Assembly (NCBI GenBank): GCA_965232515.1
Contig: CBDDPY010000002.1
Location: 2,464,001-2,528,000 of the forward strand
From: Alphaproteobacteria bacterium
GTDB taxonomy: Bacteria > Pseudomonadota > Alphaproteobacteria > GCA-2731375
Direction: 5' to 3'
DNA length: 64,000 nt
The position numbers and the translations under genes were made by a program. Each line of letters starts with the position of its first letter. The stretch's first letter is position 1. A model generated the notes under the pieces. That model worked only from the letters and a program-made list of their open reading frames with translations. It did not search any database and had not been told where the DNA came from. Below, one piece after another: positions 1 to 64,000 of the stretch.

Positions 1-258
1 GTCATCGACAGTCTCGACGCGGTCGAGAAGAGCTTCGACGAGCTCTGGGACGGCACCACCGGCCAGATCGTCAGGGGCGCGGTCGGCGCCGCCGGCCTCG
101 GCGCCTCGTTGAAGTTCGGCACCGCGGCGGCGGTCGGCTCCGTCATCGAGGACGGCTTTGCCGTTCAGGGCAACATAAACGCGCCCGGCCCCACCTCGAC
201 CGCCTCGTCGTCGACCGACTCATCGACCTCAACGACCACGGCCACGTCGACCAAATAG
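1..258 (+). CDS. Partial (5'-truncated) protein with a Gly/Ala-rich hydrophobic segment and Ser/Thr-rich C-terminal tail
   Basis: Frame 1 is open from base 1 to TAG at 256-258: VIDSLDAVEKSFDELWDGTTGQIVRGAVGAAGLGASLKFGTAAAVGSVIEDGFAVQGNINAPGPTSTASSSTDSSTSTTTATSTK. Third codon positions are GC-rich. Absent from the ORF track because it lacks a start. Confidence 0.7.
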   Translation, partial: VIDSLDAVEKSFDELWDGTTGQIVRGAVGAAGLGASLKFGTAAAVGSVIEDGFAVQGNINAPGPTSTASSSTDSSTSTTTATSTK

Positions 259-274
259 GGCTCGGCGCCAGGTC

Positions 275-1246
275 ATGAACGATGCCGCCTTCCGGCCCCG
301 TGCGCCGTGGTGGGGCGGCGATCTGCAAACGCTCCGGAACTATCTGCGGCCGAAGCCATACCCGCTGCCTGGCGAACGGTTGAAACTGCCTCTGCCGGAC
401 GGCAGCGGCGACGCCCTGTGGGCGTTGCAGAACCGCGCCGACGCGGATGCCGGATCGCGGCGACCAACGGTATTGCTCACCCACGGGCTCAGCGGCGACG
501 AGAACAGCGTCTACATGCTGGACGCGGCCCGCTACTTCCTCGCCCAGGGCTACGACGTCGTCCGCCTGAACCTGCGCGGCGCCGGCCCGTCGGCGGCGCA
601 TTGCCGCCGGCACTACCATGCCGGCCGGTCACAGGATCTGCGCGACGCGCTGGCGATGCTGCCGGCCGATCTGTTGGCCGAAGGTCTGCTGCTGATCGGC
701 TTTTCGCTCAGCGGCAACACCGTGCTGAAGCTCGCCGCGGAAGCGGGCCGTGACCTGCCGCTGCGCGCCGTCGCCGCGGTGTCCGCGCCGATCGACCTCG
801 CCGCCACCACCCGAAACATCATGCGCCGCCGCAATGCGCCTTACCACACCGCCATGCTGCGTGAGTTCAAAGCGGTCTGCGACCGGCCCGGCGCGGAGCT
901 CAGCGCGACCGAGCGCGACGCCATCCGGCGGGCGGACTCGTTCCTCAGCTTCGACGACAACTTCACCGCGCCGCGGCATGGCTATCGGGACGCCGCCAGT
1001 TTCTATGCCGACAACATGGCCCTTCGGTTCCTGCCCGAGATCCCGCTGCCGACGCTGCTGTTGCAGGCCCGCGACGACCCGATCGTACCGACCGGGCCTT
1101 ACCTCGCGTTCGACTGGCGCCTGAACCGCCATCTGCAGCCGGACCTGCCCAGCAGCGGCGGCCATGTCGGGTTTCACGCCACGAACGGCCTTTGGCATCT
1201 GCGCCGGATCGGCTATTTTTTCAACAGCCATATGGGCCAGGACTGA
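275..1246 (+). CDS. YheT-family alpha/beta hydrolase
   Basis: N-terminal GGDLQT, HGLSG, GFSLSG nucleophile elbow, DDP, and C-terminal GGHVGF. Confidence 0.9.
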   Translation: MNDAAFRPRAPWWGGDLQTLRNYLRPKPYPLPGERLKLPLPDGSGDALWALQNRADADAGSRRPTVLLTHGLSGDENSVYMLDAARYFLAQGYDVVRLNLRGAGPSAAHCRRHYHAGRSQDLRDALAMLPADLLAEGLLLIGFSLSGNTVLKLAAEAGRDLPLRAVAAVSAPIDLAATTRNIMRRRNAPYHTAMLREFKAVCDRPGAELSATERDAIRRADSFLSFDDNFTAPRHGYRDAASFYADNMALRFLPEIPLPTLLLQARDDPIVPTGPYLAFDWRLNRHLQPDLPSSGGHVGFHATNGLWHLRRIGYFFNSHMGQD

Positions 1247-1298
1247 GAATTCGCCGTAGCCCGCTGTCAGCGCCGGATACGGCCGTCAGCCATCAACA

Positions 1299-1343
1299 CG
1301 GTCCACGGCATTACCCCCACGCTTGTCCCCCGATTTATCCACA
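1299..1343 (+). promoter_or_regulatory. DnaA box (perfect at 1335-1343) with degenerate tandem boxes upstream of gcrA
   Basis: TTATCCACA at 1335-1343; weaker TTGTCCCCC (1323), TTACCCCCA (1311) and CGGTCCACG (1299) follow a 12-bp period. Confidence 0.7.
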
Positions 1344-1374
1344 GTATATGGTAGGGTTCACCCTGTGTTCCCAC

Positions 1375-1390
1375 TTTATTTATTGTTAAC
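1375..1390 (+). promoter_or_regulatory. CtrA-type box upstream of gcrA
   Basis: TTTA-N7-TTAAC, one mismatch to TTAA-N7-TTAAC. CtrA represses gcrA in Caulobacter. Confidence 0.65.
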
Positions 1391-1467
1391 GAGACCCACT
1401 CGCGACTAGAATGCAGCCGCCGTCGGGAGGCGACGCGGCTCAATGCTGCGATGAAGGATCGTTGCCT

Positions 1468-1872
1468 ATGGAATGGACCGAAGAAAGAATCGAAACGCTC
1501 AAAAACCTGTGGGGAAAGGGCTTTAGCGCTCGGCAGATCGCCGAGGAACTGGGAGGCGTCACCCGAAACGCCGTGATCGGCAAGGCCAATCGTCTCGGCC
1601 TGTCGAAGCCGACGAAGTCGGCGATCACGCGCAAGCAAAACCGCGTGCAACAGGTACAGACACCGCGGATCGTGATCCCTGAGCCGCAAGGCGAAGGGGC
1701 GACCATCCTGACCTTGAAATCGACCAGCTGCCGCTGGCCGATCGGGCATCCTGGTGAGGAGAATTTCCGTTTTTGCGGCGCGCGGTGCACGCCGGGCGCG
1801 CCTTATTGCGAGGCGCATGCGCGGATGGCCTATCAGCCGTCGACAAAGGACTCGCGTAAGCGCAGCGCGTAA
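1468..1872 (+). CDS. gcrA: GcrA cell cycle regulator
   Basis: MEWTEERIETLKNLW..G.SARQIAEELGGVTRNAVIGKANRLGL and C-terminal CRWPIGHP..FRFCG..PYCEAH. Start moved to ATG 1468 (AAGGA upstream). Confidence 0.95.
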   Translation: MEWTEERIETLKNLWGKGFSARQIAEELGGVTRNAVIGKANRLGLSKPTKSAITRKQNRVQQVQTPRIVIPEPQGEGATILTLKSTSCRWPIGHPGEENFRFCGARCTPGAPYCEAHARMAYQPSTKDSRKRSA

Positions 1873-1966
1873 AGCAAGGGAGCAAGCAGAGGTCCCGCCC
1901 ATCGGGCACGCGGCGACGCGAACGGGCTGGACCTTTGGCCCCCTCTTCCGGTTCAATGGCGCCGTA

Positions 1967-2461
1967 ATGGGACGGACGGCGCGATCGGACCACGGTGGCA
2001 GGCACGCGGCCGGACTTGTCGGCTTGTCCATGGCATTCGTCGCGGCCGTGTTTCCTGCGTCGCCCGTTATCGCGCAATCGGCGCCGACCGAAGCCGCGCC
2101 GCTGCCGCCCAGCAGCTTCGATCTGCGCCGTCAGGAACTGATCGAGCGCGAGGCGCGCCGGCAGGCCGCCGTCAAGGCCGCCCGCGAGTCCCGCCAGCGT
2201 CGGCTCGCCGGCAACGGACGAGCCAAGCCCCCCGATCAGCCGACCCCCGGCGCCGGCATCATCGACGGGCTGTTCTCGCCCAAGACCGCCTTCAACATCT
2301 CGATCGCGGCGATCATGGCGACGGCCGCGATCTCGGCCATCTCCGACGATTCACGTAATCTGGCGAACGCCAGCGGCGGGTCCGACAACGGCGGCGGTGA
2401 CTCGGGCGGCGGCGGCTCCGGCGGCTCGACAACCACGACCACCAGCACGGGCACCAACTAA
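1967..2461 (+). CDS. Exported/membrane protein with a late hydrophobic helix and Gly/Ser/Thr tail
   Basis: 3' part of ORF 1754..2461. Signal-peptide-like ...VAAVFPASPVIA|QS, helix FNISIAAIMATAAISAIS, tail GGSTTTTTSTGTN. Start uncertain (1967 or 2030). Confidence 0.65.
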   Translation: MGRTARSDHGGRHAAGLVGLSMAFVAAVFPASPVIAQSAPTEAAPLPPSSFDLRRQELIEREARRQAAVKAARESRQRRLAGNGRAKPPDQPTPGAGIIDGLFSPKTAFNISIAAIMATAAISAISDDSRNLANASGGSDNGGGDSGGGGSGGSTTTTTSTGTN

Positions 2462-2470
2462 CCGATCGCG

Positions 2471-2764
2471 TCAGTCGGGCCGATCCGCGGGCGATGCCGA
2501 CAGCCGCAGCCGGATCACGCCTTTGACGCGGTCGGGATCGATCGGTTTGCCTTTGCGCAGAATGTCGATCCGGCCCTGCCGGGCCAGGTCGGCCGCGACC
2601 GACCGTACGCGGGACAGATGCGATCGCCAGCCTTCGCCGTCGAGCGCGCGCGCGACCTCCGACGGGCAGATCGATTTGTCGACGCCCCGCGCGGTGCAGA
2701 GTGCGATGATCGTGTCGCGGATCCGATCGGGATCGATCGGCCGGCGGCCGGCGGTGGGTTCCAT
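2471..2764 (-). CDS. DUF3253 family small winged-helix protein
   Basis: KSICPSEVARAL..W...VR..A..L...G.I.I.RKGKP.D...KGVIRL pattern. Confidence 0.85.
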   Translation of the reverse strand: MEPTAGRRPIDPDRIRDTIIALCTARGVDKSICPSEVARALDGEGWRSHLSRVRSVAADLARQGRIDILRKGKPIDPDRVKGVIRLRLSASPADRPD

Positions 2765-2793
2765 GCCGGCAGCTTATACCAGGGGAAGGAAAC

Positions 2794-4407
2794 TCAGTTG
2801 AAGGCGCTGTTCGGCATGCCCAACAGATAGCCCTGCGCGTAGTCGACGCCCAGCTTGTTGACGAACTGCAACTGTTCCTTGGTCTCGATGCATTCGGCGA
2901 TGGTCTGCATGCGCAGATCCTTGCTGACCCCAACCATGGCCTTCAGGATCGCCGCGTCACGCGGCCGGTTCAGCACCTTCTGCACATAGACGCCATCGAT
3001 CTTCACGAAATCGACCGCCAATGCCTGCAGATACTGGAACGAGGCCGCGCCGGCGCCGAAATCGTCGAGGCAGACCCGGTGGCCGTCCCGACGGAAGTCC
3101 TGGATGATGTTGTTGGCCTGCACCAGATCGTCGATCTTGCTGGTCTCGGTCACCTCCAGCAGCAGGTTCCGGCGTAACTGCCCGATCCGCGCTAGCATGG
3201 CCCGCAGGTTGGTGATGAAGACCTCGTTGACCAGCGAGCGGCCCGACAGGTTGACCGAAAGCCGCAGAGCCGTGCCGTGAGCGTCCTGCTCTTGCATCAG
3301 CCGGATCACGCGCGCGCAGACCGCCAGATCCAGGTCGTGGATCAGGCCGACGTCCTCGGCAAACGTGATGACCTTCAGCGTGTCTTTCTCATCGGGAAAA
3401 CGCGACAACACCTCGTAATGGTGCACATTGCCGTCGCGCAGGCTGTAGATGCCCTGGAAAACGAACTGGAACTCGCTACGCGCCAATGTCGTCTTCAGCG
3501 CGTTCACGCGATCCTTGGTGTTGCTTAAAAGCTGATCCAGGCCGTCGGAGAGCGACTTGATCGAGAATTCCGACGTGGTGTCCGCGAACTGATTGATGGC
3601 GTAGACCAGGATCTGACCGGCGTCGACGTCGCTGATCGCTTCTTCCGAGGTCAGGTCGAGCGTGCTGCCCTGAAAGCCGATGCCGTCGCCCGAGGGGTCG
3701 ATGCTTTTCGACAGTTGATGGATGGTCTGCGAGACCTCATCCAGATCGACCGAGCTGTCGTGGACAAATCCGTATTTCTCGTCGTCCAGGCGGCCGACGG
3801 AGTCGCCGCCATACGATTCCGATCTCAGATAGGCGCCGATGTCGGCGAGCATATCGCTTCGCGTCGCGTCGTCGACCTGGCTCGACAGCCGGTCGAGGCC
3901 GTCAAGCTGCAGCAGCGTCAGCTTGGTGTCGAGGCGCTAGTCGGCGGCGACCCGGGCTAATTCGCCGGCGATCTGCGCAAAATCTTCCTTGCCCAGCGTG
4001 CCCGTTTCGGGATCGCGGACCGCCTCGGCGTTGCGTTCGATATTGGGCGACTTGGCGACCGACAGGGTGACGAAATAGCGCTCGCTGTCGGCCGGCAACC
4101 GGCAGGCCCCGAGCCAGACCGCGACGCCGGTCGCCGCCATGTGCACGATGGTCGGCGCCAGCCGGTGCTGGCGGCCGAGCCGCGCGATCAGGTGCTTCAG
4201 GAAGTGACTGTCCTGGACGCCGACCATCTCAAGCAGCGAGATGCCGATCAGGCCCTCGGCCTCGCAGTCGGCAAGCAGTCGGCTGGCGCCGGACGCGAAC
4301 GTGATCGTCAACCGTTGGTCGAGCTCCAGCAGCAGGTCCGCCGCCGCGAAAGAGAACCCGACAAATCGATTGCGTTCGCGCTGAAGTCCGACCCCCAGCT
4401 CACCCAT
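2794..4407 (-). pseudogene. EAL-domain protein (PAS-like N-terminus, degenerate GGDEF-like middle, EAL) interrupted by an in-frame TAG at 3937-3939
   Basis: ORFs 3937..4407 and 2794..3852 share a frame. Reading through the stop gives ...RVAAD*RLDTKLTLLQLDGLDRLSSQVDDATRSDMLADIG.... EAL motifs EVLSR, SVNLS, LEVTE, LDDFGAG, VKIDG, IAECIE, AQGY are present. Confidence 0.75.
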
Positions 4408-4639
4408 GGATCACCTGGAACAGTGTATGTGCAAATTTTGCAGTGTAGGTCCGGGTGGTTAACAAACGGCTTCGGGCGCCGATCGCCGGCGCAGACCCTA
4501 ACCCCGTCGAATTTTGCACCGCAACATAGGGGTTTGTTAATGAAAATACGTCATGACTGACATGACAACGTATCGTTTGCTCGACGCACGGTTCGTCACG
4601 AAATGACAACCAGGCCATCGTCTCTCATAGGGGCACGAA

Positions 4640-4843
4640 ATGAACCACACAACCTCTCTAAACATGAGAAAATCTTCGTTTCACGATATCCTTGAGGGGG
4701 CAGTGCAGCAATTCGCCGTCTGGCGCGAACGCGCCCGCGAGCGCAAGCTTCTGGCGCAATTGTCGGATCGCGAGCTGCGGGACATTCGCCTGAACCGCCA
4801 GCAGGCCGAGATAGAAGCCGGCAAGCCGTTCTGGAAACCCTGA
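4640..4843 (+). CDS. DUF1127 (YjiS-like) small protein
   Basis: Arg-rich WRERARERKLLAQLSDRELRDI...EAGKPFWK signature. Confidence 0.9.
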   Translation: MNHTTSLNMRKSSFHDILEGAVQQFAVWRERARERKLLAQLSDRELRDIRLNRQQAEIEAGKPFWKP

Positions 4844-5000
4844 CCGCCAAACTTGGCCACGTCGACGTCTCTTGCAGTTTCGACCGCAGCGGCGCACCAT
4901 TATCGCTATCCGTTGCGAACAAAGCGCAGCCAAGCGTCGAGTTTGACGCAAACAAGGAGTGAAGAAGCGGTCTGCTCGGCGCCCTGATAGGGGAACGCAG

Positions 5001-5432
5001 ATGTACGTAGACTCCATTCTGAAGCACAAGGGCCAGGACGTCGTGAGCGCCGGCCCCACGGATGAAATCGTCGAGACGGCCCGGCTGCTTAACCGGCACC
5101 GGATCGGCGCGGTTGTCGTGCGCGGTGCCGACGGCCAGGTGGTCGGGATCCTGTCGGAGCGCGACATCGTCCGCGGTGTCGCCGAAAAAGGTCCGGCCTG
5201 CCTCTCGCTCAAGGTGGCCGATCTCATGACCCGAGAGGTCGTGAGCTGCCGCCCGAACGACAGCATCGACGACATCATGGCGCTGATGACCGAACGGCGT
5301 ATCCGGCATTTGCCGGTGATGCAGGACGGCACGGTTATCGGCGTGATCTCTATCGGCGACGTGGTCAAACGGCGCATCGCCGAGATCGAGTCGGAGGCCT
5401 CCTCCCTGCGGGAGTATATCGCCACGGGCTGA
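5001..5432 (+). CDS. Tandem CBS-domain protein
   Basis: MYVDSILKHKG, IGAVVV, GILSERDIVR, RIRHLPV, GVISIGDVVK. Start moved to ATG 5001. Confidence 0.92.
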   Translation: MYVDSILKHKGQDVVSAGPTDEIVETARLLNRHRIGAVVVRGADGQVVGILSERDIVRGVAEKGPACLSLKVADLMTREVVSCRPNDSIDDIMALMTERRIRHLPVMQDGTVIGVISIGDVVKRRIAEIESEASSLREYIATG

Positions 5433-5529
5433 CCATGCGCGCGCGGCGGGCCGGCGGCCTTCCGCCGGCGCCGTACCGCATCGGCCGGAACTCCGGTCCG
5501 GCCCGCCCGGCGCTAAAAATCGGCCATTT

Positions 5530-5545
5530 TGTGAACGCGATCACA
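5530..5545. promoter_or_regulatory. CRP-type binding site
   Basis: Perfect TGTGA-ACGCGA-TCACA, about 60 bp upstream of the small ORF at 5603. Confidence 0.7.
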
Positions 5546-5602
5546 GCGTCGCGGGGGTCCGCGCGGCACCTTGCCGCTCGCACAACGCTGGGAGATGTCA
5601 CG

Positions 5603-5707
5603 ATGTCGTCACTGCAGGGACGCAACCGCAAAACCTTGTTCGCGCTCGTGGGATCGCTGTGGGTCGCCTCCGTCGGCGGCCTCATCTGCTTGTTCGTTTT
5701 CGCCTGA
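5603..5707 (+). CDS. 34-aa single-TM peptide (paralog of 6211..6318)
   Basis: MSSLQGRNRKTLFALVGSLWVASVGGLICLFVFA, with GGGAGA SD upstream and a CRP box upstream. Confidence 0.65.
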   Translation: MSSLQGRNRKTLFALVGSLWVASVGGLICLFVFA

Positions 5708-5748
5708 ACGATCCGGATGTCAGCCGCCCGCGCGGCGATGGACCGTGC

Positions 5749-5931
5749 TCAGGCGAACCAATCGAACAGCGGCAGCAACACGCCGATCAGGGCGCCCCAA
5801 CCGACAATTGAGGCCACAATCCATACCAACATGGCGCGGCGCATCGAGATCTGGGCGTCATGCGCCCGGCTGGCTCGCGACGCCGTCGGCAGGGACGGCC
5901 GATCAATCGAGATCTGAGAGGAGTTCGTAAT
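5749..5931 (-). CDS. Small single-TM protein (31-60 aa; start ATG 5844 or ATT 5931)
   Basis: C-terminus MRRAMLVWIVASIVGWGALIGVLLPLFDWFA. SD GGGAG lies 7 nt before ATT at 5931; CtrA-type box further upstream. Confidence 0.5.
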   Translation of the reverse strand: MTNSSQISIDRPSLPTASRASRAHDAQISMRRAMLVWIVASIVGWGALIGVLLPLFDWFA

Positions 5932-5977
5932 CGTCTCTCTCCCACGTCTGGTTCCGACAATTGTCGCCCGGCGAGCC

Positions 5978-5992
5978 TTAACGGAACGTAAA
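5978..5992 (-). promoter_or_regulatory. CtrA-type box
   Basis: TTAA-CGGAACG-TAAA (minus strand TTTA-N7-TTAA), the same variant as at gcrA. Confidence 0.55.
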
Positions 5993-6113
5993 GACCGCGA
6001 CGGCCACAAAGGCGGACCGGCAGGCCGTGGATTGTCTCAGATTGAGAATGGCGCATCGGCGGCTGTTCCAAATCAGGTCAATCTTGCGCGACCCGAGACA
6101 GCACATCTTTTCC

Positions 6114-6160
6114 TAAACCGTTGAAATAATTGCGAAACGCAAGTTGGCATATAACCTGCT
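6114..6160 (+). promoter_or_regulatory. IHF-like site plus sigma54 (-24/-12) promoter
   Basis: TTGGCATATAACCTGCT with GG 6146-47, N10, GC 6158-59. Upstream TAAACCGTTGAAA (reverse TTTCAA-N4-TTA, close to the IHF consensus WATCAA-N4-TTR). Confidence 0.6.
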
Positions 6161-6210
6161 TCAACATCTGCGTTGTTTACTAGTAACCGCGTAATCGGAC
6201 GGAGGGCGTC

Positions 6211-6318
6211 TTGCGCAATCTTTCTTCCACCCAACGAGGCATGCTTATCGCCGTATTCAGCGCGCTTTGGCTGATGTCGTGCACGGGTCTCGTCTACTGG
6301 TCCTATCTGGTCCACTAA
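6211..6318 (+). CDS. 35-aa single-TM peptide (paralog of 5603..5707)
   Basis: SD GGAGGG at 6201-6206, TTG start: MRNLSSTQRGMLIAVFSALWLMSCTGLVYWSYLVH-TAA. Below the ORF-track cutoff. Confidence 0.65.
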   Translation: MRNLSSTQRGMLIAVFSALWLMSCTGLVYWSYLVH

Positions 6319-6430
6319 AGCTCGTATCGGCTTGGTCGTCACACCTACCGCCGGTTCCGCATCCGACAACGATTAGTTCAGACTTTTCCCCCATGTTAGG
6401 GGATCGGCCGCAGAAGCGGACCTCCACGTA

Positions 6431-6525
6431 TCCACGAAAAGGCAACGCGCCGGGCACGGCGCCGCGCAAAGCTTCGGACCGGGATCGCCATCAATTGCCC
6501 CGGTCGGCGGAGCTGCCGAATGGAG
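6431..6525 (+). ncRNA. c-di-GMP-I (GEMM-I) riboswitch
   Basis: TCCACGAAAA-GGCAAC-GCGCCG-GGCA-CGGCGC-CGC-GCAAA-GCTTCG-GACCGGG...CCCGGTC-GG-CGGAGC-TGCCGAATGGAG. Conserved GGCAA / GCAAAGC / TGCCGA core with Vc2-like spacing and paired P1, P2 and P3. Confidence 0.82.
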
Positions 6526-6531
6526 ACGACA

Positions 6532-6726
6532 ATGGAAATTAGTCCCAACAATCCCAGTCCTTCCCAGGGCCTGAAGCTTCCCGCCGCCACCGAGCAACGT
6601 ACGGCCGAAGCGCCGGAACGTAATGCCGAACGCGACCGCCGAGAGGTGGACGAGACCTCGCGCGAGCGCATTCAGCGCTCGGACGCCGGTCCCGGCGTCG
6701 GCCGCCGGGTCGATTTCGAGGTCTGA
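6532..6726 (+). CDS. Small hydrophilic protein with a YjfB/'putative motility protein'-like C-terminal G-x-G-x-x-V-D motif
   Basis: MEISPNNPSPSQG...AGPGVGRRVDFEV. SD GGAG at 6522-25 overlaps riboswitch P1. Confidence 0.7.
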   Translation: MEISPNNPSPSQGLKLPAATEQRTAEAPERNAERDRREVDETSRERIQRSDAGPGVGRRVDFEV

Positions 6727-6728
6727 CG

Positions 6729-7661
6729 TCAGCCGAAGATCGACAGCCCAAGCCTTTTTGACAGGAAGGCCATCACGGCCATGCCGGCGACGCTGTTGCC
6801 CTTGGGTCCAAGCGCCGGGCCGTAGCTGGCGATCGCCATGCGGCCGGGCACGACCGACAGGATGGCGCCGCTGACCGCGCTCTTCGCCGGCAGCCCCACC
6901 CGTACGGCATAGTCGCCGACCTCGTCGTAGAGACCGCAGGTGGTCATCAGCGCGACCACCGTGCGCGCGCAATCGGCATCGATGACGCGCCGGCCGCTCA
7001 CCGGATCGACCCCGGCATTCGCCATAAACAGGCCAATGCGGGCGAGACGCCGGGCCGTGACGCCGATGGCGCATTGCCGGAAGTAGGCGTCGACGGCCAG
7101 ATCGGGGTCATCGATGCGCCCATGCTGCCGCATGAAATGCGCCAGTGCCCGGTTGCGAAAGCCCGTTGCCGCCTCTGACCGGTAAACCGCTTCATCCACC
7201 GCAAACGGGGTCTGATCGCAGATCTCCGCCAGGAACGCCTGCAGCGCCGCCACCTTGGCGGCGGCGTCGGCGCCCGGCAGCAGCCCGCTGACCAGGATCG
7301 CGCCGGCATTGATATAGGGGTTTCGCGGCCGGCCGCGCTCCTCCTCCAGGCGGACGATGGAATGAAAGGCATCGCCGCTCGGCTCCACCGAGACGTGATC
7401 GAACACGGCCATGCCGTGCGACTGCATGGCGCAGGCGAGTGCGAAGACCTTGCCCGCGCTCTGCAGCGTGAATGGCGTGTCCGCGTCGCCAACGGCATGG
7501 CAGGCGCCGTCGAGCGTGCAGATCGCGATGCCCAGTTCCGCCGGATCGGCCTTTGCCAGCTCGGGAATATAGTGCGCGACCCGTCCATCGCCTGTCCGCG
7601 CCAGGCCAAGCCGGTGCGCTTCCGCAAGGATCGCGTCGAGGTCGTCGGTCGCGTCAGCCAT
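6729..7661 (-). CDS. glsA: Glutaminase A
   Basis: GRVAHYIPELA, FTLQSAGK (SxxK), EPSG.AF.S, NPYINAGA, TCGLYD, GLPAKSAVSG, GNSVAG. Confidence 0.93.
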   Translation of the reverse strand: MADATDDLDAILAEAHRLGLARTGDGRVAHYIPELAKADPAELGIAICTLDGACHAVGDADTPFTLQSAGKVFALACAMQSHGMAVFDHVSVEPSGDAFHSIVRLEEERGRPRNPYINAGAILVSGLLPGADAAAKVAALQAFLAEICDQTPFAVDEAVYRSEAATGFRNRALAHFMRQHGRIDDPDLAVDAYFRQCAIGVTARRLARIGLFMANAGVDPVSGRRVIDADCARTVVALMTTCGLYDEVGDYAVRVGLPAKSAVSGAILSVVPGRMAIASYGPALGPKGNSVAGMAVMAFLSKRLGLSIFG

Positions 7662-7684
7662 ACGGTCGAAGCTGGTGGGCGGAT

Positions 7685-8566
7685 CTACCGCCAGCAGCCG
7701 ACGCGGGCGACGAACGGCTTCGCCGCATCGAACGCCATCTGCCGGTCGAGCACGTCGATCGACTCGCCGGTCTGGTAGCGCACGTCATGTTTGTCCAGGA
7801 AATCGAAGATCTGCCGGTTGCGCACCGCGACGCCGATATCGGGCATCACCTTGCCGGTCTGCTGATAGATCGCCGCCGTGTTGAACTTGGCGTGGATGAT
7901 GCCGATCACATGGCCGGTTTCGTCCAGCACCGGGCTGCCGCTGTTGCCGGGCCGGACGTCGCCCCGCACGAAAAACCGGCTGGCCGCGATCGTCGTGCCC
8001 TCGGGCCGATAGATCACGCCCTCGGTATAGAACGGCTTGCGGGGCGCAATGCCCTGGGTCGGATAGCCGACCAGATCGGCGCGGCTGCCGATCCGCATGC
8101 CGGCGCCGTTCCGGAATGCCGCGGTCGCCGGCGCCGCCAGGTCGATGTCCAGCAACGCCAGGTCATAGCGTTCCAGCATGCCCAGAACCTTGGCGCGGCG
8201 CTGCTCGCCCGTCGTGGTTTCGACGGTGTTGACGTCGCACTTGTCGACATTGTGCTTGTTGGTCAGCAGCTTGCCGTCGGCGGCCACGAAAAAGCCGGTG
8301 CCGACGCTGATCAGGTCGCGGTCCGGCACCAATGGCGGCGGGCCGCCTTTCAGGGCCCGCTGCATGCGCTGGATGCGCGCCGCCTTGATCTCGGCCGCGC
8401 GCGCTTCGTTGACCACCTCGCCGTCGCATTTGTGCGCCAGCATGCGCGACACCGTCTGGCGCGCGACATCGTGACAATAGACCACGCTCGACTGCGCGAC
8501 GGCCGCCTCGCCGCCGAGCGCCAACACGGCGCCAAGCCATGCCCAAATGAACAGTCGCAACATCAT
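7685..8566 (-). CDS. Secreted trypsin-like serine protease
   Basis: Signal peptide, GTGFFV, TNKH (His), DLALL (Asp), PGNSGSP (Ser). Confidence 0.88.
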   Translation of the reverse strand: MMLRLFIWAWLGAVLALGGEAAVAQSSVVYCHDVARQTVSRMLAHKCDGEVVNEARAAEIKAARIQRMQRALKGGPPPLVPDRDLISVGTGFFVAADGKLLTNKHNVDKCDVNTVETTTGEQRRAKVLGMLERYDLALLDIDLAAPATAAFRNGAGMRIGSRADLVGYPTQGIAPRKPFYTEGVIYRPEGTTIAASRFFVRGDVRPGNSGSPVLDETGHVIGIIHAKFNTAAIYQQTGKVMPDIGVAVRNRQIFDFLDKHDVRYQTGESIDVLDRQMAFDAAKPFVARVGCWR

Positions 8567-8613
8567 GTCCCGATCAATAATCCATGCCGGTTTCGGCGGC
8601 GTTACCGCGCGTA

Positions 8614-11100
8614 TCAGGCGGTGCTCATATTCTCGCCCAGCCGCTCGCGCGCGACCCGCTCGATAACCTCGCAAAGCTCGGGATCGACGTCCAGCAACTT
8701 ACGAAAGTCCTGCACGTACAGCACCAGCAGATCGCAGAAGCCCAGCGCCTTGACGTCGGCCACCCGCGGCATTTCGGTCAACAGGGCAATCTCGCCGAAC
8801 AGATCGCCGCTGCCGAGCTGCACCGGCTCGGACAGCGCCACTTCCACGGCGCCGTTGGAGATGAAATACATGGCGTCGCCGACATCGCCCTTCCGCATGA
8901 TCAGCTCGCCCGGCAGCGCCAGGCGCGGCTTCAGCAGGCCGACGATCTCGGCGATGCGCTCGGCCGGCAGGTCGCGGAAGAACGGCACCTTGGCGACCAG
9001 CTTCTCCGGCTCCAGCCCGAGATCGAGCCGCGGCAGCTCGGCCAGCTCGTGCGCCCGCGCCTCGACCTCGCGCTCGAGGTCGTCATAGACCTCGTTGTTG
9101 ATGACGGACTCCTCCAGCATGGCGTGGTAGTCCGCCTCCTCCAGGCGCAGCGCGATACGGACCAGGTGGCATTCCTGCAAACGCCGGGCATAGTCGGGAT
9201 ATTGCAACCGCAAGGCGGCGAGCGCCGTTTCCGTCGCCGCCATGCGGTTCTGCACCAACTGCCGCAGGGTCGCGCCGGTGGTCTCGCCCAGCATCGTCGC
9301 GACGCGCGGCAGACCTCGGTTCAGGACCTCGCGCAGCACGCTCTGTTTTTCCAGCAAGACTTCAAATCGCTCGGCAATGCGCATGGCGAGCGGCCCCTGC
9401 CGGCCGAACCGGCGATGCAGCTGCAGCGCCAGCTTGAAGCCGGCCTCGAAGCCGAGATTGCGCCGCACCGCCGCCTCGTAGCCGGCGACGCCACGGGCCT
9501 TCAGCCCATCGAGCGCGTCATCCACGTGCACCAGCAACAACCGCGTGATTTCCGGCTCGATGAAGCCCTCGGCGAAGTGATGCAGATAGATCTTGCGTTC
9601 CTGATTGGCCAGCGTCGCCAGGCCGGTGCGCACGCGGTCGGCCTCCGACATGCCTTGCAGCTGATCGGCCGAGGCTTCGACTTCGGCGACGCGGTCACGG
9701 TACTGCCGCACGACATTCTCGGCCAGATCGGGATCGACCTCCTGCTCGCCGGCCGCCTTCTCGATGCTCTCGCCGATCTTGGCGAGCGACAGCGCCATCG
9801 CCCGGTTGCGGATCGCCAGATCCGCCGGCGACAGCTTGTCGAGACCGAACATCGCCAGCACAGGGCGCATGGTCGTCGCGTTGACGAACAGCGTGAACAG
9901 CACGAAGCCGGTCACCAACACGCCGATGAAGCGCTGGATCTCGGGCGCGATCGCGGCGTTTTCCATGACCGCCAGCGCCAGCGCCAGCGAGACCGCCCCG
10001 CGCAGGCCGCCCCAGAACATCACCGTCTTGAACGCCATGTCGACCCGCTGGCCGAGGCGCACCCGACGCATCAGCGGGATCAGGCCGTAGATCACCACGG
10101 CCCGCGCGGCAAAGGCAGTGACGATCACCAGGCCGACGAGCAGAAACTCGCGGCCGCTGATGTCGGCCATGATGCTGGGCACGGCCAGGCCGACCAGCAC
10201 GAAGATCAGCGAATTGGCCCAGAAACCGATCTGCTCCCAGGTCTCGGTCAGTATATGCCAGGTGTTGGGCGAGATCGTGGTGCGGCCATAGGAGCCGACG
10301 ACCAATGCCGCCACGACAACCGCGACGACGCCGGAGACGTGGAGATAGTGCTCGGCGATGATGAAGGTCAGATACGCGAGGCTGATGGTCAGCGTCACCT
10401 CGACCAGCGGCACGTCGCGCAGGCGCGCGATCACCGCGCAGACCGCCCGCGCGCAGAGATAGCCAACGACACCGCCGCCGACGAAGACCTTGATAAAGGT
10501 CAGGCTGCCGGACAGCACGCCCGTGTCCTCGGCGCCCAGCAGCATCGCCGCCAGGATCGTGAACATGACGATGGCGGTCGCGTCGTTGAACAGGCTCTCG
10601 CCCTCGACCAGGATCGCGAGGCGCTTCGGGGCGCCCAGATCCTTGAAGATCGCCACCACCGCGACCGGATCCGTCGCGGAGACGATGGCGCCCAGCAGCA
10701 GGCAGGCGATGAGGCCGACGCCCGCGACGGCGTGCAGCGTGTAGCCGACGACGAAGGTCGAAATCAGCAACCCGGCCACGGCCAGGAACAGGATCGGCCC
10801 GATATCGTCCAGCAGACGCCGCACGTCGATCGCCAGCGCCGCCTCGAACACCAACGCGGGCAGGAACACGAACAGCACCGCGTCGGACGTAATCTCGAAA
10901 CCTTTGAGGGCGCCCAGGAAATCGCCGACCGGACCGACCTGCACCGCCTCGCCCAGCAGCGAAACCGCGCCCAGGACACAGCCGACCACCGCCAGCAGAA
11001 CCGTGTAGGGAAAGTTCAGCCGTCGCGCCGCCGGCAGCATCAGAACGGCCAGCGCCAGCAACCCGGCCAGCCCCAACACCGTCGCCCACAACTCCCCCAT
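8614..11100 (-). CDS. CPA1 Na+/H+ antiporter with a C-terminal cyclic-nucleotide-binding domain
   Basis: FLPALVFEAA, SATDPVAV, EGESLFND, GGLRGAVSLAL; C-terminal GD.MYFI..G.V...GDLFGEIALL...PRVADV. Confidence 0.93.
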   Translation of the reverse strand: MGELWATVLGLAGLLALAVLMLPAARRLNFPYTVLLAVVGCVLGAVSLLGEAVQVGPVGDFLGALKGFEITSDAVLFVFLPALVFEAALAIDVRRLLDDIGPILFLAVAGLLISTFVVGYTLHAVAGVGLIACLLLGAIVSATDPVAVVAIFKDLGAPKRLAILVEGESLFNDATAIVMFTILAAMLLGAEDTGVLSGSLTFIKVFVGGGVVGYLCARAVCAVIARLRDVPLVEVTLTISLAYLTFIIAEHYLHVSGVVAVVVAALVVGSYGRTTISPNTWHILTETWEQIGFWANSLIFVLVGLAVPSIMADISGREFLLVGLVIVTAFAARAVVIYGLIPLMRRVRLGQRVDMAFKTVMFWGGLRGAVSLALALAVMENAAIAPEIQRFIGVLVTGFVLFTLFVNATTMRPVLAMFGLDKLSPADLAIRNRAMALSLAKIGESIEKAAGEQEVDPDLAENVVRQYRDRVAEVEASADQLQGMSEADRVRTGLATLANQERKIYLHHFAEGFIEPEITRLLLVHVDDALDGLKARGVAGYEAAVRRNLGFEAGFKLALQLHRRFGRQGPLAMRIAERFEVLLEKQSVLREVLNRGLPRVATMLGETTGATLRQLVQNRMAATETALAALRLQYPDYARRLQECHLVRIALRLEEADYHAMLEESVINNEVYDDLEREVEARAHELAELPRLDLGLEPEKLVAKVPFFRDLPAERIAEIVGLLKPRLALPGELIMRKGDVGDAMYFISNGAVEVALSEPVQLGSGDLFGEIALLTEMPRVADVKALGFCDLLVLYVQDFRKLLDVDPELCEVIERVARERLGENMSTA

Positions 11101-11387
11101 CGGCGCCCGCCCCTGTCGAAATCGCCCCCGCGGGCGAATCGTCGCCGCGGCGGTCTTTCAATTACCTTAGCAAATTCCGGCGTCGGAACGACGCCGCTCG
11201 ATCGGCGGCGGACCGAATGGCAAATCGACGCCCCGCGCTTGCGCCTAGAAGCAGGTGAATCCGGCGACGCTGAGATCCCAAACGATCTCGAAGCCGTGCG
11301 TCAGCCAAAGGTAGCCGCCCGACGCGATCGCCAGCAGCGAAAGCAGGACAACAGGCCCGTATGGGAATGTGCCCGCGGGTCTCGGTC

Positions 11388-12590
11388 TCATGCCGCAACT
11401 TCGGCGACGGACGCGCCCGAGGCGATCGGGCGTTCCCGTATCGGCCAGTGCAGCAGGGCCGAGAGGACCGCGAGGCCGATACTCGCGATCCACATGACGT
11501 CGTAGGAACCGAGGACGTCGAACGCATAGCCGCCGAACCAGGCGCCAAGAAAGCCGCCGATCTGATGGCCCAGAAAGACCATGCCGAAGACCATCGACAT
11601 GTACCGGGTGCCGAAGATCGCGCCGACCAGGCCGCTGGTCAACGGCACCGTACCCAACCAGGTGACGCCGATGAGCGCGGCAAAGATCAGCACCGACAGG
11701 GGCGTCACGGGCACCAGAATAAAGCCGACGAAGATTCCCGCACGCAGCAGGTAGAGCGAGCTCAACACGAATTTCTTCGGATACCTGTCGCCCAGCCAAC
11801 CGCACAGGTAGCAGCCGACGATGTTCGCGATCCCGACAACGGTCAACGCGCTGGCCGCCAGCCACGGATCGAAGCCCTTGTCCGACAGGTATCCGGGGAG
11901 ATGAATGGCCACAAAGGCGAGATGGAAACCGCAGACCGTGAACCCGGCATTGAGCAGCCAAAAGCTCTTCGCGCCACACGCCGCGCGAAAAGCGGCCGAC
12001 ATCGATTGCGAACCCGTCGGTATCTCGGCAGCGCGACGACCGGCGACGCCAAAGGCCAGCGGCGTGATCAGCAACGCCGTCGCGCTCAGGACGATGAGGC
12101 TCGTCGCCCAGCCGGTGCCGTCAATCAGGACGTGGGTGTAGGGCAGCGCCACGAATTGACCGATCGACCCGCCAACCGAGACCAGGCCGAGCGCCGCGCC
12201 GCGCCGCGCCGGGTGAACTGCCCGACCGACCGTGCCCAATATGACCGTGAAGCCGGAACCGCTGAGTCCAAGACCGATCAGGACGCCACCGAGCAACAGC
12301 TGATCGCCAGATCCGCCAAACGTCATCACCCACAGGCCACACCCGTAAGCGACGCCGGCGGCCGCGACGACGCGCCCGGCCCCATAGCGATCGGCCAGAG
12401 CGCCCGCCAGGGGAGCGCCCAAGCCCCAAAGCAGGTTCATCAGCCCCATGCTCAACGCGAAGGTCTCGCGCCCGATCCCGAGGTCCATCGAGATCGGCGT
12501 CAGATAGAGCCCGAGGCCCTGACGCAGCCCAATAGACAGCGCCAAAATGCAGCTCGCGGACAGAACGATTACCCAAATCCCGGCCTTCAC
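11388..12590 (-). CDS. MFS transporter
   Basis: About 12 hydrophobic segments, GALADRYGA motif A, CGFHLAF, HQIGGFLG. Confidence 0.9.
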   Translation of the reverse strand: MKAGIWVIVLSASCILALSIGLRQGLGLYLTPISMDLGIGRETFALSMGLMNLLWGLGAPLAGALADRYGAGRVVAAAGVAYGCGLWVMTFGGSGDQLLLGGVLIGLGLSGSGFTVILGTVGRAVHPARRGAALGLVSVGGSIGQFVALPYTHVLIDGTGWATSLIVLSATALLITPLAFGVAGRRAAEIPTGSQSMSAAFRAACGAKSFWLLNAGFTVCGFHLAFVAIHLPGYLSDKGFDPWLAASALTVVGIANIVGCYLCGWLGDRYPKKFVLSSLYLLRAGIFVGFILVPVTPLSVLIFAALIGVTWLGTVPLTSGLVGAIFGTRYMSMVFGMVFLGHQIGGFLGAWFGGYAFDVLGSYDVMWIASIGLAVLSALLHWPIRERPIASGASVAEVAA

Positions 12591-12681
12591 GCGAAACCCC
12601 GTCGTGACTGGTTCGAAATCGACAGGCGTGGAGACTAGAGGCCATTTACTTATTCTGAAAACGAATTAATATGATGGAATA

Positions 12682-12696
12682 ATCAAGATCTGTGAT
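12682..12696. promoter_or_regulatory. LysR-type operator in the divergent MFS/LysR promoter
   Basis: ATC-N9-GAT (T-N11-A) in an AT-rich intergenic region directly before the LysR start. Confidence 0.5.
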
Positions 12697-12701
12697 ATCT
12701 G

Positions 12702-13601
12702 ATGAATTCGGACCTGAATATCGATCTCCTGCGCGCGTTCATAGCGGTGGCCGAAACGCGCCATTTCACACGCGCCGCGGAACGTCTCAATCGCGGGCAA
12801 TCCGCGGTCAGTATGCAGATCAAACGGCTCGAAGAAGCCGTCGGTCAGAAGCTCCTGATCCGCAACCGACGCCACGTTACGCCCACCGTCGAGGGCGAGA
12901 AGCTTCTCGGCTATGCGCACCGCATGGTGCAGCTCAACGCGGAAGCCTTGTCGAGTTTCGGTCGCGACAGTGTCGCCGGCCTGGTTCGGCTCGGCGCCAC
13001 CGATACCTCGGTCTCTTACCTGCCGCCGGTGTTGGCCGCCTTCGCGGAACGCTATCCGTTGATCGAGCTGGAACTGAGTTGTAGCAGAAGTTGGGAAGCG
13101 CTCGACTCCTTCGAGGCCCGCGACGTCGACATCGCGCTTGTGTCCCAGCCATGCGGACGCGACACGGGCCTGCAGGTGCGGTCGGAACCGTTGTGCTGGG
13201 CCGTATCCGCGCGCAGCAACATCGCCGACCAGGATCCGTTGCCGCTGGCGATCTTTGCGCCAGGCTGTGTCTATCGGGACGCGGCCCTTAAGGCCCTTGA
13301 CGCCTGCGGCCGATCCTATCGTCTCGCCTATCACAGCCCGAACTGGGGCGGTCTGGACGCCGCGGTGTCCGCAGGCCTGGCGGTGACCATCCTGCCCGAG
13401 AGCGCGCTCACGCCCGTGCTGCGGCCGCTGGGGCCTGATCAGGGCATGCCAGCTTTGCCGCCGATAGAAATTCTTCTGTTCGCCCGGCAATCCGGTCAAT
13501 CCGATGCGGTCGCCGCCCTTGCGGATATCGTCGTTGAGACGCTCGACATCGCGACGATGCCGACGTTGACGACGTCTAACAGAGCCGCGTCCCGGCCATG
13601 A
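12702..13601 (+). CDS. LysR-family transcriptional regulator
   Basis: LLRAFIAVAE..HFTRAAERLNRGQSAVSMQIKRLEE HTH followed by a substrate-binding domain. Confidence 0.95.
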   Translation: MNSDLNIDLLRAFIAVAETRHFTRAAERLNRGQSAVSMQIKRLEEAVGQKLLIRNRRHVTPTVEGEKLLGYAHRMVQLNAEALSSFGRDSVAGLVRLGATDTSVSYLPPVLAAFAERYPLIELELSCSRSWEALDSFEARDVDIALVSQPCGRDTGLQVRSEPLCWAVSARSNIADQDPLPLAIFAPGCVYRDAALKALDACGRSYRLAYHSPNWGGLDAAVSAGLAVTILPESALTPVLRPLGPDQGMPALPPIEILLFARQSGQSDAVAALADIVVETLDIATMPTLTTSNRAASRP

Positions 13602-13656
13602 GCGCCACTATCGCCGGTCCGCTTCATGACCCCGGACCGGGCTGGTCGACCGCTGC

Positions 13657-14319
13657 CTAACGCCGTTTTGCGCCGGCGATCAGGGCGACGTTGCCGTGCA
13701 GGTGCAGGACGACCATCGACATGCCGGCGCTGGCGAACCAGTCGAAATAGTCGCCGAGGCTTGCCGGACGGTTGGTGTTGCTGAGATCTTCGACATAAGC
13801 CTCGAAGCTTTCGGCGGTGCGCATACCGTCGCCATGCAGCCGTTCGATTCGCCGCCAGATGCTCTGCTGCAGCGGGAACAGCTCGGCCTCTGTCAGCCGT
13901 AGCCGGTCGTACAGCAGGAAATAGCCGTCGTCGCTCATATGCTCGACCGCCCAGGCGATCACCGACTGCTTTGCCGCGTCGCTCAGGTCGTGAAAGGTCA
14001 GCGCGGAATAAACGATGCGGAAATAACCCCGTGGCAGGTCGATCTCCGAGGCCACCATCAGATCGCCCTCGACCGAACGCCAACGATCGCCGTATTTCGC
14101 CAGGTTTCCGGCCGCCTCCGCCAGTGCCTTCTCCGACACGTCGACGCCGGTGATCTGCAGATCCGGCCGCTTTTCCAGGATCAGACCGGCGACATAACCG
14201 CCGCCACAGCCGAGGTCGACCAGCCGGTCGCCCTGCGCCGTCTGCTCATCCACAACACTTGCTAAAATGTCGAGTTGCTCTGTCCGCGTCGGATGACGCT
14301 GAATAGGATCGTCCATCAT
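13657..14319 (-). CDS. Class I SAM-dependent methyltransferase
   Basis: LVDLGCGGG, ITGVDVS, SALTFHDL. Start trimmed to ATG 14319. Confidence 0.85.
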   Translation of the reverse strand: MMDDPIQRHPTRTEQLDILASVVDEQTAQGDRLVDLGCGGGYVAGLILEKRPDLQITGVDVSEKALAEAAGNLAKYGDRWRSVEGDLMVASEIDLPRGYFRIVYSALTFHDLSDAAKQSVIAWAVEHMSDDGYFLLYDRLRLTEAELFPLQQSIWRRIERLHGDGMRTAESFEAYVEDLSNTNRPASLGDYFDWFASAGMSMVVLHLHGNVALIAGAKRR

Positions 14320-14526
14320 GTACCGCCCTGCCGAGCCCGAACCGCGCTCGCCTTCAATATAGCATTTCAACCGCGACTCTTCAGCACCGCCGCGATCAAA
14401 ATTAACGCCGCCGCTCGGTTTGCCGCGTATCGGCCGCAACAATTTTGCGTCACTGAAGCTGCACTATTCGCTCATGCAAGGGGGTCGGCAGGTGGGCGTG
14501 CATGCCGCCATCGGCTGAACGCCGGC

Positions 14527-17238
14527 CTACTTCTCCGTCATCGTCCAGACGCCGTCCCAGTCCGGCCCGGGCGGGTGCGCGCGGTAATAGTCGCAGCGGT
14601 CGAGATAGATCTGCGAGGGCTGATCGTCGGGACTGGCCGAAAGCGCGGCGCGGAAACAGCCGGCGGCGGCGTCCCAATCGCCGGCGCGGTATTTCGACAG
14701 CCCATTTGTATAGGCCTCCAGCACCTCCGGCAGGCGCGGGAACGTCTCGTCGGTGTGATAGTCCAGCGCCTCGAACACGGCGACCGGCTCGTCCTTGCCC
14801 TTGACCCGGATCAGATCGATCTCGCGCATCAGCGCGCCGTTGTTCATGTCGCGCACCGTATGCTCGCTCAGCAGAATGCCGCAGCCGTAATACTTGGTCG
14901 CCGATTCCAGCCGCGCCGCCAGGTTCACGCTGTCGCCGATGACCGTGTATTCCATGCGCCGCGGCGAACCGATGCTGCCGGCCACGACGACGCCGGTGCT
15001 GATGCCGATGCCGATGCGGATCGGCGCCCGGTTGTTGGCCGCCCGCCGCGCGTTCAGCGTGCGCAGCGCGATCATCATGTCGTTCGCCGTGCGCACCGCG
15101 TCGTCGGCGTCGTGCGGGCCGTCGAACGGCGCGCCGAACAGCGCCATGATCGCGTCGCCGATGTATTTGTCCAGGATGCCGCCGTGCTGAAAGATGGCGT
15201 CGACCATCTCGGCGAAATACTCGTTCAGCATGGCCACGGTCTCGCGCGCGCCGAGCGATTCCGAAGACGAGGTAAAGCCGCGCACGTCGGAGAACAGGAT
15301 CGAGACCTTCTGATCCTTGCCGCCCAGCTCCGCCTCGCCGCCGGCCAGGAGCTGATCGGCGACCTCCTTGCTCATGTAGCGCGCCATGGTCGTCTTCACG
15401 CGCTTCTCGGATGTGATGTCCTCGATGATCAGCATCGAGCCGATATGCTCATGCTCGAGGCCGATCAGCGGCACCACGGTCAGGTTCATGGACTTGGTCT
15501 CGGCGTCCGCCAGCACGAAGTCGGCATCGACCGAAATATCCTCCTGGCCGGTGTCTTCGACCCGGTCGAGGCTGTCCAGGATCCAGGCGTTGGCGTCCCG
15601 GCAGAGTTCGTCGGCCGTGCGGCCGACCAGTGCCTCCTGCGCCAGCCCGACAAGGCGGCAGGCGGCCTCGTTGACGGTGACGACCCGGCGCTCGTTGTCG
15701 AGCGTGATCAGGCCGTTGCTGGTACTCTCGATAATGCTCTCGTTGTAATTCTTGATCGTCAGCACGTCATCGAACAGCTGCGCGTTCTCCAGCGACATGG
15801 CGATCTGCGCCGTGAACGCCCTGAGTCTCGCCTCGTCTTTCAGCGTGAAGTCGCCGCGGCGCTTGTTCAGCACCTGCGTGACGCCGATGCGGTGGCCGGT
15901 CTTGCTGGCGATCGGCATGCACAACAGGCTGCGCGTGACGAAACCGGTCTGCTGGTCGAAGTCGGGGTTGAAGCGGGGATCGGCGTAGGGGGTCGAGGTA
16001 TTGACGGTCTCGCCGCTGCTGAACACCGCGCCGGCGATGCCGGCGTCGGCCGGGAAGCGGATCTCCTTGTTCTCCAGCCCTTCCGCCACCCGCGACCACA
16101 GCTCGTCGGTCTTGGCGTCGAACACGAACAGCGTGCTGCGCTCGGCATCCAGCAGGTCGGTGGTCGCGCCCATGATCCGGCCCAGCAGCGCGTCGAGCTG
16201 CAGCTCGCCCGAGAGATCGTGCGAGACCTCGAGAATGCGCGCTTCGTCGCGCAGGCCCTCGACCATCAGATTGAAGCCGCGAAACAGGTCGGCGTATTCG
16301 TCGGTGCCCGAGACGCTCAGTTCGGTGTCCAGCTCGCCGTGCTCGACCTTGTGCATGGCGATCGCCAGTTCGGCCGCCGAGCGCGACATCTCGTTCGCCG
16401 TCAGCACCGACATGGCCAGCGCGCCGCCCATGCAGACCAGCACGACGCCGGCGATCCACATCCACAACGGCATCATCATCTCCGCCGTCGCCTCGATGCC
16501 GAGGTCGGCGATCAACAGGTCGATCTTGAAAATCACCGAGGCGGCGAAGAACAGAAGCGGCAGCGCGGCGACGAATACCGACAGGTACATCAGCTTGTTG
16601 CTGAGCTTGATCGATATCAGGTCGTCCTGGTCCGCCCGCTCCAGCCCCTCGCAATAGGGCCAGAGTTGCTGCACCAGGCCGGATGCGCGGCGCGAGATGG
16701 CGAAGAACTCGAAAATGGCGTGCGTCGGCGAGGCGAAGATCAGGATCGTCGCGCCCAGGATCCAGACCTGCCAGGGCTGATAGCCGGTGCCGACGGCGAC
16801 GTTCAGCACGAACATCGCCAGCACCAGCAGGATGGCCGCGGCCGGGCCATGGAAGAACGTCACGCGGATGAACGAATAAAACGGCAGGTTCAGCGTGCGG
16901 GCGATCGCCTTCGACACCTCGGCATTGGGCGGCGTTTCGCCGCGCGCCAGCCGCGTCAGCACCGTCCCGATCGGCGCGTGGTGCCGGGCGATGATGTAGA
17001 TGTCGCCGATGACGTAGATCGCGACGATGACCGGCGTCACGACCAGCAGATAGGCCAGCTGACCGAGCGTCAGTTCCAGGCCGAGCAGCACCAGCAACAG
17101 CGTCACCGCGACAGCCGCGAGCGAGCCCTTGACGTAGATCCAGACCAGATCCCGCAACGTGCCGCCGGCCGTTTTGGCCACGGTCGCGGCACCATCGTCG
17201 GATGCGCGGTGTACGGTCTTGTCGACCATATCGACCAT
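14527..17238 (-). CDS. Membrane class III adenylate cyclase (TM-HAMP-GAF-PAS-cyclase-TPR-like)
   Basis: FSDVRGFT, DKYIGDAIMALF (Lys implies ATP specificity), EYTVIGDSVNLAARLES, GAF motif DPRFN..D..TGF.TRSLLCMP. Confidence 0.93.
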   Translation of the reverse strand: MVDMVDKTVHRASDDGAATVAKTAGGTLRDLVWIYVKGSLAAVAVTLLLVLLGLELTLGQLAYLLVVTPVIVAIYVIGDIYIIARHHAPIGTVLTRLARGETPPNAEVSKAIARTLNLPFYSFIRVTFFHGPAAAILLVLAMFVLNVAVGTGYQPWQVWILGATILIFASPTHAIFEFFAISRRASGLVQQLWPYCEGLERADQDDLISIKLSNKLMYLSVFVAALPLLFFAASVIFKIDLLIADLGIEATAEMMMPLWMWIAGVVLVCMGGALAMSVLTANEMSRSAAELAIAMHKVEHGELDTELSVSGTDEYADLFRGFNLMVEGLRDEARILEVSHDLSGELQLDALLGRIMGATTDLLDAERSTLFVFDAKTDELWSRVAEGLENKEIRFPADAGIAGAVFSSGETVNTSTPYADPRFNPDFDQQTGFVTRSLLCMPIASKTGHRIGVTQVLNKRRGDFTLKDEARLRAFTAQIAMSLENAQLFDDVLTIKNYNESIIESTSNGLITLDNERRVVTVNEAACRLVGLAQEALVGRTADELCRDANAWILDSLDRVEDTGQEDISVDADFVLADAETKSMNLTVVPLIGLEHEHIGSMLIIEDITSEKRVKTTMARYMSKEVADQLLAGGEAELGGKDQKVSILFSDVRGFTSSSESLGARETVAMLNEYFAEMVDAIFQHGGILDKYIGDAIMALFGAPFDGPHDADDAVRTANDMMIALRTLNARRAANNRAPIRIGIGISTGVVVAGSIGSPRRMEYTVIGDSVNLAARLESATKYYGCGILLSEHTVRDMNNGALMREIDLIRVKGKDEPVAVFEALDYHTDETFPRLPEVLEAYTNGLSKYRAGDWDAAAGCFRAALSASPDDQPSQIYLDRCDYYRAHPPGPDWDGVWTMTEK

Positions 17239-17410
17239 CGCGAATTCGCCCTTGGTATGAGCCACCGGCCCGGCCGGTGTCCCAACTCTGTCGGTTGCTA
17301 GCCCCCCTCATGGGCGACCGCCATGAGGCGCTGATATGGCGTCATAACGCGCGACGAATATTTGACCATATCGCCGCAGACAGGTCTACGCGACGGCACG
17401 CGCCGATGAC

Positions 17411-17426
17411 TGTGAAGCGTGTCACG
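17411..17426. promoter_or_regulatory. CRP-type site upstream of the adenylate cyclase
   Basis: TGTGA-AGCGTG-TCACG, one mismatch. Confidence 0.5.
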
Positions 17427-17690
17427 CCCATTGCGTCGCGCCGCCTTGTTCGGCGGGCGACGGCGGCCGGACCGACGCGATCACTTTTTCGTCAATTCAC
17501 GCCCGCGAATCGCCGCGCGGGCGTTTGCGCTTGTCGGCATCCGTCGTTTGACATAACATCGGAAACGTCACGGGAGGTTAAAAAGATGACACCACCCGAC
17601 AAGCCCAACGGCTCCGACAACTAGTCTAGCTTTACAAAAATGATCCCGGCGTCCCACGTCGGGCGGTGAACTTGCAGAGTCACCCATGCG

Positions 17691-17721
17691 CCCCGCCGAA
17701 TGCGCACCCCGCGCGGCGGGG
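17691..17721. terminator. GC-rich hairpin downstream of the ABC permease
   Basis: CCCCGCCG...CGGCGGGG inverted repeat; no clear U-tract. Confidence 0.35.
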
Positions 17722-17732
17722 CTCGCTGTTAT

Positions 17733-18707
17733 TCATGGCTTGTCGCGCCGACGTCCTGACGTCAGCCACATAAGCGGTGTCGCGATCAGTCCCCGCGGCA
17801 GCAGCACGACGGACGCCATGAACACCAGGCCCAGCGCCAGGATCCAGAAGTCGCCGAGCAGTTCGGCGAAGGTGCTCTCCATGAGCCGCACCGCGATCGC
17901 GCCCAAGAACGCCGCCAGCAGCATCTCCTTGCCGCCGAGCGCCACCCAGATCAGCACCTCGGTCGACAGACCGAAGCCGATCAGCGTCGGCGAGGCGAAC
18001 TCGTCGACGGCCACGAACAGCGCACCGGCAAGTCCGGCGATAGCAGCGCCGATCACGAAGACGATCAGACGCAGCGACAACACGTGATAGCCGAAGAAGG
18101 CGAGTCGCCGGGGATCGCCGTGCATGGCGGTCAACACAACGCCGAAGGGTGAGGCCAGCAGGCGGTCGAGCGCCACGTAAACCGCCGCGACCACGGCCAG
18201 CACAAGATAATAGCGCGGCATTTCCTGCCAGAGCTCGATGGATGCGCCGAACAGCCCGAGGTCGATCGGCGGCACGCCTGAGAGACCGTTGTCGGCGCCG
18301 AGCGTGTAGGAACTCTTCAAGGTCTGTTCCAGGATATAGGCGATGGCCAGCGTTACGATGGCGAGATAGGCGCCGCTCAGGCCGCGGCCGAGGAACAGGA
18401 AGTAGCCCAGCAGCGCCGCGAAGCCCGCCGCCGCCAGCACCGCCGCCGCTAGGCCGAGATAGCTCGACGTCAGCACCCCGCCCAACATGCCCATGGTGCA
18501 GGCCGCCATCACGTAACCGCCGATGCCGAAGAACATGGCCTGCCCGAAGCACAGGATTCCGGCACGGCCCCAGACCAGCGACAGCGACATGGCGAACAGG
18601 CCGAAGATCAGGTAGCGGGTGAGCTGCCCGGTCCAGTAATCCGCGCTGACGAGCGGAAACACCGCCAGCGCCAGGAACACCACGGCGGCCAACCACCTAG
18701 GCGCCAT
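17733..18707 (-). CDS. Branched-chain/urea-amide ABC permease (LivM/UrtC-like)
   Basis: WGRAGILCFGQAMFFGIGGY, EVLIWVALGGK. Start at ATG 18707. Confidence 0.9.
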   Translation of the reverse strand: MAPRWLAAVVFLALAVFPLVSADYWTGQLTRYLIFGLFAMSLSLVWGRAGILCFGQAMFFGIGGYVMAACTMGMLGGVLTSSYLGLAAAVLAAAGFAALLGYFLFLGRGLSGAYLAIVTLAIAYILEQTLKSSYTLGADNGLSGVPPIDLGLFGASIELWQEMPRYYLVLAVVAAVYVALDRLLASPFGVVLTAMHGDPRRLAFFGYHVLSLRLIVFVIGAAIAGLAGALFVAVDEFASPTLIGFGLSTEVLIWVALGGKEMLLAAFLGAIAVRLMESTFAELLGDFWILALGLVFMASVVLLPRGLIATPLMWLTSGRRRDKP

Positions 18708-19557
18708 CGCGGCCCCCAAGCAGCCCCTGCGGCCGCAGCCGGATGATGATGATCGCCAGCACGAAGACGACGATCTGCGCCACCACCGGCGACAGCCAGA
18801 CCGTCGCCAGGTTGTTGGTGCCGCCAACGAGGCCACCGCCGACCAGCACGCCGGCGAGCGGCCCGGCCCCGCCGACCATGATCGAGATGAAGGCCGGAAT
18901 GAGGTAACCGAGCCCCATCTGCGGATCGACGCTGATCAGCGGCGCCACCAGCGCGCCGGCCAGCCCCGCGACGGCGGTGCCGATGACGAAGCTCGCGCGA
19001 TAGACCCGGCGGGTGTCGACGCCCAAGGCCGCGGCCGTGTCGGGCCGCGCGATCACGGCTCGGGCGACCAGGCCGAAGTCGGTGCGCAGGAAGATCCAGA
19101 ACACGGCCGCGATGATCGCGACGGCGATCGCCATCAGCAGTAGTCGGTAGACCGGATAGGCGAATTCGCCGAGGCTGATCGCGGCGGCCATCGGCGCGAC
19201 CACGCTGTGCGAGGCGGGCCCCCAGATCAGCACCACGGCCTGTTTGAGCGCGATGGACAGGCCCCAGGTCGCCAAAATCGTATCGAGCGGTCGTCGATAG
19301 ATATGTCGGATCAGCGCCGCCTCGATCACCAGGCCGACGGCGCCGACCACGACCGGCGCCGCGGCCACCGCCAGCCAGAACGGCGCGCCGGCCGACTGCA
19401 GCCAGACCACGGTATAGGCGCCCAGCATGAACAGCTCGCCATGCGCCATGTTGATCACGCGCATCATGCCGAACACGACGACCAGCCCCAGCGCGACCAG
19501 CACCAGCACCAGCACGTAGGACGCCATGTTCAGCAGGATGATGGCGGCTTCGGCCAT
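18697..19557 (-). CDS. ABC permease (LivH/UrtB-like)
   Basis: FGMMRVINMAHGELFMLGAY, RPLDTILATWG. Confidence 0.92.
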   Translation of the reverse strand: MAEAAIILLNMASYVLVLVLVALGLVVVFGMMRVINMAHGELFMLGAYTVVWLQSAGAPFWLAVAAAPVVVGAVGLVIEAALIRHIYRRPLDTILATWGLSIALKQAVVLIWGPASHSVVAPMAAAISLGEFAYPVYRLLLMAIAVAIIAAVFWIFLRTDFGLVARAVIARPDTAAALGVDTRRVYRASFVIGTAVAGLAGALVAPLISVDPQMGLGYLIPAFISIMVGGAGPLAGVLVGGGLVGGTNNLATVWLSPVVAQIVVFVLAIIIIRLRPQGLLGGRDGA

Positions 19558-19565
19558 GGGGGCGC

Positions 19566-20270
19566 CTACAACGACAGATGCCGGGCGAGGATGGCGGTAT
19601 CGGCCGCGACCTCGGCGGCCGGCGCCGTCTCGACCACGCGGCCGTTATCCATGAAGGCGATGGTTCGCGCCGTGGTCAGCACCAGGTCGACATTCTGCTC
19701 GACCACCAGCACGGTCAGACCGGCGTCAGTCGCGATCCGCGCCACCGTCTCGGCGATCTCGTGCACGATCGACGGCTGGATGCCTTCCGTCGGCTCGTCC
19801 AACAGCAGCATGTCCGGCCGCCGCGCCAGCGCCCGGCCGATCGCCAGCATCTGCTGCTGGCCGCCCGACAGCGTGCCGGCGATCTGTCGCCGCCGCTCGG
19901 CCAGGATTGGGAACCAGTCGTAGACCTCGTCCGGGACCTGGGCGTTGCGGCCGCCCGGCAGGCCAATCAGGCCCAGCCGCAGGTTCTGTTCGACGGTCAG
20001 TTCGTCGAAGATCTCGCGGCCCTGCGGCACGTAGGCGAGACCCTGTCGGGCGATCTCATGCGTCGCCGCGCCGGTGATGTCCCGGTCCTTGAACCGGATC
20101 TCGCCCCGCCGCGCCGGCAACAGGCCCATGCAGGTCCGCAGCAGCGTCGTCTTGCCCATGCCGTTGCGGCCCATCAGCGCCACGACGCCGCCGGCCGGCA
20201 CCTCCAGATCGACGCCATGCAGCACCGTCGCCCGGCCGTATCCCCCCGTCAGACCGCGCACGCGCAGCAT
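19566..20270 (-). CDS. ABC ATPase (LivF/UrtE-like)
   Basis: GRNGMGKTT, YVPQGREIF, LSGGQQQ, LLDEPTEGIQPS. Confidence 0.93.
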   Translation of the reverse strand: MLRVRGLTGGYGRATVLHGVDLEVPAGGVVALMGRNGMGKTTLLRTCMGLLPARRGEIRFKDRDITGAATHEIARQGLAYVPQGREIFDELTVEQNLRLGLIGLPGGRNAQVPDEVYDWFPILAERRRQIAGTLSGGQQQMLAIGRALARRPDMLLLDEPTEGIQPSIVHEIAETVARIATDAGLTVLVVEQNVDLVLTTARTIAFMDNGRVVETAPAAEVAADTAILARHLSL

Positions 20271-20999
20271 TCAGCGGCCCCGGCCGAAATAGAGCTCGCG
20301 CACCTCGGCGTCGGCCCGGATGGTCGCGTAATCGCCAGAGCGCAGGATCTGTCCCTTGGCCATCACCGTCACCGGGCAGCCCAGGTCCTGCAGGAACGCC
20401 ATGTCGTGCTCGATGACCAGCACCGTGACGTCGCCCCCGTCGGCGAGCCGGCCGATCAGCTCGGCCGTCGCCGCGGTCTCGGTCATGGTCATGCCGGCGG
20501 TCGGCTCGTCCAGCAGTAAGAGCCGCGCGCGGGAAGCCAGCAGCATGGCGATCTCCAGCCACTGCCGTTCGCCATGCGACAGTTCGCCCGCCGGCAGATC
20601 GCGTTTGCCGTCGAGGCCGACCTGTTCCAGCGCGGCTATCGGCATATCCGTGTCGGCAGCGCCCCAATAGGACAGCCCTGCGCGGGCCCAGGCCGGCACC
20701 GCCAGATTCTGGGCCACGCTCAGCGCGTCGAACACGGCCGGCACCTGGAACTTCCGGCCGATGCCGCGCCGCGCGATATCGTGCGGCGGCAGGCCGGTGA
20801 TTTCGGCGCCGTCGAAGAACACCTGGCCGCCGCTCGGCGCCAGGGCGCCGCTGATCAGGTTGAAGAGCGTCGACTTGCCGCAACCATTTGGTCCAACAAG
20901 CGCGTGCAGGGCGCCCGCCTCGAGGCTGAAATCGACGCCGTCGACGGCGGCCAGACCGCCGAAATCCTTTCGCAGATCAACCGTTTGCAGCAGTGGCAC
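20271..20999 (-). CDS. ABC ATPase (LivG/UrtD-like)
   Basis: GPNGCGKST, GIGRKFQ, LSHGERQWLEI, LLDEPTAGM. GTG start at 20999 with SD GAGGGG. Confidence 0.92.
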   Translation of the reverse strand: MPLLQTVDLRKDFGGLAAVDGVDFSLEAGALHALVGPNGCGKSTLFNLISGALAPSGGQVFFDGAEITGLPPHDIARRGIGRKFQVPAVFDALSVAQNLAVPAWARAGLSYWGAADTDMPIAALEQVGLDGKRDLPAGELSHGERQWLEIAMLLASRARLLLLDEPTAGMTMTETAATAELIGRLADGGDVTVLVIEHDMAFLQDLGCPVTVMAKGQILRSGDYATIRADAEVRELYFGRGR

Positions 21000-21178
21000 A
21001 GGTCCCCTCGGCTTTCGACCCGCTGAGCAAACGGCGGCGGGCGCGCCATCATTCCCGAATTCAGGCCGGCGGGCAAAATTCAATTGCCTTCGGTCCGGCC
21101 TGCGGGAAACAATTCGTGCAATAATTCGGTCATAGAACGGCGCGCACGCGCCGGCGCCCAACGTATGGGAGAACAAGA

Positions 21179-22363
21179 ATGATGAAAATCAATCGTCGTA
21201 AGTTCCTGGCAACCGGCGCGGCCGCCGGTATTGCAGCGTTCCCGATGCCCGCCATCTCGCAGGGCAAGACCGTCAAGGTCGGCGCCGCGCAGCCGTTCTC
21301 CGGCGGCCTCGAGCTGTTCGGCGCGCAGGCCCGCTTCGGCCTCGACCTCGCCGCGTCCGAGATCAACGCCGCCGGCGGCATCATGGGCCACAAGGTCGAG
21401 ATCATCTACGAAGACATGAAGACCGACCCCAAGACCGCCGCCGAGAAGGCCCGCAAGCTGATCCAGCGCGACGAGGTCATCGCCGTCTCCGGCCCGATCA
21501 CCTCATCGGGCCGCAACGCCATGGTGCCGCATATGCAGCGCCTGAAGACGCCGCTGCTCTACGCCACCAATTACGAGGGCGCGGACGACCAGGGCGGCGG
21601 CTGCGGCCGCTACCTGTTCTTCTTCAACACCGTGCCCAACCAGGACACGGCGCCGCTGATCCCCTACCTAAAGGACCAGGGCATCGGCACGTCCTACTAC
21701 ATGTTCGGCGCCAACTACGTCTGGCCGCGCAACATGTTCAAGGCGGCGAAGGACATGATCGGCCAGATCGGTGGCGAGACGCTGGCCGAGGAATACACGC
21801 CCTTCGGCGTCAAGGACTTCACCTCGGTGATCAAGAAGGTCTCCGACTCCGACTGCGACATCCTGCTGTTCGCGCTGCCCGGCGCCGACGGCATCACCTT
21901 CATCAAGCAGGCGGAAGAATTCGGCCTGACGAAAAAGCTCACGATCGCCTTCCTCGGCTTCTCCGAGACCTATCTCGGCGCCTTCGGCGCCGGCAAGGGC
22001 GAGAACATGTATGTCGGCGTGCCGTTCGTCGCCTCCAGCGACGATCCCGGCGTCAAGGACTTCGTCGCCCGCGTGCGCGCCATGCACGGGGCCGACGCCG
22101 GCGTCTCGCACTACGTGATGACGCACTACAACTCGCTGATGGCGCTGAAGGCGGGCCTGGAGAAATCCGGCAGCATCGACCGCGAGGCCGCGGTCGACGG
22201 CATGTCGGGCCTGTCCTTCGACATCCCCACCGGCAAGGCGACGATCACCGAGGCCGACCACCACGTGATCATGAACATGTATATCGCCAAGACCGACGGC
22301 GGCAGCCTCAAGGTCATCAAACCCCTCGGCCCCATCGCCCCGATTTCACACTGCAAGGCGTGA
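21179..22363 (+). CDS. Tat-exported ABC substrate-binding protein (UrtA/AmiC-like)
   Basis: NRRKFL Tat motif, EINAAGG, TSSGR, YEG, VPNQ, GANYVWPR. Confidence 0.9.
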   Translation: MMKINRRKFLATGAAAGIAAFPMPAISQGKTVKVGAAQPFSGGLELFGAQARFGLDLAASEINAAGGIMGHKVEIIYEDMKTDPKTAAEKARKLIQRDEVIAVSGPITSSGRNAMVPHMQRLKTPLLYATNYEGADDQGGGCGRYLFFFNTVPNQDTAPLIPYLKDQGIGTSYYMFGANYVWPRNMFKAAKDMIGQIGGETLAEEYTPFGVKDFTSVIKKVSDSDCDILLFALPGADGITFIKQAEEFGLTKKLTIAFLGFSETYLGAFGAGKGENMYVGVPFVASSDDPGVKDFVARVRAMHGADAGVSHYVMTHYNSLMALKAGLEKSGSIDREAAVDGMSGLSFDIPTGKATITEADHHVIMNMYIAKTDGGSLKVIKPLGPIAPISHCKA

Positions 22364-22374
22364 TGAGTGCCGTA

Positions 22375-22498
22375 GCCCTCACCCTCCCACGAGCTGACGC
22401 TCGCGGGTCCCTCCCTCTCCCGCAAGCGGGAGAGGGGCAACAAACCGCGGCGGCAGCAGCTCCCTCTCCCGTTTACGGGAGAGGGATGGGGTGAGGGC
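22375..22498. repeat. Alphaproteobacterial palindromic REP/RIME-like element
   Basis: GCCCTCACCC...GGGTGAGGGC termini with two internal CCCTCTCCCG-N4-CGGGAGAGGG hairpins. Confidence 0.8.
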
Positions 22499-22554
22499 AA
22501 TCGAGTGATCCGCTTTATTCCGACTGCGATACTGACCATCAAGGACTCCCCACC

Positions 22555-23304
22555 ATGACCGACAGCCCGACCGCGAAGCTGACGCAGGACCTGGCCGCGG
22601 CCATGCCGCTCGCCTACGAAAGCCTGACGCTGCAATCCCAGCGCGTCGGCATGGTCATCGTCGACGAGGTCAACGGCTTCGCCACGGTCGGCGCCGGCAA
22701 CCTGGCGCCGCCGGTCGAGAACCCGCAGGTCTCGAAGATGGTCGCCGAGACCGACCGGCTGGCCCGCGACTTCTCGACCCGCGGCTGGCCGGTGCTCGCG
22801 TTCCTCGACACGCACGTGCCCGGCAAGCCCGAACCGCCCTACCCGCCGCATTGCGAGGCCGGCACCGGCGAGGAAGAGCTGGTGCCCGAGCTCGAATGGC
22901 TGACCGATGATCCGAACGCCACGCTGGTGCGCAAGGACTGCATCAACGGCTTCGTCGGCGCCTTCCAGGCCGACGGCAGCAACGCCGTCGTCGACTGGGT
23001 CAGGCGGCACCAGCTGGAGCAGATCCTGGTCGTCGGCATCTGCACCGACATCTGCGTTATGGATTTTGTGCTGACCATGCTGTCGGCCCGCAACCACGAC
23101 ATGATGCCGGGCCTGGCCGACATCCTGGTCTACGAAGGCGGCTGCTCGACCTACGACCTGCCGCGGGCCACCGCCGAGAGTATCGGCTACGGCGCCGCCG
23201 CCGCGCACCCGCAGGACGTGACCCACTATATGGGCCTCTACTTCATGGCTTCCCGCGGCGCCCGCCTGGTCGACTCCGTCGCCGTCGCCGCCCAGGCCGC
23301 TTAG
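22555..23304 (+). CDS. Isochorismatase-family cysteine hydrolase, plant NIC1-type nicotinamidase-like
   Basis: VDEVNGFATVGAGNLAP, DTH...PEPPYPPHC..GTGEE, KDCINGF, VGICTDICV. Confidence 0.85.
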   Translation: MTDSPTAKLTQDLAAAMPLAYESLTLQSQRVGMVIVDEVNGFATVGAGNLAPPVENPQVSKMVAETDRLARDFSTRGWPVLAFLDTHVPGKPEPPYPPHCEAGTGEEELVPELEWLTDDPNATLVRKDCINGFVGAFQADGSNAVVDWVRRHQLEQILVVGICTDICVMDFVLTMLSARNHDMMPGLADILVYEGGCSTYDLPRATAESIGYGAAAAHPQDVTHYMGLYFMASRGARLVDSVAVAAQAA

Positions 23305-24191
23305 CCCGGCAACACCGGACCGTCGCCGACAATCGTCGTGCAGTGCATGATGCGCCGCACGTTAGCGGCGTCATACGGCATCACCGCGTGCATGGTGCAA
23401 CGGTTGTCCCACATGATCACGTCGTGCGGCCGCCATTTGTGGCGATAGACGAAGCGGTCCTGGGTCGCGAACGCGATCAGGTCGTCGAACAGCGCCCGCG
23501 CCTCGCCGTCGCCCATGCCCTCGATGCCGGCCATGGTGTGCGGGCTGATGAACAGCGAGCGCCGGTCGGTCACCGGATGCCGGCGGATCAGCGGATGGCT
23601 GGCCGCGTCGAGTTGCGTGAAATGGCTCTCGTCCGCCGGCGCCAGACCGTCGGTCAGGCTCATGACGTGGTCGTGGCTGTGCACCGCGCGCAGTCCCGCC
23701 AGCCGCGCCTGCAGTTCCGGCGGCAGGGCGTCGTACACCGCGTACATGTTGGCGAACAGCGTATCGCCGCCATCTGCCGGCACCTCGATGCCGTGCAGCA
23801 CCGAGCCCAGGCTCGGCACGGCGCGGAACGAGCTGTCGGTATGCCAGAGCCAGGTCAGGCTGAGATACTTCGCCGCCGGCTTGTCCGTCGCCAGTAGCCG
23901 GCCGGCCTCGTCGACGTTGGCGACCCGGTAGATCTCCGGATGCCGCGACGACCGGTGCTCGACAGAGGGATGGATCTCAAGCGCGCCGAAGTGTTTCGCG
24001 AACGCAATCTGCTCGGCATCGCTGATCGGCTGATCGGGAAAGATCAGCAGCGGGTGCTGCATCCAGATCTCACGGATGCGGTCGCAGATCGCGTCGTCCG
24101 CACGGGCCAAATCGACGCCGCCGACTTCCGTACCGATCAGCGGATGCCGCCGCGTGACGGTGATCTCCGAATCCTGCGCCGCGACCGACAT
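23301..24191 (-). CDS. TauD/TfdA-family Fe(II)/2-oxoglutarate dioxygenase
   Basis: WHTDSSF, GGDTLFANM, HPLIRRHP, WDNRCTMH. Confidence 0.92.
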   Translation of the reverse strand: MSVAAQDSEITVTRRHPLIGTEVGGVDLARADDAICDRIREIWMQHPLLIFPDQPISDAEQIAFAKHFGALEIHPSVEHRSSRHPEIYRVANVDEAGRLLATDKPAAKYLSLTWLWHTDSSFRAVPSLGSVLHGIEVPADGGDTLFANMYAVYDALPPELQARLAGLRAVHSHDHVMSLTDGLAPADESHFTQLDAASHPLIRRHPVTDRRSLFISPHTMAGIEGMGDGEARALFDDLIAFATQDRFVYRHKWRPHDVIMWDNRCTMHAVMPYDAANVRRIMHCTTIVGDGPVLPG

Positions 24192-24330
24192 GACCCACCT
24201 CCCGTTCAACCCGCACTACGGCGTCATTGTGCCATCGCCGATGCGCCACCCCCAATCGGGATCGCTCTATGTCGTGATTGATGTTTCCGTGTCGGTCGGA
24301 CGGGATCTTGTCGACGGCAAGCCAACAGCA

Positions 24331-24390
24331 AAACACCCCCGCGCCAGCCCTCCCCTGGAAGAGAGAGGGTTGGCGCGGGGGTGTTTGTTT
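24331..24390 (-). terminator. Intrinsic terminator after the Mo-hydroxylase operon
   Basis: AAACACCCCCGCGCCAGCCCTC...GAGGGTTGGCGCGGGGGTGTTT hairpin with T-runs on both strands. Confidence 0.65.
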
Positions 24391-24418
24391 TCGGGCAAAG
24401 AGACCGAGCCTCGGCCGC

Positions 24419-24667
24419 TCACCCACCCCCGATCTTCGGCATGATGAAGATCTCGTTCGAGTCGTCGACCGATTCGAACATGGCGTCCTGATAGATCTCG
24501 CCGTCGATGGCTATGGCCATCGACTCGCGGATCTGCTCGCCCAGGCCCGGGTAGCGCTCGTCCAGCGCCTTGAGGAGCTGCCGGACATTGCTGCCCGGCA
24601 CCTCGATCTCGGTCTCGCCCGACGTGTAGACCTGGGCGAGCCCGCTGGTCAGCACGACCCGCGGCAT
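24419..24667 (-). CDS. MoaD/ThiS-family sulfur carrier
   Basis: 82 aa, L...YPGL, AIDGE, C-terminal IGGG. Confidence 0.88.
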   Translation of the reverse strand: MPRVVLTSGLAQVYTSGETEIEVPGSNVRQLLKALDERYPGLGEQIRESMAIAIDGEIYQDAMFESVDDSNEIFIMPKIGGG

Positions 24668-24678
24668 GGGCGCTCGGC

Positions 24679-26946
24679 TCAGCCGCCGTTGTCGATGGCG
24701 TCCAGCACCCGCGGCGGCGACATCGGCAGATCGGGCATACGCACGCCGACCGCGTTCTCGATGGCGTTCGCCACCGCCGCCATCGGCGGCACGATCGGCA
24801 CCTCGCCGACCCCGCGCACCCCGTAGGGATGCTTCGGATTCGGCACCTCGATCATCACCGCGTCGATCATCGGCATATCGGAGGCCACCGGCACCCGGTA
24901 GTCGAGGAAGCCCGGATTCTCCAGCTGGCCGTCCTCGTTGTAGATGTACTCCTCGTTCAGCGCCCAGCCGATGCCCTGCACGACGCCGCCCTGGATCTGC
25001 CCCTCGACATAGCTCGGGTGGATCGCCCGGCCGACATCCTGGACCGCCGTGTAGCGCAGGATCTTGACGTGGCCGGTCTCCTTGTCGACCTCGACGTCGC
25101 AGATATGCGTGGCGAAGCCAGGGCCCGCCCCTTGCGCGTTCAGCGCGCCGTGGCCGTTGATCGGCCCGCCGGTCTTGGGCGCCATGGCGGCGATCTCGGC
25201 GAGCGACATCGGCTCGAAGTCGCCGGCGTTGCTGCTGGCGGGGCGCGCGTGCCCGTCCTCCCAGACCACGGCGTCGACCGGGATGTCCCAGATCTTGGCC
25301 ACCCGCTCGCGCATGTCGCGGATCGCGTCGCGCGCCGCCTCGACCACGGCCATGCCGGTGGCGAAGGTGACGCGGCTGCCGCCGGTCAGGAAGGTGAAGC
25401 CGATCGAGCTGGTGTCGCCGACGATCGGCCGGATCTTCTCGACCTCGACGCCGAGTTCCTCCGCCGCCATCATGGCGAGCGAAGCGCGCGAGCCGCCGAT
25501 ATCCGGGTTGCCCGAGACCAGCACGGCGGTGCCGTCCTCGTTGATGTGCAGGTCGGCGCAGGATTCGCCGCCGATGTTGAACCAGAAGCCCGAGGCCACG
25601 CCCCGGCCCTGGTTCGGGCCCAGCGGCGCCGCATAATGCTCGTGCGCCTTCGCCGCCTGCACGGTCTCCAGCATGCCGATTTCCTGGTACTTCGGCCCAT
25701 AGGCGGCCTGGGTGCCCTGCTTCGCCGAATTCATCTCCCGCAGGTCGAGCGGATCGATGCGGAGCTTCTTCGCCAGTTCGTCGAGCGCGCTCTCGACCGC
25801 GAAGGCCGAGATCGGCGCGCCCGGCGCCCGGTACGCGGCGACCCGCGGCCGGTTCGTGGCGACGTCGAAGCCGATCACCCGGACGTTCTCGATCTCATAC
25901 GGCGCGTAGGCGGCCATGCAGCCCTGCTGCACCGGCGAGGCCGGGAAGGCGCCGCCCTGGAACTTCAGCACGGCTTCCGCGGCCGTGATCTTGCCCTCCT
26001 TCGTGGCGCCGATCTTGACCTCGACGGTACCGCCCGAGGTCGGCCCGGTGCCCCGGAACACCTCGTCGCGGGTCATCACCATTTTCACCGGCCGGCCCGA
26101 CTTGCGCGACAGCACGGCGGCCACCGGCTCGAGATAGATCACCGTCTTGCCGCCGAAGCCGCCGCCGATCTCGGCCGGCGTCACGCGGATCTGCGAGTTC
26201 TCGATGCCCAGGATCTTGGCCGTATAGGCGCGGACCATGAACTGGCCCTGGCTGCTCGACCAGATCTGGATCTGGCCGTCCTCGGCCACGTTCACCAGCG
26301 TCGCCTGGGGCTCGATATAGCCCTGGTGGATGGCCTGGGTCGAATACTTGCGCTCGACGATCTCGTCCGCTTGGGCGAATCCGTCCTCGACGTTGCCGAT
26401 ACCCAGATCGACGCGCTTGGCGACGTTCGACGGCTTCTCCGGCGCCGGCTTCACGCCCTTGGTAAACAGGTCGTCGTGCAGCAGCGGCGCGTCCGCCTCC
26501 ATGGCCGCCTCGACCTCGATGACGTGCGGCAGCACCTCGTACTCGACCTCGATCAGCGACAGCGCTTCCTCGGCGATCGACGCGCTGGTCGCGGCCACCG
26601 CGGCGACGGCATGGCCGTCATAGAGCGCCTTGCCGCGCGCCATGCAGTTATGCGCCATGTCCCGCATGTTCAGCGGGCCCTCGCCGATATAGGCCTCCTC
26701 CGGCGGGATCTCGGGCAGGTCGGCGGCGCTCGCCACCGCCTTCACGCCCGGAAGCGCCAGCGCCTTGTCGAAGTTGATCGACTTGATGCGGGCGTGCGCA
26801 TGCGGGCTGCGCAGTACCTTGCCGACCAGCATGCCGGGCAGCGAATAGTCCGCGCCGAAGCGGTCGCGGCCGGTGACCTTGCCGACGCCGTCGGGACGGA
26901 TCGGACGGTGACCGACGACTTTGAACGTTTTCGATTCGTTGCCCAT
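24679..26946 (-). CDS. Xanthine dehydrogenase-family molybdopterin-binding large subunit
   Basis: KVTG, LRSPHAHA, IGGGFGGK, AYRAPG, EGQIQGGVVQGIG, GVRGVGE. Confidence 0.95.
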   Translation of the reverse strand: MGNESKTFKVVGHRPIRPDGVGKVTGRDRFGADYSLPGMLVGKVLRSPHAHARIKSINFDKALALPGVKAVASAADLPEIPPEEAYIGEGPLNMRDMAHNCMARGKALYDGHAVAAVAATSASIAEEALSLIEVEYEVLPHVIEVEAAMEADAPLLHDDLFTKGVKPAPEKPSNVAKRVDLGIGNVEDGFAQADEIVERKYSTQAIHQGYIEPQATLVNVAEDGQIQIWSSSQGQFMVRAYTAKILGIENSQIRVTPAEIGGGFGGKTVIYLEPVAAVLSRKSGRPVKMVMTRDEVFRGTGPTSGGTVEVKIGATKEGKITAAEAVLKFQGGAFPASPVQQGCMAAYAPYEIENVRVIGFDVATNRPRVAAYRAPGAPISAFAVESALDELAKKLRIDPLDLREMNSAKQGTQAAYGPKYQEIGMLETVQAAKAHEHYAAPLGPNQGRGVASGFWFNIGGESCADLHINEDGTAVLVSGNPDIGGSRASLAMMAAEELGVEVEKIRPIVGDTSSIGFTFLTGGSRVTFATGMAVVEAARDAIRDMRERVAKIWDIPVDAVVWEDGHARPASSNAGDFEPMSLAEIAAMAPKTGGPINGHGALNAQGAGPGFATHICDVEVDKETGHVKILRYTAVQDVGRAIHPSYVEGQIQGGVVQGIGWALNEEYIYNEDGQLENPGFLDYRVPVASDMPMIDAVMIEVPNPKHPYGVRGVGEVPIVPPMAAVANAIENAVGVRMPDLPMSPPRVLDAIDNGG

Positions 26947-26948
26947 GT

Positions 26949-27425
26949 TCAGGCTCCCCTCATCTCGGCGGCCGTATCCAGAACGGCGCGAATGATCTTG
27001 TCATAGCCGGTGCAGCGGCACAGGTTGCCGGCCAGCCAGTAGCGCACCTCGGTCTCGGTCGGGTCGGGATTGCGTTCCAGCAGATCCTTCGCCGCGACCA
27101 GGAAGCCCGGGGTGCAGATACCGCACTGTAATGCCGCATATTCGAGAAACTTTTGTTGCAGTGGATGCAGTTCCTCGCCCTTGGCCATGCCTTCGATGGT
27201 CTCGACCTCGCCGCCTTCGGCCTCGACGCCCAGCACCAGGCAGGCACAGACCAGGCGGCCGTTCAGCATCACGCTGCAGGCGCCGCAGTCGCCGGACGCG
27301 CAGCCTTCCTTGCTGCCCGTCAGATCCAGCTCGTCGCGCAGCACGTCCAGCAGGGTCTGCTGCGTCTCGCAGAGGAACTCGACGGCCTCGCCGTTGATCG
27401 TTGTCGTTACGTGGTTCTTCGCCAT
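26949..27425 (-). CDS. 2Fe-2S small subunit (CoxS-like)
   Basis: GSKEGCASGDCGACSV, QCGICTPG, NLCRCTGY. Confidence 0.95.
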   Translation of the reverse strand: MAKNHVTTTINGEAVEFLCETQQTLLDVLRDELDLTGSKEGCASGDCGACSVMLNGRLVCACLVLGVEAEGGEVETIEGMAKGEELHPLQQKFLEYAALQCGICTPGFLVAAKDLLERNPDPTETEVRYWLAGNLCRCTGYDKIIRAVLDTAAEMRGA

Positions 27426-27428
27426 CGG

Positions 27429-28298
27429 TTAGTTGCTCCTTGCCCGCTCGAGCGCGATCCCGGCCGCGCGCCGGGCCAGCACCCCGGCCACCTTGATGCG
27501 GTACTCGACGGTGCCGCGCTTGTCGTCGATCGGCTGACAGGCCGCCCGCGCCGCCGCGTCGAGCCGCGCCAGCGCGTTGTCGTCGACCGTGCTGCCGATC
27601 AACGCCTCGGCCGCCGCCGGCACCAGCCGCGCCGTCGGCGCCACGGCGCCCAAGGCGACGCGGGCGTCGCTGACCGTGCCGCTGTCATCGAGCGTCAGCC
27701 GCACGCCGGCGCCGACCACGGCGATGTCCATCTCGGTGCGCGGAATGAATCTCAGATACGCATCGCCCGTACGGGCCGGCCGTGCGGGCAGCCAGAAATC
27801 GACGATCATCTCGCCCTTGGCGAGCGACGTCTCGCGCGGGCCGGCGGGAATGTCCTCGACCGGCACCTCGCGCCGACCGTTCGGGCCGGCGACGGTGCAG
27901 ATCGCGCCGGCGGCGATCAGCGCCGGCACGCTGTCGGCGGCCGGCGAGGCGTTGCACAGATTGCCGCCCATCGAAGCCCGGCCCTGGATCTGGGTCGAGC
28001 CGATCAGCTCCGTCGCCTCGACCACGCCGGGCCACATGGCCTTGAGATCGGCATGCTCGCCGAGCTCGGCCCCGCTGACCGCGGCGCCGACCCGGAAACC
28101 GCCGTTATCGGGCCGGATGCTTGTCATCTCGTCGATATGCTTGATGTCGACCACCAGTCCGGGCTTGATCATCCCGGCGCGCAGTTGCACCAGCAGATCG
28201 GTGCCGCCCGCCAGCACGCGGGCGTCGCCATCGGCGTCGGCCAGCAGCTGCACCGCCGCGTCCACGGATTCTGGCGCTTCAAAGTGTATTGTGCTCAC
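27429..28298 (-). CDS. FAD-binding medium subunit (CoxM-like)
   Basis: LAGGTDLL, ASMGGNLCNASPAAD, PIDDKRG. Confidence 0.95.
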   Translation of the reverse strand: MSTIHFEAPESVDAAVQLLADADGDARVLAGGTDLLVQLRAGMIKPGLVVDIKHIDEMTSIRPDNGGFRVGAAVSGAELGEHADLKAMWPGVVEATELIGSTQIQGRASMGGNLCNASPAADSVPALIAAGAICTVAGPNGRREVPVEDIPAGPRETSLAKGEMIVDFWLPARPARTGDAYLRFIPRTEMDIAVVGAGVRLTLDDSGTVSDARVALGAVAPTARLVPAAAEALIGSTVDDNALARLDAAARAACQPIDDKRGTVEYRIKVAGVLARRAAGIALERARSN

Positions 28299-28693
28299 GC
28301 TTCAATCCTTGCGTTCTGTGCCACCGCGCTGCAACGCTACAAACGGCGCGACGACGACCTCCGACCGGCGTTCAGACTGATTGACCGCGCGGCCACGACC
28401 TTCCCCGGGGCCATATCTTGGCGGCCGAATGGCCTTTCCGCAACTGCGCCCGCCGGCGGCCAGCGCCTCGGACAGCATTCACGCGCCAGATTTGGCATGC
28501 TCGGAGTTTGGGCAACGAAAGCCGCCGGTGGAAACCCGCCGGCGGCCAACCATCTCCATTATACAGGCTTGGTGCCTATCTTGGATAGTCACTCGAAAGA
28601 CGTTACTTAACGAACGCCGTCTGCCCTAACATGGCGGCCGGATTTTCAGCGGACGCGGGGTCCATCCTCGTCCGGCACGGAGGGAGAGGTTAC

Positions 28694-31024
28694 ATGGTCA
28701 AGTTTGGTATCGGTCAGTCCGTCACGCGACTCGAGGACACGCGGCTGCTGACCGGCGGGGGCAACTACACCGACGACATCGACCTGCCGAACGCGGCGCG
28801 GGCCTATATCCTGCGCGCGCCGGTGGCGCATGCGGCCATCGCGCAGCTCGACGCCGCGGAAGCGAAATCGGCTCCCGGTGTCCTCGCCGTACTGACCGGC
28901 GAGGACGTGGCGGCGGACGACCTCGGCCCGATCCCCTGCCTGGCGCCGGCCGAAAACCGCGACGGCAGCGCGCCCGGCCAGACGCCACGGCCGATCCTGG
29001 CCCAGGGCCGCGTTCGCCATGTCGGCGAGCCGGTGGCCCTGGTCGTCGCCGAAACGCTGGCCCAGGCCCGCGACGCCGCCGAGCTGATCGAGGTCGACTA
29101 CGACGAGCTGCCGGCCGTCAGCGACACCTTCGGCGCCACCGAAGATGGTTCGCCGCAGATCTACGACCACTTCGCAAACAACATCTGCTTCGACTGGGAG
29201 AGCGGCGACAAAGCCGCCACGGACGCTGCCTTCGCGAACGCCGCCCACGTGACCAAGCTCGACCTGGTCAACAACCGCCTGATCGTGAACTCCATGGAGC
29301 CGCGGCCGGTCGCCGCCGATTACGACGCCGCCAGCGACCGCTCGACGCTCTACAGCTCGACCCAGGGCGTGCACGTGATCCACGGTCAGATCGCCGAGAT
29401 GGTGCTGAAGATCGGCAAGGAAAAGCTGCGCTGCATCACCAACGATGTCGGCGGCGGCTTCGGCATGAAGATCTTCCTCTATCCCGAGCAATGCCTGGTG
29501 ACCTGGGCCTCGCGCAAGCTGAAACGGGCGGTGAAGTACCTGCCCGACCGCAGTGACGCCTTCATGGCCGACACCCAGGCGCGCGACAATGTCAGCCATG
29601 CCGAGCTGGCGATGGACGCCGACGGCCGGTTCCTGGGCATGCGCGTCACCACCTACGCCAGCATGGGCGCCTATCTCTCGAACTTCGGCCCGTTCATCCC
29701 GACCGGCGCCGGCACCTCCATGCTGGCCGGCCTTTACCGCAATCCGGCGATCTACGTGAACGTCAAGGGCGTCATCACCAACACGGTGCCGACCGATGCG
29801 TATCGGGGCGCCGGCCGGCCGGAAGCGGCCTATCTGGTCGAGCGGCTGGTCGACGCCGCGGCGCGCGAGCGCGGGCTGAGCCCCGACGAGATCCGCCGCC
29901 GCAATTTCATCCGGCCGGAAGACCTCCCCTACACCACGGCCTTCGAGGACGTCTATGACAGCGGCGACTTCACCGCCGTCATGGAAGAGTGCATGTCGAA
30001 GGCCGACTGGGCCGGCTTCGAGGCCCGGCGCGACGAGGCGGCGAAGCGCGGCAAGCTGCGCGGCATCGGCCTCGCCACCTACGTTGAGAAGTGCAGTGGC
30101 GGACCGGAAGAGACCGCCGTCGCCCAGTTCAATGACGACGACACCGTCACCATCTTCATGGGTAACCAGTCGAACGGCCAGGGTCATGAGACCGCCTATA
30201 AGCAGGTCCTGTCGCACCGGCTCGGGATCGATGTGGAGCAAATCGAGCTGGTTCAGGGCGATAGCGACCGGGTGCCGAACGGCATGACCGGCGGCTCGCG
30301 CGCGTTGCCCGTGGGCGGCGCCGCCATTCTCGGCGTCTCCGACAAGATCGAGGAGAAAGGCAAGCAGGTCGCCGCCATCGTCATGGAGACGGCCGCCGTC
30401 GACATCGAATTCGCCGACGGTGCGTTCAAGATCGCCGGCACCGACCGGACCATGACGATCTGGGAGGTGGCCAAGGCCGCCAAGGACCCGGCGAACCGGC
30501 CCGACGGCATGGAGGCGGGCCTCGACGACAGCTTCACCCGCGTGCCCGAGGCCTCGACCTTCCCGAACGGCTGCCATATCTGCGAGCTCGAGGTCGATCC
30601 CGACACCGGCATCACCCAGATCGAGCGCTATACCGTCGTGGACGACTTCGGCGACGCCGTGAACCCGCTGCTGCTGACCGGCCAGGTGCATGGCGGCATC
30701 GCCCAGGGCGTCGGCCAGGCCATGCTGGAGCACACGGTCTACGATTCCGACTCGGGCCAGCTGCTGACCGGCTCCTACATGGATTACACGATGCCGCGGG
30801 CCGACAACCTGCCCAACATCGACTTCTCCATGCACAACGTGCCCTGCACGACCAATCCGCTCGGCATCAAGGGCGCGGGCGAGGCCGGCGCCATCGGTGC
30901 GCCGCCGGCCGTGATCAACGCGCTGATCAACGCGGTCCATCCGGTCACCGGCGTCACCCATATCGACATGCCGGCGACGCCGCAAACGGTCTGGTCGCTG
31001 CTGCAGCAAGCCAAGGCGGCCTGA
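28694..31024 (+). CDS. Molybdenum hydroxylase large subunit (form II CoxL-like)
   Basis: MVKFGIGQSV.R.ED, VGGGFGMK, AYRGAGRPEA, NPLGIKGAGEAG. SD GGGAGAGG before ATG 28694. Confidence 0.92.
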   Translation: MVKFGIGQSVTRLEDTRLLTGGGNYTDDIDLPNAARAYILRAPVAHAAIAQLDAAEAKSAPGVLAVLTGEDVAADDLGPIPCLAPAENRDGSAPGQTPRPILAQGRVRHVGEPVALVVAETLAQARDAAELIEVDYDELPAVSDTFGATEDGSPQIYDHFANNICFDWESGDKAATDAAFANAAHVTKLDLVNNRLIVNSMEPRPVAADYDAASDRSTLYSSTQGVHVIHGQIAEMVLKIGKEKLRCITNDVGGGFGMKIFLYPEQCLVTWASRKLKRAVKYLPDRSDAFMADTQARDNVSHAELAMDADGRFLGMRVTTYASMGAYLSNFGPFIPTGAGTSMLAGLYRNPAIYVNVKGVITNTVPTDAYRGAGRPEAAYLVERLVDAAARERGLSPDEIRRRNFIRPEDLPYTTAFEDVYDSGDFTAVMEECMSKADWAGFEARRDEAAKRGKLRGIGLATYVEKCSGGPEETAVAQFNDDDTVTIFMGNQSNGQGHETAYKQVLSHRLGIDVEQIELVQGDSDRVPNGMTGGSRALPVGGAAILGVSDKIEEKGKQVAAIVMETAAVDIEFADGAFKIAGTDRTMTIWEVAKAAKDPANRPDGMEAGLDDSFTRVPEASTFPNGCHICELEVDPDTGITQIERYTVVDDFGDAVNPLLLTGQVHGGIAQGVGQAMLEHTVYDSDSGQLLTGSYMDYTMPRADNLPNIDFSMHNVPCTTNPLGIKGAGEAGAIGAPPAVINALINAVHPVTGVTHIDMPATPQTVWSLLQQAKAA

Positions 31025-31099
31025 TCCGCACGGGCGGGTCTGATCGATAATCGGGGGGACAGCCGGGCCGCGCCGCCGACGCCGGCCGGTACCATCGCC

Positions 31100-32275
31100 G
31101 TGGTCCTGGCCGCGACCACGGCGGTGCAGGCACTCGCCTCCATGGGCACGCTGTCGCTGGCGGCGGTCGCGCCGGAGGTCGGCGCCGCTTTCGCCCTCGA
31201 CCCGTCGCTGATCGGCTATCAGATCAGCCTGGTCTACGCCGGCGCCATGCTGTCGACGGTCTATATCGGGCCCTGGCTCGGCCGCTGGGGCTCGATCCGC
31301 ACCAGCCAGGTCGCGCTCTCGCTCTGCGCGCTCGGCTGCGCCATAGCGGCCGTGCCCTGGCTGCCGGGACTGGCACTGGGCTCGTTCGTCATCGGCCTCT
31401 GCTACGGCATGACCAACCCGGCAGCCGCACAACTGCTCGCCCGCATCGCCGCCCCCCGGCAGCGCAACCTGATCTTCTCCATCAAGCAGACCGGCGTGCC
31501 CATCGGCGGCGTCGCCAGCGGCCTCCTGGCGCCGCCTTTGGCGCTGGCCTATGGCTGGCAGGCGGTCCTCGGCCTGCTGATCGCCCTGTCGCTCGGCCTC
31601 GTTTTGCTGCTGCAGCCCATGCGCCGGCGCTGGGACACCGACCGCCAGCCGGGCGCGCGGCTCACCGGCGGCATCGCCGGCGGTCTCGACCTGGTCTGGC
31701 GCCTGCCGGCCGTGCGCTGGCTGTCGTCGGCCAGCTTCTGCTTCGCCGGCATTCAGCTCTGCCTGATGACCTACACGGTGACGCTGCTGGTGCGCGACGT
31801 CGGCATGCCGCTGATCCAGGCCGGTTACGTGCTCGCCGTGGTCCAGGTCATGGGCGTCGTCGGCCGAATTCTCTGGGGCTGGTGCGCCGACCGCATCGGC
31901 GACGGCAACCGCGTGCTGATGGGCCTGGGCCTCGCCATGGCGCTCGGCGCCGTCGGCGTCAGCCTGATCGAGGCCGGCTGGCCTCAGCCGGCGATCTATG
32001 CGGCCTTCGCCAGCCTCGCCATCACCGCCATCGGCTGGAACGGCGTCATCCAGGCCGAGGTCACCCGCCGCACGCCCGCCGCCGAGATCGGCCGCGCCAT
32101 GGGCGGCTCGCTGTTCTTCGCCTTCTCCGGCATCCTCTGCGGCCCGGCCGCCTTCGCTCTGATCTACGGCGCGGTCGGCGTCTACACCACCGTCTTCGCG
32201 TTCCTGACCGTGCTCGCGTTCGCGGGCGTCGGCTTCGTCCTGCTTGCCCGCCGGGCCGGAGCCGTGGAAGGCTAA
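31100..32275 (+). CDS. MFS transporter
   Basis: Multiple TM segments, IKQTGVPIGG, GRILWGWCADR. Start approximate. Confidence 0.88.
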   Translation: MVLAATTAVQALASMGTLSLAAVAPEVGAAFALDPSLIGYQISLVYAGAMLSTVYIGPWLGRWGSIRTSQVALSLCALGCAIAAVPWLPGLALGSFVIGLCYGMTNPAAAQLLARIAAPRQRNLIFSIKQTGVPIGGVASGLLAPPLALAYGWQAVLGLLIALSLGLVLLLQPMRRRWDTDRQPGARLTGGIAGGLDLVWRLPAVRWLSSASFCFAGIQLCLMTYTVTLLVRDVGMPLIQAGYVLAVVQVMGVVGRILWGWCADRIGDGNRVLMGLGLAMALGAVGVSLIEAGWPQPAIYAAFASLAITAIGWNGVIQAEVTRRTPAAEIGRAMGGSLFFAFSGILCGPAAFALIYGAVGVYTTVFAFLTVLAFAGVGFVLLARRAGAVEG

Positions 32276-32295
32276 GCCTGACAAATCCGGAGGCA

Positions 32296-33156
32296 ATGCC
32301 TGTGTCGCGCCATATCGTCTGCCTGACCTTCGATTTCGATGCCCTGTCGCTGTTCATCGCCCGTGGCCAGACCACGCCGACGCCGATCTCGCGCGGTGAG
32401 TTCGGGGCCGTCGGCGCCGAACGGCTGCTGAAGCTGTTGGGGCAGCGCGAGATCCCCGCCACCTGGTTCATCCCCGGCCTCACCATCGGCACCTATCCGG
32501 ATGTCTGCCGCGCCATCGCCGGGGCCGGCCACGAGATCGGCCATCACGGCTGGACCCACGTGCCGCCGGCCATGCTCAGCCGCGAGGAAGAAGAAGACGG
32601 CCTGAAGCGCGGCAACGACGCCATCGCCCAGCTCTGCGGCAAGCCGGCGCGCGGTTATCGCTCGCCCAGCTGGGATCTAAGCGAACACACGGTCGACCTC
32701 CTGCTGGAACACGGCTTCGTCTACGACAGCAGCATGATGGGCCACGACTACCTGCCCTACCGGGCCCGCCAGGGCGACCGTATCGAGACCGACGAACCCT
32801 CGACGTTCGGCGACCCGACCGACCTGATCGAGATGCCGATCAGCTGGAGCCAGGACGACTATCCGCATTTCGAGTTCTCGGCCGGCAAGCGCGGCGTCTT
32901 TCCCGGTCTCGCCGCCGGCTCCGCCGTACTCGAGAACTGGGTCGCCGATTTCGACTACATGGCCCGCGAGCTCGACTGGGGCGTCATCACCTATACCTGC
33001 CATCCCTTCGTCATCGGCCGCGGCCACCGCATGCTGATGCTCGAGAACCTGATCGAATCCTTGAGCGCGCACGGCGCCGTCTTCATGACCATGGAGGACG
33101 CCGCCGCCGAATACGCCGAACGGGCGGGCCTGGCAAATGCGAGGAAACGGGCATGA
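32296..33156 (+). CDS. Polysaccharide deacetylase (CE4, PgdA/PuuE-like)
   Basis: LTFDFDA, ATWFIPG, HEIGHHGWTH, GYRSPSW, YDSSMMG, HPFVIGR. SD GGAGG before ATG 32296. Confidence 0.9.
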   Translation: MPVSRHIVCLTFDFDALSLFIARGQTTPTPISRGEFGAVGAERLLKLLGQREIPATWFIPGLTIGTYPDVCRAIAGAGHEIGHHGWTHVPPAMLSREEEEDGLKRGNDAIAQLCGKPARGYRSPSWDLSEHTVDLLLEHGFVYDSSMMGHDYLPYRARQGDRIETDEPSTFGDPTDLIEMPISWSQDDYPHFEFSAGKRGVFPGLAAGSAVLENWVADFDYMARELDWGVITYTCHPFVIGRGHRMLMLENLIESLSAHGAVFMTMEDAAAEYAERAGLANARKRA

Positions 33157-33947
33157 AACTAGGCAAAGACCAGGTCGCGGAGTTCCACGACAAGGGCTAT
33201 GTGCTGGTCCCGGATGTGCTGTCGGCGGCCGAGCGCGGCGTGCTCGAAGACGCCATGGCGAACGTGCTCGCCCGCCCCGGCCCGGAGGTGGCGCGCGAGG
33301 CCGACGGCGCGCCGCACGTCTGCTGGGGCATGCACCTGTTCGACGAGCGCTTCGGCGCGCTGACCCGCCACCCGAAGCTCCTGGGCCCGGCCGAACAGCT
33401 CCTCGGCAACCAGGTCTTCGTGCACCAGAGCCGCGTCAACGTGAAACAGCAGAACGGCTCCATCGTCGACTGGCACCAGGATTTCGGCACCTATCACCGC
33501 GTCGACGGCATCCCCGAGCCGCGCGGCCTGATGATCGCCGTGTTCATGGACGACGTCACCGCCTGCAACGCACCGCTGATCCTGATCCCGCGCTCACAGC
33601 ACCACGGCGTCGTGCGCGAGGCCGACATCGACACCGGCAAGAACGACTACGAAGGCGCCGCCAAATTCCTCTACGCCATCACGCCCGAGACGATCGCCGC
33701 GCTCATCGACGAAAACGGCGTCGAAGCCATCACCGGCCGCGCCGGCGCCGTGCTGTTTATGCACATCAACGTCGTGCACGCCTCCAGCGTCAACATCACG
33801 CCGCTCCGCCGCGTCCTGCTCTACCTGAACGTCAGCACAACAGACAACCGCGGCGAGACGTTCGAACGCCCGCCCCACCTCGCCGCCCGCGACTTCAGCC
33901 CCCTCGAGCCGCTCGGCGAGGACTGCCTGCTAAATTACGCCCGATAG
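33153..33947 (+). CDS. PhyH-family Fe/2OG dioxygenase (EctD/proline-hydroxylase-like)
   Basis: HQSRVNVK, WHQDF, VHASSVN..P..R. Overlaps the upstream stop (ATGA). Confidence 0.88.
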   Translation: MKLGKDQVAEFHDKGYVLVPDVLSAAERGVLEDAMANVLARPGPEVAREADGAPHVCWGMHLFDERFGALTRHPKLLGPAEQLLGNQVFVHQSRVNVKQQNGSIVDWHQDFGTYHRVDGIPEPRGLMIAVFMDDVTACNAPLILIPRSQHHGVVREADIDTGKNDYEGAAKFLYAITPETIAALIDENGVEAITGRAGAVLFMHINVVHASSVNITPLRRVLLYLNVSTTDNRGETFERPPHLAARDFSPLEPLGEDCLLNYAR

Positions 33948-33965
33948 AAATTCCGAGGCGAGTAG

Positions 33966-34070
33966 TTCCGGTGACAGTAACCATAACTCCGGATGCCGAA
34001 TCCACGGCAGATAATTCCGGTGACAGTAACCTTAATTCGCGTACGAATTAAGGTTACTGTCACCGGAATT
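33966..34070. repeat. Perfect 27-bp-arm palindrome plus a third direct copy
   Basis: AATTCCGGTGACAGTAACCTTAATTCG-CGTA-CGAATTAAGGTTACTGTCACCGGAATT (34013-34070). TTCCGGTGACAGTAACC recurs at 33966-33982. Confidence 0.9.
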
Positions 34071-34082
34071 CGCGAAATCTCG

Positions 34083-34871
34083 TCAGCCGACGTTGAAGCC
34101 GCGCAGTGTTGACGCGCGTTCGCTGGCGGCGGCCATCATCAGCGTGATGTCGTTGCCGGCGAGGATGAAGCGCATGCCCATGGCGATGTAGCGCTCCATC
34201 AGCGGCGGGTCGTAGACGCCGCCCAGGCCCGGCCAGACGTTATTGGCGCGGCAGGCGGCGATGATGCGCTCGTAGGCTTCGGCGACGCGCGGATTGCCGA
34301 CGTCGCCCGGGATGCCCATTTCGACGCAGAGATCGTTGGTGCCGACCAACAGCACGTCGAGGCCCGGCGTCGCCGCGATCGCCTCCACGTTCTCGACCGC
34401 CGTCGGCGTCTCCAGCATCATCACCACCAGCGTCGCGGCGTTGATGATCTCCGTCGTCTCGCCCATGGGCAGCTTGGCGAAGCCGGTCTGCGACAGCGCG
34501 CCCGTCACCGAACGGTGGCCGACCGGCGGATACTTGCAGGCCGAGACGATCCCGGCCGCCTGCTCAGCCGTGTCCACATGCGGCACGACGACGCCCATGG
34601 CGCCGCCGTCCAGCACCCGCGTCGCCAGATGCCTGTCGAAGCCCGGCACGCGGACGATGGGCGCGATGCCGGCGAGATGCGCGGTCACGCTGATCTGCGC
34701 CGCCATGTCCAGGTTCATCGAATTGTGCTCGAGGTCTATGAACAGGTAGTCGTAGCCGCAGGTCTTCATGATCGGCCCGATATCGACCGTCCGCGCCTGC
34801 CGGAGCCCGACGCCCAGCGCCAGCTCCCCCGCCTCCAACCGCTCCCGCGCCGGGTTCCGTACTGTCGTCAT
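34083..34871 (-). CDS. HpcH/HpaI aldolase-family protein
   Basis: FIDLEH, PIVRVP, KYPPVGHR, MMLET, VGTNDL. Confidence 0.9.
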   Translation of the reverse strand: MTTVRNPARERLEAGELALGVGLRQARTVDIGPIMKTCGYDYLFIDLEHNSMNLDMAAQISVTAHLAGIAPIVRVPGFDRHLATRVLDGGAMGVVVPHVDTAEQAAGIVSACKYPPVGHRSVTGALSQTGFAKLPMGETTEIINAATLVVMMLETPTAVENVEAIAATPGLDVLLVGTNDLCVEMGIPGDVGNPRVAEAYERIIAACRANNVWPGLGGVYDPPLMERYIAMGMRFILAGNDITLMMAAASERASTLRGFNVG

Positions 34872-34900
34872 ACCGCTATCTCTCCCCGTCACTCTGATCG

Positions 34901-35005
34901 CATGCTTCGAGACGCCCGCTGACGCGGGCTCCTCAGCATGAGGCCGTTCTTGCTTCCAACACCACCCTCACCCTGAGGAGCGGGCACAGCCCGCGTCTCG
35001 AAGGG
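34901..35005. repeat. Alphaproteobacterial palindromic repeat
   Basis: CTTCGAGACG..CTCCTCAGCATGAGG / CCTCACCCTGAGGAG..CGTCTCGAAG inverted pair. Confidence 0.8.
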
Positions 35006-35782
35006 TCATGCCCCTGCCCCCTTGAGACCCTGAATGCCGGCCCGCAGGCCCTCCTGCACCAGCCAGATGTCGCCGGAATAAGACACCATGCGGAAGCCGC
35101 GTTCCATCCAGGCCCGGCCCGAGGCCACGTCCATCACCATGCAACCCGCCGGTTTGCCGTTCCGCTCGCAGGCCGCCAGCAGCTTGTCGATGGCCGCCTG
35201 GAATTCCGGCCGCTCGAACTCGCCCGGCATGCCCATGGAGAGCGACAGGTCGAAGTGGCCGAGATGGCCCGCGTCGATGCCCGGCACGGCCAGGATCTCC
35301 TCCACATTCTCGATGCCCTTGGCGGTCTCGATCAGCGGCATGACGAACGTGCGCTCGTTGGCGATGCGCATCTTCTCCGGCACGTCGCCGGCGGCGTAAT
35401 CGTCATGCGCGCCGCCGAAGATGGCGCCGCGCACGCCGTCGGGCGGATAGCGCGTCCAGGAAACGATCTCGGCCGCCTCCGCCGCGCTCTCGACCATCGG
35501 CAGCATGAAGCCCATGGCGCCGAGATCAAGCAGCAGCGACAGCAGGTTGTACTGCTTGCCCGGCGGCCGCACCAACGGCACGATGTCAAGCCCCCGGCAA
35601 TAGGCGAACTGCGCCTTCATCTCCTCCATCGACAGGCCCGAATGCTCCATGTCGTAGAGCACGTATTCGGCGCCGGCGTCGGCCAGGATCGCCGGCAGGC
35701 CCGGCCCCGTCAGCTCGAACACCATGGTGCCGAAGGCCTTGCCGCCGGCCGCCAGCCGTTCCTTCACCGGATTGCTGCGCAT
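35006..35782 (-). CDS. HpcH/HpaI aldolase-family protein
   Basis: YDMEHS, PLVRP, RYPPDGVRG, PLIET, GHFDLS. Confidence 0.9.
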   Translation of the reverse strand: MRSNPVKERLAAGGKAFGTMVFELTGPGLPAILADAGAEYVLYDMEHSGLSMEEMKAQFAYCRGLDIVPLVRPPGKQYNLLSLLLDLGAMGFMLPMVESAAEAAEIVSWTRYPPDGVRGAIFGGAHDDYAAGDVPEKMRIANERTFVMPLIETAKGIENVEEILAVPGIDAGHLGHFDLSLSMGMPGEFERPEFQAAIDKLLAACERNGKPAGCMVMDVASGRAWMERGFRMVSYSGDIWLVQEGLRAGIQGLKGAGA

Positions 35783-35797
35783 CGCCTCACCCCCCTC

Positions 35798-36820
35798 CTA
35801 CTGTGCCGCCGTGCGGGCGGCATCGAGCGCCGCCAGCATGTCGTTCGCGCGCTGGACCTTCTCGGGACGCGGATCGCGTTGCACGATCCGCATCAGCGCC
35901 GCCCGCGCCGTCTCGTCGCCGGCCTCCGCCATCGCGAACGCCATGTCGTCGCGCCGCTCGTAATACTGCCGGTCGAATGGCACCACGGTCGGATTCTGCT
36001 TCTCCCAGTAATACTGCAGCTCGGTCGACCGCCAGCCGGCATAGACCTCGTCCCAGGTGAACATGTCGGCATAGGGCCGCATCGACACCTCGCAGACCGG
36101 CTCGCTCGCCCGCTGAAAGCGCGGATCGACTGACTGCCGCAGCCGGTCCGTCGTGTTCGGCGAGCCCTTGTGCACCACCAGCGAATGGAAGATCACCGCG
36201 TCGCCGGCCGCGAAATCGCCGCTGACCCACTGACCCTCCAGCGGATCGGTCACCTCCAGCCCGCCGGCGCCGCTCGACACCGCGAAGTCACGCACGCCTG
36301 ATTTGTGCGAGCCGGCCGCGATCTGCAGGCCGCCCATCTCGGCCGGGCAGTCGTGCAGTGGGATCCAGGCGGTGTAGCAGCGCTCGGTGCCCTGGATATG
36401 CACATAGTCCTGATGCGCCGGGGTCGTGAAGTCCGGCCGCTGCGGAAAGATGTTGCGGATCACCATCAGCGGGTGCACCAGCACTTCCTCGCCGAACATG
36501 CGCTCGAACAGCGCCACGATGTTGGGGTGGTGCTTGATCGCCTGCACGTCCTCGCGCACGTAGAACGGCCGCAGCACCTCGAGGAACGGTTCCTGCGGGT
36601 CGACACAGGCCGCTTCGGAATTCGCCACCGCGTCCATCAGGTCGTGGTCGCGGTTCAGCCAGCCCGCCCCGTCGGCGAGCTCGAGGAACGCGCGGCGCAG
36701 CGGCCGCAGCTCGTCCTTCGGCAGCAGGCCTTTGACGAACAGATACCCGTCGCGGTCCATGCGTTCGGCGAGCGCCGGCCCGTCCATCATGAGATCGGTG
36801 GAGTCGATAAACGGCGTCAT
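35798..36820 (-). CDS. PhyH-family dioxygenase
   Basis: TPAHQD, TAWIPL.D, GDAVIFHSLVVH, RQSVD.R. Confidence 0.88.
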   Translation of the reverse strand: MTPFIDSTDLMMDGPALAERMDRDGYLFVKGLLPKDELRPLRRAFLELADGAGWLNRDHDLMDAVANSEAACVDPQEPFLEVLRPFYVREDVQAIKHHPNIVALFERMFGEEVLVHPLMVIRNIFPQRPDFTTPAHQDYVHIQGTERCYTAWIPLHDCPAEMGGLQIAAGSHKSGVRDFAVSSGAGGLEVTDPLEGQWVSGDFAAGDAVIFHSLVVHKGSPNTTDRLRQSVDPRFQRASEPVCEVSMRPYADMFTWDEVYAGWRSTELQYYWEKQNPTVVPFDRQYYERRDDMAFAMAEAGDETARAALMRIVQRDPRPEKVQRANDMLAALDAARTAAQ

Positions 36821-36927
36821 GGCGTGTCCTCGTTTCTTGGCCGTCTCAGCGGCATTGTTGTCGGGGCCGTTTCCACGATAATAGCACGCCGTCGAAACGG
36901 CCCGGCAATCGCTAACGAGGTTCCTGC

Positions 36928-37827
36928 ATGCTTTATTCCCGCAAAGCGCCCACCGCCAAGCGCGCCGACCTGCGCGCGGCGCTCAGCCAGGGCGGCCTGT
37001 TGCGCTTCGCCGGTGCCTTCTCGCCCGTGGTCGCGCAATTGATCGAGGAGATCGGCTTCGACGGCGTCTATCTCGGCAGCTCCATGCTGTCTGCCGATCT
37101 CGGCCTGCCGGATATCGGCCTGGTCACGTTGAGCGAGGCGGCCGCGCGCGGCGGCGCCATCAGCCGTGTGACCGCCCTGCCGACGTTGATCGATATCGAC
37201 ACCGGTTATGGTGAGACCGTCAACGTCGCCCGCACCATGCAGGAGCTGGAGGACGCGGGCCTCGCCGGCTTTCACCTGGAAGACCAGATCAACCCGAAAC
37301 GCTGCGGCCATCTCGATAACAAGGCGCTGGTCGAGCCCACCGCCATGGTCGAGAAGATCCGCGCCGCCGTCGCCGCCCGCCGCGATCCCGATTTCCTGAT
37401 CATGGCCCGCACCGACGCGCGCGCCGTCGAGGGCATGGACGCGGCCATCGCCCGCGCCAAAGCCTATGTCGACGCCGGCGCCGACGCGATCTTCCCCGAA
37501 GCCATGGCGGACGAGGCCGAGTTCGCCGCCTTCCGCGACGCCGTCGACGTACCACTGCTCGCCAACATGACCGAGTTCGGCAAATCCAAACTGCTCAGAG
37601 CCGCCAGCTTGCGTGACCTTGGCTACAACATGGTGATCTATCCGGCGACCGCATTCCGCCTCGCCATGCGCGCCGTCGAGGACGGCCTGCGCCAGGTCGC
37701 GGCAGACGGCGACCAGACGCAGATCATCGACCGGCTGATGACGCGCAAGCGCTTCTATCAGCTCATCGGCTACGACGAATACGGCCAGTTCGACCAGTCG
37801 ATCGCGGATTTCGAGCTGGACACATGA
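36928..37827 (+). CDS. prpB: Methylisocitrate lyase (ICL/PEP-mutase family)
   Basis: GLPDIG, DIDTGYG, HLEDQ..PKRCGHL, ARTDA, IFPEA, LANMTEFGK. Confidence 0.85.
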   Translation: MLYSRKAPTAKRADLRAALSQGGLLRFAGAFSPVVAQLIEEIGFDGVYLGSSMLSADLGLPDIGLVTLSEAAARGGAISRVTALPTLIDIDTGYGETVNVARTMQELEDAGLAGFHLEDQINPKRCGHLDNKALVEPTAMVEKIRAAVAARRDPDFLIMARTDARAVEGMDAAIARAKAYVDAGADAIFPEAMADEAEFAAFRDAVDVPLLANMTEFGKSKLLRAASLRDLGYNMVIYPATAFRLAMRAVEDGLRQVAADGDQTQIIDRLMTRKRFYQLIGYDEYGQFDQSIADFELDT

Positions 37828-38954
37828 GCCAGCGACGCATCCCCGCCGCTTTCATCCGCGGCGGCACCAGCAAGGGCCTGTTCTTCCGCGCGGCCGATCT
37901 GCCCGCCGACCCTACCGCCCGGAATACCCTCTTCCTCGCAGCCATCGGCAGCCCCGATCCCAACGGCCGCCAGCTCGACGGCATGGGCGGCGGCATCTCC
38001 TCGCTCAGCAAGGTGGTCGTCGTCGCGCCGCCGAGCCGCGACGACGCCGATGTCGACTACACCTTCGGCCAGGTCGCGGTCGACGCGGCGCTGGTCGATT
38101 ACGACAGCAATTGCGGCAACCTGACGTCCGCCGTCGGCCCTTTTGCCGTTGACGAGAAGCTGGTGCCGGCCGCCGATGGCGAGGCCGTGCTGACGCTGCA
38201 CAACACCAATACCGGCAAGCTGATCCGGTCGCGCTTCGCGGTGCGCGACGGCCTCGCCGTCACAGAAGGCGACACCGCCCTGCCCGGCGTCGCCGGCACG
38301 GCGGCGCCGATCCGCCTCGGCTTCGACCAGCCCGGCGGCGCCGTCACCGGCCGCCTGCTGCCCACGGGCAACGTGGTCGACGAACTGGACGTGCCGGATG
38401 TGGGCCGCGTTCGGACCTCGCTCATCGACGCCACCACGGCCATGGCCTTCGTCGCCGCCGCCGACGTCGGCCTCACCGGCACGGAGCTGCCGGACGCGCT
38501 CGAGGCCGACGCCGACCTGATGCAACGCCTCGGCGCGATCCGTCAGGCCGCCGCCGCGGCCATGGACATCCCGCCCGAAACCCAGAGCGTGCCCAAGCTC
38601 GGCCTGATCGCCGGCCCGGCCGCGGCCGAGACGCTCGCCGGCGACACGGTCGCGCCCGACGCCATGCACCTCACCGCCCGCATGCTGTCCATGGGCCGCA
38701 TCCACCGCGCCCTGCCGCTGACCGGCGCGCTCTGCCTTGCCGTCGCCGCCCGTATCACCGGCAGCGTCGTCGCCGACCTCGCGCGGCCCACCGAGACCGA
38801 CCTCGCCATCGCCCACCCCTCCGGCCTCATCGAGGTCAAGGCCAGCGTGCGTCAAGACCCCGACTGGCAGGCCGACAGCGTCGAAGTCATCCGCACGCAG
38901 CGCCGGCTGATGGAGGGGGTTGTGCTGGTGCCGGAGGGAATAGATCCAGGCTGA
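37824..38954 (+). CDS. prpF: PrpF-family isomerase
   Basis: RGGTSKG, GSPDP.GRQLDGMGGG.SS.SK, NCGN, RMLSMG..H, HPSG. Confidence 0.85.
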   Translation: MSQRRIPAAFIRGGTSKGLFFRAADLPADPTARNTLFLAAIGSPDPNGRQLDGMGGGISSLSKVVVVAPPSRDDADVDYTFGQVAVDAALVDYDSNCGNLTSAVGPFAVDEKLVPAADGEAVLTLHNTNTGKLIRSRFAVRDGLAVTEGDTALPGVAGTAAPIRLGFDQPGGAVTGRLLPTGNVVDELDVPDVGRVRTSLIDATTAMAFVAAADVGLTGTELPDALEADADLMQRLGAIRQAAAAAMDIPPETQSVPKLGLIAGPAAAETLAGDTVAPDAMHLTARMLSMGRIHRALPLTGALCLAVAARITGSVVADLARPTETDLAIAHPSGLIEVKASVRQDPDWQADSVEVIRTQRRLMEGVVLVPEGIDPG

Positions 38955-38967
38955 GCAGCCTTAGCCC

Positions 38968-40680
38968 TCACCACCCCAACGCATAACAGGCCCGTCGCGG
39001 ATCGGCGCCTGCGGTGCGTAACCCATCCGCCTGCCCGTCAATCAGGCAGACCGCGCCGGCGCGCCATTCCCAGTCGTCCCAGCAGCGCACGTCGTGGCCG
39101 AGCCGCCGCAGGCCCTCGACCGTCGCTTCCGAGATCCGTCCCTCCAGGTTCAGCCGGCCGGGCAGATAGGTGTGCGGCGCGAACGAGCCGGGGAAGCTAT
39201 AGCTGGCGAAGCGCGGCGCCTCGACCGCGGCCTGCGGGTTCATGCCGAACACGGCGACGTTCAGAAACGCCTGCAGCATGGCCTGGCACTGCACGTCGGC
39301 GCCCGGCGTGCCGAACGGCATGACGCCGCCATCGGCCGAGACCGCCAGCGCCGGACAGGGCGTGAGGCGCGGCCGCTTGCCCGGCGCCACGCCCGAGGGA
39401 TGGTCGGCGTCGGCCCGCGACTGCGAGCCGCGCGAGGACGGGCACAGCCCCGTGCCCGGCACCACGGGCGCGTCATAGGCCGTATCGCTCGGCGTCGCCG
39501 AGAAGGCGTTGCCGGCGCCGTCGACGACGCAGACATAGGACGTGTCCAGCGCCGCCATGGCGGCATCGCCAATACTCAACGCCGGCCAGTCGGTGCCGTC
39601 GCCCGCCGGCGGCATCTCGGCCCAGGCCACGTCGTCGCGGATCAGCGCGCGGCGCATCTCGGCATAGGCCGGCGACAGCAGCGTCTCCATCGGCACCGGC
39701 ACGAATTTGGGATCGCCGTAGAATCGCTCGCGGTCGGCCATGGCGAGCTTGATCGCCTCGGTCAACGTATGGATATAGGCCGTGGAATTGTGGCCCAGCG
39801 CCTTCAGGTCGTAGCTCTCGAGCAGCCGCAGCAGTTGCAGCAGCACCGGCCCCTGGCACCAGGGCCCGCAGGCATAGACCCGTGCGTCGCCGAACGCGAC
39901 CTGCACCGGCGGCTCGACGCCGACACTGAAATCCGCCATGTCCTCCGATGTCAGCCAGCCGTCGTTCTCGCCGTGATAGCGCGTGATCGCGTCAGCGATG
40001 TCGCCGCGATAGAATGCGTCCCGCGCCGCCGCCAGGCCCGCGTCCCGGTCGCCGCCAGCCGCCGCTTCCTCATCGGCCATGTATTGCAGCGACCGCGCCA
40101 GATCGGCCTGCACGAACAGGTCGCCCACCGCCGGCGGCGCGCCGCCCGGCAGATAGATCTCGGCATTGGCCGGCCAGCGTTTGTAATCGACGGCATGATC
40201 GGCAATCAGCGACGCCATCAGCGGATACATGGCGAAACCGTCGCGGGCGAGCGCGATCGCCGGCCCCGCCACCTCGCCGAAGCGCATGCTGCCGTAGCGG
40301 CGCAACGCCGTGATCCAGGCATCGGGCGCCGCCGGCACCACCGTGCGCAGAATGCCGGCCGGCACGCTGCCGCCGTGACGCGCGCGAAAGACCTCGGCCG
40401 AGGCTGCCTTCGGCCAGCAGCCGAGGCCGCTGATCGTCACCACCTCTTGGGTTTCGGCGAGATAGAGAATGATCGGCGCGACGCCGGCGACGTTCACCAG
40501 GTCGCTCTGCACCACGCCCAGCGCCAAGCCGGCCGCGACGCCGGCATCGATGGCGTTGCCGCCTGCCTCCAGCACCTGGAATCCGGCCTGCGCCGCCAGG
40601 TAGTGCCCGGCCGCCACCATATGCTTGCGGCCGCGCAACGCCGGCCGATAGGCGTCCATGTTTTCGGAAATGCCCGTCAT
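38968..40680 (-). CDS. Gamma-glutamyltransferase-family protein
   Basis: GGNAIDA, FYRGDIA, DR..FYGDP, nucleophile DTSYVCVVD, PGKRPR.T, GADPRR. Confidence 0.9.
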   Translation of the reverse strand: MTGISENMDAYRPALRGRKHMVAAGHYLAAQAGFQVLEAGGNAIDAGVAAGLALGVVQSDLVNVAGVAPIILYLAETQEVVTISGLGCWPKAASAEVFRARHGGSVPAGILRTVVPAAPDAWITALRRYGSMRFGEVAGPAIALARDGFAMYPLMASLIADHAVDYKRWPANAEIYLPGGAPPAVGDLFVQADLARSLQYMADEEAAAGGDRDAGLAAARDAFYRGDIADAITRYHGENDGWLTSEDMADFSVGVEPPVQVAFGDARVYACGPWCQGPVLLQLLRLLESYDLKALGHNSTAYIHTLTEAIKLAMADRERFYGDPKFVPVPMETLLSPAYAEMRRALIRDDVAWAEMPPAGDGTDWPALSIGDAAMAALDTSYVCVVDGAGNAFSATPSDTAYDAPVVPGTGLCPSSRGSQSRADADHPSGVAPGKRPRLTPCPALAVSADGGVMPFGTPGADVQCQAMLQAFLNVAVFGMNPQAAVEAPRFASYSFPGSFAPHTYLPGRLNLEGRISEATVEGLRRLGHDVRCWDDWEWRAGAVCLIDGQADGLRTAGADPRRACYALGW

Positions 40681-40726
40681 GCTTTAGCGTAGCACGCGTT
40701 CGCCCGACACGAGATGAGCCAAAAAG

Positions 40727-41131
40727 ATGAACACGCATCTGCACCACGTGCATATCTTCACCAGTGACATCGACGCCACCGTCGCCTGGTACCGCGACAT
40801 GCTGGGCGGCGAGGTGTTCTACGACGGCGAGTTCGGCGGCGCGCGCAACGTGTTCATGAAGATCGGCCACGGCCGGCTTAACATCTACGACCAGCCGCCG
40901 CGCGGCGACGGTCGCAATGCCGTGCACCATATCGGCATCCGCACCGACGACCTCGCGGCCTTGCATTCGCGGCTAGAGGCGAACGGCGTGGCTTTCCGCA
41001 GCGGCATCCGCGAGTTCGGGTCGTGGCGCTACATCATGTGCCCGGCGCCGGACAACGTGCTGTTGGAGCTGTTCGAGGCCGACCGGGCGCAGATGCCTGA
41101 CCGCCTCGCGGCCTTCTTCTTCGACGATTGA
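40727..41131 (+). CDS. VOC/glyoxalase-family protein
   Basis: LHHVHI, VHHIGIRTDDL, PDNVLLELFE. Confidence 0.88.
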   Translation: MNTHLHHVHIFTSDIDATVAWYRDMLGGEVFYDGEFGGARNVFMKIGHGRLNIYDQPPRGDGRNAVHHIGIRTDDLAALHSRLEANGVAFRSGIREFGSWRYIMCPAPDNVLLELFEADRAQMPDRLAAFFFDD

Positions 41132-41140
41132 TCCGACGAT

Positions 41141-41395
41141 TCAGTCGGCCGTCGCGTCGCTGCCGGCATGCTCGGCATAGAGTCGCTCGCCGGCCGGCGT
41201 CGGCACCCACAGCGTACCCGGCCCCTGGTCCCAGCCGCGCTCGCGGATCAGACCGGCCTCGGCCAGCGCCTGGATCGCGTGCGGATCGTGGAATTCGGCG
41301 TTCAGCATCACGTCCGACATGCTGCGCACCGGCTTCGGCAGGCGGCAGAGCCGTTCGAGAATGCGAAACGCTGTGCTGTTGGTGTCGATATTCAT
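41141..41395 (-). CDS. Hypothetical small protein (possible winged helix)
   Basis: 84 aa with coding-like composition; IQALAEAGLI...WVPTPAGERL resembles a wHTH wing. Confidence 0.6.
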   Translation of the reverse strand: MNIDTNSTAFRILERLCRLPKPVRSMSDVMLNAEFHDPHAIQALAEAGLIRERGWDQGPGTLWVPTPAGERLYAEHAGSDATAD

Positions 41396-41448
41396 GGCCG
41401 CGGCGGATCTTACGCCGGGCCGCGGCGGAGATCCATCGTTCCGGCGGC

Positions 41449-42144
41449 CTAAAACAGTCCGGGCACCAGCCGCGCGCGCACGCGGTCGAGATAGGCGTCA
41501 TAACCATCGAGCTGACGGCGCAATGTCGCTTCTTCGATGGCGATCCGCGGCCACATGCCGAGCACGATCATCGGCACGGCCGCGAGCGCCAGCGCGCTCG
41601 ACTCCATGATCAGCCCCAGACCGGCAAAGAATGGAATCATGCCGGCATACATCGGATGGCGCACGACGGCGTAAGGGCCGGTGTCGATGACCCGTTGTTG
41701 CCGCTCGGCCTGGATCTTCACCACCGGCGCGGCAAACGAATTCTCCCGAAAGGTCCAGACGATGATAGCCAGGCCAAAGACATGCAGAGCGAGCCCGCCC
41801 CACAGCGACGCAGCCGACGGCGGCGCCGGCAACCAATGCAAATGGTGAACGTCGACCGGGATCAGTAGGAACCAACCCAGCATCAACAGCATGATCAGCA
41901 GCGTCGCGATCTTGTCTTGCCGGATCTTCGACCTGGGTCGCGCCAGGCGTTCACGCAGCAGATCGGGATCGGCCTTCAACAACCAAATCCCGACTGCGAG
42001 CTGAGATCCGCCGAGAACGGCAATCGCCAGCCAGCCGCGCGGCCAGTCGGCGGTACCCGTCAGCGACCAAGCAGGCCCAATCAGCAGCAGGACATAGGCC
42101 GCAACACCGATCGACCAACGAACCAGCAATCGCCACAGCAGCAC
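41449..42144 (-). CDS. Isoprenylcysteine carboxylmethyltransferase/PEMT-family membrane protein
   Basis: ENSFA, VIDTGPYAVVRHPMY, RIAIEE..L...L.GY..Y. Confidence 0.9.
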   Translation of the reverse strand: MLLWRLLVRWSIGVAAYVLLLIGPAWSLTGTADWPRGWLAIAVLGGSQLAVGIWLLKADPDLLRERLARPRSKIRQDKIATLLIMLLMLGWFLLIPVDVHHLHWLPAPPSAASLWGGLALHVFGLAIIVWTFRENSFAAPVVKIQAERQQRVIDTGPYAVVRHPMYAGMIPFFAGLGLIMESSALALAAVPMIVLGMWPRIAIEEATLRRQLDGYDAYLDRVRARLVPGLF

Positions 42145-42200
42145 ACGCCGCCTCCTTACATGGGGTGTCGTGGATGCTGCAGGTTTTTGTTGGCGTCCGG

Positions 42201-42758
42201 CTAGAGCACGCCGCGATCCATGTCGACGATGTCCTTGCGCAGGGCCTCGAACTCCTCGGCCACCTGCGGGCCGAACAGCGGGTCGGCGACACTGGCGATC
42301 TCGCTCATGATCGCGTGCCAGTCCTCGTCTTCCAGGCTGTGCTCGGCCGGCTTGAACAGGCCGTCGTCCTCCCAGGCCATGTGCTGGCGGTATTTGTTGA
42401 TGAACTCGCGCACGGTTTCGGAAAACTCCGTCCGCGGGATCTCGGCGTCGTGCAGCACCTCTTCCGTCAGCGCCCGGAACTTCCGGGTCAGATCGGACAG
42501 CTTGCGATGCTCGTCATCGAGGTTGCGGACCTTCTCGTAAGCCTCGGGATCGCGCTCCCGCAGCTTCGCCAGGACCAGATCTTCTTTCGGATGGTGATAG
42601 CGGTCGGGATAGGCCAGGCAATAGTCGATGACGCCGGTGATGACGTCGTAATCCGGCCGCCCGCCATTGTCGAAGATGCCGAGCTGGTGTTCCAGCGCGT
42701 CAAGCAGCTTGGCCAGATTGGCGTGATCCAGCCGCAATTCGTCCAGCACTTCCGACAT
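42201..42758 (-). CDS. Hemerythrin-domain protein
   Basis: LRLDH, HHPKED, DEH, HMAWED. SD GGGAGA before ATG 42758. Confidence 0.88.
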   Translation of the reverse strand: MSEVLDELRLDHANLAKLLDALEHQLGIFDNGGRPDYDVITGVIDYCLAYPDRYHHPKEDLVLAKLRERDPEAYEKVRNLDDEHRKLSDLTRKFRALTEEVLHDAEIPRTEFSETVREFINKYRQHMAWEDDGLFKPAEHSLEDEDWHAIMSEIASVADPLFGPQVAEEFEALRKDIVDMDRGVL

Positions 42759-42841
42759 CGCCCGTCTCCCGAACCAGGTTGCATACACGACGCGCCGCAA
42801 CCGCGCCGAGATCAGCATGGCCGGGGGCCAATGGACCTGCC

Positions 42842-42855
42842 TTGACCCTGATCAA
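42842..42855. promoter_or_regulatory. FNR/FixK-type box upstream of the hemerythrin gene
   Basis: TTGAC-CCTG-ATCAA, one mismatch to TTGAT-N4-ATCAA. Confidence 0.7.
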
Positions 42856-42867
42856 GACCCGCCGGGG

Positions 42868-43743
42868 TCAGCCGGCGTGCAGGATCCGCGCGTCCGGGAA
42901 CCGGCGAAGGGCCTGCCGGATCTCCTGTCGCGGCATCAGGCAGAAGGCCGTCGACAGCGCATCGGCCGCGGCGGCCGTCCGGGCCGCAACCGTCACTATG
43001 CGCCGGGCGGTCGCGGCCGCGCCGCTGCGGGGATCGATGATATGCCCCAGCCGGCCCTCGGCATCGAAGGTGGTGGCCAGCGTGTCCGACGTGGCGAGCG
43101 CCCGATTGCGCAGCCGGACGGTCCCGGCGCCCGGCGCGTCGATCCGCGCCGGCCATGCCCGGCCGTCGAGGGCGCGCAACTCGCCCACATTGACCAGCAC
43201 GTCCCGCAGGCCGCGGGCGCGCAGCAGATCGGCAACCCGGTCGGTAATGAATCCCTGAGCGACGCCGTTCAGCGTCAGGGCCATACCCGGCCGGCGAAAC
43301 GCGACCGCTTCGCCCGAGAAGTCCACCGACCCGAAGTCGGCCGGCGCCGACGGTTCGCGCCTACCATGTGCGTAGCCGTCCCACAACGGCTGCACGGTCG
43401 GATCGAAGGCGCCGCCGGTCTGCCGGTGCACCGCGACGACGAACGACAGCAGCGCCAGGAAATCCGGGTCTGGGTCCACCAGCCTCCCGTCGCGGTTCAG
43501 GCGCATGATCGCGCTGTCGGCGCGGTAGAGGCTGAACAGGGCCTCCAGACGCGCGATCTCCCGCCGGCAGTCCGCGAGAATGGCGTTGGCGACGGCGCGG
43601 TCGTCATGGGCGATCCGGATCTCGGCCCGCGCGCCGAGCGCGACGCCGCGCCAGATGGCGACCGGTTCCGCCCGCGCGCTGCCGCCACAGGCGACGGCCG
43701 CCGCCGTGACCGCCAGGAACCGGCGTCGCGTCAGTCCGGTCAT
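42868..43743 (-). CDS. nosX: NosX FAD:protein FMN transferase (ApbE family)
   Basis: Tat motif TRRRFL, FSLYR.DS, GAFDPTVQP, LNGVAQG, ALATS, HIIDP, ADALSTA. Confidence 0.92.
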   Translation of the reverse strand: MTGLTRRRFLAVTAAAVACGGSARAEPVAIWRGVALGARAEIRIAHDDRAVANAILADCRREIARLEALFSLYRADSAIMRLNRDGRLVDPDPDFLALLSFVVAVHRQTGGAFDPTVQPLWDGYAHGRREPSAPADFGSVDFSGEAVAFRRPGMALTLNGVAQGFITDRVADLLRARGLRDVLVNVGELRALDGRAWPARIDAPGAGTVRLRNRALATSDTLATTFDAEGRLGHIIDPRSGAAATARRIVTVAARTAAAADALSTAFCLMPRQEIRQALRRFPDARILHAG

Positions 43744-44282
43744 CCCTGCAGGCCTCCGCCATCTTCTGCCGCCGCCGGCAAATCCACCTCGACCGGTCCC
43801 AGCACCATGGCGTCCTTGATGTCGGCGAAGGCGATCACGGTGCCGCCATGCCGTCGCGCGAAGGCCTCGGCCGCGCCGCGGTCGGCGAACGGCACCAGTT
43901 CCGGCGCGCCCATGCCGCCGCGGCGGTCGCTGCCGACCACAAAGACGGCCGCGCGCAGCGGGATCCAGTTGTCGTCGCCGGGGCGGTCCCAGCTCGCCGC
44001 CGCGCCCATGTCGTGCACGTAGATGACGCTGATCGCCGCCGTCTGCTCGGGCATCCGGTCGAAGGCCAGCGCGTCGCGCACCTGGCTGAACCAAAGCGGA
44101 AACTCATAGCCGACGAGGTGCACCTGCGCCTTCGGGCCGGGATGGTCCAGCACGGTCATCTGGCAGAAATGCCCGGCGGCCTCGCGGGTCAGCGCGATCG
44201 GATCCGGCACGACCGCCATTTCCGGCTCGTCGCAGCCGGCGAGCAACAGCAGGGCCAGACCGCAGATCTTCAATCTCTTCAT
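43740..44282 (-). CDS. nosL: NosL copper chaperone lipoprotein
   Basis: Lipobox LLAGC, HFCQM...HPGPKAQ, GGMG.PE.VPF. Confidence 0.93.
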   Translation of the reverse strand: MKRLKICGLALLLLAGCDEPEMAVVPDPIALTREAAGHFCQMTVLDHPGPKAQVHLVGYEFPLWFSQVRDALAFDRMPEQTAAISVIYVHDMGAAASWDRPGDDNWIPLRAAVFVVGSDRRGGMGAPELVPFADRGAAEAFARRHGGTVIAFADIKDAMVLGPVEVDLPAAAEDGGGLQG

Positions 44283-45109
44283 GGCTCGCGCCTCCGAAAC
44301 ACCGCCGCCGCCAGGGCTAACAGCGCCAATGGCCAGGCGATGAGCGAAATCAGCGGCGCCAGGCTCGGCAGCGCCGCCGTCTGGGCGCCGCCGGCCAGGC
44401 TGCCGGCGAAGGCGCCGGCATCGATGGCCAGCAGATTGAACAGCCGAAAGGCGTCGGTCGGGCTGGCGACCAGCAGCCAGGGGAAGACCGACCGGGTGAA
44501 CATGCCGCCGTCGTCCATGACCACGGCGCCCAGCAGCGCCACGTCGAACATCACCACGGCGATCACCCAGACCGTCAGCGCCAGGCTGGCGGCCGTGCCG
44601 GACTGCCGCACCCAGGCGCTCAGCGCATTGCCGAGCGCCAGGAACCCGGCGCCCAACAGCACCGCGCTCCAGACCAGCCGCAATAGGTGTCCGAAGCTCG
44701 CCGGCGTCACGTCGCCGGTTGCCGCGACGGCGGCCGCTGTCGCGGCGAAGCCGATGACGACCGACGCCGCCAGCACCAGCAGTTGCGCGGCGAACTTACC
44801 GACGAGCAGCTCCGATCGCGAGATCGGATAGGTCAGCAGCAGCGGCAGCGTGCCACGGTCGGCCTCGCCGCTCACCGAATCGTAGGACAGCAGCAGCGCG
44901 ATCAGCGGTACCAGATAGACCGAGAGCGTCGCCAGGCTCGAGACCGTGACGGTCAACCGGTCGACGCCCAGCGTCCCGGCCGCGCCCGATCCGGCGAAGG
45001 CCAGGATCAGGCCGAACACGGTCATCAACGCGACGGCCGTCAGAACCCATCGGTTGCGCCGCGCGATGCGCATCTCACCGACGGCGACGGCAACGATACG
45101 GGCGATCAT
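44279..45109 (-). CDS. nosY: NosY ABC permease
   Basis: RNRW, YLVPLIALL, GE..RGTL.LLLTYP, PTDAFRL. Confidence 0.92.
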   Translation of the reverse strand: MIARIVAVAVGEMRIARRNRWVLTAVALMTVFGLILAFAGSGAAGTLGVDRLTVTVSSLATLSVYLVPLIALLLSYDSVSGEADRGTLPLLLTYPISRSELLVGKFAAQLLVLAASVVIGFAATAAAVAATGDVTPASFGHLLRLVWSAVLLGAGFLALGNALSAWVRQSGTAASLALTVWVIAVVMFDVALLGAVVMDDGGMFTRSVFPWLLVASPTDAFRLFNLLAIDAGAFAGSLAGGAQTAALPSLAPLISLIAWPLALLALAAAVFRRREP

Positions 45110-46008
45110 GGCTCTTCCTCCGGCCGGCTGTAGCGGCGATAGACATCCTCCAGGCTGGGCGGCACCACGTCGACGTCCTCGACCGCCGCGCCGAGCGCGG
45201 TCACCGCCGACAGGCATCGGATCTTTTCCCCCGGCGCGCAGACCAGCTCCACGGCGCAGCCGTTGACCCTGGTGCCGCCGACGTGACGCGCTATTGCGTC
45301 GGCCGCGCCGGGCCGCGCCGCTACGCGAATACGTACCGGCAGCCCGGCGCCGGCGCGCAACGCCGTCAGGCGGCCGTTCGCCGCGACCTGCCCGTTCCGC
45401 AGGATGACGATGCGGTCGGTCCGCGCCTCCAGCTCGGTCAAGGCATGCGACGACAACAGCACCGCGGCGCCGGCCGCCGCGAGCTCCGCCGTCATGGCGT
45501 AGAACATCTCGCGCGACAGCGGGTCCAGGCCGCTGGTCGGCTCGTCCAGCACCACGAGCCTCGGGCTGCCGATCAGGATCTGGGCCAGCCCCAGCCGCTG
45601 GCGCATGCCCTTGGAATAGGTGCCGATGCGACGGTCCATGGCGTCGCCCAGGCCGACCCGCGCCAGCGCGTCGCGCGCCAGCCGCACCGGCGCGCCCTTC
45701 AGCCGATAGAACAGCGTCAGCTGCTCGCGGCCGGTCAGGGAGGGATGGAAGGCCACGTTCTCCGGCAGATAGGCGCAACTCGCCCGCACGGCGTCGGCGC
45801 CGGGCGATTGGCCCAGCACTTCGATCCGGCCCGCGTCCGGCGCCGTCAGCCCCAGGATCAGCTTGATCAGCGTGGTCTTGCCGGCGCCGTTATGGCCGAG
45901 CAGCGCCAGCCGCTCGCCCGGCGCGATGTCGAGCGAGACGCCGTCGAGCGCGACCTGCGCGCCGTAGCGCTTGGAGATCGTCTCGATCCTGACCGCCGGA
46001 CGCGTCAT
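45106..46008 (-). CDS. nosF: NosF ABC ATPase
   Basis: GHNGAGKTT, YLPENVAF, TYSKGMRQRLG, LDEPTSGLDP. Confidence 0.93.
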   Translation of the reverse strand: MTRPAVRIETISKRYGAQVALDGVSLDIAPGERLALLGHNGAGKTTLIKLILGLTAPDAGRIEVLGQSPGADAVRASCAYLPENVAFHPSLTGREQLTLFYRLKGAPVRLARDALARVGLGDAMDRRIGTYSKGMRQRLGLAQILIGSPRLVVLDEPTSGLDPLSREMFYAMTAELAAAGAAVLLSSHALTELEARTDRIVILRNGQVAANGRLTALRAGAGLPVRIRVAARPGAADAIARHVGGTRVNGCAVELVCAPGEKIRCLSAVTALGAAVEDVDVVPPSLEDVYRRYSRPEEEP

Positions 46009-47267
46009 GAGCGATCCTCCCCGGGCGGCCGCATCAGCGGCCTGCTGTCGATGACGCCGCCCGGCAGCAGCGCCGGAAAGGCCTGCTGCGTCCAGCGGAT
46101 CAACTGCACCGCCGGGCTGCCGAGCAGCAGCCGCGCCGCCGGCTGCGTCCACAGAATATGGTCCATCAGGTCGTTCGGCCGGTAAGCCATGTCGGCGAAC
46201 CCGTCGGCGTCGATGTCGAAGGCGGCGTGATCGCTCCAGTAATTGCCGCGGCCGCCGGCGCTCCAGTCGAGCCAGCGCGAGCCGACATATTTCACCTGCG
46301 TGCGGTTGCCCACGAAGGCGTTGCCCGTGATCTCGTTGCGCTCGGACCCGGCCGTGAAATGGATGCCGATGCGGCAGGCCTCGAAGCGGTTGTCGGCGAT
46401 GCGGTTCTTGTTGGCGTTGTACATGAACAGGCACTTCTCGCCGCCGCCAACAACGACGTTGCCTTCGATCTCCGCCCGGTTGGCATAGTTCAGCATGATG
46501 CCGTGGTCCCGATCGTTGCGGGACTCGTTGCCGCGCACCACCAGGTTCTTCGAGAACATCAGCGCATAGCCGGCATGATTGTTGCGCGAGACGTTGCCGG
46601 TCAGCTCGCCGCCGTTCGTGTACATGTAGTGCACGGCGAAACGCAGGTCCTCGAACCGGTTGTTCCGGAACGTGTTCTTTCGGCTGGTATTGACGAAGAT
46701 GCCGTCACGGCCGTAGCGGACGCTGTTGCCGTCCACCACCGTGCCCGGCGCGTTCCAGATATAGATGCCGTTGCCGCGCTCGTTCACCCGGTGACCGCGC
46801 CGGCCGACGATGCTGTTGCCGCGCACGACAGTGCCCCGCGCGCCGTGCACGTCGATGCCGACAAGGTTGCCGACAAGCCGGTTGTCGGCCACGACGCCGT
46901 CCTTCGCCGTCTTGGTCAGTTTGATGCCGGAATCGAGATCTTCGTGCGACGAGCCCGAGCCGACGATCTCCAACCCACGCACCGTCACATCGGCGCCGGT
47001 AATGGTGACAACCGTGCCGGCGCCGGGCCCGACGATCCGCGCGCCGGCGTCGCCGACAAGCTTGAGCGGCCGGGACAGGACCACCAGCCCCGCGTGATCG
47101 CCGGACCCAAGCCGGACGGTATCGCCCGGCCCGGCCCGCTCGATCACCGATGACAGCGCGCCCGAACCGGCCGCCACGACCCATTCGCGGGCCGCGGCGG
47201 CGTCCGCCATCACCGCCCCGAACAGGACAACGACGGTCAGACCGGCAGCGGCGCGGGCGCGCGTCAT
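46005..47267 (-). CDS. nosD: NosD maturation protein
   Basis: RGNGIYIWN, GRDGIF, LRFAVHYMY, GNYWSD, YRPND. Confidence 0.95.
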   Translation of the reverse strand: MTRARAAAGLTVVVLFGAVMADAAAAREWVVAAGSGALSSVIERAGPGDTVRLGSGDHAGLVVLSRPLKLVGDAGARIVGPGAGTVVTITGADVTVRGLEIVGSGSSHEDLDSGIKLTKTAKDGVVADNRLVGNLVGIDVHGARGTVVRGNSIVGRRGHRVNERGNGIYIWNAPGTVVDGNSVRYGRDGIFVNTSRKNTFRNNRFEDLRFAVHYMYTNGGELTGNVSRNNHAGYALMFSKNLVVRGNESRNDRDHGIMLNYANRAEIEGNVVVGGGEKCLFMYNANKNRIADNRFEACRIGIHFTAGSERNEITGNAFVGNRTQVKYVGSRWLDWSAGGRGNYWSDHAAFDIDADGFADMAYRPNDLMDHILWTQPAARLLLGSPAVQLIRWTQQAFPALLPGGVIDSRPLMRPPGEDRS

Positions 47268-47269
47268 CG

Positions 47270-49216
47270 TCAGCTCGACCGCGGCTCGACGATCATCCGC
47301 CCGCGCATCTCCATGTGCAGCGCGTGGCAGAACCACTGGCAGTAAAACCAGTGCACGCCCGGCCGGTCGGCGATGAAGGTCGCCGATGCGGTCGCCTGCG
47401 GCCCGACCTCGAAGGCGATGCCGTGATTGCCCAGCGTGAAGCCGTGCGTCAGGTCGTCGACATCGTCCAGGTTGGTGACATAGATCGTCACCTCGTCGCC
47501 CTGCTTCACCGTGAACTTCTCCATTGAGAATTCCGGCGCCACCGAGGTCATGTAGACGCGGACCTTGTTGCCGTCACGGATCGGCGCGTCGGCGCCGTCG
47601 TCCAAATCGACGCCATCGGCCGCGGCCTGCTGGCGCGCGTCCTCCCACATCGGATCGTCACGTTCCCAGATCGAGGCCGGGCTGACCTTCGACCTGTGCA
47701 CGATGATGCAGTCATGGGGCTCGGCGAAGGTCGGCCCGTCATGCACCACCTTGGGCTGGTCGGTGGAGATGTCGAGCAGTTGCTCGTTCTCCGGCTTCAG
47801 CGGTCCAACATTCAGGAACCGGTCCTTGGAGAACTTGTTCAGCGACACCAGCCACTTGCCGTCGGCCTCCTTGGTCTCGCCCATGCTGCTGTGGTTGTGG
47901 CCCGGCTGATACTGCACGTCGGTCTTGGCCAGGATCGGATCGACGTTCTCGCCGGCATACTGACGGATCGCCGCCTCCATGTTCCACTTCGCCATCTGGC
48001 TGTCGAGGAACAGCGTCGTGTAGCAGTTGCCTTTGCCGTCGAACGCCGTGTGCAGGGGCCCCAAGCCCAGCTCCGGCTCGGCCACGACGCAGGACCGCGG
48101 ATCGGCGCCGCTCTCGAACAGGGCATCGACCTTGGTCACGTCGAGCACGGTCACCGTCGGCGACAGCTTGCCGTTGATCACCACGTGCCGCCCGTCCGGC
48201 GCCGTGTTGCAGCCGTGCGGGCTGTTGGGGATCGGCACATAGGCCGTATAGGGCGAGCCCTTGCGGCCGTCCAGCACCGGCACGCCGTTATGACGCTCGA
48301 AGTCGCCGTTGCGGACGCCTTCCTCGATCCGCTTGATGTTGAAGATAACGGCCCAGTCGGTCTCGCTCTCCGTCATCTCCGCCAGGGTCACGCCGCCTTC
48401 GGAGTTGTAGCAGGTCGAGAAGGCGTATTTGCCCTGATAGTCGGCGTCGCAATTGTCCAGATTGCCGTCGACGATGACCTGCCAGGCGACCTCCATGCTG
48501 TCGCCGTCGATGGCCGAGAAGATCGCCACGTATTTCTCGGGATCGTCCAGGATCATGCCGTCGTTCGGCAGCGGAATGCGGTGCTCGCCGTTCGCGAACA
48601 CATAGCCGGTGCGCGGGAACTTCTGCGGCCGCAGGCCGTGGATGTCGCTGGCGTTCGGGATCTCGATGATCTTGTCGCACTTCATGACGTCGCAGCGGAC
48701 GCGCGCGACCCGCGTGTTGGCCTTGTCGTTCATGAACAGGTAACGGCCGTCATAGGTGCCGTCGGTGAACGACATATGCGGGTGGTGCAGGTCGCCATTG
48801 GCATAGGTCTGCATACCGTGCGCGGCCAGGTACTCCTTGGTCTCGGGCAGCAAGCCCTCGGTCATGACCTTCAGGCTCTCGTTGGTCTGACCCCAGCCGG
48901 TGGCGCTGCAGCGGTTGAACACCGGCACCCGCATCAGCTCGCGCATCGACGGCATGCCGATGATGCGCAGTTCGCCCGATTGGCCGCTCGACCAGAAGCC
49001 GTAATACTCGTCGAGCTCGCCGGGGGCCAGCGCGTGGCTGTGTTCGTGGCTCGCCGCGCGGGCCGGCTGAACGAGGCTCTGGCCAACCACGGCCGCCGCG
49101 CCGCCGCCCATGGCGCCCGCCGCCAGCACGGTCGTCGCCGTGCCGCCCAGCATGTTCCGGCGCGAGACGGTGATGCCGTCTTCAGTCTCGTCGGTCTTCG
49201 TCGTCTTGTCGGTCAT
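47270..49216 (-). CDS. nosZ: Nitrous-oxide reductase, clade I (Tat-dependent)
   Basis: SRRNML Tat motif; CuZ motifs DLHHPH, DIHG, SPHG, GPLH, PGH, EPHD; CuA motif HGF...[12 protein letters not shown]. Confidence 0.98.
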
Positions 49217-49249
49217 TGTCGTCCTCCTCGCTGTTTGTCTTTCAGGGAT

Positions 49250-51406
49250 TCATTCGGCCGCCATCTGCCCGGTCTCCCCGAGCAGCAGGGCGCGGCGTTT
49301 GCGTTTCTTGATGCAGACCGGGCATTTCTGGTCGTGCTGGTAGAGCACTTGGCAGTGCATGCAGTAGAGGCACTCGTTCGGGCTGATGCGGCCGTCGGGA
49401 TGGATCGCCTGCACCATGCATTCGGCCGAACAGCGCTGGCACGGATTGCCGCACTCGCGATAGCGGTTCATCCACTCGAACACGCGCATCTTGGCCGGGA
49501 TCGCCAGCGCCGCGCCCAGCGGACACAGGTAGCGGCAGTAGAAGCGCTCCACGAACAGCCCGGCGATCAGCAGCACGGCGACGAAGGCGACGAACGGCCA
49601 GGCCCGCTGGAATTTCAGGATGATCGCCGTCTTGAACGGCTCGACTTCGGCGAAGCGCTCGGCCAGCGGCAACGAATAGAGCGACAGGCCGAACAGCGCC
49701 AGAAAGATCATGTATTTGATCGGCCACAGCCGCTCGTGCAGCGCCCAGGGCACCGTCCATTGCGGAATGCGGCAGAGCTTCGCCGCCCGGTTCAGCAGCT
49801 CCTGCAGCGCGCCGAACGGGCAGAGCCAGCCGCAGAACACGCCGCGGCCCCAGAAGATCAGCGACGCCGCCAGGCTGAACCACAGGATGAAGACCAGCGG
49901 GTCGATCAGGAAGGCGTCCCAGCTGAACTCGTTCGCCAGCGCGTTCGCCAGCGCCAGCACGTTGACGACCGAGAGCTGCGCGTTCGCGTACCAGCCCAGC
50001 CAGCCGAGCGTGAACACCATGAAGCCGATACGAAACCAGAAGACGTAGGTCTCGTTCCGCGTCAGCGGCAGCTGGAAGAAGAAGAACACCGTCAGCACCA
50101 CCAACGCCGTCACCAGGATGGCGATGTCGACGGCGCGGTCGCGCCAGATCCGCTGCCACAGCGCCGCCTTCGCCGCTGCCTCGTCGTCGGTGTCGATGCC
50201 GGGTGCCAGAGCGCTCGTGGCCGCCGTGGGAATTTCGCGCAAATAGGTCCCGGGCAGCCGGTAGGCCATGTCGAAGGTCAGGAACGATTTCTTGATCGGC
50301 CCGACGGCGCGCTGCACCAGCAGCTGCAGGCGCCAGGGCCGGGTCGGATCGAAGCCGGAATCGGCCGGAATCCGAAACAGGTCGAGCTCGTTGAAGCTGG
50401 GCGCGCCGGCGGCCGCGATCTGTCCCAGCCGGCGGTGCTGCTTGTCTCGGAACCGCACGCTCAGATCGCCCTGCACGACCTGAATACGGTCGAACAGGCC
50501 GCCGCGCACGTAGCCCGAGCCCTTGAACGAATAGCGCCCGCGTCCGGCCACCAGGATCGCGTGTTCGCCCGCGGCCAGCTCGGATGTCAGGTTCCCGTAT
50601 TCGGCCTCGCCCAGCAGGCTCAAGCCGATCGCCGGCACGCTGACCAGCGCCGCCTGCATGTCGATGAAGGTCTCGGTCGCCGCGCCCGGTTCCGGCCGCG
50701 CCGCCGCCGCCTCGTCGCCGATGTCGCGAAAGGCCTGGTTGACCTGACCGATATCGAGCGTCAGCCGGCGGACGGCGCCGTCGCCGCTCAGGTCCATCCA
50801 GGACCGCACATCCTGCAGCGACGTATCGATTTCATAGACCGGACCCGCCGGCGGCGCCTTTGGCGCCAGACCGCCCAGCCCCAGGGCGCGGGCGACCTTC
50901 AGGCCGGCGCGCACGATCGAATCGTCGATCACGATGATCGTTACCGTGGCGCCGGAGATGATTTCCAGCTCGTGCCCGGACCCCTCCTTCTCGGCCTCGA
51001 CCTTCAGGTCGAGCCCGACATAGCGCTGGGTCAGCGCCTGGATCTTGCGCTCGGGGATACCGATCAGCACGATCGGCTCGGCATGCTCGACCAGGCGCAG
51101 GCCGGTCACCACGGCGTCGCCGTCGATGCCGACAACCGTGTGGATCGGCTTGCCGGAATAGCCCGTGGTCGAGACGAAATCCGAGGTCAGGAAGGCCCAG
51201 CCGACGGTGTCGCCGCCCTTCAGCAGCGGCACGGCGGGAAGGTCGGACCGCGGCTTGCCGTAACGGTCCGCCGATGGATTGAGGTCGGCCGGTTTCAGCC
51301 GGTCCAGGAACTTCGCCAGCAAGGCGCCGTCTCCCGTCGCCGCCTGCGCGGTTAGGGATGGCTGCGCGATGAGCAGCATCAGCAACGAAAGGATGATCCG
51401 TGCCAT
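49250..51406 (-). CDS. nosR: NosR membrane flavo/Fe-S protein
   Basis: GYSGKPI, ISGATVT (FMN site), FCGWLCPFG, FYCRYLCPLG, C-terminal 4Fe-4S Cys clusters. Confidence 0.96.
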   Translation of the reverse strand: MARIILSLLMLLIAQPSLTAQAATGDGALLAKFLDRLKPADLNPSADRYGKPRSDLPAVPLLKGGDTVGWAFLTSDFVSTTGYSGKPIHTVVGIDGDAVVTGLRLVEHAEPIVLIGIPERKIQALTQRYVGLDLKVEAEKEGSGHELEIISGATVTIIVIDDSIVRAGLKVARALGLGGLAPKAPPAGPVYEIDTSLQDVRSWMDLSGDGAVRRLTLDIGQVNQAFRDIGDEAAAARPEPGAATETFIDMQAALVSVPAIGLSLLGEAEYGNLTSELAAGEHAILVAGRGRYSFKGSGYVRGGLFDRIQVVQGDLSVRFRDKQHRRLGQIAAAGAPSFNELDLFRIPADSGFDPTRPWRLQLLVQRAVGPIKKSFLTFDMAYRLPGTYLREIPTAATSALAPGIDTDDEAAAKAALWQRIWRDRAVDIAILVTALVVLTVFFFFQLPLTRNETYVFWFRIGFMVFTLGWLGWYANAQLSVVNVLALANALANEFSWDAFLIDPLVFILWFSLAASLIFWGRGVFCGWLCPFGALQELLNRAAKLCRIPQWTVPWALHERLWPIKYMIFLALFGLSLYSLPLAERFAEVEPFKTAIILKFQRAWPFVAFVAVLLIAGLFVERFYCRYLCPLGAALAIPAKMRVFEWMNRYRECGNPCQRCSAECMVQAIHPDGRISPNECLYCMHCQVLYQHDQKCPVCIKKRKRRALLLGETGQMAAE

Positions 51407-51481
51407 TCGCCGACGCCCTGCCCCGCGCGCGTTGAATGCTTCAAAACGCCATCACTGTTTCAAATTCGCGTGCGCCGGTAT

Positions 51482-51495
51482 TTGACTTTGGTTAG
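51482..51495 (-). promoter_or_regulatory. DNR/NNR-type box between nosR and the regulator
   Basis: Minus strand CTAAC-CAAA-GTCAA resembles TTAAC-N4-GTCAA, about 80 bp upstream of nosR. Confidence 0.5.
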
Positions 51496-51564
51496 CCGAG
51501 GGCGAAAATCGGCCAGAGAAGGCAGGACGTTGTCCGCCGAACGCCAAGCTGGGATGTCACGCGT

Positions 51565-52275
51565 ATGCAGGACCAGGCTGACGAGACCTTGTCGACGTTC
51601 CTGCGGCGGAACCCGCTGTTCAGCGATCTGTCGGACGCCGATTTCGCCGACATCGCCGCGCGCATCCGCGAGGTTACGGTGCCGCGCGGATCGGCGGTGT
51701 TCAATCAGGACGACCCGGCGCACACCTTCTTCATCGTCATCGACGGCTGGGTGAAGGTGTTCCGCACGACGATGGCCGGCGAGGAAGCGGTGATCGGCGT
51801 GTTCACCCGGGGCCAGAGCTTCGCCGAGATCGCCGCCCTGGCGCGGCAGAACTATCCGGCGCACGCGCATGCCGTGACCGATGCACGCCTCGCCGAAATT
51901 CCCGTCGATCGCATCGTCGGCAGCATCGCGCATAACCCCGAGGTGGCGCTGGTCATGCTGGCCTCCATCTCGCGCCATGTGCGCCGCCTCGTCGACGAGA
52001 TCGAGAGCATGAAGGGCCTGTCGGGCATCCAGCGCGTCGCCGAATTCCTGATCGCCCAGAGCCCGGTCGAGAGCGGCGCCTGCACCGTGCGCCTGCCCTA
52101 CGAAAAGGCGCTGATCGCGGCCAAGCTCGGCATGAAAGCCGAGAGCCTGTCGCGCGTGTTCCAGCGCCTGCGAAAGTTCGGCGTGCATATCAAGCGCGAC
52201 ATGGCCGTGATCAACGACGTCGAGGCCCTGCACGACGTCGTCGAGCGCGAGCGGCTTTCGGCCGAATCCAGCTAG
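51565..52275 (+). CDS. Crp/Fnr-family regulator (DNR/NnrR-like)
   Basis: GWVKVFR, SFAEIA, LPYEKALIA.KLGM.AESLSR HTH; lacks the FNR N-terminal Cys cluster. Confidence 0.92.
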   Translation: MQDQADETLSTFLRRNPLFSDLSDADFADIAARIREVTVPRGSAVFNQDDPAHTFFIVIDGWVKVFRTTMAGEEAVIGVFTRGQSFAEIAALARQNYPAHAHAVTDARLAEIPVDRIVGSIAHNPEVALVMLASISRHVRRLVDEIESMKGLSGIQRVAEFLIAQSPVESGACTVRLPYEKALIAAKLGMKAESLSRVFQRLRKFGVHIKRDMAVINDVEALHDVVERERLSAESS

Positions 52276-52293
52276 CCTGACGCCCCCTCCCGC

Positions 52294-52315
52294 ACCTGTG
52301 TGACAGCTCACAGGT
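52294..52315. promoter_or_regulatory. CRP-like palindrome
   Basis: ACCTGTG-TGACAGCT-CACAGGT, containing TGTGT-N6-TCACA. Confidence 0.4.
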
Positions 52316-52496
52316 TCCGCCGGACCCTAGCCCCACATTGCCCTTTGGACAGATCGTCCGTTTCTGGCGGCCACCGCCGCATAACTACAGATCATGGACT
52401 AGTGACGGTGCGCCGATTCGAGAACATTCCGACAAGCCGAGCGACATCGTTCGGTGCCTGCATCGAGCCGGACCAACCAAAAAATGGAACGCAGCC

Positions 52497-53297
52497 ATGA
52501 ATGACACGACCAGCGGGCAAGTCATACGCAGCGCCGCCGACGTTTACGAGGAATTCTTCGTGCCGGCGCTGTTTCGGGAATGGGCCGGGCGCGTCGCCTC
52601 GGCGGCGGGCATCGCGCCCGGCCAGTATGTGCTGGACGTCGCCTGCGGCACCGGCGTGCTGGCGCGCGAGGCCGCGGAACGGACCGGGCCGGACGGCGCG
52701 GTGACCGGCATCGACCGCAACGAGGGCATGCTTGCCGTCGCCGGCCGGGTCGCGCCCGGCATCGACTGGCAATACGGGCTCGCCGAATCCCTGCCGTTCG
52801 ACGACGGCCGCTTCGACGCCGTCGTCAGCCAGTTCGGCCTGATGTTCTTCGAGGACCGCACCGCGGCGCTGGCCGAAATGTGGCGCGTGCTGCGCCCCGG
52901 CGGACGTCTCGCCGTCGCGGTCTGGGACGCGCTCGGCCGCACGCCCGGCTATGCCGCCATGACGGACCTGTTGCAGCGGCTGTTCGGCGACGCCGCCGCC
53001 GATTCCATCCGGGCACCCTACGTGCTTGGCGATCCCAAGGATCTGCAATCACTGTTCACGGCCGCCGGCATCCCGGAGGCCAGAACCGAGACGCAGAACG
53101 GCACCGCCCGCTTCCCCTCGATCGAGGCCTGGGTGCACACCGACGTCAAGGGCTGGACGCTCGCCGACATGATCGACGACGCACAGTACGAGACGCTGCG
53201 CCGCGCGGCGATCCAGGAGCTCGGCGGCTTCAAGCAGTGCGACGGCACCGTCGCCTTCCGCGCCCCCGCCCACATCGTCACCGCAACGAAGCACTGA
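52497..53297 (+). CDS. Class I SAM methyltransferase (UbiE-like)
   Basis: VLDVACGTG, LPFDD..FD.V..QFGLMFF, RVLRPGG. Confidence 0.9.
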   Translation: MNDTTSGQVIRSAADVYEEFFVPALFREWAGRVASAAGIAPGQYVLDVACGTGVLAREAAERTGPDGAVTGIDRNEGMLAVAGRVAPGIDWQYGLAESLPFDDGRFDAVVSQFGLMFFEDRTAALAEMWRVLRPGGRLAVAVWDALGRTPGYAAMTDLLQRLFGDAAADSIRAPYVLGDPKDLQSLFTAAGIPEARTETQNGTARFPSIEAWVHTDVKGWTLADMIDDAQYETLRRAAIQELGGFKQCDGTVAFRAPAHIVTATKH

Positions 53298-53311
53298 ATC
53301 GGTCGCGGACC

Positions 53312-54706
53312 TCACAAATCCTCGACGGTGACAGGGAACAGCGGCGCCAGATCGTCGACCGGCATCACGTGGTAGAGCGTGAAGCGGTAGGCCGTGCCGG
53401 CGGCCAGCTCCGGCGGCGTGAACGGAAACGCCAGGTTGCCGCCGGTCGACAGCCGGCCGGGAAAGCCGTGGTGCAGCAGATACTGCTTGGTGACGCCCGC
53501 CACCATGCGCGCCGCCGCCACGCTGGCGGCGATGCATTCGACCAGGATGAAGACCTCGTGCGGTGCATCGCCTCCGCGCGCCGGACCGACGCCGTCGCGG
53601 CCATAGACATGCACATGGAACTGAAAATCGCCGCCGGTCTGGCCGGCCACCAGCTCGCGCACCGTCGCCTCGACCCGCGGCAGGATCTCGTCCAGGCCGG
53701 CGATGAAGCGCGGATCGGCGCTGGCGCACAGCAGCACCGCCCGCTCGCCGACCCATGCGGCGCCCTCGACCTTCACGCTCGGCCGCGCCGCCGGTTCCCA
53801 GCGCGCGCCCGTGACGCAGCAGCGGTGCGCGTCGACCGCGTCGTAGCGCGCCGTGTCCAGATGCAGCACGCCGTCCGGCTCGGCCACGCGGTAAGGATCG
53901 GCCTGCTCGTAGAGCGCGTGCGCGGCGACCGACATCGGCGTGGCGTGCCGCTCGGGGTTCATGCTTTCCAGGACGAAACTGTCGCCCTCGAGCGTGCCCA
54001 GCATGGCGTCGCGGCCCCCGGGCTCGCAGCAGATCGACGTACACTCGATAATCTTCGCCATGTGCATCGACGCCGCGTCGTCGTAGCCCAGCATCTGCGG
54101 CACGGCCGCGAACACGGCGGTGTCGCAGGCCCGCCCGGCGACGATCACGTCAGGATCCAGATCCAGCGCGCGCCGGAACGCTTCGGTGCCTATCTGGCCG
54201 ACGATGTGGTCGCTCCGTTCGATGTCGTCGGCCGCGACCGCGGGCATGGCGCCGAGTGGCGTCAACGTGCCGTCCCGCAACGCCGTCTGCACAAATGCCT
54301 TCGGGATATCCGCCGCGATGGTCGCCAGCCGGAAGCGCAGCCCGTCGGCGCGGGCGATATCCCGAATCAGCTCGACGGTCGCGTCGAGATGCGGCGCCGC
54401 GCCGGCCGTGCCGGCGCTGCCGATCAGCAGCGGCACGTCGAGATCGCGCGCGCCACGCAGCACCAGCGTCAGATCGCGCCGGGTCAGCTCCGGCGACGTC
54501 GCCATGCGCCCCGCGCCCAGGTAATAGGGCCCGGGATCGATCGAGCCCATGTCGCAGCCGATGAAATCGGGCTCGCGCGCCAGCCCGGCCCGCAACGCCG
54601 CCTCGGGAATGCCGTAGCCGAGTTGTCCCGACGCGGCGAGCGCCTTGAGCGGGCCCGGCTCGGCCCGCGCCGCGAAGCGTTCGCGCAGCCGCGCCGTGGC
54701 GCTCAC
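53312..54706 (-). CDS. AtuA (DUF1446)-family protein
   Basis: GQLGYG, DMGSIDPGPYYLG, IGSAGTAG, GRACD, AKIIEC, AHALYE. GTG start overlaps the upstream stop (GTGA). Confidence 0.85.
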   Translation of the reverse strand: MSATARLRERFAARAEPGPLKALAASGQLGYGIPEAALRAGLAREPDFIGCDMGSIDPGPYYLGAGRMATSPELTRRDLTLVLRGARDLDVPLLIGSAGTAGAAPHLDATVELIRDIARADGLRFRLATIAADIPKAFVQTALRDGTLTPLGAMPAVAADDIERSDHIVGQIGTEAFRRALDLDPDVIVAGRACDTAVFAAVPQMLGYDDAASMHMAKIIECTSICCEPGGRDAMLGTLEGDSFVLESMNPERHATPMSVAAHALYEQADPYRVAEPDGVLHLDTARYDAVDAHRCCVTGARWEPAARPSVKVEGAAWVGERAVLLCASADPRFIAGLDEILPRVEATVRELVAGQTGGDFQFHVHVYGRDGVGPARGGDAPHEVFILVECIAASVAAARMVAGVTKQYLLHHGFPGRLSTGGNLAFPFTPPELAAGTAYRFTLYHVMPVDDLAPLFPVTVEDL

Positions 54707-55005
54707 AGCTCCAGATCCAACAGCGGCCCGTGCTGCTGTGCGCCGTAGACGTCGCTGTCGCCCGGACTGCCGGCGACGATCTTTCGGTCCAGCACCAGCT
54801 TGATGGCGTGCGCCGGCGCATAGGGCAGCACCCGCACGGCCTCGGGCGCAAGCCCATAGAGGCCGGCGATGTTGGACGGCACCAGCGCCGGCGACTGCCG
54901 CGCCCGCTCGAACGCCGCGGCGTCGTTGAACATCAGGTCCACCGTCACCGTCAGCGGCCCGGCATTCTTGCTGCGCACCACGCGGGCAGCCTCGATCAGC
55001 CTCAT
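54703..55005 (-). CDS. DUF4387-family protein
   Basis: RSKNAGP..T.D, D.DVYGAQQHGPLL. Confidence 0.88.
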   Translation of the reverse strand: MRLIEAARVVRSKNAGPLTVTVDLMFNDAAAFERARQSPALVPSNIAGLYGLAPEAVRVLPYAPAHAIKLVLDRKIVAGSPGDSDVYGAQQHGPLLDLEL

Positions 55006-55910
55006 CCGCCCTGCCGGTCGCGGTAGGCATCCGCGATCGCGCCCGCCGTCGCCGCCCAGACGCCGTCATGCCCCATGATGTGCGCCAGTGCCTCGTCGAG
55101 ATAGCGGATGCGGTGCGCCTGCCCGAAGATCCAGGGGTGGATGCCAAGGCTCATCATGCGCCCGTCCTCGGCGCCCTCCGCGTGGAGCCGGTCGAACGCC
55201 GTGCCGACGATCTCGGGATAGCGCCAGGTGGCGATGCGCCTGAGCCAGATCAGCTGCGCGTCGTCCCAGTCGACATGGTACGGCAGCGAGACCATCGGCC
55301 GGTCCAACGTCAGCATGTAGGGCTGGTCGTCGTTCGGCCAGTCGCCAAGCCAGTCGAGCCCGGCGTCCGCCAGCAGCTCCGGCGTCCGTGGCGTCTCGCC
55401 CATGTCCTGGCTGATCCAGCCGCGCGGCCGCTGCCCGGTGGCATTCTCGACGGCCTCGATCGATTGCGCGATATAGGCGCGCTCCTCGGCCTCGTCCATG
55501 CGGCTGTTGAGCATGCGCGTCGCATGCGTGCCGTGCGCCGCGAATTCCCAACCACGCGCCCGGCACTGATCGATCAGATAGGGATAGCGTTCGCACACGG
55601 CCGCGTTCACCGCCACCGTCACCGGCAGCTTGTACTTGTCCAGCACTTCCAGCACCCGGAAGAACCCGACACGGTTGCCGTATTCGCGCGTCGAATAGGT
55701 GCGGTATTCCGGCGCAAAGTTGCCGAATTCACCGCGATAGCGCGGGTCCCGATGACTGTCCTCGGGCGGATCGAGCTCGTAATACTCCAGGTAGAGCACG
55801 GTCCAGAGCGCCACCCGCGCGCGGTCCGGCCAGACGAGCTTCGGCCGCTGCGGCAGCGGCGAATATGTGTAGAGCGCGTGGTCCATGCCCGGCGGATGCG
55901 GCTTACGCAT
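55002..55910 (-). CDS. Polysaccharide deacetylase-family protein (PuuE-like)
   Basis: RP...WP..ARVA, EYGNRVGF.R, GWEF.AHG, DWPNDDQPY, HPWIFGQ.HR. Confidence 0.88.
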   Translation of the reverse strand: MRKPHPPGMDHALYTYSPLPQRPKLVWPDRARVALWTVLYLEYYELDPPEDSHRDPRYRGEFGNFAPEYRTYSTREYGNRVGFFRVLEVLDKYKLPVTVAVNAAVCERYPYLIDQCRARGWEFAAHGTHATRMLNSRMDEAEERAYIAQSIEAVENATGQRPRGWISQDMGETPRTPELLADAGLDWLGDWPNDDQPYMLTLDRPMVSLPYHVDWDDAQLIWLRRIATWRYPEIVGTAFDRLHAEGAEDGRMMSLGIHPWIFGQAHRIRYLDEALAHIMGHDGVWAATAGAIADAYRDRQGG

Positions 55911-56823
55911 GGCGCGCCTCCTTCGTGGCCGCGATGTGCGCCTGCACCTCGTCCCAGCAATGTTCGTAGTACCAGTCGGCCATTTCCTCGCCGGTCGCCT
56001 GCCAGACGCCGTCATGGCCCATCACGTAAGCGAGCGCGTCCTCGATGTGTTTCAGGCGATGCGGCTGGCCGACCCAGTAGGGATGCAGCGCCACGCACAT
56101 GACCCGGCCGCCGCCGTTGCCGTCGCGCGCGGTCTCGGCATAGAGCTGGTCGAAATAGTCGCGGATCATCCGGCCCATGTCGTCGGCCTCGAACGGCTGG
56201 TTGTAAAGGACGGCGTCGTTCAGCTCCATGGAGTAAGGCAGCGTGATCAGCCGGCCCGAGCGCACGTTCATGGGGAACGGCTGGTCGTCGTGGAACCAGT
56301 CGCAGAAGTATTTGATGCCGGCCTCGGCCACCAGGTCGGGCGTGTTCAACGTGTGCGACACCGCCGGCGAGAACCAGCCCGGAAGCTGCCGGCCGGTCAG
56401 CCGTCGGAAGGTCTCGATATTGTCGCGAACGTATTCCCGCTCCTCGTCCTCCGGCATGTTCCAGAGATATTCCGTGTTGTAGATGCCATGGCTGAAATAG
56501 TCCCAGCCGCGCGCCTCGCAGCCTTCGAAGATCGCCGGGTAATGCTCGAACGCCGCCAGGTTCAGCGACACCGTGCATTTAATGCCGAGCCGGTCCATCG
56601 ACTCGAACAGCCGCCACATGCCGACACGGTTGCCGTAGTCCTTGATGCCGTAGCCCAGCACGTCCGGGTGAGGCATACGCGGCCAGGGATCGCGCACCCT
56701 GACCGGTCCCGGCAAATACTGATAGTGCTCGATGTTGGGACAGACCCACAGCGCCACCCGCGCCCCGCCCGGCCATCTGAGCGGCGGCCGCGCGACAATC
56801 GGCGAATAGTCAATCCGCTCCAT
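55903..56823 (-). CDS. Polysaccharide deacetylase-family protein (PuuE-like)
   Basis: RPPLRWPGGARVA, DYGNRVGMWR, DWFHDDQP, PYSMELND, LHPYWVGQPHR. SD GGAGGAG upstream. Confidence 0.9.
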   Translation of the reverse strand: MERIDYSPIVARPPLRWPGGARVALWVCPNIEHYQYLPGPVRVRDPWPRMPHPDVLGYGIKDYGNRVGMWRLFESMDRLGIKCTVSLNLAAFEHYPAIFEGCEARGWDYFSHGIYNTEYLWNMPEDEEREYVRDNIETFRRLTGRQLPGWFSPAVSHTLNTPDLVAEAGIKYFCDWFHDDQPFPMNVRSGRLITLPYSMELNDAVLYNQPFEADDMGRMIRDYFDQLYAETARDGNGGGRVMCVALHPYWVGQPHRLKHIEDALAYVMGHDGVWQATGEEMADWYYEHCWDEVQAHIAATKEARHA

Positions 56824-56847
56824 TCTGCAACTCCTCCAAAAACCGAT

Positions 56848-56957
56848 TTCACCACAGAGGGCACAGAGGACACAGAGACTCAACAACCTGCTTTTTCGGC
56901 GCTTCGCGCCAACAAACCTTTTTGTTTCTCTGTGTTCTCTGTGTTCTCTGTGGTGAA
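56848..56957. repeat. Palindromic MITE-like element with 9-bp-period CACAGAG arms (copy 1)
   Basis: TTCACCACAGAG-GGCACAGAG-GACACAGAG...CTCTGTG-TT-CTCTGTG-TT-CTCTGTGGTGAA. Confidence 0.85.
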
Positions 56958-56968
56958 CTTTCCCTGGT

Positions 56969-57868
56969 CTATTTCTGGAACCGCTGTTCCAGCGCCAGCC
57001 AGCGGTCGTAGTCGAACAGATCCCAGAGTTGGCGGTGGTCGAACATGCGGTCGCGCCAGCTCTCCGTCGTGCCCGATGTCATCAGCGTCTCGAGCAGGTC
57101 CTCGCCCATGCGCCCCAGCATGCGCGTCAGCGAGTTCGGAAAGATCGCGATGGCATAGCCCAGTTCCGACAGCCGGGCCGCCGGCAGGAACGGCGTACGG
57201 CCGCCCTCCACCATGTTGGCGAGCGTCGGCCCGTCGAAACGGTCGTTGATGGCCCGCATTTCGTCCTCGCTCTCGGGCGACTCGACGAACAGCACGTCAG
57301 CGCCGGCCTCGGCATAGGACGCGGCCCGGTCGAGCGCCGCGTCGATGCCCTCTGATGTCCGTGCGTCCGTGCGGGCGATGACCACGAAATCGTCGTCGTG
57401 CCGGGCATCGACCGCCGCCTTGATCCGGCCGGTCATCTCGGCCACGTCGGCGATCTTTCGGCCCAGCTCGTGGCCGCATTTCTTCGGCCAGACCTGGTCC
57501 TCGATCTGGATGGCGCTGACGCCGGCGCGCTCGTATTCGCGCACCGTGCGGATGATGTTGAGGGGCCCGCCATAGCCGGTGTCCGCGTCCGCCACCACCG
57601 GGATGGCCACGGTGTCGGCGATGCGGCCGACCTGGTCCACCACTTCCGAAAACGACACCAGCCCGACATCGGGCGCGCCCAGCCGACTCATCGACAGACC
57701 CGAGCCGGTGACATACATGGCCCCGAACCCCGCCGACTCGACCAGCCGCGCGGTGATGCAGTCGAACGCGCCCGGCGCCACGACGATCTCGTCGTCCGCC
57801 AGCAATGTGCGCAGCCGGGCGTTCCTGCCGTCGACGTCGCGCAGGCCCGTGGGATACGCCTCACTCAT
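56969..57868 (-). CDS. Isocitrate lyase/PEP-mutase-family protein
   Basis: APGAFD, DADTGYG, IEDQVWPKKCGH, ARTDA, ANMVEGG.TP. Confidence 0.92.
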   Translation of the reverse strand: MSEAYPTGLRDVDGRNARLRTLLADDEIVVAPGAFDCITARLVESAGFGAMYVTGSGLSMSRLGAPDVGLVSFSEVVDQVGRIADTVAIPVVADADTGYGGPLNIIRTVREYERAGVSAIQIEDQVWPKKCGHELGRKIADVAEMTGRIKAAVDARHDDDFVVIARTDARTSEGIDAALDRAASYAEAGADVLFVESPESEDEMRAINDRFDGPTLANMVEGGRTPFLPAARLSELGYAIAIFPNSLTRMLGRMGEDLLETLMTSGTTESWRDRMFDHRQLWDLFDYDRWLALEQRFQK

Positions 57869-58539
57869 GACGCCGCCCGTTCCGTCACGGCCGCGGCGCG
57901 CCAGACGTTCAGAATCTCATCGGCGTCGTGCAGCGGATAGCGCTCCTCGAACAACCGCATCGAGCCCTCGTGCTGCGCCCGGTTCGGGCTGCCGACGCCG
58001 TCGCGCACGACGACCACGTAGTAGTCGTGGTAGGACGCCGCGCGCACCGTCGACTCGACGCAGCCCTCGGTGTTGTAGCCCAGCACCACCACCGTCTCGA
58101 TGCCGCGCCCCCGCAGCTTCTCGTCCAGGTCGGTGCGGTGAAAGGCGTCGGGCCGAAACTTCACCAGGTCCATATCCGCCGGCCCCGGCGCCAAGCCATC
58201 CGCCAGCGCCGCACCCCAACTGCCGGCGAGCGTATAGTCCGGCGCCTTGCCGTCGCGGTTCTTGAAGCGCAGCCAGGCCGGCGAATCGCTGGCGTTGTCC
58301 GGCAGCGTCTGCTGTTGGATGAACACGACAGGCACGCCCAGCGCCTGCGCCTCGGCGACGAAATCGACGATGCCCGGCAACTGCGCCTGCACCAGCGTCA
58401 TATCCTTGCCGGCTTGCGCGAAATGCCCGTCGTCGTGACAAAAATCGTTCTGCACGTCGACCAGCAGCACCGCCGTATGCGCCGGCGCGACCAGCTCGCC
58501 GATCGTATCCAAGACCCAGACGCCATTGATCTGCTTCAT
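57865..58539 (-). CDS. Isochorismatase-family cysteine amidohydrolase
   Basis: VDVQNDF, GSWG, K.R.DAF..T.L, TEGCVEST (D-K-C triad). Confidence 0.9.
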   Translation of the reverse strand: MKQINGVWVLDTIGELVAPAHTAVLLVDVQNDFCHDDGHFAQAGKDMTLVQAQLPGIVDFVAEAQALGVPVVFIQQQTLPDNASDSPAWLRFKNRDGKAPDYTLAGSWGAALADGLAPGPADMDLVKFRPDAFHRTDLDEKLRGRGIETVVVLGYNTEGCVESTVRAASYHDYYVVVVRDGVGSPNRAQHEGSMRLFEERYPLHDADEILNVWRAAAVTERAAS

Positions 58540-58689
58540 GCCCGCACCCCGATTGTCCTGACCAGCCGGCAGCATAGCCGAGCCGCCCGTCCCCGTCATG
58601 CGGGCGTCCCGCGCTCTGGTGTCCGCGCGCGAAGCATGCTGTGATCGCGCCGCTATTTGTCCCGGATCACAGCCGTATCGTCAGGGGGA

Positions 58690-58962
58690 ATGACGTTCCA
58701 ATCGCAAATGCTCGCCGTCGCCGGCCTGCTTCTGCTTGCCGCCGGCTGCGCCGGCCCGCCGAACCTGATCTCCGGCACCGCCGACAGCGTGCTGGTCGAA
58801 TACGATTTCGTCGCGCCGGTGCGCGTGACTCGGGCCGAGGCCGAGGCCAAGTGCGCCCAGTTTGGCCGCACGGCACGCTATGCCGGCGTCATCAAGTTCG
58901 TGACGCAGACCCGCCACGCCGCCGTCTACGACTGCCTGCCGCCCGACGCGGGCGGGCCTTAG
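58690..58962 (+). CDS. Small lipoprotein
   Basis: Lipobox LAAG-C; A...C..FGR.A...YDC pattern. Confidence 0.75.
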   Translation: MTFQSQMLAVAGLLLLAAGCAGPPNLISGTADSVLVEYDFVAPVRVTRAEAEAKCAQFGRTARYAGVIKFVTQTRHAAVYDCLPPDAGGP

Positions 58963-59015
58963 CCCACAATTGGCAATGCCGAATGGGAGCGGAAAGCACA
59001 TTGCCTTCAATGCCA

Positions 59016-59105
59016 CTGGATGCCCGGGTCAAGCCCGGGCATGACCGAGAAAGGGGACGAAGACCACACAAATACGTCATTGCCGGGCTTGACCCGGCAA
59101 TCCAG
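59016..59105. repeat. Alphaproteobacterial REP-like inverted pair
   Basis: CTGGATGCCCGGGTCAAGCCCGGGCATGAC ... GTCATTGCCGGGCTTGACCCGGCAATCCAG. Confidence 0.85.
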
Positions 59106-59168
59106 GGGCAAACGAGTTCCGAGTCGAAAACTCGGAGCGGCGCGCGTCAAAAAACGCTGGCGAGCGTA

Positions 59169-59366
59169 TCAGGGACCGCGGGGGCTGTACTCCTGCGCCC
59201 GCGCCCGGCGATAGGCGCGTTCGGTGCAGGCATCGATTTCGGCCTGGCTGGCGTTCGGCAAGCGCTCGCGGCATTCGCGTTCCGCCCAACCGCCGCCCCC
59301 GCCACCACTTTGACAAGCCGCCAACAGGAACGGTGCACACAACGCCACCCAGATCAGTCGTCGCAT
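59169..59366 (-). CDS. Small lipoprotein (65 aa)
   Basis: MRRLIWVALCAPFLLAA-C, Gly run, two further Cys; SD GGAGGG; TTAACCAT upstream. Confidence 0.75.
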   Translation of the reverse strand: MRRLIWVALCAPFLLAACQSGGGGGGWAERECRERLPNASQAEIDACTERAYRRARAQEYSPRGP

Positions 59367-59529
59367 ACCGCCCTCCGCGATTGATTAACCATATGTAGGT
59401 CGCCATCACCGCGCGGCAAAGCCGCCCAGAGGCGCGGCTTGCCGTTATCGCTTTGTTATGCTGCGATCTGGGATAATGAGCGGTCGCCGATACGGCCGAC
59501 ATCAACGCCTTTTTTTGGGGGATTTCCGC

Positions 59530-60447
59530 ATGTTTGCCGCGCCACCGGTGATCGAGACCGAGGTGTTCGCCCGCCTGCCCGACGCGTTCCGCGAGGGCGA
59601 CCGGCGTTCGGACTGGCTCGACGTGCAGCGCCGCGGCGCGCCGCTGGACTCGTTCCTGGAAGGCCCCTCCTTCGACCGCGACGGCAACCTCTACTGCGTC
59701 GACATCCCCTTCGGCCGGGTCTTCCGGATTTCCCCGTCGGGCGAGTTCACGCTGGTCACCGAATACGACGGCGAGCCCAACGGCCTGAAGATCCACAAGG
59801 ACGGGCGTATTTTCATCGCCGACCACAAGAACGGCATCATGCTGCTCGACCCCGACAGCGGCTCGGTCGAGCCGTTCTACGACCGGCCGGTGCTGCAGCG
59901 CTTCAAGGGCGTGAACGACCTGTTCTTCACCAGCCGCGGCGACCTCTATTTCACCGACCAGGGCCAGACCGGCCTGCAGGACCCGACCGGCCTCGTCTAC
60001 CGCCTGCGCGCCGAGGGGCCGTTCGAGACCGTGCTCGATACCTGTCCCAGCCCGAACGGCCTGGTCTTCAACCGGGACGAGACCCAGCTGTTCGTCGCCA
60101 TGACGCGGGCCAACTGCGTCTGGCGGGCGCCGCTGATGCTGAACGACACCGCCTCCAAGGTCGGCGTCTTCGTGCAGATGTCGGGCGGCGTCGGACCCGA
60201 CGGCATGGCGCTCGACGACGACGGCAACCTCGCCGTCTGCCATGCCGGCCTCGGCGCGGTCTGGCTGTTCAGCCCGCTCGGCGAGCCGCTCGCCCGCGTC
60301 AATTCCTGCGCCGGCCTGATGACTACCAACTGCGCCTATGGCGGCCCGGACAACAAGACCCTCTACATCACCGAATCCGATTCCGGCCAGATCCTGACGG
60401 CCCGCCTAGACACCCCCGGCCGCACCATGTACGCCCACATGGACTAG
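59530..60447 (+). CDS. SMP-30/gluconolactonase/LRE-family protein
   Basis: LEGP, PNGL, NDL, PNGL, GPDGMALD, TNCAYGG. Confidence 0.92.
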   Translation: MFAAPPVIETEVFARLPDAFREGDRRSDWLDVQRRGAPLDSFLEGPSFDRDGNLYCVDIPFGRVFRISPSGEFTLVTEYDGEPNGLKIHKDGRIFIADHKNGIMLLDPDSGSVEPFYDRPVLQRFKGVNDLFFTSRGDLYFTDQGQTGLQDPTGLVYRLRAEGPFETVLDTCPSPNGLVFNRDETQLFVAMTRANCVWRAPLMLNDTASKVGVFVQMSGGVGPDGMALDDDGNLAVCHAGLGAVWLFSPLGEPLARVNSCAGLMTTNCAYGGPDNKTLYITESDSGQILTARLDTPGRTMYAHMD

Positions 60448-60458
60448 GCTAAATCGGA

Positions 60459-60561
60459 TTAACCACAGAGTTCACAGAGCACACAGAGAACAAACCTGTT
60501 TTTTCGGCGCTTCGCGCCAACAAACTTTTTTCTCTGTGTGCTCTGTGAACTCTGTGGTGAA
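60459..60561. repeat. Palindromic MITE-like CACAGAG element (copy 2)
   Basis: ACCACAGAG-TTCACAGAG-CACACAGAG...CTCTGTG-TG-CTCTGTG-AA-CTCTGTGGT; same inner core as copy 1. Confidence 0.85.
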
Positions 60562-60574
60562 AAGAACTCCTGGG

Positions 60575-61774
60575 ATGACGACCACCGATCTCGCCGATCA
60601 GATCACCGCCTTCAAGCGATCCCTCGCCGATCGCAAGGACGACCTGCGGCGGGCATTCGTCGAGCTGGAGGATCACATCAAGGCCGAGGTCGACACGATC
60701 CTTGCCGACCAGGCCGCCGGCCGCGCCGTCGTTCCCGAGATCGGCTACCCCGACATCCGCGACGGCAAGGTTGGCGATGCAACGAAGGCGGCGATCCGCC
60801 GCCGCGGCGCCGTCATCATCCGCGAGGTCTTTTCCGAAGCCCAGGCGACAGCCTGGAATGCCGAGATCATTGCCTACGCCGAACGCAACGGCTTCTACGC
60901 GCAAGCCGAAGCGGCGCCCGGTGCCGGTCGGCCACAGATGCTCAGCCTCTATTGGTCGCGCGCCCAGGTTGCCGCGCGCCAGGCCCCGACGCTCGCCGAC
61001 ACCCGACGGTTCCTCAACCATCTCTGGCGCTTCGACGGCGCCGGCATCGATCCCGATCACGAATACAGCTATGCCGACCGCGTCCGCCGCCGCGAACCCG
61101 GCGACCGCACGTTGACGCTCGGCCCCCATATCGACGGCGGCGCGGCCGAGCGCTGGCTCGAGCCCGGCTTTCAACAGCTCTACGCGCCCGTGTTCGCCGG
61201 CGACTGGCGCGCCTTCGATCCCTTCGACGGCCGGTGCCGGACAACCGCGAACGCAACGCCCTCGCTGCTGGTTTGCAGCATGTTCCGCACTTGGCAGGGC
61301 TGGACCGCTCTGACGCCGCAGGGCCCGGGCGACGGCACACTGCAACTCATCCCCATCGCCCAGGGCATGACCCATATGCTGCTGCGCGCGCTGCAAACCG
61401 ACGCGCCCGACGACCAACTACCGGGCGCGGACCCCGGCCGCGGTCTCTGGCCCGACATCGACTGGCACGCGCCGCTTTTGAATGGCCTGGTCTCGATCCC
61501 GGCCGTCGGTCCCGGCGACACCGTCTGGTGGCACTGCGATCTCGTGCACGCCGTCGAGCCCCTGCACAACGGAACGGCCGAGAGCAACGTGTTCTACATC
61601 GCCGCCGCCCCCGACTGCGCCCGGAACCGCGCCTATCTCGAAAAACAAAAGGCGGCTTTCCTCGACGGCCGCAGCGCCCCCGACTTCCGGCCCGAACACT
61701 ACGAAACCGCTTACCCCGACCGCGCCACGCCCGCCGACCTCACAGATCTTGGCCGCCGGCAGATGGGGTTTTGA
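60575..61774 (+). CDS. YbiU/DUF1479 (Gig2-like) oxidoreductase
   Basis: LYWS..Q..ARQ, YADR.RRR.PG, LGPHIDGG, MFRTWQGW, GDTVWWHCDLVH. Confidence 0.9.
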   Translation: MTTTDLADQITAFKRSLADRKDDLRRAFVELEDHIKAEVDTILADQAAGRAVVPEIGYPDIRDGKVGDATKAAIRRRGAVIIREVFSEAQATAWNAEIIAYAERNGFYAQAEAAPGAGRPQMLSLYWSRAQVAARQAPTLADTRRFLNHLWRFDGAGIDPDHEYSYADRVRRREPGDRTLTLGPHIDGGAAERWLEPGFQQLYAPVFAGDWRAFDPFDGRCRTTANATPSLLVCSMFRTWQGWTALTPQGPGDGTLQLIPIAQGMTHMLLRALQTDAPDDQLPGADPGRGLWPDIDWHAPLLNGLVSIPAVGPGDTVWWHCDLVHAVEPLHNGTAESNVFYIAAAPDCARNRAYLEKQKAAFLDGRSAPDFRPEHYETAYPDRATPADLTDLGRRQMGF

Positions 61775-61831
61775 GCCCCGAGAACCTCCCACAGCCGTTC
61801 GCGTTTGGTCTAAAGGGGTCAGGTCTCGGAT

Positions 61832-62392
61832 TTAATCAGGTTGGCGACGGTACGTGTACACACGGTTTCGTCTCGATTGCTCGCCGAACAGACCCGAGCG
61901 GCGGATCGCGCCCGGCACCCAGCCGGCGATCGGAAACTGCCAGACGGCCATGACGCCGTCCGGTTTCAGCACCCGGTGCATCTCGGGCAACAGACGGTCG
62001 AGCGGCAGCGACGGGAACGGCAGCACGCCGAACAGCAGCGCCCGGTCCATGCTGGCATCGTCGAGTCCGGTATCGAGCGCATCCCGCCGCACCACGTCCA
62101 CATTGCGCAGCCCCGCCATCGCGACCTTTTCTCTTAGGCGTTCAGCATAACCCGCCAACGGTTCCATCGCGATCAGGCGACCCTGCGGGCCGATCAGCTC
62201 GGCCGCCGGCAGGGTGAAGAAGCCGGTGCCGCTGCCCACCTCCAGGACCGTCTGGCCTGGTGCGATATCGGCGCCGTGAAGGATCTTCACCGGATCGTGC
62301 AACAGGCGCCGCAGCCGGCTCTCCATGGCCCAGCCGGCAGGCTTGAAAACCAGGTTCAGGAGCCGTGAATTGCCGAGCTCTTCGGTCTTCAT
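61832..62392 (-). CDS. Class I SAM methyltransferase
   Basis: VLEVGSGTGFF, EMHRVLKPDG. Confidence 0.88.
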   Translation of the reverse strand: MKTEELGNSRLLNLVFKPAGWAMESRLRRLLHDPVKILHGADIAPGQTVLEVGSGTGFFTLPAAELIGPQGRLIAMEPLAGYAERLREKVAMAGLRNVDVVRRDALDTGLDDASMDRALLFGVLPFPSLPLDRLLPEMHRVLKPDGVMAVWQFPIAGWVPGAIRRSGLFGEQSRRNRVYTYRRQPD

Positions 62393-62474
62393 GTGTTCTG
62401 CCCCAGGTCGGCCGGGATGCCCTCCGGGGCGCAGCTTGCATGCCCCCGTCGACTGCGGTCAAACACCGGTCCGG

Positions 62475-63629
62475 CTAGTCGACCGTCCGCAGGGCGAACA
62501 GCATGGCCGACGACGACAAGCAAACCAGTCCGATGCCGCACACGGCCGCCGCCGTCCAACCGCCATGCACGACGAACAGCGCGAACAGCGGCGGGCCGGC
62601 CAGCGACCCGCTCGCGCCGGTATGCGCGATCAGCGCGTTGACGCGCGAGAGATCGCCTGCCGTCGCGATCTTCGGCAGCAGCGAGAACGCCATCGACGGA
62701 AAGACGCCCGACAGAGCATTCAAGGCGACAAAGAGGCAAACGGCCGGCGTGGCCGCGAGGGCGCCTGAAAACACGAACACGAGGAGAACCGCCGGCACGG
62801 TCAGCGCGCTCAACAGCACACCCGTCTGCCAGCCCGTCGACGCCACGCCGTACCGCGCCAGCAGCAACGGCACGATCAGCCCGGCCGCGTTGACGAAGGC
62901 GGCGAGCCCGGTCGCGAGACCGGCCGCCGAGAACGTCATGCCGAACTCGGCCACGAAAAATTCGGGCGCCAACGCCAGCATGCCGACCGTGAACGCGGTA
63001 TAGAGACCGAACCCGCCGGCGAAGACCCACGGTCGAAGATGGGCACCGTGGCGACCATCGGCGTGTTGCGCCGCGCGCTCGATGATCGGCAACGATGGCG
63101 GCAGCATGACCAGTACGAGCGCGACGCCGGCCCAGAGCCCGAGCCCGAAGCGCCAGGAGAGCAGGTCCGCCAGCGGTCCGGAAACCACGGCGCCCAGCGT
63201 GAAGCCGATCGGAAAGAACGTGCTCCAGACCGCGAGCGCCAGAGGCCGTTTCTCCACCGATACGCTGTGCGCCATCAGCACGGGCGCCGAGATCACGACG
63301 CCGAGATAGCCGAGGCCGTCGAGGACGCGGGCGGCGAACAGGAGCGTCGCGTTGCCGGACGCCGCCGCCAGCAGGCTGCCCGCCACGAACAAGAGCAACC
63401 CGGCCCTGAGCGCCCGCCGGTGCGTCTGCGCGCGCACCAGGCGTTCGGCCGACGTCGCGAACAGCGCGCCGCCGAACTCGACCAGCGAGATCAGCACCGA
63501 GCCGAGGACGAGACCGATGGCGAGCTCCCGCGAGATCGCCGGCATCAGCACCGGCATCTTGCCGAGCTGCGCCGTCGCCAGCACGCCCGTCAGGTAGAGC
63601 CAGACCAGTGTGAAGTTGCGTCGATCCAT
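62475..63629 (-). CDS. MFS transporter (CynX-like)
   Basis: AQLGK.P, RVLDG.G, WSTFFP.G, GSLAGPP; about 12 TM segments. Confidence 0.85.
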   Translation of the reverse strand: MDRRNFTLVWLYLTGVLATAQLGKMPVLMPAISRELAIGLVLGSVLISLVEFGGALFATSAERLVRAQTHRRALRAGLLLFVAGSLLAAASGNATLLFAARVLDGLGYLGVVISAPVLMAHSVSVEKRPLALAVWSTFFPIGFTLGAVVSGPLADLLSWRFGLGLWAGVALVLVMLPPSLPIIERAAQHADGRHGAHLRPWVFAGGFGLYTAFTVGMLALAPEFFVAEFGMTFSAAGLATGLAAFVNAAGLIVPLLLARYGVASTGWQTGVLLSALTVPAVLLVFVFSGALAATPAVCLFVALNALSGVFPSMAFSLLPKIATAGDLSRVNALIAHTGASGSLAGPPLFALFVVHGGWTAAAVCGIGLVCLSSSAMLFALRTVD

Positions 63630-63676
63630 GATACCCCTTGGGCGGCATCTGGCATCGCGCGGGCGCGGAACGCACG

Positions 63677-63689
63677 GAATAAAGTATTC
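63677..63689. promoter_or_regulatory. Palindromic operator in the MFS/XRE divergent promoter
   Basis: GAATA-AAG-TATTC, about 10 bp before the XRE start. Confidence 0.45.
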
Positions 63690-63698
63690 ATCGACGGC

Positions 63699-64000
63699 AT
63701 GACGGGACATCTGACGATCGGCGACAACGCGGCCTTTCTCGGCCGCAGCCTGCGCAGATGGCGGGCGATCCGGCGCTGCAAGCAGACGCATGCGGCCGAG
63801 CTGCTGAACGTCTCGCAGGCGACGGTGTCGCGCTGGGAGAACGGCACCCAGACGCCCGACCCGGACGAGCGCGCCGCCATCGCCCGCCTCCTGGCGGCCC
63901 GCCTCGACGCGCCGGCGGACCGTCAGCTCGCCCGGCTGGTCGAACGGTCCACCCTGCCGCTACATCTGGTCTGCGACCTGACCCACGACCTGCTCGCCTG
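63699..64000 (+). CDS. XRE-family HTH regulator (3'-truncated)
   Basis: MTGHLTIGDNAAFLGRSLRRWRAIRRCKQTHAAELLNVSQATVSRWENG..., open to the window end. Confidence 0.88.
   Translation, partial: MTGHLTIGDNAAFLGRSLRRWRAIRRCKQTHAAELLNVSQATVSRWENGTQTPDPDERAAIARLLAARLDAPADRQLARLVERSTLPLHLVCDLTHDLLA

Follow-up and report, generated by a model that had tools for sequence, protein, structure and literature searches.

To our knowledge, membrane microproteins are systematically missed by annotation, and what has been learned about their functions comes almost entirely from enterobacteria. MgtS, MgrB, AcrZ and PmrR are regulatory membrane microproteins of that group, and the type I toxins TisB, Ibs, Ldr and Hok are likewise small hydrophobic single-helix peptides. 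AzuC is described as a small amphipathic protein (PMC8915982). CydZ is described as a small conserved protein found in operons for cyanide-insensitive oxidases; the CydZ/DUF2474 proteins have one helix, and their genes come after cydB of bd-type oxidases of this cyanide-insensitive kind (PMC4325964, PMC5322542). The peptides described below resemble MgtS, MgrB, AcrZ, PmrR and AzuC in being shorter than 50 residues, in having stand-alone genes behind what appears to be the site of a global regulator, and in the larger membrane or membrane-associated protein that such peptides are thought to bind. They differ in that they have no sequence similarity to the enterobacterial microproteins, belong to a marine alphaproteobacterial order, and occur in one genome as three paralogs that seem to be differently wired. 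The YncL/YniD-like/DUF4027 clusters of the ESM Atlas are of the same general class (membrane microproteins of 31-41 aa); their scores of 0.82-0.84 are below the level at which they would be more than a lead, and they came without a Pfam match.

The window, by which we mean the whole stretch of 64,000 nucleotides that was analysed (G000:C2:2464001-2528000), belongs to a genome, G000, of 7.39 Mb and 65.5% GC. Two of the peptide genes, P1 and P2, are in the window and the third, P3, is elsewhere in the genome (Table 1). An earlier note on this DNA had held that P1 and P2 are real paralogous peptides of a family it did not recognise, with ten identities in register and a good Shine-Dalgarno sequence each. 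Re-reading the DNA confirmed both reading frames, the identities and the Shine-Dalgarno sequences. Aligned without gaps at offset 0, the two peptides reach a BLOSUM62 local score of 48. The note had suggested estimating the significance of this alignment by shuffling, and the similarity does exceed that of matched shuffles: full shuffles (mean 18.6, sd 4.2) never reached 48 in 5000 trials, and shuffles in which the polar N-terminus and the hydrophobic segment were kept apart (mean 22.0, sd 5.0) reached it in 2 of 5000. In genome-wide searches neither P1 nor P2 retrieves the other at E<=10, so the pair taken alone is not significant at the scale of the genome. Pfam and NCBIfam hold no model for the family, in agreement with the note's failure to recognise it: neither P1 nor P2 had a match in either collection, and P3 had one sub-threshold match, to a cyanobacterial transmembrane domain.

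Table 1. Coding and putative regulatory features of the three G000 peptide genes (window positions, except for P3, which is given in genome coordinates).
Feature	Position	Strand	Description
CRP-type palindrome	5530-5545	.	TGTGAACGCGATCACA, perfect TGTGA-N6-TCACA; ends 57 nt 5' of P1 start; sole match in window (0.01 expected)
Putative weak -10 element of P1	5567-5572	+	CACCTT; 21 nt past palindrome; in register with CATAT(T) block of g6 genes
P1 Shine-Dalgarno	5590-5594	+	GGGAG; 8 nt 5' of start; read from sequence
P1 ORF	5603-5707	+	ATG start, 34 aa, MSSLQGRNRKTLFALVGSLWVASVGGLICLFVFA; basic N-terminus (+3), one hydrophobic helix, motif LW-x2-S-x3-L
Sigma54-like -24/-12 element	6145-6160	+	TGGCAT-N5-CTGCT; 50 nt 5' of P2 start; sole match in window (0.23 expected)
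P2 Shine-Dalgarno	6201-6205	+	GGAGG; 5 nt 5' of TTG; read from sequence
P2 ORF	6211-6318	+	TTG start, 35 aa, MRNLSSTQRGMLIAVFSALWLMSCTGLVYWSYLVH; basic N-terminus (+2), one hydrophobic helix, motif as in P1
P3 ORF	G000:C2:4127588-4127686		GTG start, 33 aa (40 aa from upstream ATG), MELPKARRKLQIAFWLALWLASVSGLIFLYMTG

P3 is the best non-self match of both the P1 and the P2 search of the G000 genome. It sits 1.66 Mb from the other two genes, convergent to a Glu/Leu/Phe/Val dehydrogenase gene, and has an ortholog in G001, the only other genome of the genus (81% complete), in which orthologs of P1 and P2 were not found. When synteny with G001 was examined, the only DNA-level matches were a DUF1127 gene and the P3 locus. 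A four-sequence profile led to small ORFs in a sister genus, g6, and, once enlarged with these, the profile found matches at E<=0.01 in 21 of the order's 33 genomes. An ORF of 35-37 aa with an ATG and a Shine-Dalgarno sequence is present in 17 of the 21 g6 genomes and in the single g2 genome (an example is MRNSITNRQKLGIAIWSLLWLVSAAALLQLYLELNA); two further g6 matches, one within a 243-aa frame and without the tryptophan (G016) and one partial at a contig end (G047), were left out of this count. With the profile used, none of the nine genomes of genera g3, g4, g5, g7 and g8 (five of the order's eight) was matched. Beyond the order, matches at E<=0.003 turned up in 4 of 400 alphaproteobacterial genomes, close to the chance expectation of 1.2, and all four were partial and inside frames of 121-400 aa. 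A search for related loci with the sister-genus alignment returned only 11, all with a match of 35-36 residues to the query. Among 1.84 billion protein representatives searched with HMMER there were nine matches at E<=0.001, eight of them family members of 34-69 aa; the representatives include a 34-aa protein one residue away from P1 (P0004), a 40-aa protein of the P3 type and a distant 35-aa member, and none is P2-like. A degenerate DNA motif of the P2 core found one metagenome stretch, whose listed ORFs of at least 25 aa are unlike the family. Further matches to the family motif in G000 (for example at C2:1613001 and C2:4452987) were dismissed as alternative frames of longer open frames.

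Profiles from which individual members had been left out were searched against the 136,472 six-frame segments of G000. The E-values were 4.1e-5 to 1.2e-4 for P2 and 0.016-0.031 for P1, and both were the best remaining matches, next in rank to the training sequences. When neither P1 nor P2 was in the profile, P2 ranked second (E 1.2e-4) and P1 third (E 0.031), and the next match had an E of 1.6. A profile built from the other genera only recovered P3 (E 4.9e-5) and, second best in G000, P2 (E 0.003); P1 was not among its best 15 matches (the weakest of which had an E of 15, at a cut-off of E 100). P1 is tied to the P3 group at E 0.0074 (E 0.005 against G001), with 78% DNA identity over 63 nt, and its membership rests on the P3-type sequences together with the conserved operator described below. 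P1, P2 and P3 are three paralogs of an undescribed, lineage-restricted family of membrane microproteins of 33-37 aa, and we are highly confident that P1 and P2 are real, coding and paralogous.

The 14 g6 orthologs of exactly 36 codons (three of the 17 differ in length and were omitted) have a mean pS of 0.62, a mean pN of 0.26 and a median dN/dS of 0.23, and the third codon position is the most variable (entropies of 0.80, 0.47 and 1.05 at positions 1, 2 and 3). The family gene in g6 is under purifying selection. In G000, GC3 is 0.85 for P1, 0.71 for P2 and 0.82 for P3, next to 0.83-0.84 for neighbouring genes; P2 has a GC3 above its GC1 and GC2. DNA similarity among the three genes ends at the ORF borders. 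P2 is only 29-42% identical to its paralogs, and its N-terminus (MRN...QRG) is in register with that of the sister genus (MRN...RQK). Over 22 sequences, the tryptophan is invariant (22/22), as is Ser/Thr at +3 relative to it (22/22), and Leu at -1, Leu at +7 and Tyr/Phe at +11 are each found in 21 of 22. P1 has all five of these hallmark positions; P2 has the first four, followed by Ser at +11 and Tyr at +12. Conservation shows a helical periodicity, a modest signal (p 0.04; 22 sequences). All family ORFs have a basic N-terminus and one helix and stop 12-16 residues past the invariant tryptophan. The peptides would consist of a short basic N-terminus, a single inner-membrane helix of about 22 residues and a C-terminal tail of 2-4 residues, and the positive-inside rule predicts that the N-terminus is cytoplasmic. 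Co-folding P1 as a homodimer, with the alignment of the family as input, gave no answer (score 0.04) and is evidence in neither direction.

When the 190 nt upstream of 15 g6 genes were aligned, GTGA-N6-TCAC was conserved, with a CATAT(T) block about 21 nt later. From the end of the palindrome to the ATG there are 60-65 nt in 16 of the 17 g6 loci and 60 nt in the g2 locus, and all 18 occurrences of GTGA-N6-TCAC in the g6 loci (49.5 kb) lie upstream of the peptide gene. The motif is absent upstream of P2, of P3 and of the G001 ortholog of P3. Because the palindrome is common to P1, g6 and g2 and is absent from P2 and P3, P1 has kept an ancestral CRP-type promoter. If the CATAT(T)/CACCTT block is taken as the -10 element, the centre of the operator falls near -41.5, which would be a class II arrangement. 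In the genome as a whole, the perfect 16-mer occurs 15 times where 2.2 are expected, and none of the 15 copies falls within the genes of a crude map, which spans 66% of the chromosome. One copy lies 16 nt upstream of a gene with cNMP_binding and HTH_Crp_2 domains. The recognition helix of its product reads RESINK, which we take to resemble the RE..R helix of E. coli CRP; no close ortholog of this gene was found in g6 at E<=1e-30. G000 encodes a Crp-family protein at C2:128715-129431 and has 16 or more Crp-family HTH matches that pass the cut-off. In Rhodospirillum centenum, the cGMP-binding CRP homolog CgrA is described as protecting exactly TGTGA-N6-TCACA (PMC4681086). The earlier note had placed P1 under CRP control, and the operator at a like distance in 16 of 17 g6 loci and in g2 lends that proposal strong comparative support; judged from the DNA, control of P1 by a CRP-family protein is probable.

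For P2 the same note had proposed sigma54. The -24/-12 element is there and so is rpoN (G000:C2:3875938), and sigma54-like sites are more frequent in the genome than expected (37 seen, 24.7 expected). The excess is wholly of the TTGC type (25 seen, 8.5 expected); the CTGC type, which is the form upstream of P2, occurs 12 times where 16.2 are expected, with 7 of the 12 outside crude genes. An enhancer-like inverted repeat was searched for upstream of the P2 element and none was found. With the CTGC form not enriched and no P2 ortholog found, this part of the note was not established, and sigma54 control of P2 is plausible but unsupported. As a separate observation, seven TTGC-type sites are spaced about 1.1 kb apart at C2:7106717-7114280.

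The surroundings of the genes are conserved within g6 and not between genera, so context gives no clue to function. In g6 the order is an MFS transporter gene, a divergent MlaC-like gene, the peptide gene, convergent lolD-like/lolCE-like genes and proS. The peptide gene is single-copy, syntenic and fixed in position, and it is not in an operon since its neighbours are divergent and convergent. This synteny is not kept in G000, where the permease ortholog (69% identity, C2:1455967) has no peptide gene beside it. There, P1 is preceded by a CBS-pair gene, and P2 is followed by a c-di-GMP-I riboswitch and a 68-aa ORF and then by a convergent glutaminase gene; a 31-aa hydrophobic ORF on the minus strand between P1 and P2 has no homolog that we found in the order. 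Contigs from an RNA library of a near-identical organism cover P1 (5508-5690) and P2 (5856-6502, 6170-6395 and 6075-6340). These contigs are unstranded and transcript ends are not visible in them, and the coverage could be DNA carry-over because its depth is 2-7 and neighbouring genes are covered too. A poly-A run placed no reads. One difference between that organism and G000, the synonymous 5614 G>A, falls in P1, and P2 shows none, a count that carries little weight since the two are about 1% diverged.

On balance, we favour the reading that these are condition-specific single-pass inner-membrane microproteins with rewired promoters, which modulate a larger membrane protein; we infer their topology, CRP activation, sigma54 input and partner binding. 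Each family gene would be a stand-alone transcription unit. In this reading the ancestral promoter had GTGA-N6-TCAC as its CRP-type operator, at the position expected for activator-dependent transcription of class II; P1 kept the operator, so its most likely activator is a cyclic-nucleotide-binding regulator of the Crp family. P2 and P3 would have lost it and gained other upstream regions, that of P2 resembling a sigma54 -24/-12 promoter. Once made, the peptide may pack through its conserved residues on a transmembrane helix of the larger membrane protein and so modulate it, and the paralogs would couple this modulation to different signals. The mechanism itself, in which a signal switches on a single-pass peptide whose Trp, Ser and Leu positions bind it to a larger membrane protein, we put forward more tentatively, as something short of an even chance. 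The earlier note's further idea, that P1 and P2 are interchangeable regulators of one membrane target, is conjecture.

Several other explanations were weighed. The peptides could serve a conserved membrane complex constitutively, as small subunits or assembly factors in the manner of CydX and not as regulators, with the paralogs as isoforms for different growth states. The single copy in a fixed position in 17 of 21 g6 genomes, the purifying selection, the conserved intramembrane residues and a faint resemblance, at the profile level, to CydZ/DUF2474, a family of oxidase microproteins, all suit such a role; the gene, however, never shares an operon with those of a complex (its neighbours are convergent and divergent in g6, and it stands alone in G000), the family was not found in five of the eight genera with the profile used, and the activator-type operator points to conditional expression. 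We consider this explanation unlikely, though the likeliest of the alternatives.

The peptides also recall type I toxins: they are small, hydrophobic and single-helix, come in several copies in G000 (two of them 500 nt apart), are narrow in taxonomic range and have no operon partner. As membrane-perturbing peptides of this kind they should be held in check by antisense RNAs, and immediately before P2 the minus strand does have a weak terminator-like hairpin (6142-6130). Neither an antisense RNA nor mRNA occlusion is evident, however: the Shine-Dalgarno sequences are strong and unoccluded, the predicted structure of the P2 transcript is not unusual (z +0.96) and an Rfam search for sRNAs found none. 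In g6, moreover, the gene occurs once per genome, keeps its synteny and is conserved by vertical descent with a dN/dS of 0.23, its activator-type promoter is conserved, and there is little room for an antitoxin gene because the stop codon is near the convergent housekeeping gene. A toxin-like role is quite improbable.

Slightly less credible still is that only P3 and the g6 gene are functional, P2 and perhaps P1 being a duplicate in decay or one that was never expressed. P2 does begin with TTG, its GC3 is lower, neither an ortholog nor a database representative of it was found, and an open frame of 35 codons is not rare at 65.5% GC (an estimate from composition). Yet at 29-42% identity to its paralogs it has kept a start, a near-ideal Shine-Dalgarno sequence, its length, every family-invariant residue and the position of its stop; its GC3 exceeds GC1 and GC2, and it is the second-best genome-wide match of the profile from other genera.

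The likeness to CydZ/DUF2474 deserves a closer look. Both groups are about 30-45 aa long, with a basic N-terminus, one helix and the motif (L/I)W-x-(A)(S/G)V-x2-L; in CydZ/DUF2474 the tryptophan is at the start of the helix, whereas in the family it is in mid-helix, with a shorter stretch of helix after it. Compared by hhalign with 13 DUF2474 peptides, the family scored 21.0 (probability 58%) over 15 aligned columns around LW-x-(A)(S/G)V, and none of 300 column shuffles reached that score (maximum 19.1). At a threshold as loose as E<=10, PF10617 (whose cut-off is 26.6 bits) still had no match in P1, P2 or P3. The true DUF2474 peptide of G000 is encoded directly after cydB (G000:C2:3267688-3267774; 29.9 bits), and none of P1, P2, P3 and the g6 family genes adjoins cydB. 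The cydB gene itself (PF02322) was found in 2 of the 33 genomes of the order and in none of the 21 of g6, 17 of which carry the peptide. Since PF10617 has no match, true CydZ is encoded elsewhere and cydB was not found in g6, we rejected the family as a subunit of the bd oxidase. That the peptides are detached CydZ homologs still serving a cytochrome bd or cyanide-insensitive oxidase is very improbable: the hhalign score and the cydB-DUF2474 pair of G000 speak for it, and the failed PF10617 searches, the position of the tryptophan, the distance of every family gene from cydB and, as a contradiction for g6, the failure to find cydB there speak against it. The two groups may have a remote ancestor in common; the hhalign probability of 58% does not establish homology. 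A bolder idea, to which we give about as little credence as to a toxin-like role, is that the family is a CydZ-like offshoot that moved out of the bd oxidase operon and became a cyclic-nucleotide-controlled swap-in transmembrane subunit of another conserved membrane machine; three paralogs under three regulators (Crp-family, sigma54 and a third) would then let one membrane target in G000 integrate carbon or second-messenger, nitrogen and other signals at the level of protein.

The immediate impact of these findings is moderate, because the proposed roles of the family are conjectural and the lineage is not a model system. The analysis nevertheless defines a microprotein family in a marine alphaproteobacterial order, with clear sequence hallmarks and under purifying selection. 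It also yields practical conditions and constructs with which to seek the membrane partner: a conserved and experimentally tractable regulatory handle in the CRP-type operator, whose distance to the start codon is fixed, and, in the three G000 genes, what may be a natural case of paralogs with rewired promoters.

The perfect palindrome ahead of P2, one of the two paralogous single-pass membrane peptides (P1 and P2) in the window, lies beside the sigma54-like element of that gene and was flagged by a scan as a weak terminator on the minus strand. Elsewhere on the same contig, seven sigma54-type elements of the form TGGCAY-N5-TTGCT recur at a spacing of about 1.1 kb (G000:C2:7106717-7114280), and the region looks like a tandem array of sigma54-driven genes. 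For most of the seven, crude genes start roughly 100-200 nt downstream. About 60-90 nt upstream of P3, the third paralog, this genome shares a conserved AT-rich block (TTAACC.TAATTTAGTTCAGGAATGTCAC) with the same-genus genome, and this block may serve as a regulatory region specific to P3. A Crp-family gene of the genome, whose protein shares 95% identity with its counterpart in the same-genus genome, is preceded by a perfect TGTGA-N6-TCACA site; beyond that site is an FAD-linked oxidase gene in divergent orientation.

Features discussed in the text (G000:C2, contig of the genome under study; L002, L005 and L027, locus handles)
Feature	Position	Strand	Remark
EAL-domain gene (c-di-GMP phosphodiesterase-type)	window 2794-3852	-	
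67-aa DUF1127 small protein gene	window 4640-4843	+	directly upstream of CBS-pair gene
CBS-pair gene	window 4959-5432	+	
31-aa hydrophobic ORF, MRRAMLVWIVASIVGWGALIGVLLPLFDWFA	window 5749-5844	-	between P1 and P2, opposite strand
Perfect palindrome, TTGCGAAACGCAA	window 6130-6142		2 nt upstream of P2 sigma54-like element
c-di-GMP-I riboswitch	window 6431-6520	+	RF01051 match
68-aa ORF	window 6520-6726	+	ATG coincides with riboswitch 3' end
Crp-family gene (cNMP_binding + HTH_Crp_2)	G000:C2:128715-129431	-	
Perfect TGTGA-N6-TCACA	G000:C2:129447-129462		16 nt upstream of Crp-family gene
c-di-GMP-I riboswitch	G000:C2:1923480-1923566	+	
AT-rich block	L002:1395-1430 and L005 equivalent		
Partial ORF, MSQLNSHQRGLLITIFGVL...	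L027 = G047:C464:15-71	-	contig end, sister-genus genome

The 31-aa ORF has no obvious Shine-Dalgarno sequence, and a search of the order's 33 genomes returned no homolog. The DUF1127 gene has two similar DNA stretches in the same-genus genome. In the sister genus, a partial ORF resembles the P2 N-terminus (10 of 19 positions alike) and carries Val at the position of the invariant Trp; it was left out of the family member count.

Downstream, 113 nt separate the P2 stop from a c-di-GMP-I riboswitch, one of six in the genome. Against RF01051, whose gathering score is 35, it reaches 41.3 bits; with the GGC variant model, for which the gathering score is 59, it reaches 36.6 bits. The 68-aa ORF that follows gave no match in a Pfam search, and the GGAG ahead of its ATG falls within the 3' arm of the aptamer. 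Another riboswitch of this class precedes an MlaC-like paralog (G000:C2:1923734-1924258) by about 170 nt, with an FtsX-type permease paralog close by. The EAL-domain and CBS-pair genes flank the region; these two genes and the riboswitch downstream of P2 lend the neighbourhood a c-di-GMP theme.

Follow-up and report, generated by a model that had tools for sequence, protein, structure and literature searches.

The aptamer and the gene behind it

The window, by which we mean the whole 64-kb stretch of DNA analysed, carries a divergent copy of the c-di-GMP-I (GEMM-I) aptamer on the plus strand at positions 6431-6520, followed on the same strand by the gene for a charged small protein of 64 amino acids (6532-6726; MEISPNN...SDAGPGVGRRVDFEV). 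In a cmscan search with Rfam 15 the aptamer matches RF01051 (c-di-GMP-I) over its full length, model positions 1-87 of 87, with 41.3 bits against a gathering cut-off of 35 and an E-value of 1.1e-4. It is the sole match above an Rfam gathering score in the 64-kb window, and the same match is recovered in the whole-genome search with an E-value of 3.1e-6. An earlier note on this DNA, made from the letters alone, had placed a c-di-GMP-I core at these coordinates and had proposed the RF01051 search as a check, which bears the claim out. Judged by its sequence, 6431-6520 is a true c-di-GMP class I aptamer that diverges at peripheral positions. The folding energy of 6425-6545 is no better than that of shuffled sequences (z = -1.34; 22 of 200 shuffles fold as well or better), so the case for the aptamer rests on the covariance-model score, the position and the orthologues.

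The equivalents of G20, A47 and C92 fall at 6441, 6468 and 6516, where the earlier note had seen them; the columns were assigned from the cmscan alignment and confirmed by the consensus and annotated P1 of RF03167. Just ahead of the first helix, G6441 stands unpaired; A6468 opens the AAA linker (6468-6470) within GCAAAGC, and C6516 lies in the 3' GCC. Because this canonical G/A/C binding triad is present, c-di-GMP is expected as the ligand rather than cGAMP, as was also predicted from the letters. The determinant of 3',3'-cGAMP binding in GEMM-Ib riboswitches is an A in place of G at position 20; with G at position 6441, the assignment of 6431-6520 to this class was rejected. The c-di-GMP-I-GGC variant (RF03167), which belongs to the same clan as RF01051, is ruled out as well. 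The aptamer scores 36.6 bits with this model, under the cut-off of 59, and has A at 6468, where the RF03167 consensus GCGAAGC carries G at the A47 position; several sister aptamers in the genome exceed the RF03167 cut-off. In Vc2, G20 contacts one guanine of the ligand, in line with the wider literature on the class, and C92 is the Watson-Crick partner of a ligand guanine (PMC11705072).

The 5' strand of P1 (6431-6436) reads UCCACG and resembles an anti-Shine-Dalgarno sequence. It pairs with 6517-6518 and 6521-6524, with six Watson-Crick pairs out of six, and the minimum free energy fold of 6425-6545 contains this helix, lengthened by CGU/ACG (6427-6429 with 6526-6528). The 3' strand, CG-AA-UGGA (6517-6524), overlaps the ribosome-binding site and includes the UGGA of UGGAG, so that P1 covers the Shine-Dalgarno sequence GGAG as the earlier note had described. 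The first hairpin (6442-6467, P1b in Vc2 naming) consists of 2 bp, an internal loop AAC/CGC, 6 bp and a GGCA loop at 6453-6456, in sequence GC / AAC / GCGCCG-GGCA-CGGCGC / CGC / GC. The second hairpin (6470-6514, P2/P3) has 7 bp, a GG bulge at 6506-6507, 7 uninterrupted bp and a 15-nt loop. Cmscan alignment and pairing check agree that GACCGGG/CCCGGUC (6477-6483 with 6499-6505) pairs without a break, as had been read before; the alignment has gaps where the model has its receptor, leaving the hairpin with neither a tetraloop receptor nor a bulged A. By RF01051 model position, C6465 is the equivalent of C44 and the bulged G6507 that of G83, and both positions of the C44-G83 inter-helix pair are thus occupied at the level of sequence. 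Two adjacent hairpins with an AAA joint are retained and every helix is pairable: all 28 helix pairs are standard, 27 of them Watson-Crick and one G-U.

With 11 nt between its end and ATG 6532, the aptamer has a 5' regulatory position. The Shine-Dalgarno sequence GGAG (6522-6525), read directly, lies 6 nt before this ATG. Initiation at the in-frame ATG 6520 instead would extend the protein by METT to 68 amino acids. We consider ATG 6532 the likelier start: GGAG stands 6 nt upstream of it, each of the six aptamers in the genome is followed by a start codon at a distance of 10-14 nt, and in other genera the orthologues open with ME(I/L/V) at the corresponding ATG, spaced as AGGA(G)-N6. The spacing in the orthologous modules, AGGAG-N6-AUG, is identical. 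Compared with a near relative described below, third codon positions take 15 of the 19 listed substitutions in the open reading frame (binomial P = 6e-5; two further differences lie outside the 19), and the single insertion is one whole codon. Close homologues of the protein form six clusters with 72-92% identity. From the third-position bias and these homologues we conclude that the gene is real and under purifying selection. A convergent glutaminase gene (glsA) occupies 6729-7661 on the minus strand; its stop codon and that of the small-protein gene are 2 nt apart, and no terminator-like site was seen behind the small open reading frame.

The protein family is narrow. A profile built from nine sequences found three representatives among 1.84 billion, and searches of Pfam, NCBIfam and the ESM Atlas returned no family for the protein. 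The nearest named Atlas clusters are DUF6033 and DUF3879; FlgM appears on 23% of one cluster with a value of 0.76, and all of these lie below the level that counts as evidence. AlphaFold2, run with an alignment of 12 sequences, predicts a single helix spanning residues 28-50, at a pLDDT of 55 and a pTM of 0.16.

Departures from the class consensus

For comparison, 47 aptamers of the GTDB family were parsed by regular expression; they comprise the best 30 loci of the family search and other fetched loci, with three chance matches dropped. A G as the G20 equivalent and a linker ending in AA were built into the expression, and counts at these positions are uninformative. The loop of the first hairpin is GNRA in 45 of the 47, the exceptions being 6431-6520 with GGCA and one flagellin leader with AUGA. 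Three aptamers that fall outside the expression (L043, L045 and L050) were read by eye and show GAAA, GAAA and GUAA. The same loop is described as 'almost always' GNRA across GEMM RNAs (PMC1950547; Weinberg et al. 2007). In the internal loop, the 5' side reads AAA in 43 and AUA in three of the 47, and AAC is unique to 6431-6520; on the 3' side GAC occurs 37 times, GGC eight times and GUC once, and CGC is again unique to this copy. AAC/CGC has replaced AAA/GAC, with only the C44 equivalent retained. A25 and G42 of Vc2 form a Hoogsteen/sugar-edge pair (PMC11705072), and with an AAC/CGC internal loop this type of pair cannot form in 6431-6520.

The earlier note had listed the GGCA loop and the lost receptor as departures from the usual form. 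The cmscan alignment supports the loop as a departure. The loss of the receptor stands as a fact but not as something unusual: almost 50% of GEMM RNAs carry a tetraloop receptor and those with GYRA loops almost never do (PMC1950547), so that a missing receptor is ordinary. The list was also incomplete, as it overlooked the AAC/CGC internal loop and the absence of the bulged A in P3.

The near relative helps to date these changes. Over 6300-6760 the window was compared with public contigs from four coded runs, of which X4, X6 and X7 leave parts of this stretch uncovered. The relative is a single 771-nt contig from run X3, the only one available, whose leader was read indirectly from the contig differences; a protein scan of metagenome contigs and an exact 32-base DNA pattern brought up no leader of the close homologues. 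It is about 88% identical, with 48 differing letters and four gaps over 6342-6728. In this contig 6446 changes from C to A, which restores GGCAAA, and the changes of 6454 from G to C and of 6455 from C to A turn the GGCA loop into GCAA, a GNRA loop. In the second hairpin, U>C at 6474 converts the G-U pair to G-C, U>C at 6514 converts A6470-U6514 to A-C, and the terminal loop (6484-6498) has collected six substitutions and one insertion. The relative does not differ in P1, the Shine-Dalgarno sequence, the G/A/C triad or the CGC side of the internal loop. Since the relative carries GCAA, the GGCA loop is recent and belongs to the strain level: it is non-GNRA, as first noted, but not a conserved variant. 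The CGC side is older than the change of the hairpin loop. Both GGCA and the change of A25 to C are missing from the nearest relative; they are therefore recent and have been exposed to selection only briefly. A contig from an RNA-seq library spans 6475-6650 and gives a weak hint of expression.

Vc2 from Vibrio cholerae, which acts by translational repression, is among the nearest known systems. Two hairpins on P1, the G20/A47/C92 residues, the AAA linker and C44-G83 are common to Vc2, itself within RF01051, and to 6431-6520 (PMC11705072). Vc2 docks its own GAAA loop into an 11-nt receptor and forms the A25-G42 pair (PMC11705072), whereas 6431-6520 has GGCA, no receptor and AAC/CGC; a further difference is that here the Shine-Dalgarno sequence sits directly within the 3' strand of P1. 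The receptor-less GEMM RNAs (Figure 2B type in PMC1950547) have in common with our copy a second hairpin without receptor, but they retain the GNRA loop 'almost always', which 6431-6520 does not. The GCAA loop of the relative obeys the rule that a GYRA loop goes without receptor (PMC1950547).

A riboswitch and small-protein unit in one family

RF01051 occurs six times in the genome (7.39 Mb, four contigs). The other five copies score 60.6-68.7 bits, and 6431-6520 is the weakest. In all six, the GG of the Shine-Dalgarno sequence stands directly behind ...GAA with CC in the 5' strand, and this CC...GG arrangement is also found in most of the 47 family leaders, those of flagellin included. The other copies precede flagellin, a PilZ protein, an MlaC-like protein and small proteins. 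Across the family, 29 of 33 genomes carry RF01051, with two to six copies in each of the 29, and the targets include flagellin, PilZ, CheY-like and ParA/MipZ-like proteins and several small proteins, all of them in the same translational layout. A scan of the class with stricter filters and one genome per family, this genome included, found RF01051 in 12 of 151 genomes. The earlier statement that the riboswitch is uncommon in alphaproteobacteria therefore fits the class sample but not this family, nor this genome with its six copies. Descriptions of c-di-GMP-I riboswitches at alphaproteobacterial flagellin or small-protein genes were not found in the open full-text literature. Methylophaga is a gammaproteobacterium. 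One report on an environmental c-di-GMP riboswitch concerns Methylophaga (PMC12530212), and the main homes of GEMM RNAs are given as delta-proteobacteria, Alteromonadales/Vibrionales, Firmicutes and Planctomycetes (PMC1950547).

When broadened to 12 sequences, with genus-g3 proteins from behind riboswitches among them, the small-protein profile picks up the gene once each in 18 of the 33 family genomes: one of genus g1, 15 of the 21 of g3 and both of g6. All 18 genes stand directly behind an RF01051 match, and by coordinate comparison 17 of them start 10-12 nt after it; the match in genome G017 is partial, beginning at profile position 20, and would fit this spacing as well. The 17 units of g3 and g6 have in common with ours the aptamer, 10-12 nt containing AGGA(G), the start ATG GAA and the protein end ...SD(A/T)G...G..(I/V)D(I/V/L/F)x(A/V/I). 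Their small proteins are 17-35% identical to the window protein. Unlike 6431-6520, their aptamers have GNRA loops, AAA paired with GAC, GGC or GUC, and a second hairpin of the GGAUAG type that contains the bulged A; they score 58.6-71.1 bits, which places our copy 17-30 bits below them.

When the 18 leaders are aligned, pairing in the first hairpin reaches 99%, and four of its six pairs show compensatory changes. In the 15 leaders of the g3 orthologues, P1 over the Shine-Dalgarno sequence is poorly paired in the register of the window (helix 1: 62% of cells), and MAFFT places the 5' strand of the window's P3 one column off because of the missing bulged A. For these two reasons no covariation is claimed for P1 or P3. 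The flanking genes are a glutaminase and a CBS protein at the window locus, gamma-glutamyltranspeptidase and carboxyltransferase in g6, and subunits of an Fe-S/molybdopterin oxidoreductase in g3. No neighbour gene of the unit is conserved across the three genera, and since the flanks differ, the riboswitch and the small open reading frame travel as a self-contained unit. In a genome of the same genus (G024, 81% complete) DNA matches to 4900-7700 do not exceed 63 nt and no small-protein match was found.

The earlier note had called the target YjfB-like and had suggested an HMM search, which does not support this. PF14070 (YjfB_motility, cut-off 27 bits) gives no match to the 64-aa protein or its g6 homologues at E-values up to 10, nor to the g3 and other homologues at E-values up to 1. 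In six-frame searches PF14070 finds nothing in this genome and nothing over the cut-off in the 33 family genomes; at E-values up to 0.1 the sole match there is in genome G021, with a sub-cut-off 19.1 bits. Over the class, it passes the cut-off in 4 of 301 genomes. What remains is the resemblance of the C-terminus GVGRRVDFEV, which was correctly seen and is real as a motif. At about 60-70 aa, YjfB proteins are likewise small, and their C-terminal pattern is G-x-G-x-x-(I/V)-D-x-x-(A/V). The C-termini of four alphaproteobacterial YjfB proteins read PPGMGAQVDEYA, PEGMGQQIDQYA, PPGTGTKIDLKV and ETLGTNIDISV, those of the small proteins GPGVGRRVDFEV in the window, GPGVGVKIDITA in g6 and DTGNNIDVSA in g3. 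An hhalign comparison of the small-protein profile with a YjfB profile of only four sequences yields a probability of 37% and a pairwise E-value of 3.6e-4, and with the broader small-protein profile only the last 12 columns align. The body of YjfB is Q/A-rich and amphipathic, in contrast to the highly charged body of the window protein (ERNAERDRREVDETSRER). With no HMM match and an alignment confined to the 12-residue C-terminal motif, YjfB membership is unsupported. At five alphaproteobacterial YjfB loci examined there are no Rfam matches, and the open full-text literature on YjfB with motility contains nothing on its function.

We entertain, with more doubt than confidence, a wider reading of the unit as an obligate pairing of a c-di-GMP-I riboswitch with an undescribed family of charged, probably disordered proteins of 64-79 aa that has a C-terminal dodecapeptide in common with YjfB. 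If this motif is a functional handle, the proteins would be new motility factors repressed by c-di-GMP. Should the shared motif indeed be such a handle, for instance for a flagellar or export partner, it would provide the first mechanistic lead on YjfB.

Regulation and alternative readings

We consider it probable that 6431-6520 is a functional, sequence-divergent translational OFF switch of the c-di-GMP-I class in the leader of the monocistronic gene for the 64-aa protein. In the proposed mechanism, c-di-GMP would bind at the junction of G6441, A6468 and C6516 and stabilize P1 (6431-6436 with 6517-6524), possibly extended by the pairing of 6427-6429 with 6526-6528. As the 3' strand of P1 is the UGGA of UGGAG, the 30S subunit would be shut out, and high c-di-GMP would lower translation of the small protein. 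Since this strand covers UGGAG 6 nt before the ATG, translational repression at high c-di-GMP is the likeliest mechanism; with no terminator and a start codon 11 nt behind the aptamer, control must act on the initiation of translation. From these features of the leader we infer both ligand binding by the divergent copy and the direction of regulation. C-di-GMP usually represses motility, and repression of flagellin at high c-di-GMP fits this. A partition function over 6405-6600 gives the Shine-Dalgarno sequence an accessibility of 0.26 whether the 5' strand of P1 is allowed or forbidden to pair; most prominent are long-range pairings that involve the GC-rich coding region. With equal accessibility, thermodynamic modelling shows no switch and is uninformative in either direction.

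The C44-G83 tertiary contact is essential for binding in Vc2, and Vc2 without the tetraloop stacking contact keeps its affinity, with most of the RNA misfolded for days (PMC11705072). As disturbance of the tetraloop contact slowed the folding of Vc2 markedly, the GGCA copy may respond poorly. By analogy, 6431-6520 probably still binds c-di-GMP and may fold or respond less efficiently.

The same observations can be taken further, to an aptamer in decay: the strain-specific changes of GNRA to GGCA and of A25 to C would have come on top of the lineage changes G42 to C, A43 to G and loss of the bulged A, and would cripple folding or ligand response, leaving the protein roughly constitutive or partly repressed by a ligand-independent P1. 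This would account for the lowest score among the 18 module aptamers (41.3 bits compared with 58.6-71.1), for a hairpin loop and two internal-loop sides that are unique among the 47 family aptamers, and for a relative that keeps GCAA and the A at 6446, and the misfolding of Vc2 after loss of its stacking contact points the same way (PMC11705072). We nevertheless regard decay as rather unlikely. The window copy retains the triad, the equivalents of C44 and G83, the linker and all of its helix pairs, the A62G receptor mutant of Vc2 has wild-type affinity once folded (PMC11705072), and about half of the natural GEMM RNAs function without a receptor (PMC1950547).

A functional element might also have another output, as an ON switch, or a specificity shifted by the altered loops to another cyclic dinucleotide. 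Both ON and OFF switches are known among c-di-GMP-I riboswitches (PMC9262584), and the CGC side of the unusual internal loop, common to the relative, is therefore tolerated by selection. Against this stand G6441, A6468 and C6516, a canonical c-di-GMP triad without the cGAMP-type A at position 20, the RF03167 score below its cut-off, and the location of the Shine-Dalgarno sequence inside P1 itself with no alternative sequestering hairpin evident. These features make a different output or ligand improbable. Very improbable, in our view, is antisense action on the convergent glutaminase gene (6729-7661, minus strand) with an incidental small open reading frame. The stop codons only 2 nt apart and the lack of a terminator-like site behind the frame would suit it, and c-di-GMP riboswitches are the family most often called 'antisense' in a survey (PMC9943018). 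However, the open reading frame is under purifying selection and is kept with the riboswitch in three genera with differing neighbours, and the platform is translational, with the Shine-Dalgarno sequence in P1 and no terminator to gate read-through.

The preferred reading of a c-di-GMP-I translational OFF switch involves a class, a ligand and a mode of Shine-Dalgarno masking that are textbook knowledge, so the element itself adds little. Its interest lies in being a natural c-di-GMP-I aptamer that keeps the binding triad while lacking the GNRA loop and the A25-G42 pair. Together with its GCAA relative it forms a natural pair for weighing the contribution of peripheral elements. At the level of the class, one alphaproteobacterial family relies heavily on c-di-GMP-I riboswitches where the class rarely has them. 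The main added value is a small-protein family that looks unannotated and is always under riboswitch control. Such short open reading frames, if unannotated, give their riboswitches an 'orphan' or 'antisense-acting' look (cf. the survey in PMC9943018).

No CtrA box within two mismatches lies near 6250-6430, and the 13 boxes observed over the window against 10.6 expected are at chance level. GcrA, a hallmark alphaproteobacterial regulator on which the assignment to this class rests together with the genome grouping used, is encoded elsewhere in the window at 1468-1857 (147 bits); among the controls, the GcrA search matched Caulobacter and, oddly, Sulfolobus.

Sister riboswitch and its small ORF

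The sister riboswitch L002 of the source genome G000 (G000:C2:5417810-5417906, minus strand) shares its P1 helix and platform with the focal riboswitch (UCCACG...CGAAUGGAGACGAC). Its counterpart L048 is found in G024, a genome of the same genus, where the riboswitch is followed by a 59/64-aa ORF (METTGMTATAPNPP...GRGTTSGLDIAGRRSGPWGL). At L002, the ORF after the riboswitch is shortened to 39 aa. The C-terminal part lies in a different frame, as would be expected if the ORF had suffered a frameshift or if the sequence contained an error. A ParA/MipZ-like ATPase gene comes next.

CtrA-box-like motifs

Of the six c-di-GMP-I aptamers in the source genome, three, namely L001, L003 and L004 (G000:C2 near 5562626, 3987834 and 1923480, respectively), have an exact match to the CtrA-box consensus TTAA-N7-TTAAC at a distance of 64-82 nt on their upstream side. 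No such motif, allowing up to one mismatch, precedes the focal riboswitch, L002 or the flagellin leader L005. This distribution suggests that CtrA also controls part of the riboswitch regulon. Within the window, the CtrA-box-like TTTATTTATTGTTAAC (1375-1390, one mismatch) lies ~80 nt upstream of the gene for the cell-cycle regulator GcrA (1468-1857, plus strand; PF07750, 147 bits), and the number of motifs of this type across the whole window is at chance level.

Further riboswitch targets and paired aptamers in the family

A second small-protein family under riboswitch control is seen in the family genomes at L012, L017, L021, L024, L036, L043 and L045. These proteins are hydrophobic, mostly 55-59 aa long (the L021 ORF as picked, with 103 aa, falls outside this range), and share a conserved motif, ...PFWSPHG... 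or ...WWDPYG.... Further recurring c-di-GMP-I targets are a 136-aa CheY-like receiver, a PilZ protein, an MlaC-like protein, a Sel1-repeat protein and flagellins. Two loci carry two aptamers on the same strand, ~1 kb apart at L033 (G013:C347:9648-10775) and ~40 nt apart at L044 (G027:C27:155537-155765); the latter two resemble a tandem riboswitch, with a very short ORF behind them.

Surroundings of the focal riboswitch and small contigs

The focal small ORF converges with a glutaminase gene (PF04960, 362 bits), and their stops are 2 nt apart (window 6726-6729); no terminator-like site is found between them, and the two transcripts probably overlap. About 110 nt before the focal riboswitch, a 25-codon ORF (window 6241-6318, plus strand) with GAGG 5 nt upstream encodes an entirely hydrophobic peptide (MLIAVFSALWLMSCTGLVYWSYLVH); the ORF could be fortuitous, or its product could be a small membrane peptide. 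Contigs C3 (5.5 kb, 46% G+C) and C4 (10.9 kb, 42%) of the source genome are lower in G+C than the chromosome (65.5%); they may represent small plasmids, foreign DNA or contamination.
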